DNA of 64,000 bases from positions 1,952,001 through 2,016,000 of the forward strand of contig CBDCDS010000003.1 of NCBI GenBank assembly GCA_965215365.1, read 5' to 3'. The DNA is from Gammaproteobacteria bacterium. GTDB lineage: Bacteria > Pseudomonadota > Gammaproteobacteria > Eutrophobiales > Eutrophobiaceae. This document shows positions 1 through 64,000 of the stretch, piece after piece. The position numbers were made by a program, and so were the translations under genes. Within the stretch, counting starts at the first letter, position 1; each line of letters starts with the position of its first letter. The notes under the pieces were generated by a model. It had not been told where the DNA came from and searched no databases. It saw only the letters and a list, made by a program, of their open reading frames with translations.

Positions 1-1343
<1,343 letters not shown>

Positions 1344-1344
1344 C

Positions 1345-1806
1345 TTTTAAAGTTTCGTGGTCTTTTTGAACTCTCACCAATACAGGCGTGCCTTCGAACA
1401 GTTCAGTTAGAATTGCATCAATTCCCTGATTTCTCTGAACAGGATTGAAAGCAATGCCATCAAGTAAACTCAAGGCTTTTCCATCAGCATTCCGATACCA
1501 TTCCCGGCCTTTTTCCATCAGGTTGGATTCTGTCTTTACAGGAGCTCTTATTCGTTCTAGCGACAGCTCAACCGCCTCTGCGGATTTGTCTATACCGATA
1601 TAACGTCGCTCAAGTAGCTTCGCAGCTACGCAAGTAGTCCCGCTCCCACAAAAAGGATCCAAGACGGTATCATTTTTGGCAGAAGCAATTTGAATAATCT
1701 TTCCGAGTAACAACAATGGTTTTTGCGTTGGATAACCCACTCGTTCCTTTGCCTTTGGATTCAGGTATGGAATTTCCCATACATCACTCAACGGCACTCC
1801 ATTCTT
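1345..1806 (-). pseudogene. Fragment of an N4/N6 DNA methyltransferase (C-terminal half, truncated at both ends)
   Basis: KNGVPLSDVWEIPYLNPKAKERVGYPTQKP...VLDPFCGSGTT present; catalytic DPPY/DPPF half absent; the frame runs directly into the cysS stop codon. Confidence 0.8.
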
Positions 1807-1807
1807 T

Positions 1808-2043
1808 ACCCATGTATAAAGTTTCAAGGGTTTCCTGAATGCGTCGTGCTTGAGCCCTGTTCGGATAGTAAAACATAACCCTGATGGGTTTATATCCGGT
1901 GCCGGATATCACCTTGATTCTAGTATGTTCCTTATTGATATGGTCGCCATCAGTCGTCGCATCCCTCCATTTGATTTCAATCGCATCAGTTCCAACAAGG
2001 CAATCAATTTCAAATGTTTTCGGGCGTTGGCTAACTGCATTCC
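1808..2043 (-). pseudogene. Internal fragment of an ApaLI-family type II restriction endonuclease
   Basis: Manual translation: SQRPKTFEIDCLVGTDAIEIKWRDATTDGDHINKEHTRIKVISGTGYKPIRVMFYYPNRAQARRIQETLETLYMG; no start codon; absent from the ORF track. Confidence 0.75.
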
Positions 2044-2121
2044 AAAATCGGAGATGTTTTTTATTTTAACAAGGCTTCATGGTACCGGCGTCCGGGAGAT
2101 GTCAAGTATGCAATTCTTTGA

Positions 2122-2150
2122 TTGACGCCGCCCTGTTCAGGGCGTATGAT
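2122..2150 (+). promoter_or_regulatory. Sigma70-like promoter of the tRNA operon
   Basis: TTGACG-17 bp-TATGAT, 25 bp upstream of tRNA-Pro. Confidence 0.7.
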
Positions 2151-2175
2151 TGCGCCTCTGCCTTATGGCTCGGTT

Positions 2176-2252
2176 CGGGGCATGGCGCAGTCTGGTAGCG
2201 CATCTGCTTTGGGAGCAGAGGGTCGGGGGTTCAAATCCCTCTGCCCCGACCA
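2176..2252 (+). tRNA. tRNA-Pro(TGG)
   Basis: Cloverleaf; anticodon arm TCTGC-TT TGG GA-GCAGA; GGTTCAAATCC T-arm; encoded CCA. Confidence 0.96.
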
Positions 2253-2308
2253 TTGTGTGATGTGTCCCTGACGAAAGGGCGCCAGGGACGCAGGAATGAC
2301 GAGGTGTT

Positions 2309-2385
2309 GCGCTCGTAGCTCAACCGGATAGAGCATCGGCCTTCTAAGCCGAGGGTTAGAGGTTCGAGTCCTCTCGGGCGCGCCA
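2309..2385 (+). tRNA. tRNA-Arg(TCT)
   Basis: Anticodon arm TCGGC-CT TCT AA-GCCGA; T-loop GGTTCGAGTCC; encoded CCA. Confidence 0.96.
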
Positions 2386-2417
2386 AATGCCGGGCTGACC
2401 CCGGTGCCAGCGGACAT

Positions 2418-2495
2418 GGTGAGTGTAGCTCAGTCAGGTAGAGCCCCGGATTGTGGTTCCGGTGGTCGTGGGTTCGAGCCCCATCACTCACCCCA
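2418..2495 (+). tRNA. tRNA-His(GTG)
   Basis: Anticodon arm CCGGA-TT GTG GT-TCCGG; G-1; encoded CCA. Confidence 0.95.
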
Positions 2496-2545
2496 TCTTT
2501 TCCGGCGCGAAAAGCAGGCAGGGCTAGTGTGATATACTTGCCCGC

Positions 2546-2618
2546 GGGCCGTTAGCTTAGTCGGTAGAGCAGGGGACTCTTAATCCCAAGGTCCAGGGTT
2601 CGAATCCCTGACGGCCCA
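2546..2618 (+). tRNA. tRNA-Lys(CTT), no encoded CCA
   Basis: GGGCCGTTAGCTTAG...CT CTT AA...GGTTCGAATCCC...CGGCCCA, followed by TCG. Confidence 0.9.
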
Positions 2619-2651
2619 TCGGTAGTTCCCGTACAAGGAGCAATAAAGATC

Positions 2652-2879
2652 ATGATACATCGCCACCTCAACCATCAGGATTACACGCTTGCTTCTATTG
2701 ATGACGTGATCGCTCGTGGGCGGCGCTCGGACTGGGCGGATCTTAAGCAAACACTGGTCAAGCACCCGATCCTTGCAGGTAAAGTGGCTCAGGTCTGCCG
2801 CCGGCACTTATCCAACCCGCATGCACAGCGTTACCATTTCTGGAACCACCATGTGGTCAAACACTACGCCATTACCTGA
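2652..2879 (+). CDS. Small protein, putative antitoxin of the downstream nucleotidyltransferase
   Basis: 75 aa; AGGAG upstream; overlaps the start of the AbiEii/DUF1814-like gene. Confidence 0.6.
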   Translation: MIHRHLNHQDYTLASIDDVIARGRRSDWADLKQTLVKHPILAGKVAQVCRRHLSNPHAQRYHFWNHHVVKHYAIT

Positions 2880-3606
2880 CTGGGAGCAAGTACTCTCCTC
2901 AGCAGTGCGTTTACAGACTATCTTACCGGATACGGTGCTCGTTGGCGGCACCGCAGCGGCCGTCCATGCAAAGCATCGTCTTTCGCGTGATGCCGACCAT
3001 GTCCTCCCCGACCTGCGCACACATTTTGATGAGATCTTAGCGCAGCTCGAAGCCGTGGCCGGCTGGAAGACTGCGCGGATACGCCGTCCGGTACTGATTC
3101 TGGGGAGCCTGGATGGCATTGAAACCGGCATACGACAACTGATTCGACAGGCCCCGCTGGAAACCACCCTGATTGATCATCAAGGCGCCCAGTTGCAGGT
3201 GCCTACCGTTGCAGAAACCCTGCGTATCAAGGGCACTCTGATTCTGCGCAGAAACGCGACTCGGGATTATCTGGACTTCGCGGCGCTCAGTGAACATCTG
3301 GGTCCCCAGGACGCTGCGTTGGCGCTGGAGCCGTTTGATACATTATACCCACAGGACAATGACGAATCAGCCTTGCAGCAGCTGCTGATTCAGCTAGTCA
3401 ACCCAATGCCGTATGACTTGGATACTATTGAATTAAGGGAATACAACCACCTTGAACCGCGCTGGCACGACTGGAGGGCTGTACAAGCCGCCTGCCGGCA
3501 TACCGCCGATGCCCTTTTTTGCGGCTTGCATACAGCCCTCGAAGATGATCGTGCCCTGGATGAAGACCGGGATCCTCCAACAGAGCCTCCCGATCAAACG
3601 GAATAA
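2851..3606 (+). CDS. Nucleotidyltransferase, AbiEii/DUF1814 (MenT-like) toxin family
   Basis: LVGGTAAAVHAKHRLSRDAD (GG..HR.S.D.D) and KGTLILRRNATRDYLD motifs; start chosen at ATG 2851. Confidence 0.75.
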   Translation: MWSNTTPLPDWEQVLSSAVRLQTILPDTVLVGGTAAAVHAKHRLSRDADHVLPDLRTHFDEILAQLEAVAGWKTARIRRPVLILGSLDGIETGIRQLIRQAPLETTLIDHQGAQLQVPTVAETLRIKGTLILRRNATRDYLDFAALSEHLGPQDAALALEPFDTLYPQDNDESALQQLLIQLVNPMPYDLDTIELREYNHLEPRWHDWRAVQAACRHTADALFCGLHTALEDDRALDEDRDPPTEPPDQTE

Positions 3607-3656
3607 GGTGCCGATCAGTCACGCTCCCCGTTAGCCGGCAACTGAAACGTCTTGAG

Positions 3657-3857
3657 GTAACCTCTAAAAATACCCTCCGTGGTATTTTGTTCGGCGGCAG
3701 TGCCTGGGTCGGCGCCACGGCTTGCCCGGATGGCGCATAATATGGGGGATGGGTTCAGAGTCATTGAATTTGACGATATATGCCTGTATTGTGGGAACCT
3801 TTGAGTTAATCAGAGAGTCTGATTGGCATTCGGCCACTTCTGAAAATTAGAGGTTAC
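3657..3857. mobile_element. MITE-like element, family B
   Basis: Terminal inverted repeats GTAACCTCTAA...TTAGAGGTTAC; subterminal hairpin AAAATACC-CTCCGT-GGTATTTT shared with other copies. Confidence 0.65.
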
Positions 3858-3872
3858 TATTCGACTGAACGG

Positions 3873-4214
3873 ATGAAATGTATGAGTTCTCTACATGGTC
3901 TGCTGGTTTTCCCCGCCATAATTGGCGTTGTTGCAGCAGGGCAATATTCTCTCCACGCGGCTGAGCCGGCGCCGGACGGTGGCGCTGCTGCGCATACCCT
4001 GGCATTGGACGCAGACAACAGGGATACAAAGCCGCAGGGCAAAACCGCCAATGTGCAAATGCCCGCAACCCGTCAGGAATGGCGGCAGGATGAACAGTGC
4101 ATGACGGTCTGCTCCAACTGGGGACAGGAGTGCGTCATGCTTAATTCCGGCTCCGACCGGGCCATCAGAAGGTGTGTGCGCACCTGCAAGTCATTCTCAG
4201 AGGAGTGCTTGTAG
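3873..4214 (+). CDS. Small exported Cys-rich hypothetical protein
   Basis: Hydrophobic N-terminus; C-terminal six-Cys cluster CMTVC...C...CVRTC...C. Confidence 0.6.
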   Translation: MKCMSSLHGLLVFPAIIGVVAAGQYSLHAAEPAPDGGAAAHTLALDADNRDTKPQGKTANVQMPATRQEWRQDEQCMTVCSNWGQECVMLNSGSDRAIRRCVRTCKSFSEECL

Positions 4215-4297
4215 GCGCCCCCAAAGCCGCATGAGCGGGGTGCCGGGTCTGACAGTTCGGGAGCGTCTTACAGTCGCCAGTGCATCTGCCAATCCTG

Positions 4298-4355
4298 GCC
4301 CGCAGATCTTACCAAGTGATGCGAAGCTCGCGCCGGTTTGGTTCTGCCTGCGGGC
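4298..4355 (+). mobile_element. MITE-like family A, miniature copy
   Basis: GCCCGCAGATCTTACCAAGTGATGCGAAG...CTGCGGGC; matches copies at 25141, 26685 and 28189. Confidence 0.7.
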
Positions 4356-4401
4356 TGGTTTCGTGTATAATGCCAGCCGGCAGTGGGTGCCCGCCCGGGA
4401 T

Positions 4402-4486
<85 letters not shown>

Positions 4487-4520
4487 CCTACCATACGAGA
4501 GTGAATATTGTGAGTGATAC

Positions 4521-5837
4521 ATGCAGGTTTCGGTAGCGTCTGGCAGCGGGTTGCAACGCAGCATTGCGGTTGACATACCGGAAGAGCGCATTCTTGGCGC
4601 AGTGGAAGAGCGCCTGAAATCCATGAGCAGGACCAGTCAGGTGCAGGGGTTTCGCCCCGGCAAGGCACCCATGCGCATCATCAAGCAACGCTTCGGCCCC
4701 CAGGTGCGCAGCGAAGTGGTTGAAAAACTCGTCAATTCATCCTTTTACGAAGCCGTCACCCAGGAATCTCTGCAACCGGTCGGCCAGCCGTTAATTGATT
4801 CGCTGCGGGAAGCGGTGGGCGAGGGCCTGAGCTACACGGCCACCTTTGAGGTGCTGCCGGAGATAGCGCTCAAACCGGTGACAGACCTGCACATTGAACA
4901 GCCGACCTGCGAGCTCACCGAGACCGATGTCGATGCCATGATCGACACACTGCGGCGGCAACGGCGTGAGTTTCAGCAGGTGCAGCGTGCGGCAGGCACG
5001 GGCGATCAGGTTAACATTGATTATCAGGGTACGGTTGATGATGACCAGGAAGACCTTAAAGGGGAGGGCGTAGCCGTTATCCTCGGCGATGAGCGCTACC
5101 CGCCGGAGCTGGAGCAGGGGCTGCAAGGTGCCACTGCCGGCCAGTCACTGGAACTGCGTCTGACTTTTCCGGAAGACTTCGACAGCATTCGGTTATCCGG
5201 CAAATCGGCGACCCTGCAAATCCGGGTCAATCACGTCGAGGAGGCCGTGCTGCCGGAACTCAATGACGAATTTTTTACAAACTTCGGTGTGTCCGAAGGT
5301 GGCGAACCGGCCTTCAGGCAGGAAATCCGCCGTCATCTGGACGCCGAAGCCGCGACTGCGCTGCGTAACCGTGTGCGTGACTCGGTGATGCAAGCCCTGC
5401 ATGATGCGAACGACATCGATGTGCCCGATACCCTGGTGCGCGCGGAAGTCCGGCGCCTGTTGGAGCAAATCAACATGGATACGAGAATGCAGGGCCTGAG
5501 TGAGGAGGATGCAAACCGGCTGGCTGACTCACAGGACTTACAGGCCATGGCCCGACGCCAGGTTGCGTTGCAGCTGCTCACGGCTGAGCTGATACGCGCC
5601 AACAACCTGCAGGCAAAACCGGAAAAAATCCGTGCGCTCATCGAAGCCAGGGCGCGGTCATATCAGGACCCCAGCGCCTTGATCAACTGGTACTACAATG
5701 ACAAGGAACGGCTGGCGCAAGTGGAAGCACTGGCGCTGGAGGACGAATTGATAGACTGGGTGGTCGGGCGCGGCAAGGTCAAGAAACTGTCATTGTCGTT
5801 TGACGAACTGGTGAATAAAAGGCAGAATCCGCAATGA
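4521..5837 (+). CDS. tig: Trigger factor
   Basis: GFRPGKAP ribosome-binding motif; FKBP-like middle domain; synteny with clpPX. Confidence 0.96.
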
Positions 5838-6466
5838 TGGATAAAACCCACATACAAGCGCTCAATCTGGTGCCCATGGTGGTGGAGCAGACCTCACGCG
5901 GTGAGCGCGCCTACGACATTTACTCGCGCCTGCTGAAAGAGCGGGTGCTGTTCCTGGTGGGGGCGGTTGAGGATCATGTCGCCAACCTGATCGTGGCCCA
6001 GTTATTGTTCTTGGAGTCGGAAAACCCCGACAAGGACATTCATTTCTATATCAACTCGCCGGGTGGCTCCGTTTCCGCCGGTCTGGCCGTGTACGACACC
6101 ATGCAGTTTGTCAAGCCTCAGGTCAGTACCATGTGCGTGGGTCAGGCGGCCAGCATGGGCGCTTTGTTACTGGCGGGCGGGGCCGCCGGCAAGCGTTTTT
6201 GCCTGCCTCATTCGCGGGTGATGATCCATCAACCTCTGGGCGGCTTCCAGGGACAGGCAACGGATGTGGATATCCATGCCAAAGAGATTTTGAAGGCGCG
6301 CGCGCGTCTCAACCAGATCCTGGTCACCCATACCGGACAGCCTGTTGACAAGATAGAGCGCGACACAGAGCGTGATAAATTCATGAGTTCCGAAGAGGCC
6401 CGGGATTATGGCCTAGTGGATGCGGTACTGGTTACGCGCGAGTCCGATCCGGCTGCCGTCCGGTAG
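5834..6466 (+). CDS. clpP: ATP-dependent Clp protease proteolytic subunit
   Basis: [32 protein letters not shown]. Confidence 0.98.
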
Positions 6467-6508
6467 CGCAGTTGCGGTGGGCAATTTTTTCCATCCGGGC
6501 AGGCTGAC

Positions 6509-7795
6509 ATGAGTACCCGCAAACAAGGTAAGGCAGGTCAAGGCGACAGACTCCTGTATTGTTCATTCTGCGGCAAAAGCCAGCACGAGGTGCGTAAGCT
6601 GATTGCCGGTCCTTCCGTGTTCATCTGTGATGAATGCGTCGAGTTGTGCAACGACATCATCTGGGAAGAAGTCCAGGAGCGTGCCATTTCCGGATCTGCC
6701 AGTTCCCTGCCAAGCCCCCAGAAAATCAATGAGATACTGAATGAGTACGTGATCGGCCAGGATACGGCCAAGAAGATCCTCTCGGTGGCGGTTTACAACC
6801 ACTACAAGCGCATGGACCCGGGCGCGAAGAAGTCCGAGGTGGAACTGGCCAAGAGCAACGTGTTGTTGATTGGCCCCACCGGCAGCGGCAAGACCCTGCT
6901 GGCCGAAACCCTGGCGCGCCTGCTCAACGTGCCGTTTACCATTGCCGACGCCACCACCCTGACGGAAGCGGGCTACGTGGGTGAGGATGTCGAAAACATC
7001 ATCCAGAAGTTGCTGCAGAAATGTGATTATGACGTGGAGAAGGCGCAGACCGGCATTGTCTATATTGATGAAATCGACAAGATCTCGCGCAAGTCCGACA
7101 ATCCTTCAATCACTCGCGACGTCTCCGGAGAAGGCGTCCAGCAGGCGCTGTTGAAGCTAGTTGAAGGCACGGTGGCCTCGGTGCCGCCGCAGGGTGGGCG
7201 CAAACACCCGCAGCAGGAATTTCTGCAGGTGAATACGACTGACATCCTGTTCATCTGCGGCGGCGCGTTTGCCGGTCTGGACAAAATTATTCGTGAGCGT
7301 TCGGAAAGAGCCGGTATCGGTTTTTCCGCGGAAGTAAAAAGCCTGTCGGACCGCAAGAGTATGAGTGCTTTGATCCGGACCGTAGAACCCGAGGACTTGA
7401 TCAAGTACGGCATCATTCCTGAATTCGTCGGGCGCCTGCCGGTAGTGGCGACGCTCGATGAGCTCGATGAAGCGCAACTGGTGAAGATTCTGGTGGAACC
7501 GAAGAATGCTTTGGTCAAGCAATACCAGCGCATGTTCGAGATGGAGAACTGTGAAATAGAGTTTCGTGATGAGGCCTTGCGCAAAGTTGCCCGCAAGTCC
7601 ATGCAACGCAAGACCGGCGCCCGCGGGTTACGCTCGATTATGGAAAATGTGCTGCTTGACACCATGTATGAGCTGCCCTCCACAGAAGGTGTGACCAAGG
7701 TGGTGATCGATGCCGGCGTTATCTCCGGCGAGGCCAAACCGTTGATGATTTACGAGGGTGGCGAGTTACCCAAGGCGGCGTCCGATGCGGATTGA
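6509..7795 (+). CDS. clpX: Clp protease ATP-binding subunit ClpX
   Basis: CSFCGK zinc finger, [14 protein letters not shown] loop, IGF loop. Confidence 0.98.
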
Positions 7796-7890
7796 CCGGC
7801 GCCCGCCCGCCACCGGGCCGGCAGTCTTCATCGTGCGCTTGCAATCCGTTACCTTCGCCCCCATCTGCAAGGGGTAGAGGTCCTATCGAT

Positions 7891-10308
7891 ATGGCTACCA
7901 AATCCAAACCCCCCTTGCAGGTCTTGCCGGTACTGCCGCTACGGGACGTAGTGGTGTATCCCTATATGGTCATTCCCTTGTTCGTAGGCAGGGAAAAATC
8001 CATACAGGCGCTCGATACGGCCATGGGCGGTAACAAGCAAATCCTGCTGGTTGCCCAGAAGAGCGCCGGGGAAGATGATCCGGGCGTTGATGAGATCTAT
8101 GACGTCGGCGCGCTGGCGAATATCCTGCAGTTGCTGAAACTGCCTGACGGCACCATCAAGGTGTTGGTGGAAGGCGCCCGGCGCGCGCGCGTGGACAGTT
8201 ATATCGAAACAGAGTCGATGTTTTTTGCCAATACCGAGCTGCTGGAAGAAGAACTGCCCGAGGTGCGAGCCGTTGAGATATTGCTGCATCCGGCCCTCAA
8301 GCAGTTCGAACAATACGTCAAGCTGAACAAAAAGGTACCGCCGGAAATCCTGTCATCGCTGTCTAGTATCGACGATCCTTCCCGTCTGGCCGACACCATC
8401 GCCGCGCACATGTCGGTGAAGATTGAAGATAAACAGGCAGTGCTGGAACAAGTGGACTTGCGCGCCAGACTGGAATACCTGATCAATCTGCTGGAGACGG
8501 AGATCGACCTGCTGAACGTGGAGAAACGCATCCGCGGCCGGGTCAAGTCGCAAATGGAAAAGAGCCAGCGCGAGTATTACCTCAACGAACAGATGAAGGC
8601 GATCCAGAAGGAGCTGGGTGATATGGACGAAGCACCCAACGAAATGGAGGAGTTGGGCAATAAAATCGCCAAGTCGGGGATGCCCAAGGAAACGCGCAAA
8701 AAAGCGGATACTGAACTGGGCAAGCTGAAAATGATGCCGCCCATGTCGGCCGAAGCCACGGTGGTAAGAAATTACATCGACTGGTTGCTCAATGTGCCCT
8801 GGAAGCGGCGCAGCAAGATCTCGCGGGATATCAACAAGGCAGAACAGATTCTCGAAGAAGACCACTTTGGCCTGGACAAGGTAAAACAGCGTATTCTGGA
8901 GTATCTGGCGGTACAGCAACGGGTAAAAAAACCCAAGGGACCGATCCTGTGTCTGGTCGGGCCGCCGGGTGTGGGAAAAACCTCCCTGGGTCGCTCCATC
9001 GCCCGCGCCACCAACCGGAAATTCATTCGCATGTCCTTAGGCGGCGTGCGTGACGAGGCTGAGATAAGAGGGCACCGGCGCACTTATATCGGTTCCATGC
9101 CGGGGAAAATACTGCAAAGTATGGCCAAAGTCGGCACCCGCAACCCACTGCTGCTGCTCGATGAGGTGGACAAGATGGCCATGGATTTTCGCGGCGACCC
9201 GGCTTCGGCGCTGCTGGAAGTGCTGGACCCCGAACAGAACAACTCCTTCGCCGACCATTATCTGGAGGTGGACTTCGACCTGTCCGAGGTAATGTTCGTC
9301 ACCACCGCCAACAGCCTCAATATACCCGCTCCATTGCTGGATCGTATGGAGGTCATCCGTATCTCCGGCTATACCGAAGATGAAAAGATAAATATCGCTC
9401 GTAACTACCTGATTCCAAAGCAACTGGAACGGAATGGTCTGGAACGGAAGGAGATCAGTCTGGGGGACGCGGCCATCAAGGAGATCATCCGCTATTACAC
9501 CCGTGAGGCGGGTGTGCGTAACCTGGAGCGGGAACTGGCCAGTATCTGTCGCAAGGTCGTCACCCGGTTATTGCAGAAGGTCGACCTGAAACAGATCTCC
9601 GTGACGCCGTCTAGGCTGGAGAAAATGATTGGTGTCAAGAAATTCCGCTACGGCCGCGTCGAAGAGGAAGACCGGATCGGACAGGTCACTGGTCTGGCCT
9701 GGACCGAAACCGGCGGTGATCTGCTGACCATAGAGGCCACGGTGGTGCCAGGCAAGGGCGAGGCCATTCGCACCGGCCACTTAGGCGATGTGATGAAGGA
9801 ATCCATCGAGGCTGCACGTACTGTGGTGCGCAGCCGCAGTGAGTTTTTGGGCATAGACATGAATTTTTACAAAGAGCGGGACTTTCACGTTCATGTTCCC
9901 GAAGGCGCCACCCCCAAGGACGGCCCCAGTGCCGGCGTGGCCATGTGTACCGCCCTGGTGTCGGCCCTCACCGACGTTCCGGTGCGCGCCAATGTGGCCA
10001 TGACCGGCGAGATCACCTTGCGCGGCGAGGTGTTGCCCATCGGCGGGCTCAAGGAAAAATTGCTGGCGGCGCTGCGCGGCGGTATCGACACGGTGTTGAT
10101 CCCTTTCGAGAACGAGCGAGAGCTCATCGAAATACCCAGGAATATCAAGCAGAACCTGACTATCAAGCCGGTGCGCTGGATCGACGAGGTGCTGGAAATC
10201 GCCTTGCAGGACCAACCGCGCCCGCAGGCCGAAGAGAGCGAAGCGGCGCTGGTAGAGCAGCCAGCAGTTCCCAAGGAAGAAGGCTCAGAAGCGAGCCTGC
10301 CGCATTAG
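7891..10308 (+). CDS. lon: Lon protease
   Basis: [11 protein letters not shown]-terminus, [17 protein letters not shown] catalytic Ser motif; start taken at ATG 7891. Confidence 0.98.
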
Positions 10309-10309
10309 C

Positions 10310-10362
10310 TTGAAATTTCTTCCATTCAGGACTATTATCCGTAATAGTTTAACTATTATGGA
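10310..10362 (+). promoter_or_regulatory. Sigma70-like promoter with overlapping palindromic operator
   Basis: TTGAAA-17 bp-TATTAT, then TCCGTAATAGTT-T-AACTATTATGGA (12-bp arms, 1 mismatch). Confidence 0.6.
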
Positions 10363-10374
10363 GTTTGTTCCTGA

Positions 10375-11544
10375 ATGGTTGATGTGCGCAGAATCCTGAA
10401 TATTGAGTTGGAGACCGGTCAGTCCGCGTTTTTATGGGGCCCGCGCAAGGCCGGCAAGTCCACTTACTTGAAGCAGGCATTCCCCCACAGTATCGTCTAT
10501 GATTTTCTGCGCACGGATGTTGCGTTGGATTTCATCAGGAACCCTGCCCTGCTACGGGAACGCCTGCTGGCAGATCGGGCAACAGCGACGCGGTCGCCCG
10601 TTATCCTTGACGAGGTGCAGAAAGTCCCTGCAATTCTGGATGAGGTACACTGGCTGATTGAGAATGCCGGGCTGAGTTTTGTCCTGTGTGGTTCCAGCGC
10701 CAGAAAGCTGGTAAAAGGGGGCGCCAACCTGCTTGGCGGTCGCGCCTGGCGCTTTGAAATGTTCCCGTTTGTCTTTCCTGAAATTGAACAGTTCGACCTG
10801 TTGCGCGCCCTGAACCAGGGGCTGTTGCCGTCTCATTACCTGCAACCGCGCAATTATGAACGCTCATTACGTGCATATACACAGGACTACCTGAAAGAAG
10901 AAGTGTTCAGCGAGGGCCTGGTGCGCAACATCCCCGCGTTCTCACGATTTTTTGAAGCCATGGGGTATTCTCACGGCGAGTTAATCAACTATGCCAACAT
11001 CGGCCGGGATTGCGGCGTTGATGCAAAGACCGTCAAAGAGTATTTTCAGATACTGGTTGATACTTTATTGGGCGCTTATGTGTCGCCATACAAAAGGAGG
11101 CAAAGCCGCCAGGTGATCAGCAAGGCGTCCAAATTCTACCTGTTTGACGTTGGCATTGCCGGACACCTTGGCAAGCGCCGGCTGACCGAAGCGCGTGGCG
11201 AGCAGTTCGGCAAGGCTTTGGAACATTTCATTTTTATGGAATTGAACGCCCACCGCGCGTACCGGGAGCTGCATTATGAGATCAATTTCTGGCGCACCAA
11301 ATCGGGGCAGGAAGTTGACTTTGTCTTAGGTGGCGGCGAGGTTGCCATAGAAGTGAAAGGAACCAGCCGCATAAATAATTCCGACTTGAAGTCCATGCAG
11401 GCTTTTTACGATGAGTTCAGGCCACGGTTGGGCATTGTTGTAAGCAACGACAAATACGAGCGTAAAATGGGTGATATATTGGCGCTGCCATGGCGGAGTT
11501 TCCTGGACAGATTATGGAGTGGGGAGTTATTCCCGGGAGCCTGA
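10375..11544 (+). CDS. AAA+ ATPase with DUF4143/PD-(D/E)xK-like C-terminus
   Basis: GPRKAGKST, ILDEVQK, CGSS, KFYLFDVG, FWRTKSGQEVDF...IEVK. Confidence 0.88.
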   Translation: MVDVRRILNIELETGQSAFLWGPRKAGKSTYLKQAFPHSIVYDFLRTDVALDFIRNPALLRERLLADRATATRSPVILDEVQKVPAILDEVHWLIENAGLSFVLCGSSARKLVKGGANLLGGRAWRFEMFPFVFPEIEQFDLLRALNQGLLPSHYLQPRNYERSLRAYTQDYLKEEVFSEGLVRNIPAFSRFFEAMGYSHGELINYANIGRDCGVDAKTVKEYFQILVDTLLGAYVSPYKRRQSRQVISKASKFYLFDVGIAGHLGKRRLTEARGEQFGKALEHFIFMELNAHRAYRELHYEINFWRTKSGQEVDFVLGGGEVAIEVKGTSRINNSDLKSMQAFYDEFRPRLGIVVSNDKYERKMGDILALPWRSFLDRLWSGELFPGA

Positions 11545-11673
11545 AGCGGTAAAAATTAAATTGAAAGGGTACCTTGAGCGGTTATAATTTCGCATCGATC
11601 AAGTAACGTGGGAGTTCCGACGTGGTACAACTGAAGTTCCTTGTATTCAATCCATCCTCGAACACGATGAGCC

Positions 11674-11733
11674 CTTGCCGCATTGAAGCAGCAAGGGCTG
11701 GAATACAATACCCTGGTCATTTTTTCTTCCGAC
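11674..11733 (+). pseudogene. 20-codon relic of a sulfatase-family gene
   Basis: LAALKQQGLEYNTLVIFSSD resembles the sulfatase motif L..L...GL.DNT.VIF.SD. Confidence 0.5.
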
Positions 11734-11795
11734 CGGATACGGGCGGTTGTTGCAAAGATGGGCGGTAAGCGGGCGCCTTACAGGGAACTGCTGTC

Positions 11796-13172
11796 GTGAG
11801 CGATTGCAATATCGAAAACCGCACTATCTTTTGCGATGACAACATTGATACTTTGCCAGGTATAAATTCGGCTTGTATCGATCTGATTTACCTTGATCCG
11901 CCGTTTAACAAAAACAAGAAATTTACCGCCCCCATCGGCTCCAGCGCCGAAGGTGCCAGTTTTAAGGACATTTTTCGTGAGGACGATTTGAAGGACGAAT
12001 GGTTGCTGACCATAGCCGAGGATGAACCCGACCTGTTTCATTACCTGAACGGGATTAAGGGTATAGGAAAGCCATACAACTTTGCTTATCTGTCCTATAT
12101 GGCTATTCGTTTGATTGAATGCCGGCGGATTTTGAAGCGGAGCGGGAGTGTTTATCTGCACTGCGACCCTACCATGTCGCACTACCTTAAAACGACAATG
12201 GATTGCATATTCGGGGAAAAGAATTTCAGGAATGAGGTCATCTGGTGTTACCGGGAGGCCATTAACTCATCAAAACGCTGGAACAGAAAGCACGATACGC
12301 TGCTTTTTTATTCAATGTCAGAGAAATGGACGTTTAATGCAGATGAAGTGCTACAGCCTCATTCAGAAGCAACAGTCAAAAAATATCATCTTGAAGATGA
12401 AAAGGGGAAATACCGGCTAATGGGCCGGGGCATTACCGGAAGCCCGATAAAATCCAAGCGTGATGTTGCACAGAACTGGGAAACCAATCACCCTGAATGG
12501 GTGTATCGTCAATACCTACGTAAAGGTACCTATCCGGTTGATTACTGGTTCATTGACGTTATCAACCAGAATGCAAAAGAACGCGTCGGCTACCCTACAC
12601 AAAAACCCCTTGCTTTACTGGAACGGATTATATCGGCATCCAGCAACGAGGGCGACACAATCCTTGATCCTTTTTGCGGCTGTGCCACTACTTGTGTCGC
12701 TGCGGAGCGGTTGGGGCGCAAGTGGATAGGGATTGACATATCCGTAAAGGCGTATGAGCTGGTCAGAGAGCGGCTGGGAAAAGAAACTGCCAGCATTTTA
12801 ACCGAGGATGTTGTTGTTGATCTGAAAACCGACCCGCCAAAGCGCACAGACCAGGCTCGGGATTACCGGGAACAAAAATACGTCTATGTCATCTCCCATC
12901 CGCATTACCCCGGAGAATACAAGGTAGGCATTGCCAGGAACTGGAAGTCACGATTAAATGCTTATCAGACTTCCGATCCGGACCGTCAATACAAACTCGA
13001 ATACAAGCTGGAAACGCCCTGGTTTCGGGAAACGGAAAAGCATATCCATGACACCTTTCCGAATAAACACGAGTGGGTGCAGGGGAAACTGGACGAAATA
13101 ACCGAAGCTATCAGGACGCACAAGCCCACCTGTGCAGATCGAAGCGCCGGATTTATTCACAAAAGCCAGTGA
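11796..13172 (+). CDS. N4/N6 DNA methyltransferase fused to a C-terminal GIY-YIG (T5orf172-like) domain
   Basis: IDLIYLDPPFN, YPTQKP, ILDPFCGCATT; C-terminal YVYVISHPHYPGEYKVG...RL..YQT...ETEKHIH. Confidence 0.85.
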   Translation: MSDCNIENRTIFCDDNIDTLPGINSACIDLIYLDPPFNKNKKFTAPIGSSAEGASFKDIFREDDLKDEWLLTIAEDEPDLFHYLNGIKGIGKPYNFAYLSYMAIRLIECRRILKRSGSVYLHCDPTMSHYLKTTMDCIFGEKNFRNEVIWCYREAINSSKRWNRKHDTLLFYSMSEKWTFNADEVLQPHSEATVKKYHLEDEKGKYRLMGRGITGSPIKSKRDVAQNWETNHPEWVYRQYLRKGTYPVDYWFIDVINQNAKERVGYPTQKPLALLERIISASSNEGDTILDPFCGCATTCVAAERLGRKWIGIDISVKAYELVRERLGKETASILTEDVVVDLKTDPPKRTDQARDYREQKYVYVISHPHYPGEYKVGIARNWKSRLNAYQTSDPDRQYKLEYKLETPWFRETEKHIHDTFPNKHEWVQGKLDEITEAIRTHKPTCADRSAGFIHKSQ

Positions 13173-13182
13173 GTTGTTATCA

Positions 13183-16100
13183 GTGAACGGAGCGCCCCTG
13201 CCATTCAATGAAAAGGGACACTTCCCCCATTGCTGTCTTTCACTCGACCTGGAAGTCGGTAAAAAGGACAAGCGTATCCATGCTTTTGCTGCGGTGCGTT
13301 CGGATACTGGTGAATCATTGGTTTATCCCGGAAACTCCCGGCGTGGAAACTTGCACAGGGCCTTGTCGAAGCTCGATGAGCTGGCAGTCGGAGCGGATTA
13401 TCTGCTAGGCCATAACCTGATTGAGTTTGACATTCCTCACTTGCGCGCCGCACAGTCGGACCTCAAGGTGTTGGAGTTGCCGCCGATCGACACATTACGC
13501 TTGAATCCCCTGGCGTTCCCTCGTAACCCCTATCATCGCTTGGTGAAACATTACCAGGACGGGCAACTGGTGCGGGACTATCGCAATGATCCGCTCCGGG
13601 ATGCGCAACTTGTCCTGGAATTATTTGACGATCAGTGCCGGGAGCTGCGGCAGCTGGACCGTGCCAACCCGGAGCTGTTGACTGTCTGGCCCTGGTTGAC
13701 GACGACCAAGGACAACAGCGCCGGCTTTGACGCGCTGTTCACTGAGCTGCGCTCATTATCTGTGCCTGCCGACATGCCGGCCCGCGCAGCGCTGGACAAA
13801 CTGCTGCAAGGCAACGCTTGTATCACATGCAGCCGTGAAATCATGGCTACTATCCGGCAGCAGTCCTGGTCGCTGGCTTACGCGTTGGCCTGGCTATCGG
13901 TTGCTGGCGGCAACTCGGTGATGCCGCCTTGGGTGCGTCACCAGTTCCCCGAAGCAGGGCGCTGGGTGCGGCGCCTGCGCGATCGTGCCTGCGCCGACCC
14001 TGCCTGTGCCTGGTGTCGGGAACAGCACGATGCCAAAAAGGAACTTAAACGCTACTTCGGTTTCAGCAATTTTCGGGAACAACCGGTCGATGTACAGGGT
14101 AAACCCATGCAGCAGTCTATCGTCGAGGCGGCGCTGGCGGGTGAGCATGTGCTGGGCATTCTGCCCACGGGCACCGGCAAGTCCCTGTGCTACCAGATTC
14201 CAGCTCTGTCCCGCTACGACAAGACCGGCGCCCTCACCGTAGTCATCTCACCCTTGGTGGCGCTGATGGCGGATCAGGTAACCGGGTTGGAGAAGTACGG
14301 AATCCATTGCAGCGTTGCAGTCAATGGATTGTTATCTCTCCCTGAGCGCAGTGATGCCCTGGACCGGGTGCGCCTGGGTGATGTCGGTATCTTACTCATC
14401 TCCCCGGAGCAGTTACGCAACCGTGCCGTGTGTCGGGCGCTGGCGCAGCGTGAGCTCGGCGCCTGGGTATTGGATGAAGCCCATTGCCTGTCGAAATGGG
14501 GACATGATTTTCGCCCCGATTACCGCTATGTGGCGCGTTTTATCCGCACGCGAGCAGGTGCGGAACCGACCCCGCCGTTGTTATGCCTGACTGCCACCGC
14601 CAAGCCGGAGGTGGTGGCGGACATAGCAGGGCATTTGCAGGAGCGGCTGGAAATCAGCATGAAGGTGTTTGACGGCGGTGCCCGACGTGACAACCTGGAG
14701 TTTGAAGTATTGCCTACCACCGGCGGAAAAAAGCATTCTGATGTGCACCAGATCGTCAGCGATAGCCTGACGCAGGACGCCGGCAGTGCCATCGTCTATT
14801 GCGCAAAGCGCAGAGACACGGAGGAACTTGCCGAATTTCTGGGCGTTAAGGAAGTTGCTGCGGACTACTTCCACGCGGGCCTGCAACCGGAAAGCAAGAA
14901 AGATGTGCAACAGCGTTTTACTGGCGGTGAGTCACGGGTAATTGTCGCCACCAATGCCTTCGGCATGGGTATCGACAAGCCGGATGTGCGTCTGGTTGTG
15001 CATGCCGATATCCCGGGTTCGCTGGAAAACTACCTGCAGGAAGCCGGGCGCGCCGGACGTGACCGGGAACCGGCGCGCTGTGTATTGTTTTATACACTGG
15101 AAGATGTGGAGCAGCAGTTCATGCTGTCGAGTCGGGCGCGACTTAATCGACGGGAAATTCACAGTATCCTGAGAGCCTTGCGACGACTGGATCGAAAAAA
15201 GTACGGACAAGGTGAAGTGGTGGCAACCGCCGGTGAGATCCTGTTGGATGAGGAAGACAAAGTATTCGAGCGGGATTCGGCCACCGATGATACCCGGGTG
15301 CGCACTGCTATCGCCTGGTTGGAAGAGGCACAACTGTTGTCCCGGGAGGAAAACCAGGTGCAGGTCTTTCCATCCTCTCTGCAGGTTAATTCAAAAGAGC
15401 AGGCACAGGCGCGAATTGATAAGAAGGTGGAGCGGGATGACTATCGTAAGCAGCTTATGCGTATTGTAGAGACCCTGCTGCAAGCTGACCCGGACGAGGG
15501 CATTTCCACGGACGAGTTAATTGGCGTTGCCGGTATGAATGCCGAGGGACTGCGCGCCGCATTGTACGATCTGGAGAAACTGGGGATTGCCAGCAATGAC
15601 ACGGCGTTAACCGCGTTTGTGCATGCCGGTCTGGAGCGTTCATCGGAAAAACGACTGAACGAGGCGATAGAGTTGGAGCGTGCGCTGATTGGGCATCTGC
15701 GGGAAGCCGCGCCGGATATGGGCAAGGGGGAGGCCTGGCCGCTGCACCTGCGCCGGCTCAACCAGCAACTCAAGGATGCCGGCCATGAACAGGCCTGGCC
15801 GGAACGATTGTTGCGTATCCTGCGCATCCTTGGCGCCGACGGGCGCAATGAAGACGGCAGTGGCAGAAGCCTGAGGCTACGCAAGCTAGATGCAGAGACG
15901 GTGCAAGTCACGCTGGAACGAGAATGGGCGGCGTTGGAAAAAACGGCTGAACGCCGCCGCGCCGCCGCCGCGTGTCTGCTGAAACACCTGCTTGACAGTC
16001 TGCCACCTGGCAGCCGTGGTCTCGACCGGTTGGCTGAGACAACCCTGGGCAAGCTGCTCAACACCCTCGACTCCGACATCATATTGAAGCAGGAAATGAA

Positions 16101-18351
16101 AAAACCCGATAAGCTGATGGAGCATGCTTTACTATGGCTGCATGAACTGGAGGTCATACGCCTGAACAAGGGGCTGGCGGTATTCCGTCCGGCCATGACC
16201 ATCCATCTGGCCAGGGGGGAGGAAGGCAAACGCGGCTTTCGCAACACCGACTACGCGCCACTCAAGGAACATTATCTGGGCCAGACGATACAGATTCACA
16301 TTATGAAAGCCTATGCGCAGTTGGGCTTGGAAGATATGAAAAAAGCGCTGGCTCTGGTGCTGGATTACTTCGAACGGAAGCAGGATGCTTTCCTGGATTA
16401 TTGGCTCCCTGATGCAGGCAAGGAAATCGGCCGACAAACCACGCCGGAATCCTGGCGTAATATCGTCGAATGCCTCAATAACCCCGTGCAACAAGGCATT
16501 GTTGCTGACGATCGGGAACGGACCCATGTGCTGGCGCTGGCCGGCCCCGGCTCTGGTAAGACGCGGGTGCTGGTGCACCGCATTGCTTACCTGTTGCGGG
16601 TCAGGCGCGAAAACCCGCGTGGCATCTTGGCGCTGGCTTACAACCGTCATGCCGCGGTCGAGATCCGCCAACGCCTCGCGGATTTGGTCGGCAATGACGC
16701 CCGGGGGGTACTGGTGCTTACCTGTCACGGCCTGGCAATGCGCTTGGTCGGGGCCAGTTTCAGCGAGCGTCCTGAGCGCCCGGGTGATGACGTTTTCAAG
16801 TCTCTGATGCGGGATGCCATAGCCTTGTTGCGCGGCGACGGGTTGGAGGCTGATGACGCGAATGAACAGCGCGCGCGACTGCTGGCCGGTTTTCGCTGGA
16901 TCCTGGTGGATGAGTACCAGGACATAGGCCAGGAAGAATATGATCTGATCACTACGCTTGCGGGACGTACTCTGCCGGACGAGGACGACAAGCTGACCCT
17001 GTTCGCAGTCGGCGATGACGACCAGAACATCTACACTTTCAAGGGTGCTTCGGTGAAATATATCCACCGTTTTGAGGAAGACTACAAAGCGAAGCCAGCC
17101 TATCTCACAGAGAATTATCGTTCCACTGCCCACATCATCAACGCCGCCAACGCCTTAGTCGAGCCGGCGCGTAACAGGATGAAAACCGGGCATCCTATCG
17201 AGATCAACAAGGCGCGGAGCAAACAACCCCAGGGCGGTAAGTGGAGTAAAATCGACCCGGTGAGCGAGGGCCGGGTGCAAATGCTGCCGGCCGGAGACAA
17301 CCCGGTATCCCAGGCACAGGCAGCCATATCGGAGTTGCAACGCCTTTCCAGTTGCACGCAGGATTGGGACTGGTCAAACTGTGCGGTCATTGCCCGTGAA
17401 TGGAAGTACCTGGACCCGGTGCGCGGACTCTGTGAGCACGAGGACATTCCGGTACAGTTGGGCAATGAAGAAACCCCGCATGTCTGGCATCTGCGGGAAA
17501 CCCGGGCTTGTGTGGAGTGGCTGAAGCAAGACAACAGGAAATTGGTAAAAATGTCTGCACTCGACGCTTGGCTGGACAACCGGCGGCAAACCTCCTGGGT
17601 CGAATTGCTGCGCGAGGCTGTAACTGTATATCAGCAGGAAATCGGGGCGGTAGAGGAGGCATCGGTTGAGCAGCTCATCGAATGGTTAGCGGAATGGGGC
17701 CGGCATGTACGACGGCGCCAGACCGGATTGTTGCTGCTCACCGCCCACAGCGCCAAAGGGTTGGAGTTCGAACACGTGGTGGTACTGGATGGAGGATGGG
17801 ACAAGCTTGACAGAAACAAGGAAGACTCGGACGCATCACGCAGACTGTACTACGTTGCCATGACGCGGGCGCAGCAAACCTTGTCCCTGTCAGGTTTCGA
17901 CCACATGTTTGGCAGGAAAGGCGATTTCAGGCAAGCACTCACAGAACATCCCTCGGTGCTGCGCCGTGAGCCCGCGCAACTGCCGCCACCCGTCCCGGAA
18001 CTCTATTACAATTACCGGAGGCCGAAACTTGATGAAATTGATATGGGCTTTGCCGGCCGCTACGGCGCAAACCACCGCCTGCATCATCACCTTGCCGCGC
18101 TTTATCCCGGCGCCCCCCTGCAAGCCTGCCAGAACGAACAAGGACGCTGGGAACTATTCGATCAACACGGCAACAGGGTGGGGCGCCTCGCACAAAAATT
18201 CGCCGCGCCACCCGGAACACGCTGCCGGTCCGCCAGGGTGTTTGCGATTATAACCCGCCGGCGGGAACAGTCGGGCGCCGATTATCAGGAGCGCATTAAA
18301 TGTGACGCCTGGGAGGTCATGATGCCAGAACTGGTTTTCGTCCCGGAATAG
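13183..18351 (+). CDS. Fusion of a DEDD-like exonuclease, a RecQ-type SF2 helicase and a UvrD-type SF1 helicase
   Basis: LDLE/GHN..FD/IDT/NDPLRD; PTGTGKSLCYQ, DEAH, WGHDFRPDY, QEAGRAGRD; AGPGSGKT, VDEYQD, VGDDDQNIY, ENYRS, HSAKGLEF, YVAMTRA. Start uncertain (13132 or 13183). Confidence 0.9.
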   Translation: MNGAPLPFNEKGHFPHCCLSLDLEVGKKDKRIHAFAAVRSDTGESLVYPGNSRRGNLHRALSKLDELAVGADYLLGHNLIEFDIPHLRAAQSDLKVLELPPIDTLRLNPLAFPRNPYHRLVKHYQDGQLVRDYRNDPLRDAQLVLELFDDQCRELRQLDRANPELLTVWPWLTTTKDNSAGFDALFTELRSLSVPADMPARAALDKLLQGNACITCSREIMATIRQQSWSLAYALAWLSVAGGNSVMPPWVRHQFPEAGRWVRRLRDRACADPACAWCREQHDAKKELKRYFGFSNFREQPVDVQGKPMQQSIVEAALAGEHVLGILPTGTGKSLCYQIPALSRYDKTGALTVVISPLVALMADQVTGLEKYGIHCSVAVNGLLSLPERSDALDRVRLGDVGILLISPEQLRNRAVCRALAQRELGAWVLDEAHCLSKWGHDFRPDYRYVARFIRTRAGAEPTPPLLCLTATAKPEVVADIAGHLQERLEISMKVFDGGARRDNLEFEVLPTTGGKKHSDVHQIVSDSLTQDAGSAIVYCAKRRDTEELAEFLGVKEVAADYFHAGLQPESKKDVQQRFTGGESRVIVATNAFGMGIDKPDVRLVVHADIPGSLENYLQEAGRAGRDREPARCVLFYTLEDVEQQFMLSSRARLNRREIHSILRALRRLDRKKYGQGEVVATAGEILLDEEDKVFERDSATDDTRVRTAIAWLEEAQLLSREENQVQVFPSSLQVNSKEQAQARIDKKVERDDYRKQLMRIVETLLQADPDEGISTDELIGVAGMNAEGLRAALYDLEKLGIASNDTALTAFVHAGLERSSEKRLNEAIELERALIGHLREAAPDMGKGEAWPLHLRRLNQQLKDAGHEQAWPERLLRILRILGADGRNEDGSGRSLRLRKLDAETVQVTLEREWAALEKTAERRRAAAACLLKHLLDSLPPGSRGLDRLAETTLGKLLNTLDSDIILKQEMKKPDKLMEHALLWLHELEVIRLNKGLAVFRPAMTIHLARGEEGKRGFRNTDYAPLKEHYLGQTIQIHIMKAYAQLGLEDMKKALALVLDYFERKQDAFLDYWLPDAGKEIGRQTTPESWRNIVECLNNPVQQGIVADDRERTHVLALAGPGSGKTRVLVHRIAYLLRVRRENPRGILALAYNRHAAVEIRQRLADLVGNDARGVLVLTCHGLAMRLVGASFSERPERPGDDVFKSLMRDAIALLRGDGLEADDANEQRARLLAGFRWILVDEYQDIGQEEYDLITTLAGRTLPDEDDKLTLFAVGDDDQNIYTFKGASVKYIHRFEEDYKAKPAYLTENYRSTAHIINAANALVEPARNRMKTGHPIEINKARSKQPQGGKWSKIDPVSEGRVQMLPAGDNPVSQAQAAISELQRLSSCTQDWDWSNCAVIAREWKYLDPVRGLCEHEDIPVQLGNEETPHVWHLRETRACVEWLKQDNRKLVKMSALDAWLDNRRQTSWVELLREAVTVYQQEIGAVEEASVEQLIEWLAEWGRHVRRRQTGLLLLTAHSAKGLEFEHVVVLDGGWDKLDRNKEDSDASRRLYYVAMTRAQQTLSLSGFDHMFGRKGDFRQALTEHPSVLRREPAQLPPPVPELYYNYRRPKLDEIDMGFAGRYGANHRLHHHLAALYPGAPLQACQNEQGRWELFDQHGNRVGRLAQKFAAPPGTRCRSARVFAIITRRREQSGADYQERIKCDAWEVMMPELVFVPE

Positions 18352-18354
18352 TTA

Positions 18355-18415
18355 ACCCACAGATCTCACCAAGTCGCTTGTTGCCTTATGAAACATGATG
18401 GCTCTCAATAAGTTA
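18355..18415 (-). mobile_element. MITE family A, right-end fragment
   Basis: ACCCACAGATCTCACCAAGTCGCTTGTTGCCTTATGAAACAT...; reverse complement of the copies at ~23357-23415 and 40044-40134. Confidence 0.75.
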
Positions 18416-18416
18416 T

Positions 18417-18460
18417 GGTAACCTCTAAAAATACCACGGAGGGTATTTTTAGAGGTTCCC
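18417..18460. repeat. MITE family B, 44-bp palindrome
   Basis: GGTAACCTCTAAAAATACC-ACGGAG-GGTATTTTTAGAGGTTCCC. Confidence 0.8.
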
Positions 18461-18529
18461 GTAAAATGGTTAGCCTGCTTTATGGTATGATGCCGGGTAG
18501 TGCAACCGACTGATTAGCAAAATATCCGA

Positions 18530-18793
18530 ATGTTCAAAGTAAAAATAGCCAGCACCGGTGAGGAAATTGCCGTCGCCGACGGCGTACGTATCGTCGATGC
18601 CCTGGGCGAGCATGGGATCATCATTCCGGTATCCTGTGAGCAGGGCATCTGCGGCACCTGCCTGACCGGCGTGCTGGAAGGCGAGCCGGAGCACCACGAC
18701 ATGTTTCAGACCGACGAAGAAAAAGCGGCCAACGACCAGATGACCCTGTGTTGCTCACGCTCCAAGAGTGACCTGCTGGTGCTGGATTTGTAA
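18530..18793 (+). CDS. Stand-alone 2Fe-2S ferredoxin (resembles the PDR/VanB C-terminal domain)
   Basis: SCEQGICGTC...GEPEHHD...CCSRSKSDLLVLDL. Confidence 0.85.
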   Translation: MFKVKIASTGEEIAVADGVRIVDALGEHGIIIPVSCEQGICGTCLTGVLEGEPEHHDMFQTDEEKAANDQMTLCCSRSKSDLLVLDL

Positions 18794-18854
18794 AAATTTC
18801 CGGTAGCCGGAGAGTTTCCCTGACAGTCGTACTGTTACGCCGGTTCGGCCTGCC

Positions 18855-19631
18855 TCAGGTCTTGATCCCCGTCCCCCGGTGCAGCAGGTACAGGCACAGG
18901 GATGACAGCAGTGTAATGAATAGCAGAATGATGAAGAACGCGTTGTGGATGCTGATGTCGGAGACGCCCAGGATGCCGTAGCGGAAGGCATTGACCATGT
19001 ACAGGATGGGGTTCGCCAGGGAGATGGATTGCCAGAAGTTCGGCAGCAGGTCGATGGAATAAAACACGCCGCCCAGATAGATCAGCGGGGTCAGTACGAA
19101 GGTCGGGACGATAGAGATGTCATCGAAGTTGCGGGCGAACATGCCGTTCAGAAAGCCACCCAGAGAAAACAGCACGGAGGTGAGAATGACGATGGCAACG
19201 ACAATAACCGGGCTGTGCAGTTGCGGCAGGCCGGTGAAGAACAGCGCCACGGCCGTCACAATGAAACCCACCAGCAACCCCCGGATGACCCCGCCGGACA
19301 CATAGCCGGCCAGGATCAGCCAGTTCGGGATGGGCGCAATGAGCATTTCCTCGACATGGCGCTGAAACCGAGCGCCGAAAAAGGAGGAGGAGACATTGGA
19401 GTAGGCATTGTTGATGATAGACATCATGATGATGCCGGGCGCGATGAACTCCATGTAGGAAAACCCGCCCATCACCCCGATGCGCGGGCCGATCAGGTTG
19501 CCGAAGATAACGAAATACAGCGCCATGCTGATCGCAGCCGGCAGGATAGTCTGCGACCAGATACGCATAAACCGGGTGATCTCCTTGATGATGATGGTGC
19601 GGTAAGCGATGAACAGCTGTTCAGCCGTCAT
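18855..19631 (-). CDS. yadH: ABC-2 type transporter permease (YadH-like)
   Basis: KEITRFMRIWSQTILP, NAYSNVSSSFF, TPLIYLGGVFYS. Confidence 0.85.
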   Translation of the reverse strand: MTAEQLFIAYRTIIIKEITRFMRIWSQTILPAAISMALYFVIFGNLIGPRIGVMGGFSYMEFIAPGIIMMSIINNAYSNVSSSFFGARFQRHVEEMLIAPIPNWLILAGYVSGGVIRGLLVGFIVTAVALFFTGLPQLHSPVIVVAIVILTSVLFSLGGFLNGMFARNFDDISIVPTFVLTPLIYLGGVFYSIDLLPNFWQSISLANPILYMVNAFRYGILGVSDISIHNAFFIILLFITLLSSLCLYLLHRGTGIKT

Positions 19632-20550
19632 GGTCGGCTCCGTTGTCATCGAGCAGGCGAATGAATAACTGCTCCAGCCGGTTGGCCTTGTTGCGCAGGC
19701 TCCTGACAATAATTTTATGTTCAGAGAGTATCTGGAACACCGCATTGGCATTCTGCGCGCGGTTGATCACCACCTCCAGGGTCATCGGGTCAATCCGGCG
19801 TATGTTCAGGGACGGCATCTCCGGCAGCCGTTCCAGCGGGCTGACCAGATCTAGGATAAACGTTTCCGAGTGCAACTGCGCCAACAGGTCTTTCTTATGG
19901 CCGTATTCAACGATGCAGCCCTTGTCGATGATGGCGATCTTTTCACACAGGCTCTCGGCCTCTTCCAGGTAATGAGTGGTGAGTACGATGGTGGTACCGT
20001 TGCGGTTAATCTCCTTCAGGAAATCCCAGGTGGCGCGGCGCAGTTCCACATCCACACCGGCAGTCGGCTCATCTAGCAACAGCAGTTTCGGTTCATGCAC
20101 CAGCGCCCGGGCAATCATCAGGCGGCGCTTGAGCCCGCCGGACAGGTTGCGCGAAATACTGTTGCGTCGTTCCCACAAGCCCAGTTGCCGCAGGTATCGC
20201 TCGGCCCGGCTCCGGGCTGTGTTCCGGTCTATCCCGTAGTATCCCGCCTGATTCAGCAGAATATTCAGACAGGTTTCAAATAAAGAGAAATTGACTTCCT
20301 GGGGGACGACACCAAGCCGGGCCTTGACCTCGGCGCTGTGGGTGGCGCTGTCCAGCCCGAAAATTTTTACACTGCCGGCGGTCCTGGTGACCAGCGCAGT
20401 GATGATACCGATGGTGGTGGACTTCCCGGCACCATTCGGTCCCAGCAATGCAAAGAAGTCTCCTTCAGCCACCGTCAGGTCAATGCCCTGCAAGGCCTCA
20501 AACCCGTTCTTGTAGGTTTTTTTAAGGTGGTTAATCTCCAGTGCTTTCAT
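19621..20550 (-). CDS. yadG: ABC transporter ATP-binding protein (YadG-like)
   Basis: GPNGAGKST, LSGGLKRR, LLDEPTAGVD, C-terminal NRLEQLF. Confidence 0.87.
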   Translation of the reverse strand: MKALEINHLKKTYKNGFEALQGIDLTVAEGDFFALLGPNGAGKSTTIGIITALVTRTAGSVKIFGLDSATHSAEVKARLGVVPQEVNFSLFETCLNILLNQAGYYGIDRNTARSRAERYLRQLGLWERRNSISRNLSGGLKRRLMIARALVHEPKLLLLDEPTAGVDVELRRATWDFLKEINRNGTTIVLTTHYLEEAESLCEKIAIIDKGCIVEYGHKKDLLAQLHSETFILDLVSPLERLPEMPSLNIRRIDPMTLEVVINRAQNANAVFQILSEHKIIVRSLRNKANRLEQLFIRLLDDNGADHDG

Positions 20551-20571
20551 GCGTTATTCGGCCTTACCTCC

Positions 20572-20952
20572 TTATTTGTTCTTGCCCTTGTAGGCGCGCA
20601 CGGCCGAATTAAACAGTTCGCCCGTTGAGGTCATCTCATCCACCATCTTGTTGTAGAACAGCAGGTTGATCTGCAGTTGCTCCTCGGTGGCCGTCTCTCC
20701 CCAACTGGCTCTGAGCTCATCTAAACATTTCAATACAGCTTCGCCGTTAGCGATATAGTCCTTGATGCCGCGCTGGGCCGCAATCATTTCCTCCTCACTG
20801 GACTTCAGCCCGTTCGGTATGGACGGCCGCTCCGGCATGGGACAGGTCTCAATCACCTCGGTGGACGCAGCTTCAGCTTGCGCCTGGACCGCTGGCACCG
20901 ATAATATGGCGAACATGACCGCGCAGGACACATACAATACTGGCGACTTCAT
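20572..20952 (-). CDS. Exported hypothetical protein
   Basis: Signal-peptide-like N-terminus; CPMPERPSIPNG...YN motif; CAGGAG RBS. Confidence 0.7.
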   Translation of the reverse strand: MKSPVLYVSCAVMFAILSVPAVQAQAEAASTEVIETCPMPERPSIPNGLKSSEEEMIAAQRGIKDYIANGEAVLKCLDELRASWGETATEEQLQINLLFYNKMVDEMTSTGELFNSAVRAYKGKNK

Positions 20953-21068
20953 GGGTATCTCCTGTGACAATAGGGTTTCAGGTTCGGGACCAACACAATG
21001 ACTTTTCCCGTTGGTAACTATCATACAGCATTTTCAAAGTATATCCTGTCTATGCTGTGGAATATTCA

Positions 21069-21689
21069 ATGAACAGTGTCCTGATACGGCGACTCGGCGT
21101 GCAGGAGTATCAGAACATCCATGACGCCATGGTAGCATTCACCGACCGGCGCGACCCGGACACGGCCGATGAAATCTGGTGTCTGGAACATAAACCGGTG
21201 TTCACCCTGGGGCTGGCCGGCAAGCCGGAGCACCTGCTGCGTCCGGGCACCATTCCGGTACACAAGACCGATCGGGGCGGGCAGGTTACCTATCACGGCC
21301 CCGGCCAACTGGTGGTTTACCCGTTACTTGACTTGAAACGTTCAGGTATTTCCATCAAGCGCTACGTCAACCGGCTGGAACAGGCAGTCATCGACTTCCT
21401 TGCGACTCTGGCCTTGACAGGGGAACGCCGCCGGGGGATGCCGGGCGTCTATCTGCACGGCCGCAAGCTCGCCGCGCTGGGCGTGCGGGTGAGAAAAGGC
21501 CGCTGCTACCATGGCCTGGCTTTGAACGTATGTATGGACTTGTCACCCTTCCAACGCATCAATCCCTGCGGCTATCCCGGGTTGGAGGTAACACAACTGG
21601 CAGATCAAGGCGTTAATTTGACGGTGTCTGAGGTGTTGGACAAATTTTTACCCTTCCTGCTGGACCTCCCTGCTGCTGAACCTTCCTGA
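21069..21689 (+). CDS. lipB: Octanoyltransferase LipB
   Basis: [33 protein letters not shown]. Confidence 0.96.
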
Positions 21690-21751
21690 CATTGGAAACC
21701 CCAATCCCGCGTTAGAAAGTCCAAGAATCGAAAAAGCCTTGTCTGTATAAT

Positions 21752-21872
21752 GGGCACCTCTAAACCTTCATGATCAGGGCGCTGCACACCCCGACAGTAT
21801 GTAAATCTGTAAAATTTACACAGCAAAATTTACACAGCAAAAATACCCTCCGTGGTACTTTTAGAGGTTCCC
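21752..21872. mobile_element. MITE family B copy
   Basis: GGGCACCTCTAAA...AAATACC-CTCCGT-GGTACTTTTAGAGGTTCCC; internal tandem AAAATTTACACAGC x2; last base overlaps the stop of the convergent gene. Confidence 0.7.
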
Positions 21873-22378
21873 TACAGTTTCGGCAACAAAATCCCACTGC
21901 ATCTGACATCGTAGTCGGGCAGGTTGATGCTGACACTCAAGTCGTCATTCGGCAAAAAGGTTAAACTCAAGCCATCTAGGTGCGCCTCTTCGTTTTGCCG
22001 GGAATTATGATCATCACTGCTTACAACACTTCCACTTTCAATACGTCTGCTACTAATCGGACCCCAGCCTACCAGTGTTAAGCGATACCCGAATTTCTCA
22101 AAGATCGGAATTGAACTGAATTGAAGCTCATCAGTCTCTTTATCATACAACTGGCAACTGAACTCCGCAAAACACCGGCCTGATGAGCAGTTAATTTCGA
22201 AATGTGGGCTGCGCAGGTTGTAATGAATGTACCCATCGCCGATCGTGCATTGGGATGTAATATTCCCAAACCATTTACCATCCGGCACACCCGGCTGATC
22301 GGCCTGAATCTGTACAGAGAACAACCCAAGTGCCGCGCACAACGCCACTGAGTAAAACCATATACCTGTCTTGACCAT
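21872..22378 (-). CDS. Exported hypothetical protein
   Basis: GGAGG RBS; signal peptide MVKTGIWFYSVALCAALGLFSVQIQA; lower GC. Confidence 0.65.
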   Translation of the reverse strand: MVKTGIWFYSVALCAALGLFSVQIQADQPGVPDGKWFGNITSQCTIGDGYIHYNLRSPHFEINCSSGRCFAEFSCQLYDKETDELQFSSIPIFEKFGYRLTLVGWGPISSRRIESGSVVSSDDHNSRQNEEAHLDGLSLTFLPNDDLSVSINLPDYDVRCSGILLPKL

Positions 22379-22401
22379 CTCGCACCTCCCCATTTATTGA
22401 A

Positions 22402-22659
22402 GTGCCGATTATAGCAGAAGCTGCCTTTAGACCTGTATCGAAACTGCCTGACGGACCCATTACCGAAGGCCCGGTGTTGTGTCTGGACATCGACGGCGTA
22501 CTCTCGCCGGTCGCCCAGAATATCCTTGCTTATGATGAGTGGCCTGATAGAGCGACACGCGAGTCCGATCTGGAGACGTTCAAATCACGCCCAGGCCCCT
22601 CGTTACCACCGCGGGATTTGGGCGGAAATTCTAAAGTTGACTTTCCTTGCCCGCTGTAG
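22402..22659 (+). pseudogene. N-terminal fragment of a HAD-superfamily gene
   Basis: PVLCLDIDGVL (HAD motif I), followed by unrelated sequence and an early stop. Confidence 0.45.
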
Positions 22660-22705
22660 CACAATCGCCGTTGATGTGTTCTGCTCAACCATCGGGAGAC
22701 AGATA

Positions 22706-23243
22706 ATGAAACGATCTATTCTTTACCCCCCCCCCCCCATTCAAAAGACTGACGACCCTCATCGCCACACTGGTGGCGCTGACCGCGCCGGTGGCCGTTA
22801 AGGCCCAGACCGCATGCACACTCAAGGATGTTACGGTGTCCCAGACGTTTCCAGTAGCAGGCGCCCCTGTTAATGAAGCAGGCCAGGTCATCATCGACGT
22901 GTCTTTCCCGAGCACATGCCCCGCCCGGACCCGGCCGCTGACGGTCTGCATCGATCTGTGGGACACGACCGCCTGCCCGCCGGGCGCGCCGGTAAACAGT
23001 TGTGACGGGAACATCCGCGGCAGCACCGGGTTTATGCCAAGCGGCGGCTGGGTGCGCGACCGCGGCCCGACGGTCTGCAATAGGCGATTCCTTGAAGACA
23101 TTGGAGGAACAATCCAACACCAACTCAATTTCACGTTCAGCGTTCAGGATGACAGCGTCAAGGCAGATCGACAGAACTATCTCATCGTGCACACGCACAA
23201 CCCGTATCAGGTTTTGCGGATTCCCATCGTGGATAATGACTGA
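22706..23243 (+). CDS. Secreted Calx-beta-like protein, frameshifted at a C13 tract (candidate phase-variable gene, OFF)
   Basis: GGAG RBS and ATG 22706 give MKRSILY-PPPP; the signal peptide FKRLTTLIATLVALTAPVAVKAQ is in the +1 frame; mature part has PVNEAG...FSVQDDSV...IPIVDND. Confidence 0.65.
22726..22738 (+). repeat. Poly-C homopolymer (13 C)
   Basis: Counted directly; 20 nt after ATG 22706. Confidence 0.9.
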
Positions 23244-23318
23244 CCCGCGCCAAGCGGTCTGTGGGCTGCCTTGTCCACACTGGGTGTTTCGGCAGTTTTC
23301 AAACTGAGACACTACCCA

Positions 23319-23415
23319 GCAGTGGGTTATGTGGAAAGAGCAGCAGTATGATCATCACTTATTGAGAGCAATTATGTTTCACAAGGCAACAAGCGACTTG
23401 GTGAGATATGCGGGC
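23319..23415 (+). mobile_element. MITE family A, right part, abutting the lipA start
   Basis: GCAGTGGGTTATGTGGAAAGAG...ACTTGGTGAGATATGCGGGC|TA; aligns with 28218-28314. Confidence 0.8.
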
Positions 23416-23419
23416 TAGG

Positions 23420-24373
23420 ATGAATACAGCCGCGCTGCAAAATCTGACCAAGGGAGAACGGCGCGGCGAGTTCAAAACCGCGCGTATCCCGATCAGGGTT
23501 GTGCCGATGGAAGGCAAGGCACCGAGAAAACCTCGGTGGATCAGAGCCAAAGCGCCGACCGATCCCAAAGTATTTGAACTGAAACGGCTGCTACGGGAAC
23601 GCGCCTTGCATACCGTGTGTGAAGAGGCCTCCTGTCCTAACTTAGGTGAGTGCTTTGCACGCGGCACCGCCACCTTCATGATCATGGGCGACACCTGCAC
23701 CCGGCGCTGCCCGTTCTGTGACGTTGCCCATGGCCGCCCCCAACCCTTGGATGAAAATGAACCGGCACACCTAGCCGATGCAGTCAAATTGATGGGTCTG
23801 AAATACGTGGTCATCACCTCCGTTGATCGGGATGACCTGAAAGACGGCGGCGCCGGGCACTTCCGGGATTGTATCCGCGCGGTGCGCCGGGCGGCCCCGA
23901 CCACCCGTATTGAAATACTGACCCCGGACTTCCGTCGCCGCATGGAAATTGCGCTGGAACGCCTGGGCGAAGCGCCCCCCGATGTGTTCAATCACAATCT
24001 GGAGACGACACCGGCCTTGTACCGCAAGGCCAGACCGGGCGCCGACTATCTCTGGTCGCTGGACCTGATTCGCAGGTTTAAGGCGCAACATACTGACATC
24101 CCGACAAAATCCGGACTCATGCTGGGCTTGGGGGAAGAACTGAACGAGGTCAAACAGGTATTACGCGACCTCAGGGAGCACGACTGCGACATGCTCACCC
24201 TGGGCCAGTACCTGCAACCGAGCCGCTACCACCTGAAAGTAGAACGATTTGTGGAGCCGTCCGAGTTCGACGAACTGGGCGGCTACGCCAGACAGTTGGG
24301 CTTCACCAACGTCGCCAGCGCCCCCATGGTGCGTTCGTCCTACCACGCCGACCTGCAGGCGGCGGAGGTATAA
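23420..24373 (+). CDS. lipA: Lipoyl synthase
   Basis: [27 protein letters not shown]; alternative in-frame ATG 23408 lies inside the MITE TIR. Confidence 0.97.
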
Positions 24374-24423
24374 AGGCGCCTCTTACACAGACGCCGCTCA
24401 CATTGCTGGAAAGAATACCCCTG

Positions 24424-24810
24424 TCACCACAACCGATTGACGTGGTAACGGTCGAATATCGAGTCTACCGATATAATCACAAGGTTACGCCTCAAGGCCT
24501 GGGCAATCAGAATCCGGTCGAACGGATCGCGATGAGGGCCAGGCAATCGTCCGGCCTGAGCAGCGTCCGCTACACTGATCGCCAGTTTCTCGAAGCCCTG
24601 GTTAGCGATCGCAGCGACAACATCAACAGCTGCAACCTCGCCTTCGGGTAGTTTGCCGAGCCGGAACTTAGTGGCGATTTCCCAGGCCGATGCCGCACTC
24701 ACGACAATATCATTTGTCTCATCTGCAATAACGCCTCGTGCGGTTGTCGACAAACGCCTGCTGTCCGCGAGCCACCACAGAAAGGCATGGGTGTCCAGCA
24801 ACGCACGCAC
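24424..24810 (-). CDS. VapC/PIN-domain toxin
   Basis: LLDTHAFLWW, SAASAWEIATK, HRDPFDRILIAQA. Confidence 0.9.
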   Translation of the reverse strand: MRALLDTHAFLWWLADSRRLSTTARGVIADETNDIVVSAASAWEIATKFRLGKLPEGEVAAVDVVAAIANQGFEKLAISVADAAQAGRLPGPHRDPFDRILIAQALRRNLVIISVDSIFDRYHVNRLW

Positions 24811-24812
24811 AA

Positions 24813-25046
24813 TTATCGGCCTTCCCAAACCTGAAGTTCTTCCTCTGGCAACGGGTCAAGGAATTCGTCAGGTATAGCGAGCTTTCCCTTGAGGGCATCC
24901 GGTTGCCGCTTGCTCTTCGCCTTGCAGCCAACGAGCCGCGCAACAGGTTCTCCCCGGCGGCTGATAACAATATCCTCACCTGCCTCAACTTGTGCCAACA
25001 GACGGGAAAGGTGTGTCTTGGCTTGGTGGACATTTACGATAGGCAT
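24813..25046 (-). CDS. Phd/YefM-family antitoxin
   Basis: VNVHQAKTHLSRLL...GEDIVISRRGEPVARL. Confidence 0.9.
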   Translation of the reverse strand: MPIVNVHQAKTHLSRLLAQVEAGEDIVISRRGEPVARLVGCKAKSKRQPDALKGKLAIPDEFLDPLPEEELQVWEGR

Positions 25047-25140
25047 GACTCTTCACTCCAGAAGGAAACACAGGTTAGCTAACAGGATAGTCAGGTTATG
25101 AGTCGAGATCAAGGTCCTGCACGGTCGCCTCTAATTTTTA

Positions 25141-25300
25141 GCCCGCATATCTCACCAGGTGATGCGAAGATCGCGCCGGATTTTGTGATGCGCCCCTTCC
25201 CTGGGGCGCCCCCTACGGGCGTCCTGCGGACGTCCAAATCCGATCCGGGCGGATTTGTGAGTCAGCGGGCACTCACGACCGAAAGCATAGTTATTCTTCA
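25141..25300 (+). mobile_element. MITE family A left part with nested REP-like hairpins
   Basis: TA|GCCCGCATATCTCACCAGGTGATGCGAAGATCGCGCC...CGAAAGCATAGT; internal hairpins GCGCCCC..GGGGCGC and CAAATCCG..CGGATTTG. Confidence 0.75.
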
Positions 25301-25306
25301 AATCAT

Positions 25307-26662
25307 TCACCGATCGTCCCCATCAATCATGTTAACAGTCGAGCGGATGCTTCCCTTTGAAAATCGGGTACTGATCTCGGCATTTTCCCCTAGCTGGTCG
25401 GCCCGGCGCACGATGTTGTGGTCTGCATCGGTAACGATGGCGTAGCCGCGTTCCAGGGTGGCGAGGGGGCTCACTGTGTGCAGAGAGCGGGTCAGATAGT
25501 CCAGTTGCTTCCGGCGGTTTTGCAGGTTGTGCAGCAGATGGTTTTGCAGTTGCCGCTCCAGCATTGTGCACCGGGTGCGGTATCCTGTCAGTTGTCGCAA
25601 CGGGTTGGCGCTGTTAAGAATATCCGTCAGCCGTTGCAGGCGGCTGTGGCGCAGGTTGATAGTGTTACCCAGCGCCAGACCCAGGCGCACGGACAGGTCG
25701 TCGGTGCGTTGCGTCATGTTGCGCAGCAGGTGGGTGGGGCGGGGCAGGCGTTTCGATAGTTGTGTGACGTGGTGCCGGCGGGCTTGCAACAGCTGCGCGA
25801 GATGCTGCTGGAGTTGCCAGTGTGTGGCATTCAGGCCGGACAATAAGGCAACCGTATCGGGGCTGACCAGTTCTGCGGCCGCGGACGGGGTGGGGGCGCG
25901 CTGGTCGGCGACAAAATCGGCGATAGTAAAGTCTATTTCGTGGCCGATGCCGCTTACCAGGGGGATGGTTGACTGGTAAATGGCCCTGGCTACGGTTTCT
26001 TCATTAAATGACCACAAATCCTCCAGCGAGCCGCCGCCGCGCGCCAGGACCAGCACCTCACATTCCCGGCGCCGGTTGGCTTCGGTAATCGCCTGGGCAA
26101 TCTGTTGCGCCGCGCCTTCACCCTGCACGGGCGCCGGATAGATGATGACCCCGGCGCTGGCGTAACGCCGGCCCAGCACCTGGATGATGTCCCTGACCGC
26201 CGCGCCGGCAGGGGAGGTGATGACCCCGATAGTGCGGGGAAACGCGGGTGGCGCCTGTTTATGCTCGGCGGCAAACAGACCCTCTTCTTGCAGACGTTGT
26301 TTCAGTTGCTCGAATGCCAGTTGCAGCGCGCCGGCGCCGGCCGGTTCCAGATGTTCGACGAGCAACTGGTACTCCCCGCGGCCTTCATACAGGCTGACGC
26401 CCACCCGGGCCAGCACTTCCTGGCCGTTCTCCAGCCGCATGCGCAGGTTACGGTTGGTACTTTTGAACATGGCGCAGCGCACCTGGGAATGCCGGTCTTT
26501 CAAAGAGAAGTAAAGGTGGCCGGAAGCGGGCCGGGCCAGGTTGGAAACCTCGCCGCGTACCCATACAGGCGGCGGAAAACTGTCCTCCAGCACGGCCCTG
26601 ACCTCGCGGTTCAGACGGGTGACGGTGTAGATGTCGCGTGGTTCGGAAGTGTCGGTGTTCAT
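25307..26662 (-). CDS. xseA: Exodeoxyribonuclease VII large subunit
   Basis: WVRGEVSN...[47 protein letters not shown]. Confidence 0.97.
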
Positions 26663-26684
26663 GGTGAGCTTTTATTGTATAATA

Positions 26685-26820
26685 GCCCGCATATCTCACC
26701 AAGTGATGCGAAGATCGCGCCGGATTGGTGCTGCCTGCGGGTGCCTGCGAACGAAAGCATAGTGGTTCTCTGGTTGAGTGACAAATCGGCAGGACTGCCG
26801 ATTTGCACGGCGTCAGCCGC
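26685..26820 (+). mobile_element. MITE family A left part plus REP-like hairpin
   Basis: TA|GCCCGCATATCTCACCAAGTGATGCGAAG...CGAAAGCATAGT...AAATCGGCAG-GA-CTGCCGATTT. Confidence 0.75.
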
Positions 26821-27127
26821 GCATACCGTGTGTGAAGAGGCCTCCTGTCCTAACTTAGGTGAGTGCTTTGCACGCGGCACCGCCACCTTCATGATCATGG
26901 GCGACACCTGCACCCGGCGCTGCCCGTTCTGTGACGTTGCCCATGGCCGCCCCCAACCCCTGGATGAAAATGAACCGGCACACCTACTGAAAGTAGAACG
27001 ATTTGTGGAGCCGTCCGAGTTCGACGAACTGGGCGGCTACGCCAGACAGTTGGGCTTCACCAACGTCGCCAGCGCCCCCATGGTGCGTTCGTCCTACCAC
27101 GCCGACCTGCAGGCGGCGGAGGTATAG
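26821..27127 (+). pseudogene. lipA: Duplicated lipA remnant with internal deletion
   Basis: 26821-26986 matches 23608-23773 (1 SNP seen); 26987-27126 matches 24233-24372; 459 bp missing between them. Confidence 0.92.
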
Positions 27128-27152
27128 TTCCCCAGGTTGGATGGGTAAGAAG

Positions 27153-27542
27153 TCAGCTGCAACGCTGAGCTTGTATCAGCTTGCGGTAATCGAACTCCAG
27201 AATGTGCGCTAACTTTCTGGCCAGCGTTTTGTCTATAGTTCGTTTGTTATTTTCCATTTCGGAGAGGTGCCGCCGGCTGATGCCTGTCTGGCCTGCCAGT
27301 TGTATCTGGGTCAAGTCTGCTCGCAGGCGATACAATCTCAGATAGTAACCCGGAGTTCTGTAAGAATCGCCGTAGCGCTGTCTGATTTCATCATGCAGAA
27401 TTTGCGCGGGCACAAGCTCATCGTCTAGGTATTGCTCCATACTTGGGCTGATTATGTTTTTCAGACCTACCTGATCCGTTTTTTGGGCAGGCCTGGCAGA
27501 CACCTCTCCCAAATCGTGTTGAATACTCGATATATGACTCAT
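27153..27542 (-). CDS. XRE-family HTH antitoxin (HigA-like)
   Basis: LRLYRLRADLTQIQLAGQTGISRRHLSEMENNKR; ATGA overlap with the toxin stop. Confidence 0.8.
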   Translation of the reverse strand: MSHISSIQHDLGEVSARPAQKTDQVGLKNIISPSMEQYLDDELVPAQILHDEIRQRYGDSYRTPGYYLRLYRLRADLTQIQLAGQTGISRRHLSEMENNKRTIDKTLARKLAHILEFDYRKLIQAQRCS

Positions 27543-27805
27543 CTGTAAGCCTCTCGTCGATGTCCGACATAAAACACTTCTATCTTGAAGGTATGCTCCA
27601 GGGTTACGCAATAACGCATTCGATACCTGTAATTCAGCCGCAGACGATATTCATCTCTGCCGGTTTTCAAAGTATCCCACTCAACAGGGTTAACACCTTG
27701 CTCCTCTATGTCAGTCACGGCAAGTTCGGCCAAAGCACGTATCTTTTTTGGCAGCTTTGCCAGTTGTTTATTCGCCTTCTTGGTCATGTAAACGGTCCAT
27801 GTCAT
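27539..27805 (-). CDS. RelE/HigB-family toxin
   Basis: WTVYMTKKANKQLAKLP...YRLRLNYRYR...YVGHRREAY; toxin-first gene order. Confidence 0.82.
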   Translation of the reverse strand: MTWTVYMTKKANKQLAKLPKKIRALAELAVTDIEEQGVNPVEWDTLKTGRDEYRLRLNYRYRMRYCVTLEHTFKIEVFYVGHRREAYR

Positions 27806-27935
27806 GGCGTGGATTATACACTATCGACTGGTACGGAGTTACAAAAAGTAGCAATCAAAGGATAATTTTTAGGCGCAAAGAAAGAAAGTGAGTGAGTGAG
27901 ATAGTGGGGTTTGTAAAATTATCGAGAAATAACGA

Positions 27936-28166
27936 CAGCCGCATGCGCAGGTTACGGTTGGCGCTTTTGAACATGGCGCAGCGCACCTGGGAATGCCGGT
28001 CTTTCAAAGAGAAGTAAAGGTGACCGGAAGCGGGCCGGGCTAGGTTGGAAACCTCGCCGCGTACCCATACAGGCGGCGGAAAACTGTCCTCCAGCACGGC
28101 CCTGACCTCGCGGTTCAGACGGGTGACGGTGTAGATGTCGCGTGGTTCGGAAGTGTCGGTGTTCAT
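27936..28166 (-). pseudogene. xseA: Duplicated 5' fragment of xseA
   Basis: 27936-28216 matches 26432-26712 (offset 1504) with 4 substitutions; truncated after ~77 codons. Confidence 0.92.
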
Positions 28167-28188
28167 GGTGAGCTTTTATTGTATAATA

Positions 28189-28314
28189 GCCCGCATATCT
28201 CACCAAGTGATGCGAACGCAGTGTGTTATGTGGAAAGAGTAGCAGTATTATCATAACTTATTGATAGCAGAAATGTTTCACAAGACGACAAGCGACTTGG
28301 TGAGATCTGCGGGA
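28189..28314 (+). mobile_element. Complete MITE family A (126 bp) in the xseA'-guaB intergenic region
   Basis: TA|GCCCGCATATCTCACCAAGT...ACTTGGTGAGATCTGCGGGA|TA; ~20-bp TIRs with TA on both flanks. Confidence 0.85.
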
Positions 28315-28320
28315 TAGGCC

Positions 28321-29781
28321 ATGCAAATTATCGATGAAGCGCTCACCTTTGATGATGTCCTGCTGGTTCCGGCCCATTCGCGGGTACTGCCCGCGGAGGT
28401 GAGCCTGGAGACGCGCCTGACCCGGCGCATTACACTGAATATACCGTTCATCTCGGCGGCCATGGATACCGTGACCGAGGCGCGTCTGGCCATTGCCCTG
28501 GCCGCGCAGGGCGGCATGGGCATCATCCACAAAAACATGAGTCCGGAGCGCCAGGCCCGGGAAGTCTTGCAGGTGAAAAAATACGAGGCCGGCGTGATTC
28601 GCGACCCGGTCACCGTCACCCCGCGCGCCAGTATCGGCGAGGTGATGCAGCTCACGCGCGCGCACAACATCTCAGGCGTGCCTGTGGTTGACGGAACCGA
28701 TTTGGTGGGGATTGTCACCAGCAGGGACTTGCGCTTTGAGACCCGTTACGATGACCCCGTCGGTAACATTATGACGCCCAGGGAGCGCCTGGTCACGGTA
28801 ACGGAGGGCGCCGGCGCCGAGCAGATCATCTCATTGCTGCACCGGCACCGGATCGAGAAAGTCCTGGTCGTAAACGACAGCTTCGAACTCAAGGGTATGG
28901 TTACAGTCAAGGACATCCACAAGGCCAGAGAGTTCCCCAATTCCTGCAAGGACGAAGATGAACGCCTGCGGGTAGGTGCGGCAGTCGGCGTGGGGACGGG
29001 TACGCAGGAGCGGGTGGCCGCCCTGGTGGGCGCCGGTGCCGATGTGCTGGTAGTCGATACCGCCCACGGCCATTCCGAAGGTGTGTTGCAGGCGGTTCGG
29101 ACCATCAAAGCTGATTATCCTGATTGTGAGGTCATCGCCGGCAATGTCGTCACCGCAGCGGGGGCGCAAGCGCTGGTCGAAGCCGGCGCGGACGCGGTCA
29201 AGGTCGGGGTGGGACCCGGTTCAATCTGCACCACTCGCATAGTGACCGGGGTTGGTATGCCGCAAATCACCGCCGTCGCCAAGGTAGCGGAAGGACTCAA
29301 GGGCACCGGGGCGCCGTTTATCGCGGATGGCGGCATCCGTTATTCCGGCGACATTGCCAAGACTCTGGCCGCGGGGGCCTGGTCGGTCATGATCGGCAGC
29401 CTGTTTGCCGGCGCTGAAGAAGCGCCCGGCGAGGTCGAGCTGTTCCAAGGGCGTTCCTACAAGTCTTACCGGGGCATGGGTTCCGTGGGTGCCATGTCCC
29501 AGCAGCATGGCTCGTCCGATCGTTATTTCCAGGAGCACGACGAAATTGAAAAGCTGGTGCCGGAAGGTATCGAGGGGCGGGTGCCGTACAAGGGGCCGCT
29601 GCATGCCATTGTGCACCAGTTGAGCGGCGGGGTCAGGGCGGCAATGGGCTACACCGGCTGTAAGAACCTGGAGGACATGCGCAAGCAAGCGCACTTCGTC
29701 AAACTCACCGGTGCCGGCATAAAAGAAAGCCACGCCCACGACGTGACCATCACCAAGGAACCGCCGAATTACCGGGTGTGA
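28321..29781 (+). CDS. guaB: IMP dehydrogenase
   Basis: [12 protein letters not shown] pair, [15 protein letters not shown]. Confidence 0.98.
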
Positions 29782-29785
29782 AGAG

Positions 29786-31360
29786 TTGCGCGATATTCAC
29801 AGTGATAAAATCCTGATCCTGGACTTCGGTTCCCAATACACCCGACTGATTGCCCGGCGCGTGCGCGAGCTGGGTGTCTATAACGAGATTTACCCGTTCG
29901 ACCTCGATGAGGAGTTAATCAGGCGCTTCAATCCAAAGGCCGTGATATTGTCCGGCGGCCCGGAATCAGTGACCGGCAACAACAGTGGGCGCGTCCCTGA
30001 GGTCGTATTTAACTCAGGTGTGCCGGTACTCGGGATCTGTTACGGCATGCAGACTATGGCGCAGCAACTTGGCGGGCAGGTGGCCGCCTCCAGCCGGCGC
30101 GAGTTCGGTTACGCTAGGGTGCGGGCGCGCGGGCATTCACGCCTGTTACGGGATCTTGAAGATGAGGTGAACGCGGCGGGTCACGGTCTGCTGGATGTGT
30201 GGATGAGCCACGGCGACAAGGTGGAGGAACTGCCCGCGGGGTTCAAGCGTATCGCCTCCACGGACAACGCCCCGATTGCCGGCATGGCCGACGAGACGCG
30301 CAATTTCTACGGCTTACAGTTTCATCCCGAAGTAACCCATACCCGCCAGGGCGCCGCCATCCTGCGCCGTTTTGCTTGTGATATCGCCGGTTGCGATACG
30401 CTTTGGAACCCGGACAATATCAGCGCCGACGCCATCGCCTCAGTGCGCGCCAGGGTGGGCCGCGACGAGGTGTTGCTGGCCTTGTCCGGCGGGGTCGATT
30501 CTGCAGTTACCGCGGCGCTGCTGCACCAGGCTATCGGCACGCAACTGACCTGTATCTTCGTCGATACCGGCTTGCTGCGCCTCAATGAAGGTGACCAGGT
30601 GATGGAGACCTTCTCCCGCCACCTGGGCATTCGCGTCATCCGGGTCAACGCCGAGCAGCGTTATCTGGACAAACTGAAGGGCGTGACCGACCCGGAAGAA
30701 AAACGCAAGCTCATCGGCCGCGAGTTCATTGCCATCTTTGAAGAGGAAGGCAAAAAGCTTAAAAATGAAAAATGGTTGGCCCAGGGCACCATCTACCCGG
30801 ACGTGATCGAGTCCGCCGGCGCCAACACCGGCAAGTCGCATGTCATCAAGTCGCATCACAATGTTGGCGGGCTGCCGGAACGCATGAACCTGAAACTGCT
30901 TGAACCCCTGCGCGAACTGTTCAAGGATGAGGTGCGCAAACTCGGCCAACAACTGGGATTGCCGGAAGAACTTATCCGGCGCCATCCGTTCCCGGGTCCG
31001 GGCCTGGGGGTAAGGATTCCGGGCGAGGTAAAAAAGGAATACGCCGACATTCTGCGTCAGGCCGACGATATATTTCTACGCGCCCTGGTCCGGCATGACC
31101 TGTATCACAAAACCAGTCAGGCGTTCGCGGTGTTCCTGCCGGTCAAATCCGTAGGCGTCAAGGGCGATGCCCGACATTACGACTACGTAATAGCCCTGCG
31201 CGCCGTGGAAACCGTCGATTTTATGACCGCCCGCTGGGCGCGCCTGCCGCACGAATTCCTGCAGGAAGTCTCCGAACGCATTGTGAACGAAGTGGACGGC
31301 GTCTCCCGAGTCGTCTATGACATCTCCGGCAAGCCGCCGGCGACGATAGAGTGGGAGTGA
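29786..31360 (+). CDS. guaA: GMP synthase (glutamine-hydrolysing)
   Basis: [36 protein letters not shown]. Confidence 0.98.
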
Positions 31361-31378
31361 CAGAAACTAAACTGGCAC

Positions 31379-32560
31379 TCAAGCCAAGAACCACGGCAGC
31401 ACCTCGAAACCCTTCAAGGAAAAACGTTCGTTGCCGCCATGGACGAGCAAGCCGCTGGTGTTGGGGTTAGTCGGCAGGGAGGTCCACCACTGCAGGCCAA
31501 GCACCGCATCAGCCGGCACGGTTTCGCCGGACTTTACCTCTACCGGGAGGATGTGTTCGCCCAGGTCGATCAGGGTATCTATCTCGTGGCCGGTTGCGTC
31601 GCGCCAGAAAAAGAGGGGCGGCTCACGGCGCCGGTTGGTAAAACTTTTTATAATCTCCGCTATCACATAAGACTCAAAAATGGCGCCCCGCAGTGGGTGT
31701 CCGGCTAACATTTCGGCATCTGTGATGCCCAGCAGGTAACAGGTCAAACCGCTGTCGAGAAGGTGCAGGCGCGGGCGTTTACGTAACCGTTTCCGGTAGT
31801 TTACATAGTGCGGCGGCAGCGTTATTGCGAGATAACCGATCTCCAGGGCATTCAGCCAACGCCGGGCGGTTTGTTGAGTGATTCCCACATCGCTCGCCAG
31901 CCGGGTGAGGTTGAGTTCTTGGGCAGTATTTGCAGCGACAAGCCTCACAAAGTTCTCAAACGCGCGCGTGTCTGAAACGTCCAATACGGCGCGCACATCG
32001 CGTTCGACGTAGGTGCGAAAGTAATCAGTCAACCATGCGCGCGCCGGAACCCCGGCGTCGTGGACACGTGGATAAAAGCCTTTGAACAGGGTTTGCCAGC
32101 GATCCAGCCCCGGCGTTGATTGTGAGCCGGTCGGTTGTGCAGGGTCGAACAGTTCCCGGCCGGTCAATTCGGCTATCGAGAGCGGATAAAGGCGCAACAG
32201 GGCGGTGCGTCCGGCTAGGGTTTGTGACACTGATTTCATCAACAGCAGGTTTTGTGAACCGGTAAGGATAAACCTGCCGGGGGTCGGATCTTCATCAACC
32301 AACCCCTGTATGTAGGAAAGCAAATCGGGGGCGCGCTGAACTTCGTCCAGAATGATTTTGGAACCGCCGGAGAGAAAACCACGCGGGTCCTCAATAGCCC
32401 TGGAACGAACGTCCGGCGCTTCGAGTGAAAAATAACTGTGCCCGGGGAACAGAGCCCGTACCAGGGTTGTTTTACCGGATTGCCGGGGTCCCGTCAGCGT
32501 CACTACGGGATTTTGTGTAGCTGCAAGTCGCAGGGCTGCTGAGATATGGCGGGGGAACAT
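31379..32560 (-). CDS. AAA+ ATPase with DUF4143/PD-(D/E)xK-like C-terminus
   Basis: GPRQSGKTT, ILDEVQR, LTGSQN, TYVERDV, FFWRD...EID...PVEVKS. Confidence 0.88.
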   Translation of the reverse strand: MFPRHISAALRLAATQNPVVTLTGPRQSGKTTLVRALFPGHSYFSLEAPDVRSRAIEDPRGFLSGGSKIILDEVQRAPDLLSYIQGLVDEDPTPGRFILTGSQNLLLMKSVSQTLAGRTALLRLYPLSIAELTGRELFDPAQPTGSQSTPGLDRWQTLFKGFYPRVHDAGVPARAWLTDYFRTYVERDVRAVLDVSDTRAFENFVRLVAANTAQELNLTRLASDVGITQQTARRWLNALEIGYLAITLPPHYVNYRKRLRKRPRLHLLDSGLTCYLLGITDAEMLAGHPLRGAIFESYVIAEIIKSFTNRRREPPLFFWRDATGHEIDTLIDLGEHILPVEVKSGETVPADAVLGLQWWTSLPTNPNTSGLLVHGGNERFSLKGFEVLPWFLA

Positions 32561-32688
32561 GACATGAGGATAGCTTACACTCTGCATTCATGTCAAATTG
32601 ATGATCGGATCATGGAACTGACATGACCAATAATGGTTTGAGCTTTATTATCCTTGCAATTCGTAATTGATTATTTCAAAATGCAAGG

Positions 32689-32832
32689 ATGATTGAGCGA
32701 AGGGCTAAGCAAAAGGTCAGCGCGGCGCTGGGGCGTCAGGCGGCGGTAGCGCTGCTCGGACCGCGTCAGGTGGGCAAAACCATACTGGCTTATGCGCTGG
32801 TGCTTTACTCGGCGAACGGCCGACAAGGATAA
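32689..32832 (+). pseudogene. N-terminal relic of a third DUF4143-type AAA ATPase
   Basis: MIERRAKQKVSAALGRQAAVALLGPRQVGKTILAYAL then stop at 47 aa; AGGA upstream of the ATG. Confidence 0.7.
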
Positions 32833-32909
32833 ATAACATCCGAGAATTGCTGACGATATTGCTTTACCGTACGCCATTGCCGGCGCTCGGTGATACTTAT
32901 CGAAAATGT

Positions 32910-34148
32910 TCAGACATTAAACGCCGCTTCCAGCTGCTGCTGCTGGCTCCTGTCAATCCCGATTGCACGCGCGACTGAGCGCCATCTGGCGACACTGGTG
33001 AGCACTTGCTTCTTTATCTGTAGCGCCTGCCCCCTGCTGAGCTGAAAGAAGTCAATTACTTCCAGTGCGACATCGTAACTCAGGCTGTTGTCGTTATCGG
33101 AAATATTCAGGTATAAACCGTTGGCTGGTGTGACAGGATTGACATCATAGGCTGGAGACAAGCGCCAGCCGCCCTGATGGTAGATGAATCCGTGGTTTCT
33201 CAGGTGGTCATCCGTATTCGAAATGGCGATGTAGAACACAATACGGCGCCAAAGTTGAGCAAGGTCTTCTTTAGAGTTGCTGCCATGTTCCGTGATAAAC
33301 TGAGCAAGTTCCAGATAACTGGCTTCATAGTTACCATCGTAGTAGCCAAGCTGGGTCATGGCTGAGGTAAAGTGAAGGCGGCTCTCTGTTGTTCGATCAA
33401 ATCGTCTGGTAAGAAAGGTATGGTGGTGGCTGGCAAACTTTTCGGCCCGACTCTCCGCCATTTTTACCCCTGCTTGCAGGGCAAGTTGATAAGCCACATA
33501 CTCCCAGGCGGCAATGTCATAATCATCATATCGGCTGGGAAACTTGGCGATCCACAGGTGTGCTTCGTCGTCGATAACGCCGGCTTTTGGTCTTGCCCCT
33601 CCCAATGAAGAACCTGGCGCCATGAGCATGTGCAACCACTTGAGGTATTCGGGATCATCGCTATCGAGGTTGTGCTCTACCTGTCCGACGGCATGTTCAA
33701 GTTTCCCAAGGGACGAGAGTGGCGGGGTGGCCAGTCTCTCATCGTCATCGAGAAAAGGGCCGTTCAACTCTTGTTTGAATCTCAGTGCTCCGGCCCGATG
33801 CAGATCGTGAACACCCAACAGATAATCGATTTCATTCAGGACTCGGGGAGGACGCCCGCCCTGACGGGCATGAATGGCTTCGCGTCTTTTCATCAACAGC
33901 CGTCCCCAGCGATCAGGACAGGAATCCAGAAACACTCGAAAATTCCTGTCGTGTTCGCCGTGCTGCTCGCCATAATACAGGCTCAAATCAGGATCGATCT
34001 GCCGGGCGTAAGGTGATTGCAACCAGTTCGGATCATAACTGAAGCTGAAATGCTCTTTCTGACGGACGACAGCAGAACGGAGCGTACCGACCAGAACCGG
34101 TTGCTTGAATTCTTCCCAACCTGCAAAAACGTGGACTTCCGCGTTCAT
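32910..34148 (-). CDS. hipA: HipA-family kinase toxin
   Basis: PDRWGR, GSSLGGARPKA, IAKFP, RFDR, NTDDHLRNHGF, LSPAYDVNP. Confidence 0.9.
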   Translation of the reverse strand: MNAEVHVFAGWEEFKQPVLVGTLRSAVVRQKEHFSFSYDPNWLQSPYARQIDPDLSLYYGEQHGEHDRNFRVFLDSCPDRWGRLLMKRREAIHARQGGRPPRVLNEIDYLLGVHDLHRAGALRFKQELNGPFLDDDERLATPPLSSLGKLEHAVGQVEHNLDSDDPEYLKWLHMLMAPGSSLGGARPKAGVIDDEAHLWIAKFPSRYDDYDIAAWEYVAYQLALQAGVKMAESRAEKFASHHHTFLTRRFDRTTESRLHFTSAMTQLGYYDGNYEASYLELAQFITEHGSNSKEDLAQLWRRIVFYIAISNTDDHLRNHGFIYHQGGWRLSPAYDVNPVTPANGLYLNISDNDNSLSYDVALEVIDFFQLSRGQALQIKKQVLTSVARWRSVARAIGIDRSQQQQLEAAFNV

Positions 34149-34486
34149 TGGTCATGTCCCCCATTTTTCCCCATCAGTTTGATATCTTGGAGCTTGCGCC
34201 CCAATTTATCGTCATCAGCAACGTCGGTAAAATCATCAGCCAGATTGAGTACGCCTAGCACGGCCAGATAGTGACCGATGGAAACGCCAGGGTCCCCGTG
34301 CTCGATCTTGCGGATGGTCAGGCGGCTCAGCCCGGTACGTTCTGATATCAAAATCTGGGTATAGCCTCTGCGTTTACGCGCCAGTTTGATGTTTTCTCCA
34401 AGGCGCTCCAACACGCGCCTGCTGTTCGGGAAGACGACTGCGGACCGTTTCCCGCCTGGCCTTTTTTTGATCATAATAATTACCAT
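34145..34486 (-). CDS. XRE-family HTH regulator (HipB-like antitoxin)
   Basis: LGENIKLARKRRG...ERTGLSRLTIRKIEHGDPGVSIGHY; overlaps the hipA start. Confidence 0.85.
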   Translation of the reverse strand: MVIIMIKKRPGGKRSAVVFPNSRRVLERLGENIKLARKRRGYTQILISERTGLSRLTIRKIEHGDPGVSIGHYLAVLGVLNLADDFTDVADDDKLGRKLQDIKLMGKNGGHDQ

Positions 34487-34508
34487 ATATTGTAAATATG
34501 GTAATTAT
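34476..34508. promoter_or_regulatory. Palindromic operator at the 5' end of the hipBA-like operon
   Basis: ATAATTACCATAT-ATTGTAA-ATATGGTAATTAT (perfect 13-bp arms). Confidence 0.6.
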
Positions 34509-34837
34509 AGTGACCATAAATGGTTTTGTAAATAATCTGGTTGCTGCTTTGGCTGGTAGCGTGCGTCGCTAACATCGTGTGGGAAGGCTGCTGTCATGGC
34601 ACCCCCCTTGACAGGTCGCTGCAGATGGAAATCAGTCTATCAGGCTGAAGGCGCGCAAGCAAGGACACAGACGTTGAAATAAGACCAGCACCAAGTGCGA
34701 GGATCATGCAGTTGCATTCCGATGGGGGACGCTTACTTGCTTGTTGCGTCGGTTTTGTGAGTCGAATAGAATGGCCCTGATACTCTTGAGGTGACCCGAC
34801 AGCTTGCAATGAAAACCTTATGGACGGAGGAACGAAT

Positions 34838-36247
34838 ATGCGTACTGCATTAATTTCGCCTGTAGTCTCCCCGCACGACGGCCAAGTGAAAGGAAGGCAA
34901 TCTTTGCAAGAGAGGTTTGCTTCTCGCCTGTCCATCCATCCCGGCCTGACCCGTAAGGTTGTATCCTGGCAAGGTAATCGGGAGGCGCCTGGTCTCCGCT
35001 GGATGAAGTACAAGGAAGGTTTTTCCGGTGAGCTGGTCGATGCGTTGATAGAGGATGCAGAATCCAAGGCGGTGCTCGATCCGTTCTCAGGCATTGGTAC
35101 AACTGCTCTTGCTGCGGCCGGCCGCGGGCTGGGTGGGACCGGCATAGAGATTATGCCGGTCGGCGTATTGGCGAGTAAAGCCCTGGCTTGTGCTGCAAAC
35201 GGATTGAACCCGAAGGTATTTGAAAGAGAAGGACGAGCCTTGTTAGAACAAGTGGAATCCGGCCGTACGCCTGACAGTCAATTTGCATTCCCTCACGTTC
35301 GTATTACTGAGTCGGCTTTTCCGGTGGAAACCGAAGCAGGCTTGACCAAAGCTCGAGAATATATCGCCGGCGTTAAAGATTCTGCCAGTGCATTGATGCT
35401 GGATTTTGCCTGCATGAGTGTCTTGGAGAATATCAGTTACACCCGGAAGGATGGGCAATATCTGCGCTGGGATTATCGTTCGGGACGAAATTTGCGAGCC
35501 CGGATGGATAAAGGGCCGATTCAACCCTTGCCGCAGGCATTGCGGGGAAGATTGAGTGAGATACTGCATGATATGGAACCATTGAAGTTGAAATATGGCG
35601 CAAGGATGCCAAAATTCATCTTGGGCTCCTGTCTGAAAGTGCTGCGGGATTTACCGGAAGGCGCATTTGATACGGTAATCACCTCTCCTCCCTATGCCAA
35701 CAGGTACGACTACACCAGAACGTATGCGTTGGAACTTGCATGGCTTGGCTGTGGTCAGGAAGATTTCTCTGGCCTGAGACAGGACCTTTTATCGGCGACA
35801 GTGGAAAACAAATCAAAGATGTCCTGGCTGGAAAGCTGTTATGGAAATAACAAATTGCTGAAAGACGCCCTGTGCATGTTTGAAGAACAGAGCGCGCTGC
35901 AGGAAGTGCTGTCGATACTTGAAGGTCACGTAAAAGAGCTTTCCAATCCTCACATAATTCGCTTGGTCAGGGGCTACTTTCAGGAAATGGCTATAGTTGT
36001 TTCTGAACTTGCCCGAGTAGTACGCCCGGGTGGCGCAGTATATATGGTAAACGATAATGTTCAGTATCACGGTGAGGAAATACCGGTAGACCTGATTCTG
36101 TCCGATTTTGCAGAGCAGGCCGGGTTTAAGTGTCAACACATCTGGTTACTGGCGCGAGGAAAAGGTAATTCAAGCCAGCAAATGGGTAAGTTCGGGCGTC
36201 GGGAAATCAGAAAGTGCATGTACAAATGGGTCAGAGCGCATGGCTAA
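34838..36247 (+). CDS. Type II DNA methyltransferase (N4-cytosine type)
   Basis: VLDPFSGIGTT and ITSPPYANRYDY motifs; GGAGG RBS. Confidence 0.88.
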   Translation: MRTALISPVVSPHDGQVKGRQSLQERFASRLSIHPGLTRKVVSWQGNREAPGLRWMKYKEGFSGELVDALIEDAESKAVLDPFSGIGTTALAAAGRGLGGTGIEIMPVGVLASKALACAANGLNPKVFEREGRALLEQVESGRTPDSQFAFPHVRITESAFPVETEAGLTKAREYIAGVKDSASALMLDFACMSVLENISYTRKDGQYLRWDYRSGRNLRARMDKGPIQPLPQALRGRLSEILHDMEPLKLKYGARMPKFILGSCLKVLRDLPEGAFDTVITSPPYANRYDYTRTYALELAWLGCGQEDFSGLRQDLLSATVENKSKMSWLESCYGNNKLLKDALCMFEEQSALQEVLSILEGHVKELSNPHIIRLVRGYFQEMAIVVSELARVVRPGGAVYMVNDNVQYHGEEIPVDLILSDFAEQAGFKCQHIWLLARGKGNSSQQMGKFGRREIRKCMYKWVRAHG

Positions 36248-37172
36248 GCTGGACGACGCGAAAAAACGTTCATCAGTTTTATCGAATAGAATCAAGCAAA
36301 GGACAGACGTTAAACTGCAGAGGCTCATAGCAGTATTTGAACAACAACTGACCTTTGTATCGCCGGACGATCTGATGGTCAGCGAGAAAGCATGGAAATA
36401 CGTCGAATCATCCGGCATCGATCCCAAACAGGTATTTGCCCATCCCGACCTGCTTTATCATCACCCGGAGACCTCTGAGTATTACCGTGGCATTGCGTTA
36501 TTGTCCCGCAAACGAGTAGCTGCAATAGCGACATCGGTGGATACGTGGGAAGACCCCGAACGCAAGAGCCAGGTGAATAAAGATAAATGCAAGGAGGTCG
36601 CCAGACTCTACAATACGGTAATCTCTTCTATCATTGAAGGGACCACCGACTGGACACTTGATAACGGTTATCGAAACATCATCGCTAACATGGGTATTGG
36701 GCTGGACGGCTCCATTCGCAACCTTATCGGCCAGGACGCTGAGCATATCGTCAAGGATCGCATTCGGGACTGGCTTGACAGTCGGGGATTGATAACCGAA
36801 AGGGATGAACGAGGAACCGAATTCAAGCTGCTGAAGGGTTATTCAATGCACTACGGTTCGGAACCCGATATTGAATTCAAGCAAAACGGAGACGTGATCT
36901 CAACCATTGAGATCAAAGGAGGAACTGACCCCGCAGGAGCGCTTGAACGTCTCGGAGCGGTCCAGAAAAGTTTTGAGGCTACACCTCCAGGTTCCATAAA
37001 TTTATTAATTGCCGGAATTGTAACTGCTGAAATGGAGCAGCGTCTGAACAGTCTCGGTATTCGCAAATACTTCCTCTTGGATGAAGTCGCACAAGATGGA
37101 AAGGCCTGGATAGATTTCCTGAACGAGGTTTTTCACCATGTGGTGCGAATCACTGGTGAGATAATTGAGTAG
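36240..37172 (+). CDS. Type II restriction endonuclease (XcyI-like)
   Basis: SEPDIEF...IEIKGGTDPAG PD-(D/E)xK motif; overlaps the MTase stop. Confidence 0.72.
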   Translation: MAKLDDAKKRSSVLSNRIKQRTDVKLQRLIAVFEQQLTFVSPDDLMVSEKAWKYVESSGIDPKQVFAHPDLLYHHPETSEYYRGIALLSRKRVAAIATSVDTWEDPERKSQVNKDKCKEVARLYNTVISSIIEGTTDWTLDNGYRNIIANMGIGLDGSIRNLIGQDAEHIVKDRIRDWLDSRGLITERDERGTEFKLLKGYSMHYGSEPDIEFKQNGDVISTIEIKGGTDPAGALERLGAVQKSFEATPPGSINLLIAGIVTAEMEQRLNSLGIRKYFLLDEVAQDGKAWIDFLNEVFHHVVRITGEIIE

Positions 37173-37344
37173 CCGGGATTAGATAGCCGTGAGCTGCCTG
37201 AAATTTAGAAGTGCCTTACACGCAGAACACCTTCTTCACAAGTACGGTAAATCACAAGCGCCAGGATCATGTAATTCCACTCCGACACAACAGGGCGTGT
37301 TTGTGTGTGAGAGTGAGAGAGTAACAAGAGAGTAACAAGAGAAT

Positions 37345-38476
37345 TGTCCGGGTTCAGAAACAAGTGAGACTCTTTAGATAAAGAAATCGGGTAGTCTGTG
37401 TGTGAATTAATCTCAACTAATTGACACAGGAGGACTACCCGATGCAGATCAAAAGCCTGCGGGTGAAATCATATCGCAGTTGGCGCGTCGATGATACTAC
37501 CGATGCTGACGCGCGCGGTCGTTTGAAGCAGTTGGAATTGGTTGCGACGTTACGCGAGGATGGGTGTGGTGAGGCGACGGCACTGGCAGCAGTAGGTTGG
37601 TCGAGGGCGACCTACTACCGTTGGTTGAAGCGGTATCGTGAACATGGGCTGAAGGGTCTGGGGTGTGGCTCTCGTGCGCCGCGGCGGCGGCGTGTGCCGC
37701 AATGGACGCGCCAGCACGAGCAGCAGGTCTTGCACCTTCGCCAACGTTATCCGTTATGGGGTAAGCGTAAGCTCTGGCGGGTGGGGGTGCGCGAGCAGGG
37801 CTGGACTTTGAGCGAGAGTACGGTCGGGCGCATCGTGGCGAAGCTGGTGCGGCTGGGTCGGGTCAAGCCGGTGGCGTTTTACTATGGCCGGGTGAAGCCT
37901 AAGCGCCGCCGGGCGTTTACCCATCATGCCAAGCGCTGGCGCTACGGGATGAAGGCTAAGGCGCCAGGGGAGTTGATGCAGATAGACCACATGAGTGTCG
38001 GCTTCACGGACGGCATCACGGTGAAGGAGTTCAAGGCCGTCTGTCCGGTGAGCAAATGGAGTGCGCTGCGAGCCTACAGTCGGGCCACCAGTGGCAATGC
38101 CCGGCGCTTCTTAAAAGCGCTGCTCGGTGAGGCGCCGTTTCCCATCCGTTCTATCCAGGTCGATGGCGGCTCGGAGTTCCGAGATGAGTTCGAGCAGGCT
38201 TGCCAGGACTTAGGAATCCCCCTGTACGTGCTGCCCCCGAAAAAACCCGAATACAACGGCTGTGTAGAACGCGCCAATGCCACCAGCCGCTATGAGTTCT
38301 ATCCGTTCTACGAGGGCCCACTGACCGTGGCCGCCATCAACCGCAAACTGGCAGAGTATCAGCAATACTACAATACCTACCGCCCGCATGACGGTATTGG
38401 TTTATTAACCCCAATGGAGTATTATCAACAACTCACACAGCCTGCCTCTGAGTCTCATATGTATTGAACCTGGACA
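37345..38476 (+). mobile_element. IS481-family insertion sequence
   Basis: TIRs TGTCCGGGTTCAGAAACAAGTGAGACTC and GAGTCTCATATGTATTGAACCTGGACA; 5-bp flanking direct repeat AGAAT (37340-37344, 38477-38481). Confidence 0.9.
37441..38467 (+). CDS. IS481-family DDE transposase
   Basis: SRATYYRW HTH, PGELMQIDH, IQVDGGSEF, NGCVER, YNTYRPH. Confidence 0.92.
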
Positions 38477-38524
38477 AGAATTTTCAATCTCCGCTTGTCT
38501 GTGTTAGCATAACCACTCCAATAC

Positions 38525-38596
38525 CGGCCTGAGGAGCGTTGCGATGGGGATGGCCCCACCAGGCTCAGGCCGACCGTTATAGATAACGACGCTCGC
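38525..38596 (+). ncRNA. SAH riboswitch
   Basis: GCCTGAGGAGCGTTGC...CCAGGCTCAGGC...AACGACGCTC (GAGCGTT pairs with AACG.CGCTC); immediately upstream of ahcY. Confidence 0.88.
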
Positions 38597-38616
38597 TTGA
38601 TTTTGAGGAGACCAAA

Positions 38617-40032
38617 ATGAGCGCTGTTATCCGTACTGTATTTTCTGACTACCGTGTTGCTGACCTGTCCCTGGCCGACTGGGGGCGCAAGGAAATCCGC
38701 ATTGCCGAGACCGAGATGCCGGGGCTGATGGCGTTGCGGGATGAGTTTGCCGCACAGCAACCCCTGCGCGGCGCGCGTATTGCCGGTTCCCTGCACATGA
38801 CCATACAGACCGCAGTGTTGATCGAAACCCTGGCGGCCCTGGGCGCGGACCTGCGCTGGGCGTCCTGCAACATCTTTTCCACCCAGGACCACGCGGCTGC
38901 GGCCATGGCCGAGCAGGGCATCCCCGTGTTTGCGCACAAGGGGGAAACGTTGGAGGAGTACTGGGAATACACCCACAGGATCATGGAATGGTCCGATGGC
39001 GGCACGCCCAACATGATCCTAGACGATGGCGGCGACGCTACCCTGCTGGTCACCTTAGGCGCCAAGGCCGAGCAGGACCCGTCGGTCCTGGATAATCCGG
39101 GCAGTGAAGAAGAACACTACCTGTTCGCCGCTATCAAACAACGGCTCAAGTCAAAACCGGGCTGGTATGCCCGCATCCGCGACAACATCATCGGCGTGAC
39201 GGAGGAGACTACCACGGGCGTGAACCGCTTGTACCAGATGAAGGAGAACGGCGCTCTGCCGTTTGCGGCCATCAACGTGAATGATGCGGTGACCAAATCC
39301 AAGTTCGACAACCTCTATGGCTGCCGTGAATCCCTGGTTGATGGCATCAAGCGCGCCACCGACGTGATGGTCGCCGGCAAGGTTGCAGTAGTGCTCGGCT
39401 ACGGCGATGTAGGCAAGGGCTGCGCGCAGTCGCTGCGCGGGCTGGGCGCGACAGTCTGGGTGACGGAAGTGGATCCCATCTGCGCGCTGCAAGCGGCCAT
39501 GGAAGGTTACCGGGTGGTGCGGATGGACGAGGTATGCGCTGAGGCAGACATCTTCGTGACCGCCACCGGCAATTACCACGTGATTACCCACGAACACCTG
39601 CTGGCCATGAAAGATCAGGCCATCGTCTGCAACATCGGCCATTTCGATAACGAAATCGATGTGGCCTCGCTGCAGGATTATCGCTGGGAGGAGATCAAAC
39701 CGCAGGTGGACCATATCATCTTCCCCGACGGCAAGCGCGTTATCCTGCTGGCCCAGGGGCGCCTGGTGAACCTGGGCTGCGCCACCGGCCACCCCAGTTT
39801 CGTCATGTCCAACTCATTCACCAACCAGGTACTGGCGCAGGTTGAGCTGTTTCGTGAGCGCGACAAGTATCAGGCCGACGTTTACGTGTTGCCCAAACAC
39901 CTGGATGAAAAAGTGGCGCGGTTGCACCTGCAACGTATTGGTGCACAACTCACCATGCTCAGCGAACAACAGGCCGCCTACCTGGGCGTTGGTGCACAAG
40001 GGCCGTACAAGCCCGAGCGCTATCGTTATTAA
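38617..40032 (+). CDS. ahcY: Adenosylhomocysteinase
   Basis: [42 protein letters not shown]. Confidence 0.98.
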
Positions 40033-40043
40033 ACGCTTGCCAG

Positions 40044-40134
40044 ACTTATTGAGAGCCATCATGTTTCATAAGGTAACCTCGTGTTTGTGAGAGGTGATCG
40101 CAATGCAACAAGCGGCTTGGTGAGATATGCGGGC
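40044..40134 (+). mobile_element. MITE family A right part with a ~32-bp insert; contains the metF start codon
   Basis: ACTTATTGAGAGCCATCATGTTTCATAAGG-[TAACCTC...GAGGTGATCGCAATG]-CAACAAGCGGCTTGGTGAGATATGCGGGC|TA. Confidence 0.8.
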
Positions 40135-40960
40135 TAAACTCAGCTTTGAGTTTTTTCCGCCTAGGACTCCTGAAGCGGAGCTGAGCCTGCGCGCCACCGT
40201 GACCCGGCTGCAACGCCTGCGCCCGGACTTTTTCTCGGTGACCTTCGGCGCCGGCGGCAGTACCCGGGACAAGACCCTGGAGACTGCGTGCGGCATCAGC
40301 GCGGCCACCGGCATTGAAGCGGCGCCTCATATTTCCTGTATCGGCTCTACCGAAGCTGAGCTCAGGGACATATTGCAAACCTATCAGCAACACGGTTTTG
40401 AACGTGTCGTGGCGTTACGCGGCGACCTGCCGTCCGGCCTTGCCGGCGCCGGTTCGCTACGCTTTGCCAGTGAACTGGTGGCGTTTATCCGCCGCGAAAC
40501 CGGTGCCCATTTTCATATCGACGTGGCCTGTTATCCGGAATTTCACCCTCAGGCCAGGAGTGTGCAACACGACCTGGAAAACCTGAGAAGAAAAGTGGAC
40601 GCCGGCGCCAACGGCGCCATTACCCAGTATTTTTACAATGCCGACGCCTACTTCCGCTTGCTGGAAAGCTGCGCGGCGCTGGGGATCGATATCCCCATCG
40701 TCCCCGGCGTCATGCCGATTACCAACCGTGACCAGTTGCTGCGCTTTTCGACCCTGTGCGGGGCGGAAATCCCGCGCTGGCTGTTAAAGCGCCTGGAGGA
40801 CTTCGGCGATGATCTCAACGCCATCCGCAGCTTCGGCATCGACGTAACCACCCGCTTGTGCGCCCAACTGCTGGACGGCGGCGCGCCCGGCCTGCATATC
40901 TACACCATGAACAAGGCCGAGGCCTCCGCAGCAATCTGGGAGGCGCTGGAGCTGACGTAG
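40127..40960 (+). CDS. metF: 5,10-methylenetetrahydrofolate reductase
   Basis: SFEFFPP, SVTFGAGGST, ALRGD, YPEFHP, AITQYF. Confidence 0.96.
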   Translation: MRAKLSFEFFPPRTPEAELSLRATVTRLQRLRPDFFSVTFGAGGSTRDKTLETACGISAATGIEAAPHISCIGSTEAELRDILQTYQQHGFERVVALRGDLPSGLAGAGSLRFASELVAFIRRETGAHFHIDVACYPEFHPQARSVQHDLENLRRKVDAGANGAITQYFYNADAYFRLLESCAALGIDIPIVPGVMPITNRDQLLRFSTLCGAEIPRWLLKRLEDFGDDLNAIRSFGIDVTTRLCAQLLDGGAPGLHIYTMNKAEASAAIWEALELT

Positions 40961-40977
40961 GTTTTATTCCTATGTCT

Positions 40978-41216
40978 CAACCGCGCAAGGTCTCCGTAAG
41001 CGCTTCGACGGCGCGAGCAATAACGGCATCTTCATCTATCACAACTGTGTAGTCGGTACGCATACTCAGACGCCGCCAGAACTCACGAAAAGAATCGGTC
41101 TCATAGACCGAATCGATCCTTCTCACTCGGCGCTTGCGGGGGTGTTTGCCTTTCTTTTTGTGCCTTGTCTGCGCGCCAGAAGCAGTTGTTCCGTAAACAT
41201 CCTTGATTTCACTATC
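40978..41216 (-). pseudogene. Probable internal relic of a type III restriction Res subunit
   Basis: Manual translation: ...RRVRRIDSVYETDSFREFWRRLSMRTDYTVVIDEDAVIARAVEAL; resembles the F..LW..I...T.Y.V.FD segment of Res proteins. Confidence 0.45.
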
Positions 41217-41411
41217 TCACATAGCGTACAGCAAGTTTTTCTGACCCCGGCATTCGGGCTTGATTCAGGTTTGAGAACAGGTTTTCTCAAATTTGCGTAA
41301 AATTTTATTTGCAATCCCGGTTACAGGGATATACACTGTCGATATTAGGTAGTCCACGACGCTGCGGCGGGTGGGCTGTTATCTTGGAAATGCAGGAATT
41401 TGTGGGGTGTC

Positions 41412-42983
41412 ATGGGATTTTTATATCGGATCTGCTGGTTTCTTTGCTGCGGCGTTGTTGCCGCGTGCGCTGATTTTATTCCCGAACCGCCTGTGCCGTC
41501 GGCTGGGCATATTGCCGCGCCGGCGAGGGCTGCGCCGGCCGGGGATATTCCTGATATTGTCGCGCTGCCGCCGCCGCTGCCGCAACCTGCGCCGCTGCGG
41601 CACGAAGACCGCTATACGGTGGTTGTCAACGAAGTGCCGGTGCGGGAGCTGTTGTTTGCCCTGGCCCGGGATGCGCGTATCAATATCGATATTGCCCCGG
41701 GTATCAGCGGTCTGATTACCATGAACGCGGTGGAGCAAACGCTGCCGCAGTTACTGCAACGCGTGGCGCGGCAGGCCGGGCTGCGTTACGCCATGGAAGA
41801 CGATAACGTGTTCATCTCCCCCGATGAGCCGTATTTCCAGACTTACCGGGTCGATTACCTGAACATGGAACGGGACACCTCGCATGTGGTGCAGGTGGGG
41901 ACGCAGATTGCCGGGGCCGGCAACAGCCTGGAAGGCGGCGGTGGTGGGAGTAATAATTCAACCACCACGATTGGCACCACCATGTCCAACCATTTCTGGG
42001 CCAATCTGGTTGCGAATGTCTCCGCCATTCTGGACGCCGAAGGGGGCGCCGCCGCCAGCGCAGTCATCCCCCATCCGGAATCGGGCGTGTTGACGGTCAG
42101 GGCCACGGCAGTGCAGCATGATACCTTGCGCACGCTGATCGATGAGACGCTCACCAATGCCAACCGCCAGGTATTGATACAGGCTACCATCGTCGAGGTC
42201 AGCCTGACCGACCAGTTCCAGGCCGGTATCGACTGGCAGGCGCTCAATCAGGCCGGCATCGAGGGGCTGAGGCTGACTACCAAGACGCTTACGACCAGCC
42301 CGGTCAACGCCGCGTCATTGTTCTCGCTGAGTTATGAGGACGCCGATCCGGAGCAGGAGCGGGCGCTGAGCGCAGCCGTGGAGCTGTTGCAGGAGTTCGG
42401 CGATGTACGGGTGCTGTCCAGCCCCCAGATCATGGCCTTGAACAACCAGTCCGCCATCCTCAAGGTAGTCGATAACGTAGTCTATTTTGAGGTGGAGCAG
42501 GAAAGCAACGTGACCCAGGGCGTGGCGGCCAACACCTTCGAGACCATCGTCAAGACGGTGCCGGTGGGCATTGTCATGACCATCACCCCGCATATCAAGG
42601 CCGACGACTCCATCATCCTGAACATCAGGCCGAGCATCTCCCGCATCAACCGCTTTGTCAACGACCCGAATCCGACGCTGGCGATTACCAGCCCGGTGCC
42701 GGAGATCCGGGTGCGGGAAATGGAATCCATGTTGCAGTTGCAGAACGGCGAGATCGCAGTCATGGGCGGACTGATGCAGGACGACAGCCGCGGCAATGAC
42801 AACGCCATTCCCGGTCTGTCCCGCATCCCGGTGCTGGGTACTGCGTTCAAGATGGCCTTGCGCGAGTACGAGAAGACCGAACTGGTGATCTTCCTGCGCC
42901 CGCTGATCGTCCGCAACCCCAGTCTGGACGGTGATTTTAGCGCCTACAAACAGTTTTTTCCGGGAGCAGATGATGATTTTTAG
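41412..42983 (+). CDS. Secretin, MshL/GspD-like lipoprotein
   Basis: Lipobox-like VAAC, STN domain, QVLIQATIVEV, VLSSPQIMALNNQ, IPGLSRIPVLG, KTELVIFLRP. Confidence 0.9.
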   Translation: MGFLYRICWFLCCGVVAACADFIPEPPVPSAGHIAAPARAAPAGDIPDIVALPPPLPQPAPLRHEDRYTVVVNEVPVRELLFALARDARINIDIAPGISGLITMNAVEQTLPQLLQRVARQAGLRYAMEDDNVFISPDEPYFQTYRVDYLNMERDTSHVVQVGTQIAGAGNSLEGGGGGSNNSTTTIGTTMSNHFWANLVANVSAILDAEGGAAASAVIPHPESGVLTVRATAVQHDTLRTLIDETLTNANRQVLIQATIVEVSLTDQFQAGIDWQALNQAGIEGLRLTTKTLTTSPVNAASLFSLSYEDADPEQERALSAAVELLQEFGDVRVLSSPQIMALNNQSAILKVVDNVVYFEVEQESNVTQGVAANTFETIVKTVPVGIVMTITPHIKADDSIILNIRPSISRINRFVNDPNPTLAITSPVPEIRVREMESMLQLQNGEIAVMGGLMQDDSRGNDNAIPGLSRIPVLGTAFKMALREYEKTELVIFLRPLIVRNPSLDGDFSAYKQFFPGADDDF

Positions 42984-43662
42984 AGGCACCTTTAAGCCGC
43001 TGGCCGCGTTCTGTATCGGGGTTGTGTGCACGACAATTTATCCTGCCCTGGCGGCGCCGGATGCCGGGTCAATCAAGGTGATACGCACGGAAATCGACGC
43101 CGGCCATGAAACCCGCCTGCTTGCCGCTTACCAGGCCTACCGGGACGGTGACCTGACTGCCGCCGCCGCCGGATACGAAGACGTATTACGGGTTTACCCC
43201 GACAACCGCGACGCCATGCTGGGTCTGGCCGCCTGCGCGCTCATGCAGGGTGAGGTCGCCACGGCGGCCGGCCGGTACCGGCGCCTGCTGCGCGCCTTTC
43301 CGCAAGACCACCTGTCCCGGGCCGCGCTGAGCGGCCTGCAGCAGGACCGGCAAGGGGAGATATTCGTCCGGGAGTTGTTGTCAAAGCAGCCCGGAGAACC
43401 GTTTCTGTACGCCATCTTAGGTCAGCTGCAGGCGGCCCAGGCGCGTTGGCCCGAGGCGCGCCAGGCCTTCGCCGCGGCCCACCGGATGGACCCGACCCAG
43501 CCGGGGTATGCCATGAATCTGGCCATCAGCCTGGACCGGATGGGGCAGCGCGCGGCGGCGCTGAAATACTATCGCACCACCCTGACACTGGTGGAACAGG
43601 GCAACTCCAGCCTGGCGCTGCGGCCGATCATGCAGCGTATCCAGTCATTAAGGCGGCCGTAG
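42970..43662 (+). CDS. TPR-repeat protein (MshN-like)
   Basis: AYQAYRDGD...PDNRDAMLGLA, WPEARQAF, YAMNLAISLD. Confidence 0.8.
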   Translation: MMIFRGTFKPLAAFCIGVVCTTIYPALAAPDAGSIKVIRTEIDAGHETRLLAAYQAYRDGDLTAAAAGYEDVLRVYPDNRDAMLGLAACALMQGEVATAAGRYRRLLRAFPQDHLSRAALSGLQQDRQGEIFVRELLSKQPGEPFLYAILGQLQAAQARWPEARQAFAAAHRMDPTQPGYAMNLAISLDRMGQRAAALKYYRTTLTLVEQGNSSLALRPIMQRIQSLRRP

Positions 43663-43664
43663 TC

Positions 43665-45437
43665 ATGTCTGAGCTACACGGGTCACAAACGCAGGACTTG
43701 GGTAAGATACTGATCGATAAGGGAATTATCACCCCCGACCAGCTTGAGATTGCGGCGCTGGAGCAGAAGAGCAGCCGCGAGCAGCCGGGCCGGATTCTGG
43801 TGCGCTTGGGGTTCGTGACCGAGGACATTATTCACGATGTCATCGGCGGCGCGTTCGGGCAGCAGCGCGTCGACCTGCAAGCAATCATTGCAGACAGTGA
43901 CGCGCTGGCCATGATCCCGGAGGACCTGGCCAGGCGCCTGCAGGTGGCGCCCGTCAGTTATGACGCGTCGAGCAGGACTCTGAAAGTAGCGCTGGCGGAT
44001 ATCTTTGATATTGTCGCCCTGGACCAGATCAATGCCCACTTAGGCGGCGCCGTGGAAGTTGTTCCGGCGCTTGCCGCGCAGGCGGACATCGAAAAATGTA
44101 TCGACCGATTTTACGGTTATGAACTGTCCGTGGGCGGCATCTTAAACGAGATGGAAACGGGGGAACTCGACTACCGCAGTCTGGCCGCGCAGAGCGACGA
44201 ATACAGCCAGCCGGTGGTGCGACTGGTGAATGCCCTGCTGGCCGACGCGGTGAAACGCGGCGCCTCGGACATACATCTTGAGCCGGAACAGGGTTTCCTG
44301 CGCGTGCGCTACCGTATCGACGGCGTGTTGCGGCAGGTGCGCAGCCTGCACAAAAACTACTGGTCGGCGCTGGTCGTGCGGGTAAAAGTGATGGCAGGGC
44401 TGGACCTGGCCGAGTCCCGCGCCGCGCAAGACGGCCGCATTTCTCTGTCGCTGTCAGGGCGGCAGGTGGACTTTCGCGTAGCGACCCTGCCTACCTTGTA
44501 CGGTGAAAATATCGTCCTGCGGGTGCTGGACCGGCACAAGGGCATTGTTGGTCTGGCGCAGCTGGGCCTGGATGAGGAGCAACTGGTTGCGTTAAAACGC
44601 ATGGTTACGCGCCCGGAAGGACTCATCCTGGTAACCGGCCCCACCGGCAGCGGCAAGACCACTACCTTGTATTCGATACTGCAATATCTGAACCACGAAG
44701 CCGTGAACATTATGACCCTGGAAGACCCGGTCGAATATCCTACCTCGATGATCCGGCAGACCTCGGCTAACGCCACGGCCAGACTCGGTTTTGCCGACGG
44801 CATCCGTTCCATATTGCGCCAGGATCCGGACATCATCCTGGTCGGCGAAATTCGTGATGAAGATACTGCCGCCATGGCCTTGCGCGCCGCCATGACCGGC
44901 CACCGAGTGTTTTCCACCCTGCATTCCAATTCCGCGCTCGGCGCTCTCCCGCGCTTGCTGGACATGGGCGTGCAAACGCAGCTGCTGGCCGGGAACCTCA
45001 GTGGCGTCATCGCGCAACGACTGGTGCGCAAGCTGTGCAATGAATGCAAGCAACCCGGCGCCGCGCCGCCGCTGGTACCGGGGACAAGATACGGCGTCAG
45101 GCCCTCGTCCGGTAATGCCGCCGCAGCGCGGCGGCACCCGGACGAAATCCGGGACGTGGATGCACAGCTCAGCGTTTACCAGCCGGTCGGCTGTGCAGCC
45201 TGTGCCGGGCAAGGCTATCGCGGACGCATGGCCCTGGTGGAAATATTGCCGTTTGATCCGGACCTGGACGAGTTACTCGCGCGCCGCGTCAGCAGCAATG
45301 AGCTGCACACCATGGCGGTGGCAAAAGGTTTCCGGGAGCTGGCGGAAACCGGCCTCAGCCGGATCATGGCAGGAATCACCAGTGTGGAGGAGGTCGCGCG
45401 CGTGGTGGACTTGGGCAACGCGCTTAACCGACCATGA
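43665..45437 (+). CDS. GspE/PilB/MshE-family assembly ATPase
   Basis: [40 protein letters not shown], two CxxC motifs. Confidence 0.95.
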   Translation: MSELHGSQTQDLGKILIDKGIITPDQLEIAALEQKSSREQPGRILVRLGFVTEDIIHDVIGGAFGQQRVDLQAIIADSDALAMIPEDLARRLQVAPVSYDASSRTLKVALADIFDIVALDQINAHLGGAVEVVPALAAQADIEKCIDRFYGYELSVGGILNEMETGELDYRSLAAQSDEYSQPVVRLVNALLADAVKRGASDIHLEPEQGFLRVRYRIDGVLRQVRSLHKNYWSALVVRVKVMAGLDLAESRAAQDGRISLSLSGRQVDFRVATLPTLYGENIVLRVLDRHKGIVGLAQLGLDEEQLVALKRMVTRPEGLILVTGPTGSGKTTTLYSILQYLNHEAVNIMTLEDPVEYPTSMIRQTSANATARLGFADGIRSILRQDPDIILVGEIRDEDTAAMALRAAMTGHRVFSTLHSNSALGALPRLLDMGVQTQLLAGNLSGVIAQRLVRKLCNECKQPGAAPPLVPGTRYGVRPSSGNAAAARRHPDEIRDVDAQLSVYQPVGCAACAGQGYRGRMALVEILPFDPDLDELLARRVSSNELHTMAVAKGFRELAETGLSRIMAGITSVEEVARVVDLGNALNRP

Positions 45438-46639
45438 GCAGTTACCACTACCGGGCGCTGGATGCGCGCGGCCGCATCAGGAAGGGGGAAACCCGCGCAG
45501 CTAACAGCGCTGACCTGGAAACGCGATTGCGCAAGACCGGGTTGGAACTGATCAGCTGCAAATCAGCCCGGCCACCGCTGCTGTCGCTACCACGGCGGCG
45601 AGTGAAACGGCGCGACCTGATCGTATTCTGTTTTCACCTGCAGCAGTCCTTGCGCGCCGGTGTGCCGGCGCCGGAGAGCCTGCAGGATTTGCGTGACAGC
45701 GCCGGCAACCCTCGCCTGCGGCAGGTTGCCGGCACCTTGCTGGAGGCCATTGAAGGCGGCAAGACCTTGTCGGCGGCGCTGCGCGAGTTCCCGGCGGTGT
45801 TCAGCGAGGTGTTCGTCAACCTGATTCAGGCCGGGGAGCAAACCGGCGCGCTTGACACGATCCTCGAGCGGCTCGAAACAAACCTCAAGTGGCAGGACGA
45901 ACAGGCCGCCATGACCCGGAAGCTATTCATGGCACCGGCGTTGACCGGCACCGTGGTCGGCATCGTGGTGGTGTTCCTGATGGCCTACCTGGTGCCACAA
46001 CTGTTGACCTTTGTCGGCACGACCGGTTCCGGGTTACCGTCCCATACCCTGTTGCTGATTGCAGTCTCCGGCGCATTGGTTGATTACTGGGAGGCGCTGC
46101 TGTGTGTGCCGTTGCTGTTACTCGCGATAGTGGTTGCCGGCGCCAGAACCAGCCCCGGCTTCAGACTGGTGCTGGACCGGTTTAAGCTGGCGCTGCCGGT
46201 GCTGGGTCCGGCGCAGGAAAAACTCATCTTAGCGCGCCTCGCCAGCCTGTTCGCCATGATGTATGCATCCGGCATTACCGTGATCGACTGCATCAGCGCC
46301 GGCGAACGTAGCGCCGGCAATCTGGCCGTGGCACAGGCGATGAGCCGCGTCGGCGCAGCGCTGGCAGAAGGTCAAAACCTGGGCGACAGCTTTGCCGCCG
46401 GCAACCTGTTTCCACCACTGATGTTACGCATGATCCGGGTGGGAGAGACAACCGGCGCCTTGGCGCCGGCGCTGGAGAACATCGCCTGGTTCTACACGCG
46501 CGATGCCCGCGCGGCAGTGGACCGGTTGCAATCCCTGATAGAACCGGTTATGACCCTGCTGCTGGGCCTCGTCATCGGCTGGGTCATGTTATCCGTATTC
46601 GGGCCAATTTATGATCTCATTACCGGGCTTGGGGTATAA
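45434..46639 (+). CDS. GspF/PilC/MshG-family inner-membrane platform protein
   Basis: YHYRALDARG, AGEQTGAL, MIRVGETTG, LIEP. Confidence 0.93.
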   Translation: MSSYHYRALDARGRIRKGETRAANSADLETRLRKTGLELISCKSARPPLLSLPRRRVKRRDLIVFCFHLQQSLRAGVPAPESLQDLRDSAGNPRLRQVAGTLLEAIEGGKTLSAALREFPAVFSEVFVNLIQAGEQTGALDTILERLETNLKWQDEQAAMTRKLFMAPALTGTVVGIVVVFLMAYLVPQLLTFVGTTGSGLPSHTLLLIAVSGALVDYWEALLCVPLLLLAIVVAGARTSPGFRLVLDRFKLALPVLGPAQEKLILARLASLFAMMYASGITVIDCISAGERSAGNLAVAQAMSRVGAALAEGQNLGDSFAAGNLFPPLMLRMIRVGETTGALAPALENIAWFYTRDARAAVDRLQSLIEPVMTLLLGLVIGWVMLSVFGPIYDLITGLGV

Positions 46640-48263
46640 GGGAGTCCTGCGTGGCATTTTTGCAGGGGCCCGTCAACGGCGGGCGCTGTTGATAGACGCC
46701 GAACAGGCGGCCTTGTATCATTGGCAGGACGGTGGCGCCGTCCTGCATGAGGTGTTTACCGCGACGGAGCAAGGGCGCAAGGCGTTCCGGCATTATCTCT
46801 CACAATACCCCGACCTTCCGTTCTACCTGCTAGTGGACCTGGCCGATGAGGAATTCCGGCAGGATACCGTTCCGCATGTGTCACGGCGAGACCGACAGGC
46901 GTTGCTCAAGCGCAAGGCCGGACGCTTGTTCAAGGACAGTTCCTGTTGTTGCCACAGGATAACCGGCCGGGAACGTACCGGGCGCAGAGATGATCGGGTA
47001 TTGCTGAGCGCGCTGGCCGCTCCCGGCCGGCTTGGGCAGTGGGTGGCATTGCTGGACGAGGCCAGGGCGCCGCTGGCGGCCATCTGTTCACTGCCGCTGT
47101 TTAGCGCGCGCCTGCTGCCTGCCGTTACCGGACAGACCGGTGGGCGCCGCTTGCTGGTCAGTCTGCACCGCAGCAGCGGGTTGCGCCAGACCTGTTTTGA
47201 CAATGGCGAGTTTCAGTTCAGCCGCCTGACACCGTTGCCGGGTGCTGAACATGGGCTGGCCGTTGCGATCGGCGCCGAAGTTGACAAAGTCCGACGTTAC
47301 CTGGACAGCCGCCAAACGGACCCATCCGCAGAGCCGTTACAAGTGCATTTGCTGCTGGCCGGCAGCCTGTTGCAGGAGGTGCGGGGCGCGTTCACGGAGC
47401 AGCAATCAGTGCGTTACCATGTTTTTGACCTGCACCGACCAGCACCTGAGGATGGCGCCGCAGAACCCACACAGTCACCTTTCAGTGACGAGTATTTTAT
47501 ACGGCAACTGTTGACGCTCAGGCCAGACAATGACTATGCCGACCTGAGGCAAAGACGCTGGTTTTTCCTGCAACGGCTGCGCGCAGGGGTTGTTGCGACC
47601 AGTTGTGCGTTGTTGCTCGGCAGTGTGTGTCACAGCGCGTTGACCGGCTACAACGGTCTTGTGCTGCAACGCCAGACGGAAGTGGCCCGGCAGCAGACCG
47701 CCCGGCAAGCGGCGGAGTATGAACAAGCAAACAAGCGCCTCCCGCAAACACCTGTGGAGGCATCAGAACTGAAGGCGGCAGTCATGACAGCGGCGCAACT
47801 GGCACAACAGCGGACGCCGCCGCTACGCATGGTGTCGGTGCTCAGCGACAGTCTGGACAAGTTTCCCGCCATCCATTTGCATAAGCTGGGTTGGCGGGCC
47901 GCCGCTCATGACGATATTACTGATCAGGGCGCGCCGGCTCAGGCCGTTACGCCGGTCGTTGCGGGAGCGCCTGAGGCGCCGGCAACGGTTTACCAGGTCG
48001 CGCACTTGCACGCCCGCATAGAACCTTTCAACGGCAATCTCCGGGAGGCGCTGGCGCTGGTCAACCGTTTTGTCGCACACCTGCGCGCCCGGGCCGGAGT
48101 GCGGAAGGTCAGTATCCTCGCCGTGCCCTTAGATGTCAGCTCCGGCGTCGCCTTGCAGGGCAGCGCCCAGGCGCTGCCACGCCAGGCAGAATTCAGCCTG
48201 AAGGTCGTGCTGGAGACGCCGCTAGGGGACCTGTCAGCGGGGGCGGGCGCCAGTGAAACCTGA
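46611..48263 (+). CDS. Pilus/T2SS alignment-subcomplex protein (PilM/PilN-like fusion)
   Basis: Cytoplasmic N-terminal region, single TM, coiled coil, C-terminal periplasmic domain; operon context; start uncertain. Confidence 0.65.
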   Translation: MISLPGLGYKGVLRGIFAGARQRRALLIDAEQAALYHWQDGGAVLHEVFTATEQGRKAFRHYLSQYPDLPFYLLVDLADEEFRQDTVPHVSRRDRQALLKRKAGRLFKDSSCCCHRITGRERTGRRDDRVLLSALAAPGRLGQWVALLDEARAPLAAICSLPLFSARLLPAVTGQTGGRRLLVSLHRSSGLRQTCFDNGEFQFSRLTPLPGAEHGLAVAIGAEVDKVRRYLDSRQTDPSAEPLQVHLLLAGSLLQEVRGAFTEQQSVRYHVFDLHRPAPEDGAAEPTQSPFSDEYFIRQLLTLRPDNDYADLRQRRWFFLQRLRAGVVATSCALLLGSVCHSALTGYNGLVLQRQTEVARQQTARQAAEYEQANKRLPQTPVEASELKAAVMTAAQLAQQRTPPLRMVSVLSDSLDKFPAIHLHKLGWRAAAHDDITDQGAPAQAVTPVVAGAPEAPATVYQVAHLHARIEPFNGNLREALALVNRFVAHLRARAGVRKVSILAVPLDVSSGVALQGSAQALPRQAEFSLKVVLETPLGDLSAGAGASET

Positions 48264-48879
48264 GTATGAATTTTTACGCAACGCCGCGTGCCTGTTGGCA
48301 GGTAGCGCCATGCTGGGCGCCGCCTTGTTGACGGGCAGCGGGTTATTCGAGCGCCGTATGGAACGCGCCTGTCAGTATCAGCGCGCGCAGCTGCACGAGA
48401 CCGGCCAGCGCACGCGGGTGGTCGCCGAAGCGGCAAACATCATCAGGGATTATCTCCCGCAATTCAGTGCATTGCACGACACCGGACTGTGGGGCGAGGA
48501 ACACCGGCTGAACTGGATTGAGACGCTACAGGATGCGGCCACTGCATTACAGTTGCCGGCACTGAGTTACGAGATAGGCGCGCGGCAAGTGCGCGACCCC
48601 GGCACGGGGCTGCCGGCCGGCAGCCCCCGCGTGTACAGCAGCGCCATGACCCTGGATATGCAATTACTGCACGAGGGCGATCTGTTCGCGCTGCTGGACT
48701 TGTTGGAAGATCGGGCCAAGGGCCTGTACCGCGTGGCAAGCTGCGAGTTGACCCGCAATTTCGCGACGCTCACAGACGACCCGCGCGCGCCAAACCTGCA
48801 CGCCAACTGCCTGCTGGAATGGTTTTCCATCGGCCCGGCGGCTGACCTTCAGAGCAATACGGTTTTTGCACCGCAATGA
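48253..48879 (+). CDS. PilO/GspM-like protein
   Basis: N-terminal TM, EEHRLNWIE, LLHEGDL motif; operon context. Confidence 0.6.
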   Translation: MKPEYEFLRNAACLLAGSAMLGAALLTGSGLFERRMERACQYQRAQLHETGQRTRVVAEAANIIRDYLPQFSALHDTGLWGEEHRLNWIETLQDAATALQLPALSYEIGARQVRDPGTGLPAGSPRVYSSAMTLDMQLLHEGDLFALLDLLEDRAKGLYRVASCELTRNFATLTDDPRAPNLHANCLLEWFSIGPAADLQSNTVFAPQ

Positions 48880-49442
48880 TCGGAAAATTTACTCGTCATG
48901 CTGCCCCCGACCGGGTTAGCAAGAAACCACTGAGCATCGCCCTGCTGCTGATATGCAGTTGCTGCCTTGCGGTCGACGAACACTCGTTTGGCCGCTTGTT
49001 CACCACGCCGGAACAGCGGCGATGGTTACAGGAATTACGGGTGCAACAGCAGCCAGCGCAGCCCGGTCAGGATGACATGGAAGCAGGCACAGGCGCGGCT
49101 GCGCCCGGCGCCGCGCCAACCGGGCCAGCCCCGGGGCCGGACCGCACCCAGGCGCCACCCGTAGTCACCCTGAAGGGTCTGATTATGCGAGAAGACGGCG
49201 CCGGTATGGTCTGGGTGGATGAACACGATGGCGGCGCCACGCCGGATTATCGGACACTGCAAACGGCGGCAACGCCGGGGCATGAAGTCGCCGTCCCCGT
49301 GGGTATGCACGGCAAGTCTGTAATGCTCAAACCAGGCCAGTCCTACCACTTGGATTCCGGCTCGGTCACAGATCTCGCCCGGCAGTCGCCGCACGGCGCC
49401 ATGCAACCGGCACCTGGCGCTTCGCAGGAAACCGCCCCGTGA
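48876..49442 (+). CDS. Hypothetical pilus-cluster protein
   Basis: GRLFTTPEQR and LKPGQ motifs seen in genes of such clusters. Confidence 0.65.
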   Translation: MIGKFTRHAAPDRVSKKPLSIALLLICSCCLAVDEHSFGRLFTTPEQRRWLQELRVQQQPAQPGQDDMEAGTGAAAPGAAPTGPAPGPDRTQAPPVVTLKGLIMREDGAGMVWVDEHDGGATPDYRTLQTAATPGHEVAVPVGMHGKSVMLKPGQSYHLDSGSVTDLARQSPHGAMQPAPGASQETAP

Positions 49443-52411
49443 ACCGTGCCGCGCAAGGGGCGGCATTACTGGCCTTGCTGCTGGCGCTGAGCGTCGCTTC
49501 GGGCTGGCTGCTGCTATCCGACCTGAGCCGGCAGGCACAGGCGTACACCCGGCGCCTGAGCAGCGCGCTTACGCTGCAGCGGGCGAAACAGGCGTTGCTG
49601 TCTTATGCGATGAACTATCCCGAGCTGCGCGCCAACCCGGACAAGGGGCCAGGCTTCCTGCCCTGTCCCGACCGCAATAACGACGGCCGCCCGCAAAGCA
49701 ACTGCGCGGCAAGTACCGGCACGACACTGGGGCGCCTGCCGTTTGCGATCCTGGGGCTGGATGACCCGCGTGACAGCAGTGGCGCGCGCTTGTGGTATGC
49801 CGTGTCACCGGATTTCAGGAATACCCGCTCTAACCACGCCGTCATCAACAGTGAAACGCCGGGTCAATTCACGCTGGACGGCGCCGACGATGTGGTGGCA
49901 GTAGTGATGGCGCCGGGTGCGCCGGTCGGTGCCCAGGCGGCGCGGCCGAGCAATGCGCCCACCGATTATCTGGAAGGCAGCAATGCCAGCGTCGCCGACG
50001 GCAGGTTCTCTACCCTTGCCGGCAATGATCAGGTGGTCGCCATCAGCCGTGCGGAATTGATGCAAGTGCTGGAATTGCGCGTGACTAATGAAGTGCGTGC
50101 GCTGCTGGCGCGCTATCGCAGTGAACACGGCGCCTACCCCTGGCTGGCGCGGTTTGCTCATCCCCACCTGCACGGCAGGGTATTACGCGGCTCCCATAAT
50201 GGCAGCGATAATGCAGAGGCGCTGACGGACACGCGTCGGGATTTCCTGGATTGGGGAGTACGCGCCTACGATCTGCTCAGGAACGTTACCGACGGCTCCC
50301 TGGCCGTGGTGAAGAGCGTGAGCAAAAACAGGCTGGAGCTGTCTGCACCGAGCACCGGGGCAGAGAACGATTTTGACCGGGGAGATGTTTATTTCATCGA
50401 GTTGCGCGGCCCGGGCAGGATTGTCTCAGGGACGGCTAACGGCGGCAGTTCGGGCCCGTTGCTGAAAGATACCGGGCAGGATTTCAGGGAAGTGGGCGTG
50501 GTTCCCGGTGATGTGGTTGAGAACCTGACCGAGGGTTCCCGCGCGACCGTTGCCGGTGTCGATCGGGCCGCGCTCAGGCTGCGCCGGCCCGCCGCCGATA
50601 ATGGTTTTGCTGGCGGCGCCACCTACCGCTTGCTCGTTAATAGCGGTAACGCCGGCCCGGGCAGCACCAACCTGACCCTGGCAGACCCCACAGCCGATTT
50701 CATCAGCGCCGCTATTGGCGTCGGTGACCTGGTGGAAAACCTCAGTGATGGCTCGACCGGGCGCGTCAGCCAAGTGGCAGGGCCGGGGTTGCTGCGCGTG
50801 TCGGCACTGCATTTCGGCCGCAACAACCGGTTTAATGAACATGACGTTTATCGCCTGCCGCGCTATAACGCTGCCGACAACACCAGGCAGGGCTTGTTGC
50901 CGGTGCATGAACCGGGCAAACGCTTTGCAACCGGGTTTGGCGTCACCTGGCAGGCGCCTGTTAGCGGCGGTTGGGTCATTACCGGGCTGCATCCCGCCAC
51001 CCGTCCCGGCTATGCCACGGCGGTAACGCGCGCGCTGCGCACCGCCGCGCCCGCGGCGGCGGTCAACGTTGAAGACGGGTATTGCATCTGGCTCAATGTA
51101 CGGGTGGTTGACTGTATCGGCCGTAGCGCGGCAATGCCGCTGCTGGCAGGAACCGCGACTGCCGGGTCATCGGCAAGCGTATTAACGGATAGCTTTGCTG
51201 ATTTCATTAACGCCGGGGTCACCCCGGGAGCTCTGGTTGAAGTGCCGTATCACTCGGTGGTGACCCGAGTCGCGTCTGCCACGACGCTGCACCTGCTGCG
51301 GTTGCCCACTGCGGCGCGCCCGCTTGCCCCCGGCGCGCGCTACCAGCTCCGTAGCGCCACCAGGCTGCTGACCGGCAAGGCCGACCGCGCCGACCCGGCG
51401 CGCCTGCACGACCCCCACCAGGACTTCAGCGCGGCGGGGGTGCGCACGGGCGACCTGCTGGCCAATCTGACGGACGGCTCTTTCGGTCTGATCACTGCGG
51501 TCAACGGCGCCAGTGTCAGCGCCGACCTGCAGGGCGGACAACGCAATGCCTACCGTCCCGGCGACGCCTACCAGGTATTTTATGCCTATGTGAACCGGCG
51601 CCGCTACCGCTTCAGTCTGCGCTATCAGGGGGAGTGGGTGACGCGTTCGAGCAACGGCCGGCGGCAGCGCGAGGTGTGCCGGGGTTATGGTGTTGATTGC
51701 GCCGGCGTTGCCGTCACTGCGCCGCTGCCGTTTCAGGCTCAGGGCATGGCCGGCGCGGCCACGGCCGGCGCGGCGGGCCTGATGCTGGCAGCCGCTCAGG
51801 CAGATTTTCTACGCGCCGGCATATTGCCCGGAGATACGCTGTTCAATCTGGACGACGGTTCGGCGGGAATGGTGCAGACGGTTACGCGCCATTCCCTTAC
51901 CATCGACGCCTGGCAGGGCGGCCACGCCAATCAGCTGCTGCCGGGCAACCGCTACCGCATCGGCAGGCCGTTGCTGCTCATTGAAGACCTGCTTGATGAC
52001 AACGCCGTAACAAGGGTCGGCCTGACCGCCCCGCCCGGTGGCGCGGCCGGCGCGCTGCACACGACCGGCATCAATTATCACCTGGTCGAAACACCCGGAG
52101 AACTGCCGCCCTGGTTCATAAAAAACAAATGGCACCGTCTTGTTTATGTCGCCTATGGCGCCGGCTTTGCCCCCGGCGGTAGCGGCGATTGCCACGCGGG
52201 TGTGGATTGCCTGGTTATCCGCGACCGTGCCGACGACGCAGAGGCGCTGGTGCTCGCAGCCGGGATGGCATTGCCACAGCAGCCGCGCACGCACGGCACC
52301 GGTGCCGCTTACTACGAGGGTGAAAATGCCAATGCGGATGCCGACGATGTGTTCGCCAGGGCCTTGCCTGACGACACTTTTAATGACCGGCTTGTGGTTG
52401 TGGCGCCATGA
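49439..52411 (+). CDS. Large pilus-associated protein with pilin-like N-terminus and six internal ~70-aa repeats
   Basis: QG|AALLALLL pilin-like leader; AKQALLSYA..LPCPD..GRLP..LWYAVS; repeats LxDxxxDFxxxGVxxGDLxxNLxDGS. Confidence 0.8.
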   Translation: MNRAAQGAALLALLLALSVASGWLLLSDLSRQAQAYTRRLSSALTLQRAKQALLSYAMNYPELRANPDKGPGFLPCPDRNNDGRPQSNCAASTGTTLGRLPFAILGLDDPRDSSGARLWYAVSPDFRNTRSNHAVINSETPGQFTLDGADDVVAVVMAPGAPVGAQAARPSNAPTDYLEGSNASVADGRFSTLAGNDQVVAISRAELMQVLELRVTNEVRALLARYRSEHGAYPWLARFAHPHLHGRVLRGSHNGSDNAEALTDTRRDFLDWGVRAYDLLRNVTDGSLAVVKSVSKNRLELSAPSTGAENDFDRGDVYFIELRGPGRIVSGTANGGSSGPLLKDTGQDFREVGVVPGDVVENLTEGSRATVAGVDRAALRLRRPAADNGFAGGATYRLLVNSGNAGPGSTNLTLADPTADFISAAIGVGDLVENLSDGSTGRVSQVAGPGLLRVSALHFGRNNRFNEHDVYRLPRYNAADNTRQGLLPVHEPGKRFATGFGVTWQAPVSGGWVITGLHPATRPGYATAVTRALRTAAPAAAVNVEDGYCIWLNVRVVDCIGRSAAMPLLAGTATAGSSASVLTDSFADFINAGVTPGALVEVPYHSVVTRVASATTLHLLRLPTAARPLAPGARYQLRSATRLLTGKADRADPARLHDPHQDFSAAGVRTGDLLANLTDGSFGLITAVNGASVSADLQGGQRNAYRPGDAYQVFYAYVNRRRYRFSLRYQGEWVTRSSNGRRQREVCRGYGVDCAGVAVTAPLPFQAQGMAGAATAGAAGLMLAAAQADFLRAGILPGDTLFNLDDGSAGMVQTVTRHSLTIDAWQGGHANQLLPGNRYRIGRPLLLIEDLLDDNAVTRVGLTAPPGGAAGALHTTGINYHLVETPGELPPWFIKNKWHRLVYVAYGAGFAPGGSGDCHAGVDCLVIRDRADDAEALVLAAGMALPQQPRTHGTGAAYYEGENANADADDVFARALPDDTFNDRLVVVAP

Positions 52412-52432
52412 AAGAACAGGATTGACTCCTCC

Positions 52433-53182
52433 ATGTACAAGTGTAAAGAGACAGGGTTTTCACTGGTGGAACTTGCCATTGCACTGATGCTCATGGCGTT
52501 GCTTGTGGGCGGGATGCTCAACCCCCTAGGCGCCACCCTGGAAGCGAAACGGCGCGCCAGGGCGCAGCTTGAACTGGAGCAAATCCGGGAAGCATTGCTG
52601 GGTTTTGCCATGATCAACGGCTACCTGCCCTGTCCGACCAGCAGCACCGACCCGGCGGCCGACGATTACGGTCTGGCCGACCCGCTCTGCTCCAGCGAGC
52701 CGGGCGCGGAGGGCTACCTGCCCTGGCGCACCCTGGGCGTTCCCGAAGTGGACCCGTGGGGTTCGCCAAGGCACGCCAGCACCGACCCGTTCAACGGTTA
52801 CTGGCGTTATCGGGTTGATCGCAACTTCGCCGATGCGGCGGCATTGATCACTCTTGGTGCGGCGCCGGCCGACAACCTGAGCATTACCGATCCGCGCGGC
52901 CTGTTGCTGACCGCGCCCACAGAAACCCCGGTCGCCATCATCTACAGCGCCGGCGCCAATTTGGCGCCGGATGGAGAAAACACCAGCTTTGAAGGCGCGC
53001 CCTGCGGCAACCCGGGTGGTTATGCGCCGGGCGGGAGCGCAACCTGTCCTGACGGGGAACCGCTGTACCAGGGCGGCGACATGTATGGCGTCGGCGCCGA
53101 TGCTGCTTTTGACGACCTGCTCATCTGGCTGTCGCGCCCGCTGCTGTTCAACCGCATGGTCGCGGCAGGGCGGCTGCCATGA
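52433..53182 (+). CDS. Prepilin-type N-terminal cleavage/methylation protein (minor pilin)
   Basis: G|FSLVELAIAL class III signal; LPCP; GYLPWRTLG. Confidence 0.88.
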   Translation: MYKCKETGFSLVELAIALMLMALLVGGMLNPLGATLEAKRRARAQLELEQIREALLGFAMINGYLPCPTSSTDPAADDYGLADPLCSSEPGAEGYLPWRTLGVPEVDPWGSPRHASTDPFNGYWRYRVDRNFADAAALITLGAAPADNLSITDPRGLLLTAPTETPVAIIYSAGANLAPDGENTSFEGAPCGNPGGYAPGGSATCPDGEPLYQGGDMYGVGADAAFDDLLIWLSRPLLFNRMVAAGRLP

Positions 53183-53976
53183 TTTTATCTTATGTGCCAC
53201 GGCGGGCATTGTTAGAGGTTTCCTTAACAATCACCCGCATCACGCTGCTTGAAGCTCTGCGCAGCCGCTTGCCGCTGTTAATGGGCATGGCGCTGCTCGG
53301 TCTGGTCGGTCTGGCGGAGTTTCTGGGTGAGTTGAGCATCACGGAAGAGGCGGGAATCAAAGCCTCGGTCACCGCTTCGGGGCTGCGCATCTTCTCGGTC
53401 TGCCTGATCTGTCTGTTCGTCATAAGCGGCGGCGTGCGGGAACTGCATGACAAGAGCCTGGAAATGATGTTGTCCCTGCCCATGCCCAGGTCTGCCGGCT
53501 TGCTCGGCAAGCTGGTGGGGTTTGCAATCCTGTCGTTGTGCATTGCCGTGGGCGCCGGATTGCTCCTGAGCGGGTATGCCCCGGCCACCCCGGTTGCGTG
53601 CTGGGCGCTGTCCCTGCTGTGTGAACAGCTGCTGATGGCTTGTTTCAGTTTCCTGTGCATGCTGACCTTTGCCAATGTGGCCTGGTGCGTGCTTCTGGTC
53701 ATGGCGTTTTATCTGCTCGCGCGCAGCATGGAGACGCTGCAGTTGCTGAGCGCGTCACCACTGCTCACAGCCGACGGCGCGTTCCCTGAGGTCATGTATT
53801 TACTGGTGAACGCCGTGTCGTTATTGCTACCCGACCTGCACGCGTTCACCCGTAGCGACTGGCTGCTGTACGGTATTGAGTGGAACGATGTAACCGTGGT
53901 CGTGACGCAGACCCTCATTTATCTGGTTGTACTTGCCTCAGCCGCCCTGTTCGACCTGTACCGGAAGAATTTTTAG
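53179..53976 (+). CDS. ABC-2-type permease of the pilus cluster
   Basis: TLLEALR, multiple TMs, LLPDL, C-terminal DLYRKNF. Confidence 0.75.
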   Translation: MILSYVPRRALLEVSLTITRITLLEALRSRLPLLMGMALLGLVGLAEFLGELSITEEAGIKASVTASGLRIFSVCLICLFVISGGVRELHDKSLEMMLSLPMPRSAGLLGKLVGFAILSLCIAVGAGLLLSGYAPATPVACWALSLLCEQLLMACFSFLCMLTFANVAWCVLLVMAFYLLARSMETLQLLSASPLLTADGAFPEVMYLLVNAVSLLLPDLHAFTRSDWLLYGIEWNDVTVVVTQTLIYLVVLASAALFDLYRKNF

Positions 53977-53981
53977 CCCTG

Positions 53982-54683
53982 ATGGCAAGACCCGTCGCAA
54001 CCGTGCCAATCGTCATTCGCGCACTGCTCATGCTGGGCCTGTGCTTGCAGCTGGGCTGGAGCGGGTTAAGCCCGGCGCTGACCACTACCGCGCAACCACT
54101 GCCGGCCGTGCCGGCCGCCGAACTGCTGCAACTGGCTGCGTTCGGGGAACCGCAAACCCTGGCCCGGCTGCTGATGTTATGGTTGCAGGCTTACGATGAT
54201 CAGCCCGGCCTCAGTATCCCGTTTGCCGAGCTGGATTACACCCGCCTTAGCCACTGGCTGGGCCGGCTGCTGGACCTGGACCCCCGTTTCCAATACCCGT
54301 TGCTGGCGGCCAGTCGTGTCTACACCGAAACACCGGACGCCGGCAGCAAAAGATACATGCTGGCATTCGTACACCGGCGCTTCCTAGAAGACCCGAACCG
54401 CCGCTGGCCCTGGCTGGCGCATGCGGTTCATGTCGCCCGGCACCGTCTCAACGATCCGCAACTGGCCCTCGACTACGCTCGGGCCTTGCGCCTGAACGTT
54501 ACCAGCGCCAGCGTCCCGCCCTGGGTAGCGCAACTGGAATTGTTCGTGCTGGAAGACCTGGGGGAGGCACAAAGCGCGCGCCTCCTCATCGGCGCGTTGC
54601 TGGCAAGCAATCGCCTGACCGGCAATGAGTTACGGTTTTTGCAGGACCGATTGGCAACGCTGGAACAGCAGCCGGGCCAATAA
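53982..54683 (+). CDS. Hypothetical membrane-anchored protein
   Basis: N-terminal TM; LDLDPRFQYP and DPNRRWPWLA motifs; last gene of the operon. Confidence 0.65.
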   Translation: MARPVATVPIVIRALLMLGLCLQLGWSGLSPALTTTAQPLPAVPAAELLQLAAFGEPQTLARLLMLWLQAYDDQPGLSIPFAELDYTRLSHWLGRLLDLDPRFQYPLLAASRVYTETPDAGSKRYMLAFVHRRFLEDPNRRWPWLAHAVHVARHRLNDPQLALDYARALRLNVTSASVPPWVAQLELFVLEDLGEAQSARLLIGALLASNRLTGNELRFLQDRLATLEQQPGQ

Positions 54684-54733
54684 CCTGACTTCAGCTGTCT
54701 TACCGGGCTTAGCGGGAACTACTGCCTCGGCGG

Positions 54734-55813
54734 TTATTCGCGCGCCAGCGCCTGGGAGGTAAGCTCCTGCCAGGGCTGGTAGGACTCCCGGAAGGCCTGG
54801 TAAGCTGCGTAGACGCGTTTGAAATCAGGGTCTTTTTCGGCTTCACTGGCCAAAGTCTGGCGGGTGACGGCGCGCAGTTCCTGCATGACCTCCCGCGGAA
54901 ACGGCAGCACCTCCACGTTCTTTTTTGCGGACAATTCCTTCAGCGCGCGGCTATTGTGGTACTCCATGGCACTGAAGGTCCAGGCACCGGTGGCGGCGGC
55001 GGCTTGTTTGACTATCTGTTGCAGATCGGCCGGCAGGCTGTTCCAGCGTGCCGTGTTAATGAGCAGCTCCAGTTCCGTGCCCGGCTCGTGCCAGCCGGGG
55101 TAGTAGTAATACCGGGCCGCCCGGTTCAGGCCCAGACGCAGGTCATGCAGCGGTCCGACCCATTCTGTGGCATCGATAGCGCCGCGTTCCAGCGCCGTGT
55201 AGAGCTCGCCGCCGGACATCAGGATGGGGTTGCCGCCAGCCCGGTCCAGCACTTTTCCTCCCAGTCCGGGCATGCGCATCCGCAAGCCCCTGAGATCGGC
55301 AATGCTCGCTATCTTCTTGTTGAACCAGCCACCCATTTGCACACCGGTGTTGCCTATGGGCAGGGCCATTACGCCGAATGGCTCGTACAATTCGTTCCAC
55401 AGTTCCAGCCCGCCGCCATGGTACAGCCAGGCTTGCACGCCTTTTTGTTCCATACCGAACGGGACCGTGGAGAAAAACTGCGCGGCCGGTACTTTACCGG
55501 CCCAGTAGTAGGCGGAACCGTGCCCCAGCTCCACCGCGCCCTGGGACACCGCATCAAACACCTGCAAGGCCGGCACCAGTTCGCCGCCGGCAAACACCTT
55601 GATATCCAGCCGGCCGTTACTCATGATGCGCACCTGCTCGGCGAACAGTTCTGGCGCTTCCTGGAACACGGGGAAATTCGCCGGCCAGGTCGTTACCATC
55701 TTCCAGCGATAGATTTTACCGGTGTCGAGGCCCTCGCCACCCGTCACCTCGGGCGCCTCCCCCGCACACGCCGCCAGCAGCAGGGCCAGCAGTAAACAGC
55801 TTGCTATCTTCAT
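54734..55813 (-). CDS. TRAP transporter substrate-binding protein (DctP/TakP family)
   Basis: WKMVTTWP, GNTGVQMGGWF, MRMPGLG, EWVGP, YYYPGWHEP; lipoprotein signal. Confidence 0.9.
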   Translation of the reverse strand: MKIASCLLLALLLAACAGEAPEVTGGEGLDTGKIYRWKMVTTWPANFPVFQEAPELFAEQVRIMSNGRLDIKVFAGGELVPALQVFDAVSQGAVELGHGSAYYWAGKVPAAQFFSTVPFGMEQKGVQAWLYHGGGLELWNELYEPFGVMALPIGNTGVQMGGWFNKKIASIADLRGLRMRMPGLGGKVLDRAGGNPILMSGGELYTALERGAIDATEWVGPLHDLRLGLNRAARYYYYPGWHEPGTELELLINTARWNSLPADLQQIVKQAAAATGAWTFSAMEYHNSRALKELSAKKNVEVLPFPREVMQELRAVTRQTLASEAEKDPDFKRVYAAYQAFRESYQPWQELTSQALARE

Positions 55814-55832
55814 CAAAATCTCTCTGGGTTCG

Positions 55833-57992
55833 TCACACCGGTTGTAAATTCGCATACGCCAGCACCAGCCACTTGGCGCCGGCGCGTTCAAAATTGACCT
55901 GCACCCGGGCGTGGCTGCCGCGACCATCGAGGTTCATCACCGTGCCTTCACCAAAACGGGCATGCGCTACGCGTTGGCCGGGCGCAAACAGGTTATTATC
56001 AGCATCCTCGGCTGATGGCTGGTTGAATACGCCGAGGGAAACCGGCCCGCCCGGGCGCACCTCGGCGATAAACTCCTTGGGTATTTCGTCCAAGAAGCGT
56101 GACGGGCGCGAGTAAAATTCGTTGCCGTGCAGGCGCCGGTAGCGGGCATAACTCAGGGTGAGCTTGCGGCGCGCACGAGTCATGCCCACATAGCAGAGCC
56201 GCCGCTCCTCTTCCAGTTGCGCGGGATTATCGGAACTGCGTTGGTGCGGAAACAAGCCTTCTTCCATACCTGTCAGATAGACCCGCTCAAACTCCAGTCC
56301 CTTGGCGGTGTGCAAGGTCATCAGGCTCACAGCATCCTGGCCGCCCTCAGCCTGACTGTCGCCGGCATCCAGCGCGCTCATGCTCAGGAACGCAGTCAAG
56401 GGCTCCACTTCGCCGTGCACCTCCGGGTCCACTTCGAACTGTTCGGCCGCGTTAACCAGTTCGTCCAGGTTTTCAATACGGTCGAGGCCGCGCTCGCCTT
56501 TTTCCTTGCGGTAATGCTCGCGCAGGCCGCCGGCCGTAATCACGTTCTGCATGATCCGGTCCAGGCTGTTGCCGGTGAGCGCCGGCGTCAGTTGCTCCAC
56601 CAGGTCCACAAACCGCGCCAGCGCGGTCAGGGTACGAGTCGGCAGCTGCTGCTCCGCCAACAGCGCCCGAGTCGCGCGCCACAGCGACACCCCGTCCTGA
56701 CGCGCCCGCGCCCGCACCTCCTCTAGGCTGCGCTGCCCAACTCCCCGGGGCGGGGTGTTGACGATGCGTTCAAACGCGGCATCATCGTCGCGGGATACGG
56801 CCAGACGCAGGTAAGCCAGGGCATCCTTGATTTCCATACGCTCATAAAAGCGCTGGCCGCGTACTACCCGATGTGGCAGCTGCGCTTGGCGCAATGCGTC
56901 CTCCAGCACGCGCGAGCTGGCACCGACCCGGTACAGTACTGCGTGGTCCCGGTAAGCAACCCCCTCCCGGCGCGCGGAGCTGATTTGCCCGACGATGAAT
57001 TGCGCCTCATCCTGCTCGCTGTAAGCCGCATACAAGTCCAGCTGCTCGCCCGCGGCGCCGTCGCTCCACAGGTCTTTGCCCAGCCGGCTGCTGTTGTGGG
57101 CAATCAGGGCATTGGCAGCCTTCAGTATCGTGGTAGTGGAGCGGTAATTCTGTTCCAACCGATACAGCGTCGGCTTGGGAAAGTCCTTTTCAAAACGCTG
57201 CATGTTTTCCATACGGGCGCCGCGGAAACTGTAAATGGATTGATCATCATCACCCACCGCAAACAGACTGTTGCGCTCACCCACCAGCAGCCGCAACCAG
57301 GCATATTGCAACGCGTTAGTATCCTGGAACTCGTCCACGAGCAGTTGCGGAAAACGCTCCCGGTAATGTTGCAGCAACGGTTCCTGATCGCGTAACAGCT
57401 CGTGGGTGCGCAGTAACAGCTCGGCAAAATCCACCAGCCCGGCGCGCTCGCAGGCGTTCTGGTAATTACGGTAAATCGCCACCTGCTGTTCCAGAGTCGG
57501 GTCGTCGCGCCGATCGATATGTTGCGGACGCAAGCCGTCGTCCTTGCGCTGGTTGATGAACCACTGCGCCTCCCTGGCCGGATAACGTTTTTCATCCAGG
57601 TTCATATCCCGGATCACCCGGCGTAGCAGCCGTTGCTGGTCTTCGCTGTCGAGGATCTGGAAACTGTCCGGCAACCCGGCTTCCTGCCAGCGCGCACGCA
57701 GCAGCCGGTGCGCCAACCCGTGAAACGTGCCCACCCACATGCCGCCGATGGGCCGGTTCAGCAGCCGCCCGATACGTTCACGCATCTCCGCCGCGGCCTT
57801 GTTGGTGAAGGTGACGGCCAGCACGTTGCGCGCCGCCGCTTGCCCGGTTTCCAGGTACCAGGCGATGCGGTGCACCAGCACCCGGGTCTTGCCGCTGCCG
57901 GCGCCGGCCAGCACCAGGACATTGCCGGTCGGCGCCGCCACGGCCGCGCGCTGCGCCTCGTTCAGCCCCTCCAGTGCGTTGGTTACATCCAT
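55833..57992 (-). CDS. uvrD: DNA helicase II
   Basis: LAGAGSGKTRVLVHRIAW, VDEFQDTN, EQNYRS, EEERRLCYVGMTRA, C-terminal KWLVLAYANL. Confidence 0.96.
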   Translation of the reverse strand: MDVTNALEGLNEAQRAAVAAPTGNVLVLAGAGSGKTRVLVHRIAWYLETGQAAARNVLAVTFTNKAAAEMRERIGRLLNRPIGGMWVGTFHGLAHRLLRARWQEAGLPDSFQILDSEDQQRLLRRVIRDMNLDEKRYPAREAQWFINQRKDDGLRPQHIDRRDDPTLEQQVAIYRNYQNACERAGLVDFAELLLRTHELLRDQEPLLQHYRERFPQLLVDEFQDTNALQYAWLRLLVGERNSLFAVGDDDQSIYSFRGARMENMQRFEKDFPKPTLYRLEQNYRSTTTILKAANALIAHNSSRLGKDLWSDGAAGEQLDLYAAYSEQDEAQFIVGQISSARREGVAYRDHAVLYRVGASSRVLEDALRQAQLPHRVVRGQRFYERMEIKDALAYLRLAVSRDDDAAFERIVNTPPRGVGQRSLEEVRARARQDGVSLWRATRALLAEQQLPTRTLTALARFVDLVEQLTPALTGNSLDRIMQNVITAGGLREHYRKEKGERGLDRIENLDELVNAAEQFEVDPEVHGEVEPLTAFLSMSALDAGDSQAEGGQDAVSLMTLHTAKGLEFERVYLTGMEEGLFPHQRSSDNPAQLEEERRLCYVGMTRARRKLTLSYARYRRLHGNEFYSRPSRFLDEIPKEFIAEVRPGGPVSLGVFNQPSAEDADNNLFAPGQRVAHARFGEGTVMNLDGRGSHARVQVNFERAGAKWLVLAYANLQPV

Positions 57993-58041
57993 GTACGTAG
58001 CGGCTGCGCCGGGACCGTATGAATCCTGTCGCCGGATTTAT

Positions 58042-58085
58042 GGGCACCGCTGAAAATGCCACGGAGGCCATTTTCAGAGGCGCCC
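58042..58085. repeat. MITE family B, 44-bp palindrome
   Basis: GGGCACCGCTGAAAATGCC-ACGGAG-GCCATTTTCAGAGGCGCCC; same length and loop as 18417-18460. Confidence 0.75.
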
Positions 58086-58189
58086 TTAGTTCGTAAAATG
58101 ATTGTCGCGTGCATCAGTGAATTGTACCTGTCCTATCGGTGTTAGAATAGCCCGATTACCAACAACTGTCACAACCGATGGGAACAACC

Positions 58190-59515
58190 ATGCAAAGCGG
58201 ACACCAGGAGCAGCGTACCTTAATCGAACAAACCTTGTCGCTGTGTCGGGAGCAGGGCGCCGACGCGGCCGAAGCGGACCTCAATAGCGGCCATGGTTTG
58301 TCGGTAAACGTGCGTATGGGTCAGGTCGAGACCATCGAACACCAGCGCGACAAAGGCCTGGGCGTGACGGTATATCTGGACGGCTGCAAAGGCTCGGCCT
58401 CCACCTCGGATTTCTCTGGCGGTGCCCTGCAGGCCACCGTCAAGGCCGCCGTCACTATCGCTAAGTATGCTAGCCGCGACGATTGCGCCGGCCTGATTGA
58501 TCCTGACTATCTGGCTACGGCCGCGCCAGACCTGGACTTGTGTCATCACTGGGACCTCACCCCGGAGGCGGCCATCGAGTTGGCGCTGGAGTGCGAGCAC
58601 GCCGCGCGCAATGTGGACCAACGGCTGACCAACTCCGATGGGGCGATGGTAGCCACCTATGCCGGCACCCACCTGTACGGCAACAGCCACGGTTTCATCA
58701 ACGGCTGGGACTGGTCATCGCACAGTATCGACTGCACGGTGATTGCCGAGGAAAACGGCCTCATGCAACGCGACGGCTGGCACACCAGAGCGCGCGCCCG
58801 CAGCGACCTGGACAGTGTCGAGAAGGTCGGGCAGGAGGCCGCGCGCCGCACCCTGTCCCGGTTGAATGCAAGGAAACTGTCCACCCGCAAGGCACCGGTA
58901 ATCTTCGAGGCGCCGGTGGCACGCGGCCTGTTCGGCGCGTTCATCAGTGCCATCTCCGGCGGTGCCCTGTACCGGCGCGCCAGCTTCCTGCTGGACCAAC
59001 TCGGCGAGCAGGTGTTCGCCTCGCATATACAACTTGAAGAACAACCGCATCTGCCCCGACAGCTGGGCAGCGCCCCGTTCGACGGCGACGGCATGGCCAC
59101 TCGGCGTAAACATCTGGTGCGGGACGGCGTGCTGGAGACTTATGTGCTCAGCGCCTACTCGGCCCGCAAGCTGAATATGACCCCCACCGGCAATGCCGGC
59201 GGCGTGCACAACCTGATAGTGCAAACCGGCGAGCAGGACTTGCCGGCGCTGCTGCGGCAAATGGACACCGGCCTGTTGGTCACCGACATGATCGGCTTCG
59301 GCGTCAATCAGGTCACCGGCGATTATTCCCGCGGCGCCGCCGGCTTCTGGGTGGAACAGGGCGAAATCCAGTACCCCGTAGAGGAGATCACCGTCGCCGC
59401 CAACCTCAAGGACATGTTCCAACACATCATTGCCATCGGCAACGACACAGACCCACGCGGCAACGTCAAAACCGGCTCGGTGCTGATTGAGGCTATGACT
59501 ATTGCGGGGGAGTAG
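58190..59515 (+). CDS. pmbA: Metalloprotease PmbA (TldE)
   Basis: TGNAGG, GVNQVTGDYSRGAAGFWVE.GEIQYPVEEITVA. Confidence 0.95.
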   Translation: MQSGHQEQRTLIEQTLSLCREQGADAAEADLNSGHGLSVNVRMGQVETIEHQRDKGLGVTVYLDGCKGSASTSDFSGGALQATVKAAVTIAKYASRDDCAGLIDPDYLATAAPDLDLCHHWDLTPEAAIELALECEHAARNVDQRLTNSDGAMVATYAGTHLYGNSHGFINGWDWSSHSIDCTVIAEENGLMQRDGWHTRARARSDLDSVEKVGQEAARRTLSRLNARKLSTRKAPVIFEAPVARGLFGAFISAISGGALYRRASFLLDQLGEQVFASHIQLEEQPHLPRQLGSAPFDGDGMATRRKHLVRDGVLETYVLSAYSARKLNMTPTGNAGGVHNLIVQTGEQDLPALLRQMDTGLLVTDMIGFGVNQVTGDYSRGAAGFWVEQGEIQYPVEEITVAANLKDMFQHIIAIGNDTDPRGNVKTGSVLIEAMTIAGE

Positions 59516-59551
59516 GGAACCTGATGTCTGATTTGATTGACCAGCTTTAAC

Positions 59552-59583
59552 CACCAAGTGATGCGAAGATCGCGCCTGATTCC
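59552..59583 (+). repeat. MITE family A left-end remnant
   Basis: CACCAAGTGATGCGAAGATCGCGCC matches 26697-26721. Confidence 0.7.
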
Positions 59584-59640
59584 TGTAAACAGTAAACGCA
59601 AGCACGCAAGAGCGGCGGCGGCGCGTATAATCGAACGGCG

Positions 59641-59781
59641 GCAACACATTGAACGAGTGTCATTGCAGCAACTGCTCGCAACTGTTCATGAAGGACACCG
59701 TTATTGATGCCCGTTGTCATTGATAACTCTGTCTCCATAGCCTGGTGTATGAGTGACGAAGATGCGCCCATATTGGAATAG
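59641..59781 (+). pseudogene. Relic of a VapBC pair (antitoxin C-terminus plus toxin N-terminus)
   Basis: ...QHIERVSLQQLLATVHEGHRY* overlaps (TGATG) MPVVIDNSVSIAWCMSDE.., a typical PIN-toxin start; stop after 24 aa. Confidence 0.6.
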
Positions 59782-59845
59782 CTATTGTTGGCAGTTGATT
59801 TTTGAATTTTATCAATTATAATTACTCTATATTTCGTTATAATTT

Positions 59846-60208
59846 ATGAGGCATGTGATGGAATTTCAGGAATTTGTTGAAAATCAGATATTTTCCCCCG
59901 CACTTGTCGCAACTGCGTTGCGCACGACCAAGACTGAGATTGCCGATACGTTGGGGCTGGGCCAGGATGCGTTCTCACGCGCTTCTCGCATCCGGGCAAG
60001 AAAGACCCAAACCCGATTGCGACAAATGTTGGAAATCCTGCATCGAGTCTCAAGCTATACCGGTTCCGACCTGGCGGCTTATGCTTGGTTTCGCACAGAG
60101 CATTTACCGGGCTTCGGTGGGATGACCCCTGACCAGTTGGTCAGGGAAGGCAAGGCCAATGATGTTCATGCCCATATCGACCGTGTTATGGCCGGTGGTT
60201 ATGCCTGA
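59846..60208 (+). CDS. Xre/MbcA/ParS-type antitoxin
   Basis: AYAWFRTEHLPGFGGMTPDQLVREG C-terminal motif. Confidence 0.82.
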   Translation: MRHVMEFQEFVENQIFSPALVATALRTTKTEIADTLGLGQDAFSRASRIRARKTQTRLRQMLEILHRVSSYTGSDLAAYAWFRTEHLPGFGGMTPDQLVREGKANDVHAHIDRVMAGGYA

Positions 60209-60223
60209 CTTGCCCCTCTGCTG

Positions 60224-60721
60224 ATGCGTTTCAGGGGCCTGGTTTACCGTGCACACAACCCACGCTGGACCTGGGAGCCGACTTCGGGAGAGGGAGCTCG
60301 TCGCTATGGGGGACGCTTCAACCGTATCGGAATCCCAGCGCTTTATACGTCCCTGTCACCGCTCACAGCGCTGAGAGAAGTCAGCCCGACAGGACGGCTA
60401 CTGCAACCCATTACATTATGCGCCTACGAGGTTGATGCCGAACCTGTTTTCAATGCGTTGGATCCTTCACAGCGAGACGCTTGGGAGTTAGCGGAGCAAG
60501 AATTGTATTGCCCGAACTGGGAGCAGGAAATGCTGGCGGGCATTACCCCGGTATCGCAGAGTTTGGCCGATCGATTGAGTGCGGCCGGTTACGTGGGAAT
60601 GCGCGTTCAGAGCTTCGCAGCCGGATCCGGAACGGATGATCTCAACCTGGTGTTATGGCACTGGGGCAATCATCCGCCAAGTCAGGTCGTACTGGTTGAC
60701 GATGAAAAACGTTTGTCATAA
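60224..60721 (+). CDS. RES-domain toxin
   Basis: YRAH...SGEGARRYGGRFN...LYTS..TALRE...SFA...NLVLW. Confidence 0.87.
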   Translation: MRFRGLVYRAHNPRWTWEPTSGEGARRYGGRFNRIGIPALYTSLSPLTALREVSPTGRLLQPITLCAYEVDAEPVFNALDPSQRDAWELAEQELYCPNWEQEMLAGITPVSQSLADRLSAAGYVGMRVQSFAAGSGTDDLNLVLWHWGNHPPSQVVLVDDEKRLS

Positions 60722-60856
60722 CGGGGGAGGTTTTGTGCTGCTGCCATTTTCAATCACTTACGTGCTTAAAGCACATCCCTGTGCTGCACGGGTGCCTCGT
60801 GTTTGTCAGAGGCACCCTGAAAACTGCTTTTACTCGTGTCGGTTACTGGCTAAGGT

Positions 60857-61566
60857 TCACAATGGCCTCTTGCCTGCGATACTTCCGTTGATGGTGACAC
60901 TGATCGTTTCTTTGGAATCGAGAGCACAGTAACGCACCAGGCTTACTTTCTGATTAAATAGTGTGGTGTCATACCTGCGCTGAACGGTCACGGTCTGGTT
61001 CTCTACCGGAGAACCTTGGTGCCTTCCGTCCTGAAGGCTGGTGCCAGTGACAAAGTATACCGGCGGCTCTGGTTGTGGAGTCAAGGTCAGCGCAATGTCC
61101 ACCTCGTAACGAGGCTGCATACGAGCACCCCATAAATCTCCCCATCTTTTTGCGCCCCAAGCACGTCCGGGATGGCCGGCTGGAAGGGGCTCGAAATCAC
61201 CGTCATCTGTCGCTCGTCCGATACCCGTTCCCTTGACGTAGAAGTACGCGGCCGCAGTATTCACGTATTCCACTGCGCCGCCTGATGTTCCACAATCCGG
61301 CTGCCTATCACCACCACATCCACTTCTCACGACTTGATACTGTGTAGGTCTGTGTCCCTTCAGTCCGCAGGTTAATTGAAGCGTGAGACTGCTGCCGCCC
61401 ATGGTGCTTTGGCTTGTACCCAGAGATACTCCGGGCTCGGCTAATGCCAGTTGTGCGGTAAACAGTAGCGCGATTGCTGCTAGCGTTAGCTTTTTGAACG
61501 CTGAGGAGAGCAGGAATGACAAACCGGGGGGGGGGGGGGGGGGGGGGGACAAGTAGTTACTTTCAT
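60857..61566 (-). CDS. Secreted beta-rich (Calx-beta-like) protein, frameshifted at a C23 tract (candidate phase-variable gene, OFF)
   Basis: CAGGAG RBS and ATG 61566 give MKVTTC, then 23 C; the signal peptide GLSFLLSSAFKKLTLAAIALLFTAQLALA needs a tract length divisible by 3. Confidence 0.62.
61526..61548 (-). repeat. Poly-C homopolymer on the coding strand (23 G on +)
   Basis: Counted directly; 18 nt after ATG 61566. Confidence 0.9.
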
Positions 61567-61648
61567 GATTGATTCTCCTGTATTTTGATCGTGGTGATCC
61601 GGTTTTTATTTTGGCACCGGGCAGCCTTGTTAATCGGTTAATCGAATG

Positions 61649-61681
61649 CACGGGCGCCTCTGATCCTCAGCGGCGCCCGTG
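61649..61681 (-). terminator. GC-rich hairpin between the two secreted-protein genes
   Basis: CACGGGCGCC-13 nt-GGCGCCCGTG; weak U-tract. Confidence 0.45.
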
Positions 61682-61732
61682 TCTCCTTAAGTAGCGTCGT
61701 TTGCGCTGGCCGCCACCAGTGGACAAATTCCG

Positions 61733-62278
61733 TTAGGGGCGTTTATACTTGCTGTCTCCGGTTCTGGACCGCTGTCTGGCGTCGTCCAGAGAGTTCGCGA
61801 TTCTGGCGTTCGCCGTCACCGTCAGGGGGAGGCCCTCCACATGCCACCAGTCGGTCCAAATATACTGACCCCAGACCTTTCCGTAGCCATGCGTCTCGAA
61901 GTCGGACAGCACCAGCTTGAAACGGTTTTTGTCGATGACGTTATCCTTGAGCGTCTTGATCGAAAGCGGCATGACTCGCGTTCCTGCGGGAATCACTATA
62001 AACCCGTTTTCCGCCACGTAATCCTTGCCTGCCTTGGCACTGAGGTCTTCGGTGCGGTAGGCATACCGAATGTCGAAGTCGAGCGGACGGGACAGCATCA
62101 GGACGAACACCGCGTCCTTTCCCTCCCTGATCTGAACATCCGCTACATGCAGCTGCGCCGTGACGCCAGAGACAAGCCTGTTAGCCACGGCCGGCTGAAC
62201 CAGCGCCAACGCCAGCAGGATACCAACGGCCGCGGACAGGAAGCGGCGGGCGACCATCGAAGTGGTAGTGTGAGTCAT
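61733..62278 (-). CDS. Secreted Calx-beta domain protein
   Basis: Signal peptide; LHVADVQIREG..AVFVLMLS....YRTEDLSAKAGKDY...G...IPAG......I.TLKD; start at MTHTTT. Confidence 0.8.
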   Translation of the reverse strand: MTHTTTSMVARRFLSAAVGILLALALVQPAVANRLVSGVTAQLHVADVQIREGKDAVFVLMLSRPLDFDIRYAYRTEDLSAKAGKDYVAENGFIVIPAGTRVMPLSIKTLKDNVIDKNRFKLVLSDFETHGYGKVWGQYIWTDWWHVEGLPLTVTANARIANSLDDARQRSRTGDSKYKRP

Positions 62279-62434
62279 GGATTCATCCCCCAGTCTCTTG
62301 ATTTGTTGAATGTCAGAAACACCTTCGTGCAACTTCGCACAACCGGTTTTCCAGTTAAAAACCAGGGCCGATTGTAACACGACAGGGGTACTGTGTCAAG
62401 CCTGATGTCGCCTGATGTTACGAACGCCACACGG

Positions 62435-63107
62435 TCAGCTATACTTGACCGCTACAGTCTCCCGCCGATATCCGGCAAGATCTTCTTCGGTCATTTGCTC
62501 AGCAGGAACGAGACAATAATGCTTCTCCTCATTGATAACCACCCCCTTTTCTCCTGTCTCAAAAATGAACAGCGCTATCAGATTATCCCCCATAAACTGT
62601 GCAGCTACAGGCTGGCAGACAAGTTGCGGAAATTTTGCTGCGCACGGTTGTGCGCAGGTGGTTTTGCAGGGAATAGCACGTCACCCCTGAAAAAATATCT
62701 ATAAGCCGGTTATATCGTAGTTTTGCTAATAGCGCCTGTTCATCATTCAGCGCATATCTGGTGATAATTCCAGGTGTCGCATCCGGGATTTTTATTTGTG
62801 CCAGAAGGGGGTTCGGAATAATATACGGCATTGACGTCAACGAAAATTTATACTTTGCCTGGCCCACTGAGCGGATAACCCATTCCAGACCGTCAGGGGC
62901 GAGTTTCCGAATTGATTCCGGTAATGCAATGCGGTAACGGAAGCTGTAAATAACATCACCAAGATTCTTGGGTAGAGCTATACCAAGTTCCTTTGCAGCG
63001 CTGACCAGATCTTCGCGCCGGAAGTTTACTTCCTGTGCATTCTTCCTGTAATTCTCGTTGAAGATATGTTCGATGAGTTGTGAATATCGGTTTCCAGTCT
63101 TGGCCAT
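62435..63107 (-). pseudogene. Restriction-endonuclease-like gene with internal deletion and frameshift
   Basis: N-part ends ...LQNHLRTTV; C-part CAAKFPQLVCQPVAAQFMGDNLIALFIFE...EKHYCLVP...* continues in another frame from ~62644. Confidence 0.7.
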
Positions 63108-63118
63108 TTTGCCTCTCC

Positions 63119-64000
63119 TTATTGGCGCCCGGGCCACCTCAAGACAACTACTTCTTCCCGCATCTGTTTGCGGGTCGCTGTAGCCAGGCGGGTGCGAAAC
63201 AGGTCGATGCTGATGACCTGATAGCCCAGTGACCGGGCTATGTCTGCAAGTATTTGCCCAGTGCGGATCATAACCTGGAGGAAAGAGGCCTGATCGCCCA
63301 CAACATAACCGAGACAGGCTCCCGGTTTTAGAAACGGTCGCAATTCCGCCAGATGCCGGGCCATGCCGCCGAAATACAATCTGGTCACCTTTGCGTATTG
63401 CCTTTCAAAACCAGAGGTCTTGCCCAGCGTAATTCTGCGCTGTTCTATCTCTTCGGCTATTGCCTGTATCTCTGCATGACCCGTCACCCAGCCGTCATCA
63501 TCGTCGCCCTTATAGACGTTACGTGAATTGGATCTGAGCAGGCCTTTTTTCAATCCTCGCAATTCTTCCCTGTTATTGATATATCCTAACATCACGCTTT
63601 CCAGCCGCGTGGTTCTGGTATAGTCCTTCTCATTCGGATAAGGCGGGGACGTAAAAACAGCGCTGATACTTGCAGGGGATAATAGCGAGGCCAGCTGCCG
63701 TGCGTCTGCGTGATATACCGTGGCGGGTACATTTCGGCATGTTTTCATACGCAAATCCGCAACAATTTTATCCACTTCAGTCAACCAGCTCTCGATAACG
63801 GGTGCGTCTGCTTTTTTCGTTCGCCGCACCCCCACCTCCGGGCCAAAATACAGGTTGCTGGCGGAGTAAACCAGTGTTTTGGCAAATGCCAGTAGTTCAT
63901 GACGCTTATAGCAGGCGTCATTATCAGCCTCGATTTGTTCCAGCAGCGCCAGTGCTTTATGCAAAGGCAGGGGACTGATCGAGCCTTTCAATAACAGACA
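63119..64000 (-). CDS. DNA methyltransferase (N4-cytosine type), 5' part outside the window
   Basis: FTSPPYPNEKDYTRTTRLE, YVVGDQ; upstream of the endonuclease-like gene. Confidence 0.85.
   Translation of the reverse strand, partial: CLLLKGSISPLPLHKALALLEQIEADNDACYKRHELLAFAKTLVYSASNLYFGPEVGVRRTKKADAPVIESWLTEVDKIVADLRMKTCRNVPATVYHADARQLASLLSPASISAVFTSPPYPNEKDYTRTTRLESVMLGYINNREELRGLKKGLLRSNSRNVYKGDDDDGWVTGHAEIQAIAEEIEQRRITLGKTSGFERQYAKVTRLYFGGMARHLAELRPFLKPGACLGYVVGDQASFLQVMIRTGQILADIARSLGYQVISIDLFRTRLATATRKQMREEVVVLRWPGRQ

Follow-up and report, generated by a model that had tools for sequence, protein, structure and literature searches.

Why should the gene for a small exported protein carry 23 consecutive C residues just behind its start codon, in a number that sets the start codon and the remainder of the coding sequence in different frames? 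The question is raised by a gene on the minus strand, close to one end of a 64,000-nucleotide stretch (hereafter the window) of a gammaproteobacterial genome that is represented by a 2.73-Mb assembly of three contigs with 57.9% G+C. A first-pass annotation made from the letters of the window had described the gene as one of a family of secreted proteins that are switched by slippage at a poly-C leader. Re-reading of the minus strand confirms the observation itself: CAGGAG, the ATG at 61566, MKVTTC, exactly 23 C and then GLSFLLSSAFKKLTLAAIALLFTAQLALA followed by EPG are all in place, the sole correction being that the spacer between CAGGAG and the ATG counts 8 nt and not 7. The coordinates of this gene and of the other features discussed here are collected in Table 1.

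At 23 C the frame of ATG 61566 reads MKVTTC, eight prolines, VCHSCSPQRSKS and a stop codon, giving a product of 26 residues. At 21 or 24 C, the lengths that had been predicted to restore the frame, the same ATG joins a 222-codon frame ending at 60857, in which the tract encodes seven to eight prolines. By eye, these would be followed by a putative Sec-type signal peptide with a signal peptidase I cut (KK, LTLAAIALLFTAQL and A-L-A before E) and without a lipobox, and the A(E/A)PGVSLG junction is kept among homologues of the gene product. The gene holds a slippable repeat well above the size at which such behaviour is expected (about 8 bases or more) within its reading frame, and a change in the length of this repeat toggles between a full and a truncated product, as in switches of the pilC type that are considered below; exact lengths of long homopolymers in an assembly such as this one, with its three contigs, can err by one base. 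Taken together, the anatomy, the frame logic, the genome-wide repertoire, the length differences between copies and the existence of in-frame forms make it very probable that the 23-C run is a slipped-strand-mispairing switch, or contingency locus, in the signal-peptide coding part of a small secreted orphan protein. According to this model, replication slippage would add or remove C residues at the tract. With 21 or 24 C, MKVTTC, seven to eight prolines and the signal peptide would be made as one chain and the protein exported (ON), and with other lengths, including the assembled 23, translation would end after 26 residues (OFF).

Table 1. Features of the window and poly-C or poly-G loci of the genome. 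Positions prefixed C1 or C3 are contig positions; all others are window positions.
Feature	Position	Strand	Tract	Remarks
Shine-Dalgarno-like CAGGAG	61575..61580	-		8 nt 5' of ATG; direct sequence reading
ATG (61566-61564) and AAA GTA ACT ACT TGT, MKVTTC	61549..61566	-		direct sequence reading
Poly-C tract of the 61566 gene	61526..61548	-	23 C (G23 on + strand)	18 nt 3' of ATG
Signal peptide remainder GLSFLLSSAFKKLTLAAIALLFTAQLALA	61439..61525	-		KK, hydrophobic core, A-L-A before predicted cut; by eye
Mature protein, 193 residues and stop codon	60857..61438	-		begins EPG after GLSFLLSSAFKKLTLAAIALLFTAQLALA
G+C-rich hairpin, arms CGGGCGCC / GGCGCCCG	61651..61679	-		3' of Calx-beta gene, without T-run; by eye
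Single-domain Calx-beta protein gene, own signal peptide	61733..62380	-		PF03160, E 3.4e-9
Promoter-like TTGACA-17-TACAAT (11 of 12)	62371..62399	-		ahead of Calx-beta gene; consensus match only
Type-I leader module	22637..22738	+	13 C (22726-22738)	TTGACT/CACAAT promoter-like hexamers, 5' UTR, GGGAGA, ATG 22706, MKRSILY
Signal peptide remainder FKRLTTLIATLVALTAPVAVKAQ and mature Cys-rich Ig-like protein (predicted fold)	22740..23243	+		out of frame with ATG at 13 C
Poly-C locus	C1:66817		19 C	IS66-borne
Poly-C locus	C3:142548		24 C	leader cut off from gene
Poly-C locus	C3:621466		20 C	
Poly-C locus	C3:624559		10 C	
Poly-C locus	C3:882231		14 C	IS66-borne
Poly-C locus	C3:1661544		14 C	
Poly-C locus	C3:1674696		21 C	
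Poly-C locus	C3:1703032		16 C	
Poly-C locus	C3:1923772		20 C	IS66-borne
Poly-C locus	C3:1974726		13 C	window 22726
Poly-C locus	C3:2013526		23 C	61566 gene
Poly-C locus	C3:2482531		16 C	
Poly-G locus (thirteenth)	C3:185906		14 G	31 nt after ATG; read by hand
In-frame locus of the same build	C3:310488		9 C	
In-frame locus of the same build	C3:2527301		9 C	
3.6-kb repeat copy	C3:879833-883443			
3.6-kb repeat copy	C3:1921370-1924990			
3.6-kb repeat copy	C1 about 65.6-69.2 kb			

A second gene with the same build had been reported at 22706, and re-reading agrees: the ATG is followed after 20 nt by 13 C and then by FKRLTTLIATLVALTAPVAVKAQ and TAC, both window tracts thus lying 18-20 nt after an ATG preceded by a ribosome-binding site. 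At 13 C this gene is likewise out of frame, with a 31-residue product, and 12 or 15 C would restore the frame. The two tracts (61526-61548 and 22726-22738) are the only homopolymers of at least 9 bases in the window, as had been remarked.

The same arrangement recurs throughout the genome. Runs of A or T stop at 9 bases, whereas runs of G or C reach 24, and 18 of the latter have at least 10 bases. Thirteen of these 18 lie 13-31 nt after a start codon with a ribosome-binding site and before a hydrophobic segment that ends in an AxA-like site, the shared build being a ribosome-binding site, an ATG, 4-10 codons and the tract. Twelve are poly-C runs placed 13-21 nt after an ATG with a GGAG-type site, with [KR]-L-[TA]-like residues encoded next, then a hydrophobic stretch and the AxA-like site; the frames downstream are intact at all poly-C loci, with 160-263 codons. 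The thirteenth (C3:185875-186454) consists of GGAG-6-ATG, 31 nt, the G14 tract, a hydrophobic segment and a 189-codon frame without a Pfam family; the assembled G14 leaves it out of frame, and 13 or 16 G would bring it into frame. Strand positions 12-31 nt after GGAG-N4-12-ATG make up 0.83% of the genome, so that 0.15 of the 18 runs would be expected there by chance against the 13 seen (binomial P about 1e-23). A scan for GGAG-N4-12-ATG-N9-21-C10 gave 33 overlapping matches in this genome and none for the reversed control. The whole-genome scan that had been suggested as a check on enrichment before signal peptides thus came out in favour of a dispersed repertoire of poly-C-switched secreted proteins, with 13 long-tract loci and two further in-frame C9 loci.

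One member of this set departs from the common layout. At C3:142548-143250 about 100 nt of inserted G+C-rich sequence separate a type-I leader (C24) from its gene, and the downstream gene, which belongs to family 1, has its own ATG and signal peptide (beginning MTRFFANPIALTLL). Among the long runs outside the leader build, two lie in a polysaccharide cluster (C3:961340-968370) that encodes two GT4 glycosyltransferases, three sulfotransferases and a capsule-synthesis protein: a G12 stands in frame inside the first GT4 glycosyltransferase gene, and a G20 in a 152-codon ORF beside the sulfotransferase and capsule-synthesis genes. The remaining long G/C runs outside the build are at C3:82526, C3:1330058 and C3:1729989.

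The repertoire also bears on where translation of the 61566 gene begins. The gene call is a 264-codon ORF that starts from GTG 61651 and gives a 264-residue protein (P0001), and the first-pass annotation had itself named this start as the one that would undo its reading. In the 23-C allele the mature frame is open for 47 codons upstream and contains two potential starts, GTG 61651 and TTG 61553, which lie 103 nt and 4 nt before the tract, respectively, and the present allele might therefore not be fully silent. The 23-C allele could accordingly be ON from one or the other of these codons, the more so as an AAGGAG (61688-61683) is found just 5' of the hairpin that ends at the GTG. However, the G of GTG 61651 is the last base, and forms part of the last base pair, of this G+C-rich hairpin (61679-61651) and lies 31 nt from AAGGAG, TTG 61553 sits 21 nt from CAGGAG, and the 47-residue basic extension that would result is unlike a normal signal peptide. 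In relatives such as L003, that frame is closed by a stop codon right at the tract. Furthermore, on going upstream from the tract in the mature frame, a stop codon is reached before any ATG, GTG or TTG at 11 of the 12 poly-C leader loci, which leaves the ATG with its ribosome-binding site as the only plausible start there and makes the tract coding; the 61566 gene is the single exception. GTG 61651 and TTG 61553 are thus unlikely to be real starts, and an allele that is ON through either of them is highly improbable. For annotation this carries a warning, as gene callers truncate or mis-start each of the genes in this repertoire, the call from GTG 61651 in the window included. The hairpin was not called by a terminator scan. 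A promoter scan of this strand found no sigma-70-like site between the Calx-beta gene and ATG 61566; with a promoter-like site, a strong one by consensus, only ahead of the Calx-beta gene, the latter and the poly-C gene may be co-transcribed.

Portability of the leaders had been proposed as well, and it holds for the repertoire at large. A module of 100-190 bp comprising promoter, ribosome-binding site, start codon and tract is common to genes with unrelated mature parts, and related mature parts carry different leaders. Thus C3:1661544 and C3:2482531 share 89% identity over 110 nt from promoter to tract and have unrelated mature parts, and the mature part of C3:2482531 is 78% identical over 469 nt to that of C3:1674696, the leaders of these two being different. 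Between C3:142548 and C3:1703032, 81 aligned columns are 100% identical, made up of the 65 nt that lead up to the tract and its first 16 C's, after which the two sequences part. BLASTP sorts the proteins into a group of four, another of three, the trio of identical IS66 copies and four singletons that include both window genes, and the leader DNA types cut across these groups. The 22706 leader module has 72-86% DNA identity to four other loci of the genome. By contrast, the claim that the 61566 gene shares its leader with others does not stand at the level of DNA, where only the C run aligns; its likeness to the 22706 leader lies in the design and in the [KR]-L-[TA] motif and not in DNA homology. 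When compared with the type-I and type-II leader modules of the genome, the 61566 gene showed no promoter, UTR or first-codon homology to other loci. Judged from these alignments, it is a member of the repertoire by design and not by leader ancestry. Promoter-leader modules shared by several loci have been recombined onto unrelated mature proteins. Together with slippage, this would leave each cell with a mostly silent set of secreted proteins, from which its choice is inherited and can yet be reversed.

Do the tracts vary in length? Within the genome, one gene is present three times (C1:66817, C3:882231 and C3:1923772) as part of a 3.6-kb repeat that encodes a transposase of the IS66 family (PF03050, E 2e-42) and has a weak match to a D12 methyltransferase. 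The three repeat copies have no mismatches and one to three gaps, and differ only at the tract, which has 19, 14 and 20 C. Relatives of the 61566 protein with 58-68% identity are encoded at 10 loci in variously labelled complete MAG chromosomes. Seven of the nine of these loci that include the 5' end of the gene have a C run at the same leader position (L001, 9 C; L002, 13; L003, 12; L004, 13; L005, 13; L006, 10; L009, 11), and the other two, L007 and L008, have a plain signal peptide without a run, which indicates that the tract was inserted into an otherwise ordinary leader. Over the gene, L002-L005 share 95-97% identity, and by hand count the 13-C forms are in frame (on) and the 12-C form is out of frame (off); these four loci align over 853-990 bp only (the gene and about 240 bp upstream), their flanks being unrelated, and no neighbour is common to the loci of the relatives and the 64-kb window. 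Length differences between near-identical copies, a further mark of pilC-type switching, are thus seen both in sister loci and among relatives. In-frame forms occur in other assemblies: P0002 starts MYIKSPPPPPPPSKKL, and in the 22706 family P0010 starts MNTPPPPPVKRL and P0014 MPCPPPPKKM, both in frame, P0012 being without a run. Public runs that contain the stretch or part of it appear, as contigs, in 12 rows from six studies, with no RNA run among those listed; four of the 14 runs were compared, with 61517-61558 masked, and in all four the contigs end at the 23-C tract.

None of the 13 long-tract loci is in frame as assembled (none of 12 once the decoupled C3:142548 is set aside), and in G006, a complete genome of the same genus, two of the 14 places that fit the pattern are in frame. 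If one length in three were in frame, the probability would be 0.005 for none of 13 and about 0.002 for at most two of 27 in the two genomes. The annotation had held that tracts found invariant and in frame in accurate reads would speak against a switch; the assembled copies differ in length and 13 of 13 are out of frame. The mostly out-of-frame state fits a mostly silent repertoire, and it fits leaky transcriptional slippage as well, in both cases depending on correct length calls. A uniform one-base miscall as the origin of the all-OFF state was considered and rejected, since the out-of-frame remainders of the 13 loci are mixed, 6 against 7.

That so many loci are OFF (13 of 13 here, 12 of 14 in G006) could nonetheless reflect decay or miscalled lengths instead of switching, and the tracts might then be mutational accidents in decaying genes, or assembly errors, without a switching role. 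The separation of the C3:142548 leader from its gene and the breaking of contigs at the tract in four public runs would sit well with this explanation, as would the out-of-frame state of every long-tract locus in this assembly. It has to contend, though, with a placement of tracts that is extremely non-random, with A/T runs that are not lengthened, with intact frames downstream, and with the recurrence of the same tract position, in some cases in frame, in independent assemblies of other species; a consensus error is also too small to account for the 5-6 C by which identical repeat copies differ. We give this explanation next to no credence.

Polymerases slip on long homopolymers, and RNA polymerase might do so here, such that any DNA length would give some in-frame mRNA and the tract would act as a dimmer and not as a heritable switch. 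The tracts are very long (up to 24 bases here and 26 in G006), and a state in which nearly all of them are out of frame in the DNA (none ON of 13 here, two ON of 14 in G006) would be tolerable if slippage rescued some of the transcripts. Against this, tract lengths differ in the DNA between identical copies, in-frame alleles exist, and the 6-to-7 mixture of remainders favours no single direction of slippage. Control by transcriptional slippage in place of a switch is thus unlikely, although the two can act together, slippage in RNA being superimposed on switching in DNA. Against the DNA-level switch that we favour, the genome encodes intact MutS and MutL, so that hypermutation of the tracts is not helped by a loss of mismatch repair. 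In its favour, EF-P is encoded, which is needed for the translation of polyproline; the in-frame products would begin with 4-8 prolines.

Runs of at least 12 C or G were found in 16 of 18 same-genus genomes, against one of 12 genomes from other families. A strict form of the leader pattern was matched in five of 22 other same-genus genomes, the reversed control having no matches, and across the class 12 of 400 other genomes had the pattern, usually at a single place, compared with five genomes for the reversed control. Searched as DNA against 22 other same-genus genomes, the 61566 gene is matched solely by pieces of 29-53 nt that fall on the C run or the hairpin. LipA of this genome has its best matches, at 74-75% identity, in MAGs whose label goes no further than Gammaproteobacteria. 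Exact-pattern scans returned no matches for the 61566 leader or the type-I leader in metagenome contigs, and none for the type-I leader in genome contigs. The 14 loci of G006 (for example C1:568002, C1:1158850 and C1:2663336) have a leader type of their own, MKH(F/L/S)..L-(C)n-KLTT, whose runs of 11-26 C head a variety of secreted proteins. In another same-genus genome, G017, poly-C precedes frames of 53-68 codons on contigs C59, C227 and C251 (L042, L054 and L062), most of which end in FGS or SGS; the IS66-borne protein of the present genome also ends in GFGS. These ends may be a shared C-terminal signal, or the short frames may be precursor peptides.

None of 12 proteins matched Pfam or NCBIfam above the cut-off, the ESM Atlas gave no usable match, and the six homologues of the 61566 protein are all unnamed. 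An AF2 model of the 61566 protein (seven sequences, mean pLDDT 63.7) is a beta sandwich. Foldseek against the PDB returned nothing for it at E of 0.001 or below (best E 7e-3), and a wide VIA comparison gave a best Z of 5.3, to viral jelly-roll or sandwich domains, a generic likeness. The model of the 22706 protein (mean pLDDT 70.4) is an Ig-like sandwich with a best VIA Z of 8.3 (rmsd 3.1 over 108 residues) to the CLIPPER domain of a fibrillar adhesin, with pilin, cohesin and Calx-CBD1 close behind. The predicted Ig-like fold is a common one and would give a weak hint of adhesion. The description of the proteins as adhesin-like is therefore upheld only as a weak fold likeness, and for the 22706 protein only.

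A link between tracts and Calx-beta proteins had also been envisaged. A Calx-beta gene does lie directly upstream of the poly-C gene on the same strand (61733-62380; PF03160, E 3.4e-9), but only one of the 45 Calx-beta domain matches in the genome adjoins a tract locus, and no Calx-beta or RES neighbour is found within 1.5 kb at the loci of the relatives; the association was accordingly rejected. The 61566 and 22706 proteins have no Pfam family at E up to 0.01, and hence no PF03160 match. There is no Calx-beta chain among the 50 VIA matches listed for the 61566 protein, and the alignment of the 22706 protein with 3ead_A (CALX-CBD1; Z 7.2, rmsd 2.9 over 99 residues) is one among many Ig-like domains of similar Z. 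Elsewhere in the genome, an open frame of 18,507 codons (C3:1337327-1385356) with many Calx-beta domains encodes a giant adhesin-like protein.

For a few pathogens, phase variation by simple repeats belongs to textbook knowledge; in uncultured bacteria, environmental or symbiotic, it has to our knowledge received hardly any study. The opa genes of Neisseria form a multigene family of exported proteins with a shared leader containing CTCTT repeats, in which the copies switch independently and most are off. The present loci resemble opa in that a repeat-bearing leader is common to many genes for exported proteins, and differ in that the opa repeat is a pentamer on one mature family, as opposed to a homopolymer in leader modules on unrelated proteins. 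N. gonorrhoeae pilC1/pilC2 have a homopolymeric G/C tract in the signal-peptide region at which frameshifts switch a secreted or surface protein on and off (PMC5354566), a design also seen in the arrangement described here. pilC involves two genes, compared with about 13 here, and tracts much shorter than the 10-24 bases of the present loci; pilC is a pilus tip adhesin, whereas here small orphan proteins of an uncultured, non-pathogenic gammaproteobacterium are concerned and switching is deduced from sequence. In the Gardnerella sialidase gene nanH3, a poly-C of 8-14 comes directly behind the signal peptide, at about nt 100 of the gene; it varies within cultures, decides between full-length and truncated protein and misleads annotation (bioRxiv 10.1101/2020.09.16.300947). 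The likeness to it is a poly-C near the signal peptide of a gene for an exported protein; unlike in this single gene, the tracts here occur in many genes and at 13-31 nt from the ATG, ahead of the charged and hydrophobic segments. The poly-G/C phasomes of Campylobacter and Helicobacter are genome-wide and comprise surface-related genes including those for glycosyltransferases (PMC8355987, PMC2823697). As in these, G/C homopolymers occur here without equivalent A/T runs and a G12 is found in a GT4 glycosyltransferase gene. Phasome tracts mostly have 8-13 bases and are scattered within genes, whereas most of those described here are at one fixed place in the leader; a further difference is that mismatch repair genes are present here.

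The first-pass annotation knew of no description of the leader family. Within the literature open to the search, no paper was found that describes such poly-C or homopolymer leaders for symbionts or MAGs, and in this respect the view stands, but Neisseria pilC already provides an example of the device as such. New are the organism, the number and length of the tracts, the orphan nature of the proteins, the recombined leader modules and the carriage by IS66. The genome presents a full repertoire of switches on proteins without a family; their leaders are modular, and a mobile element carries some of the loci. This marks the orphan proteins as probably being under strong and changing outside pressure and as good candidates for interaction with a host, phage or grazer. 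We infer that tract lengths would switch within the living population, that the products would be exported, and that a host, phage or grazer would be the selecting pressure; combinatorial variation of the surface, as originally proposed, might follow.

A broader reading can be put forward only tentatively, and with more doubt than confidence. The promoter-RBS-MKxxx-poly-C-[KR]LT modules might be a portable switch that has been recombined onto unrelated orphan beta-sandwich exoproteins, with units moving on IS66 and as cassettes of about 1 kb between distantly labelled, co-occurring uncultured bacteria, and being kept overwhelmingly OFF (2 of 27 in frame in two genomes, P about 0.002). Were this so, non-pathogenic and probably host-associated bacteria would share a mostly silent, bet-hedging surface repertoire, in which polyproline and EF-P would form a possible second layer of control.

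Directly downstream of the poly-C gene, and convergent with it, a RES-domain toxin (PF08808, E 1e-24) is encoded with an Xre/MbcA/ParS-type antitoxin (PF09722) at 59846-60721 on the plus strand. On the minus strand, 62583-63991 contains two overlapping ORFs of 184 and 290 residues without a Pfam match, the 290-residue ORF having a PPY-containing motif and resembling a DNA methyltransferase; the two are possibly a restriction-modification pair in the same variable region.
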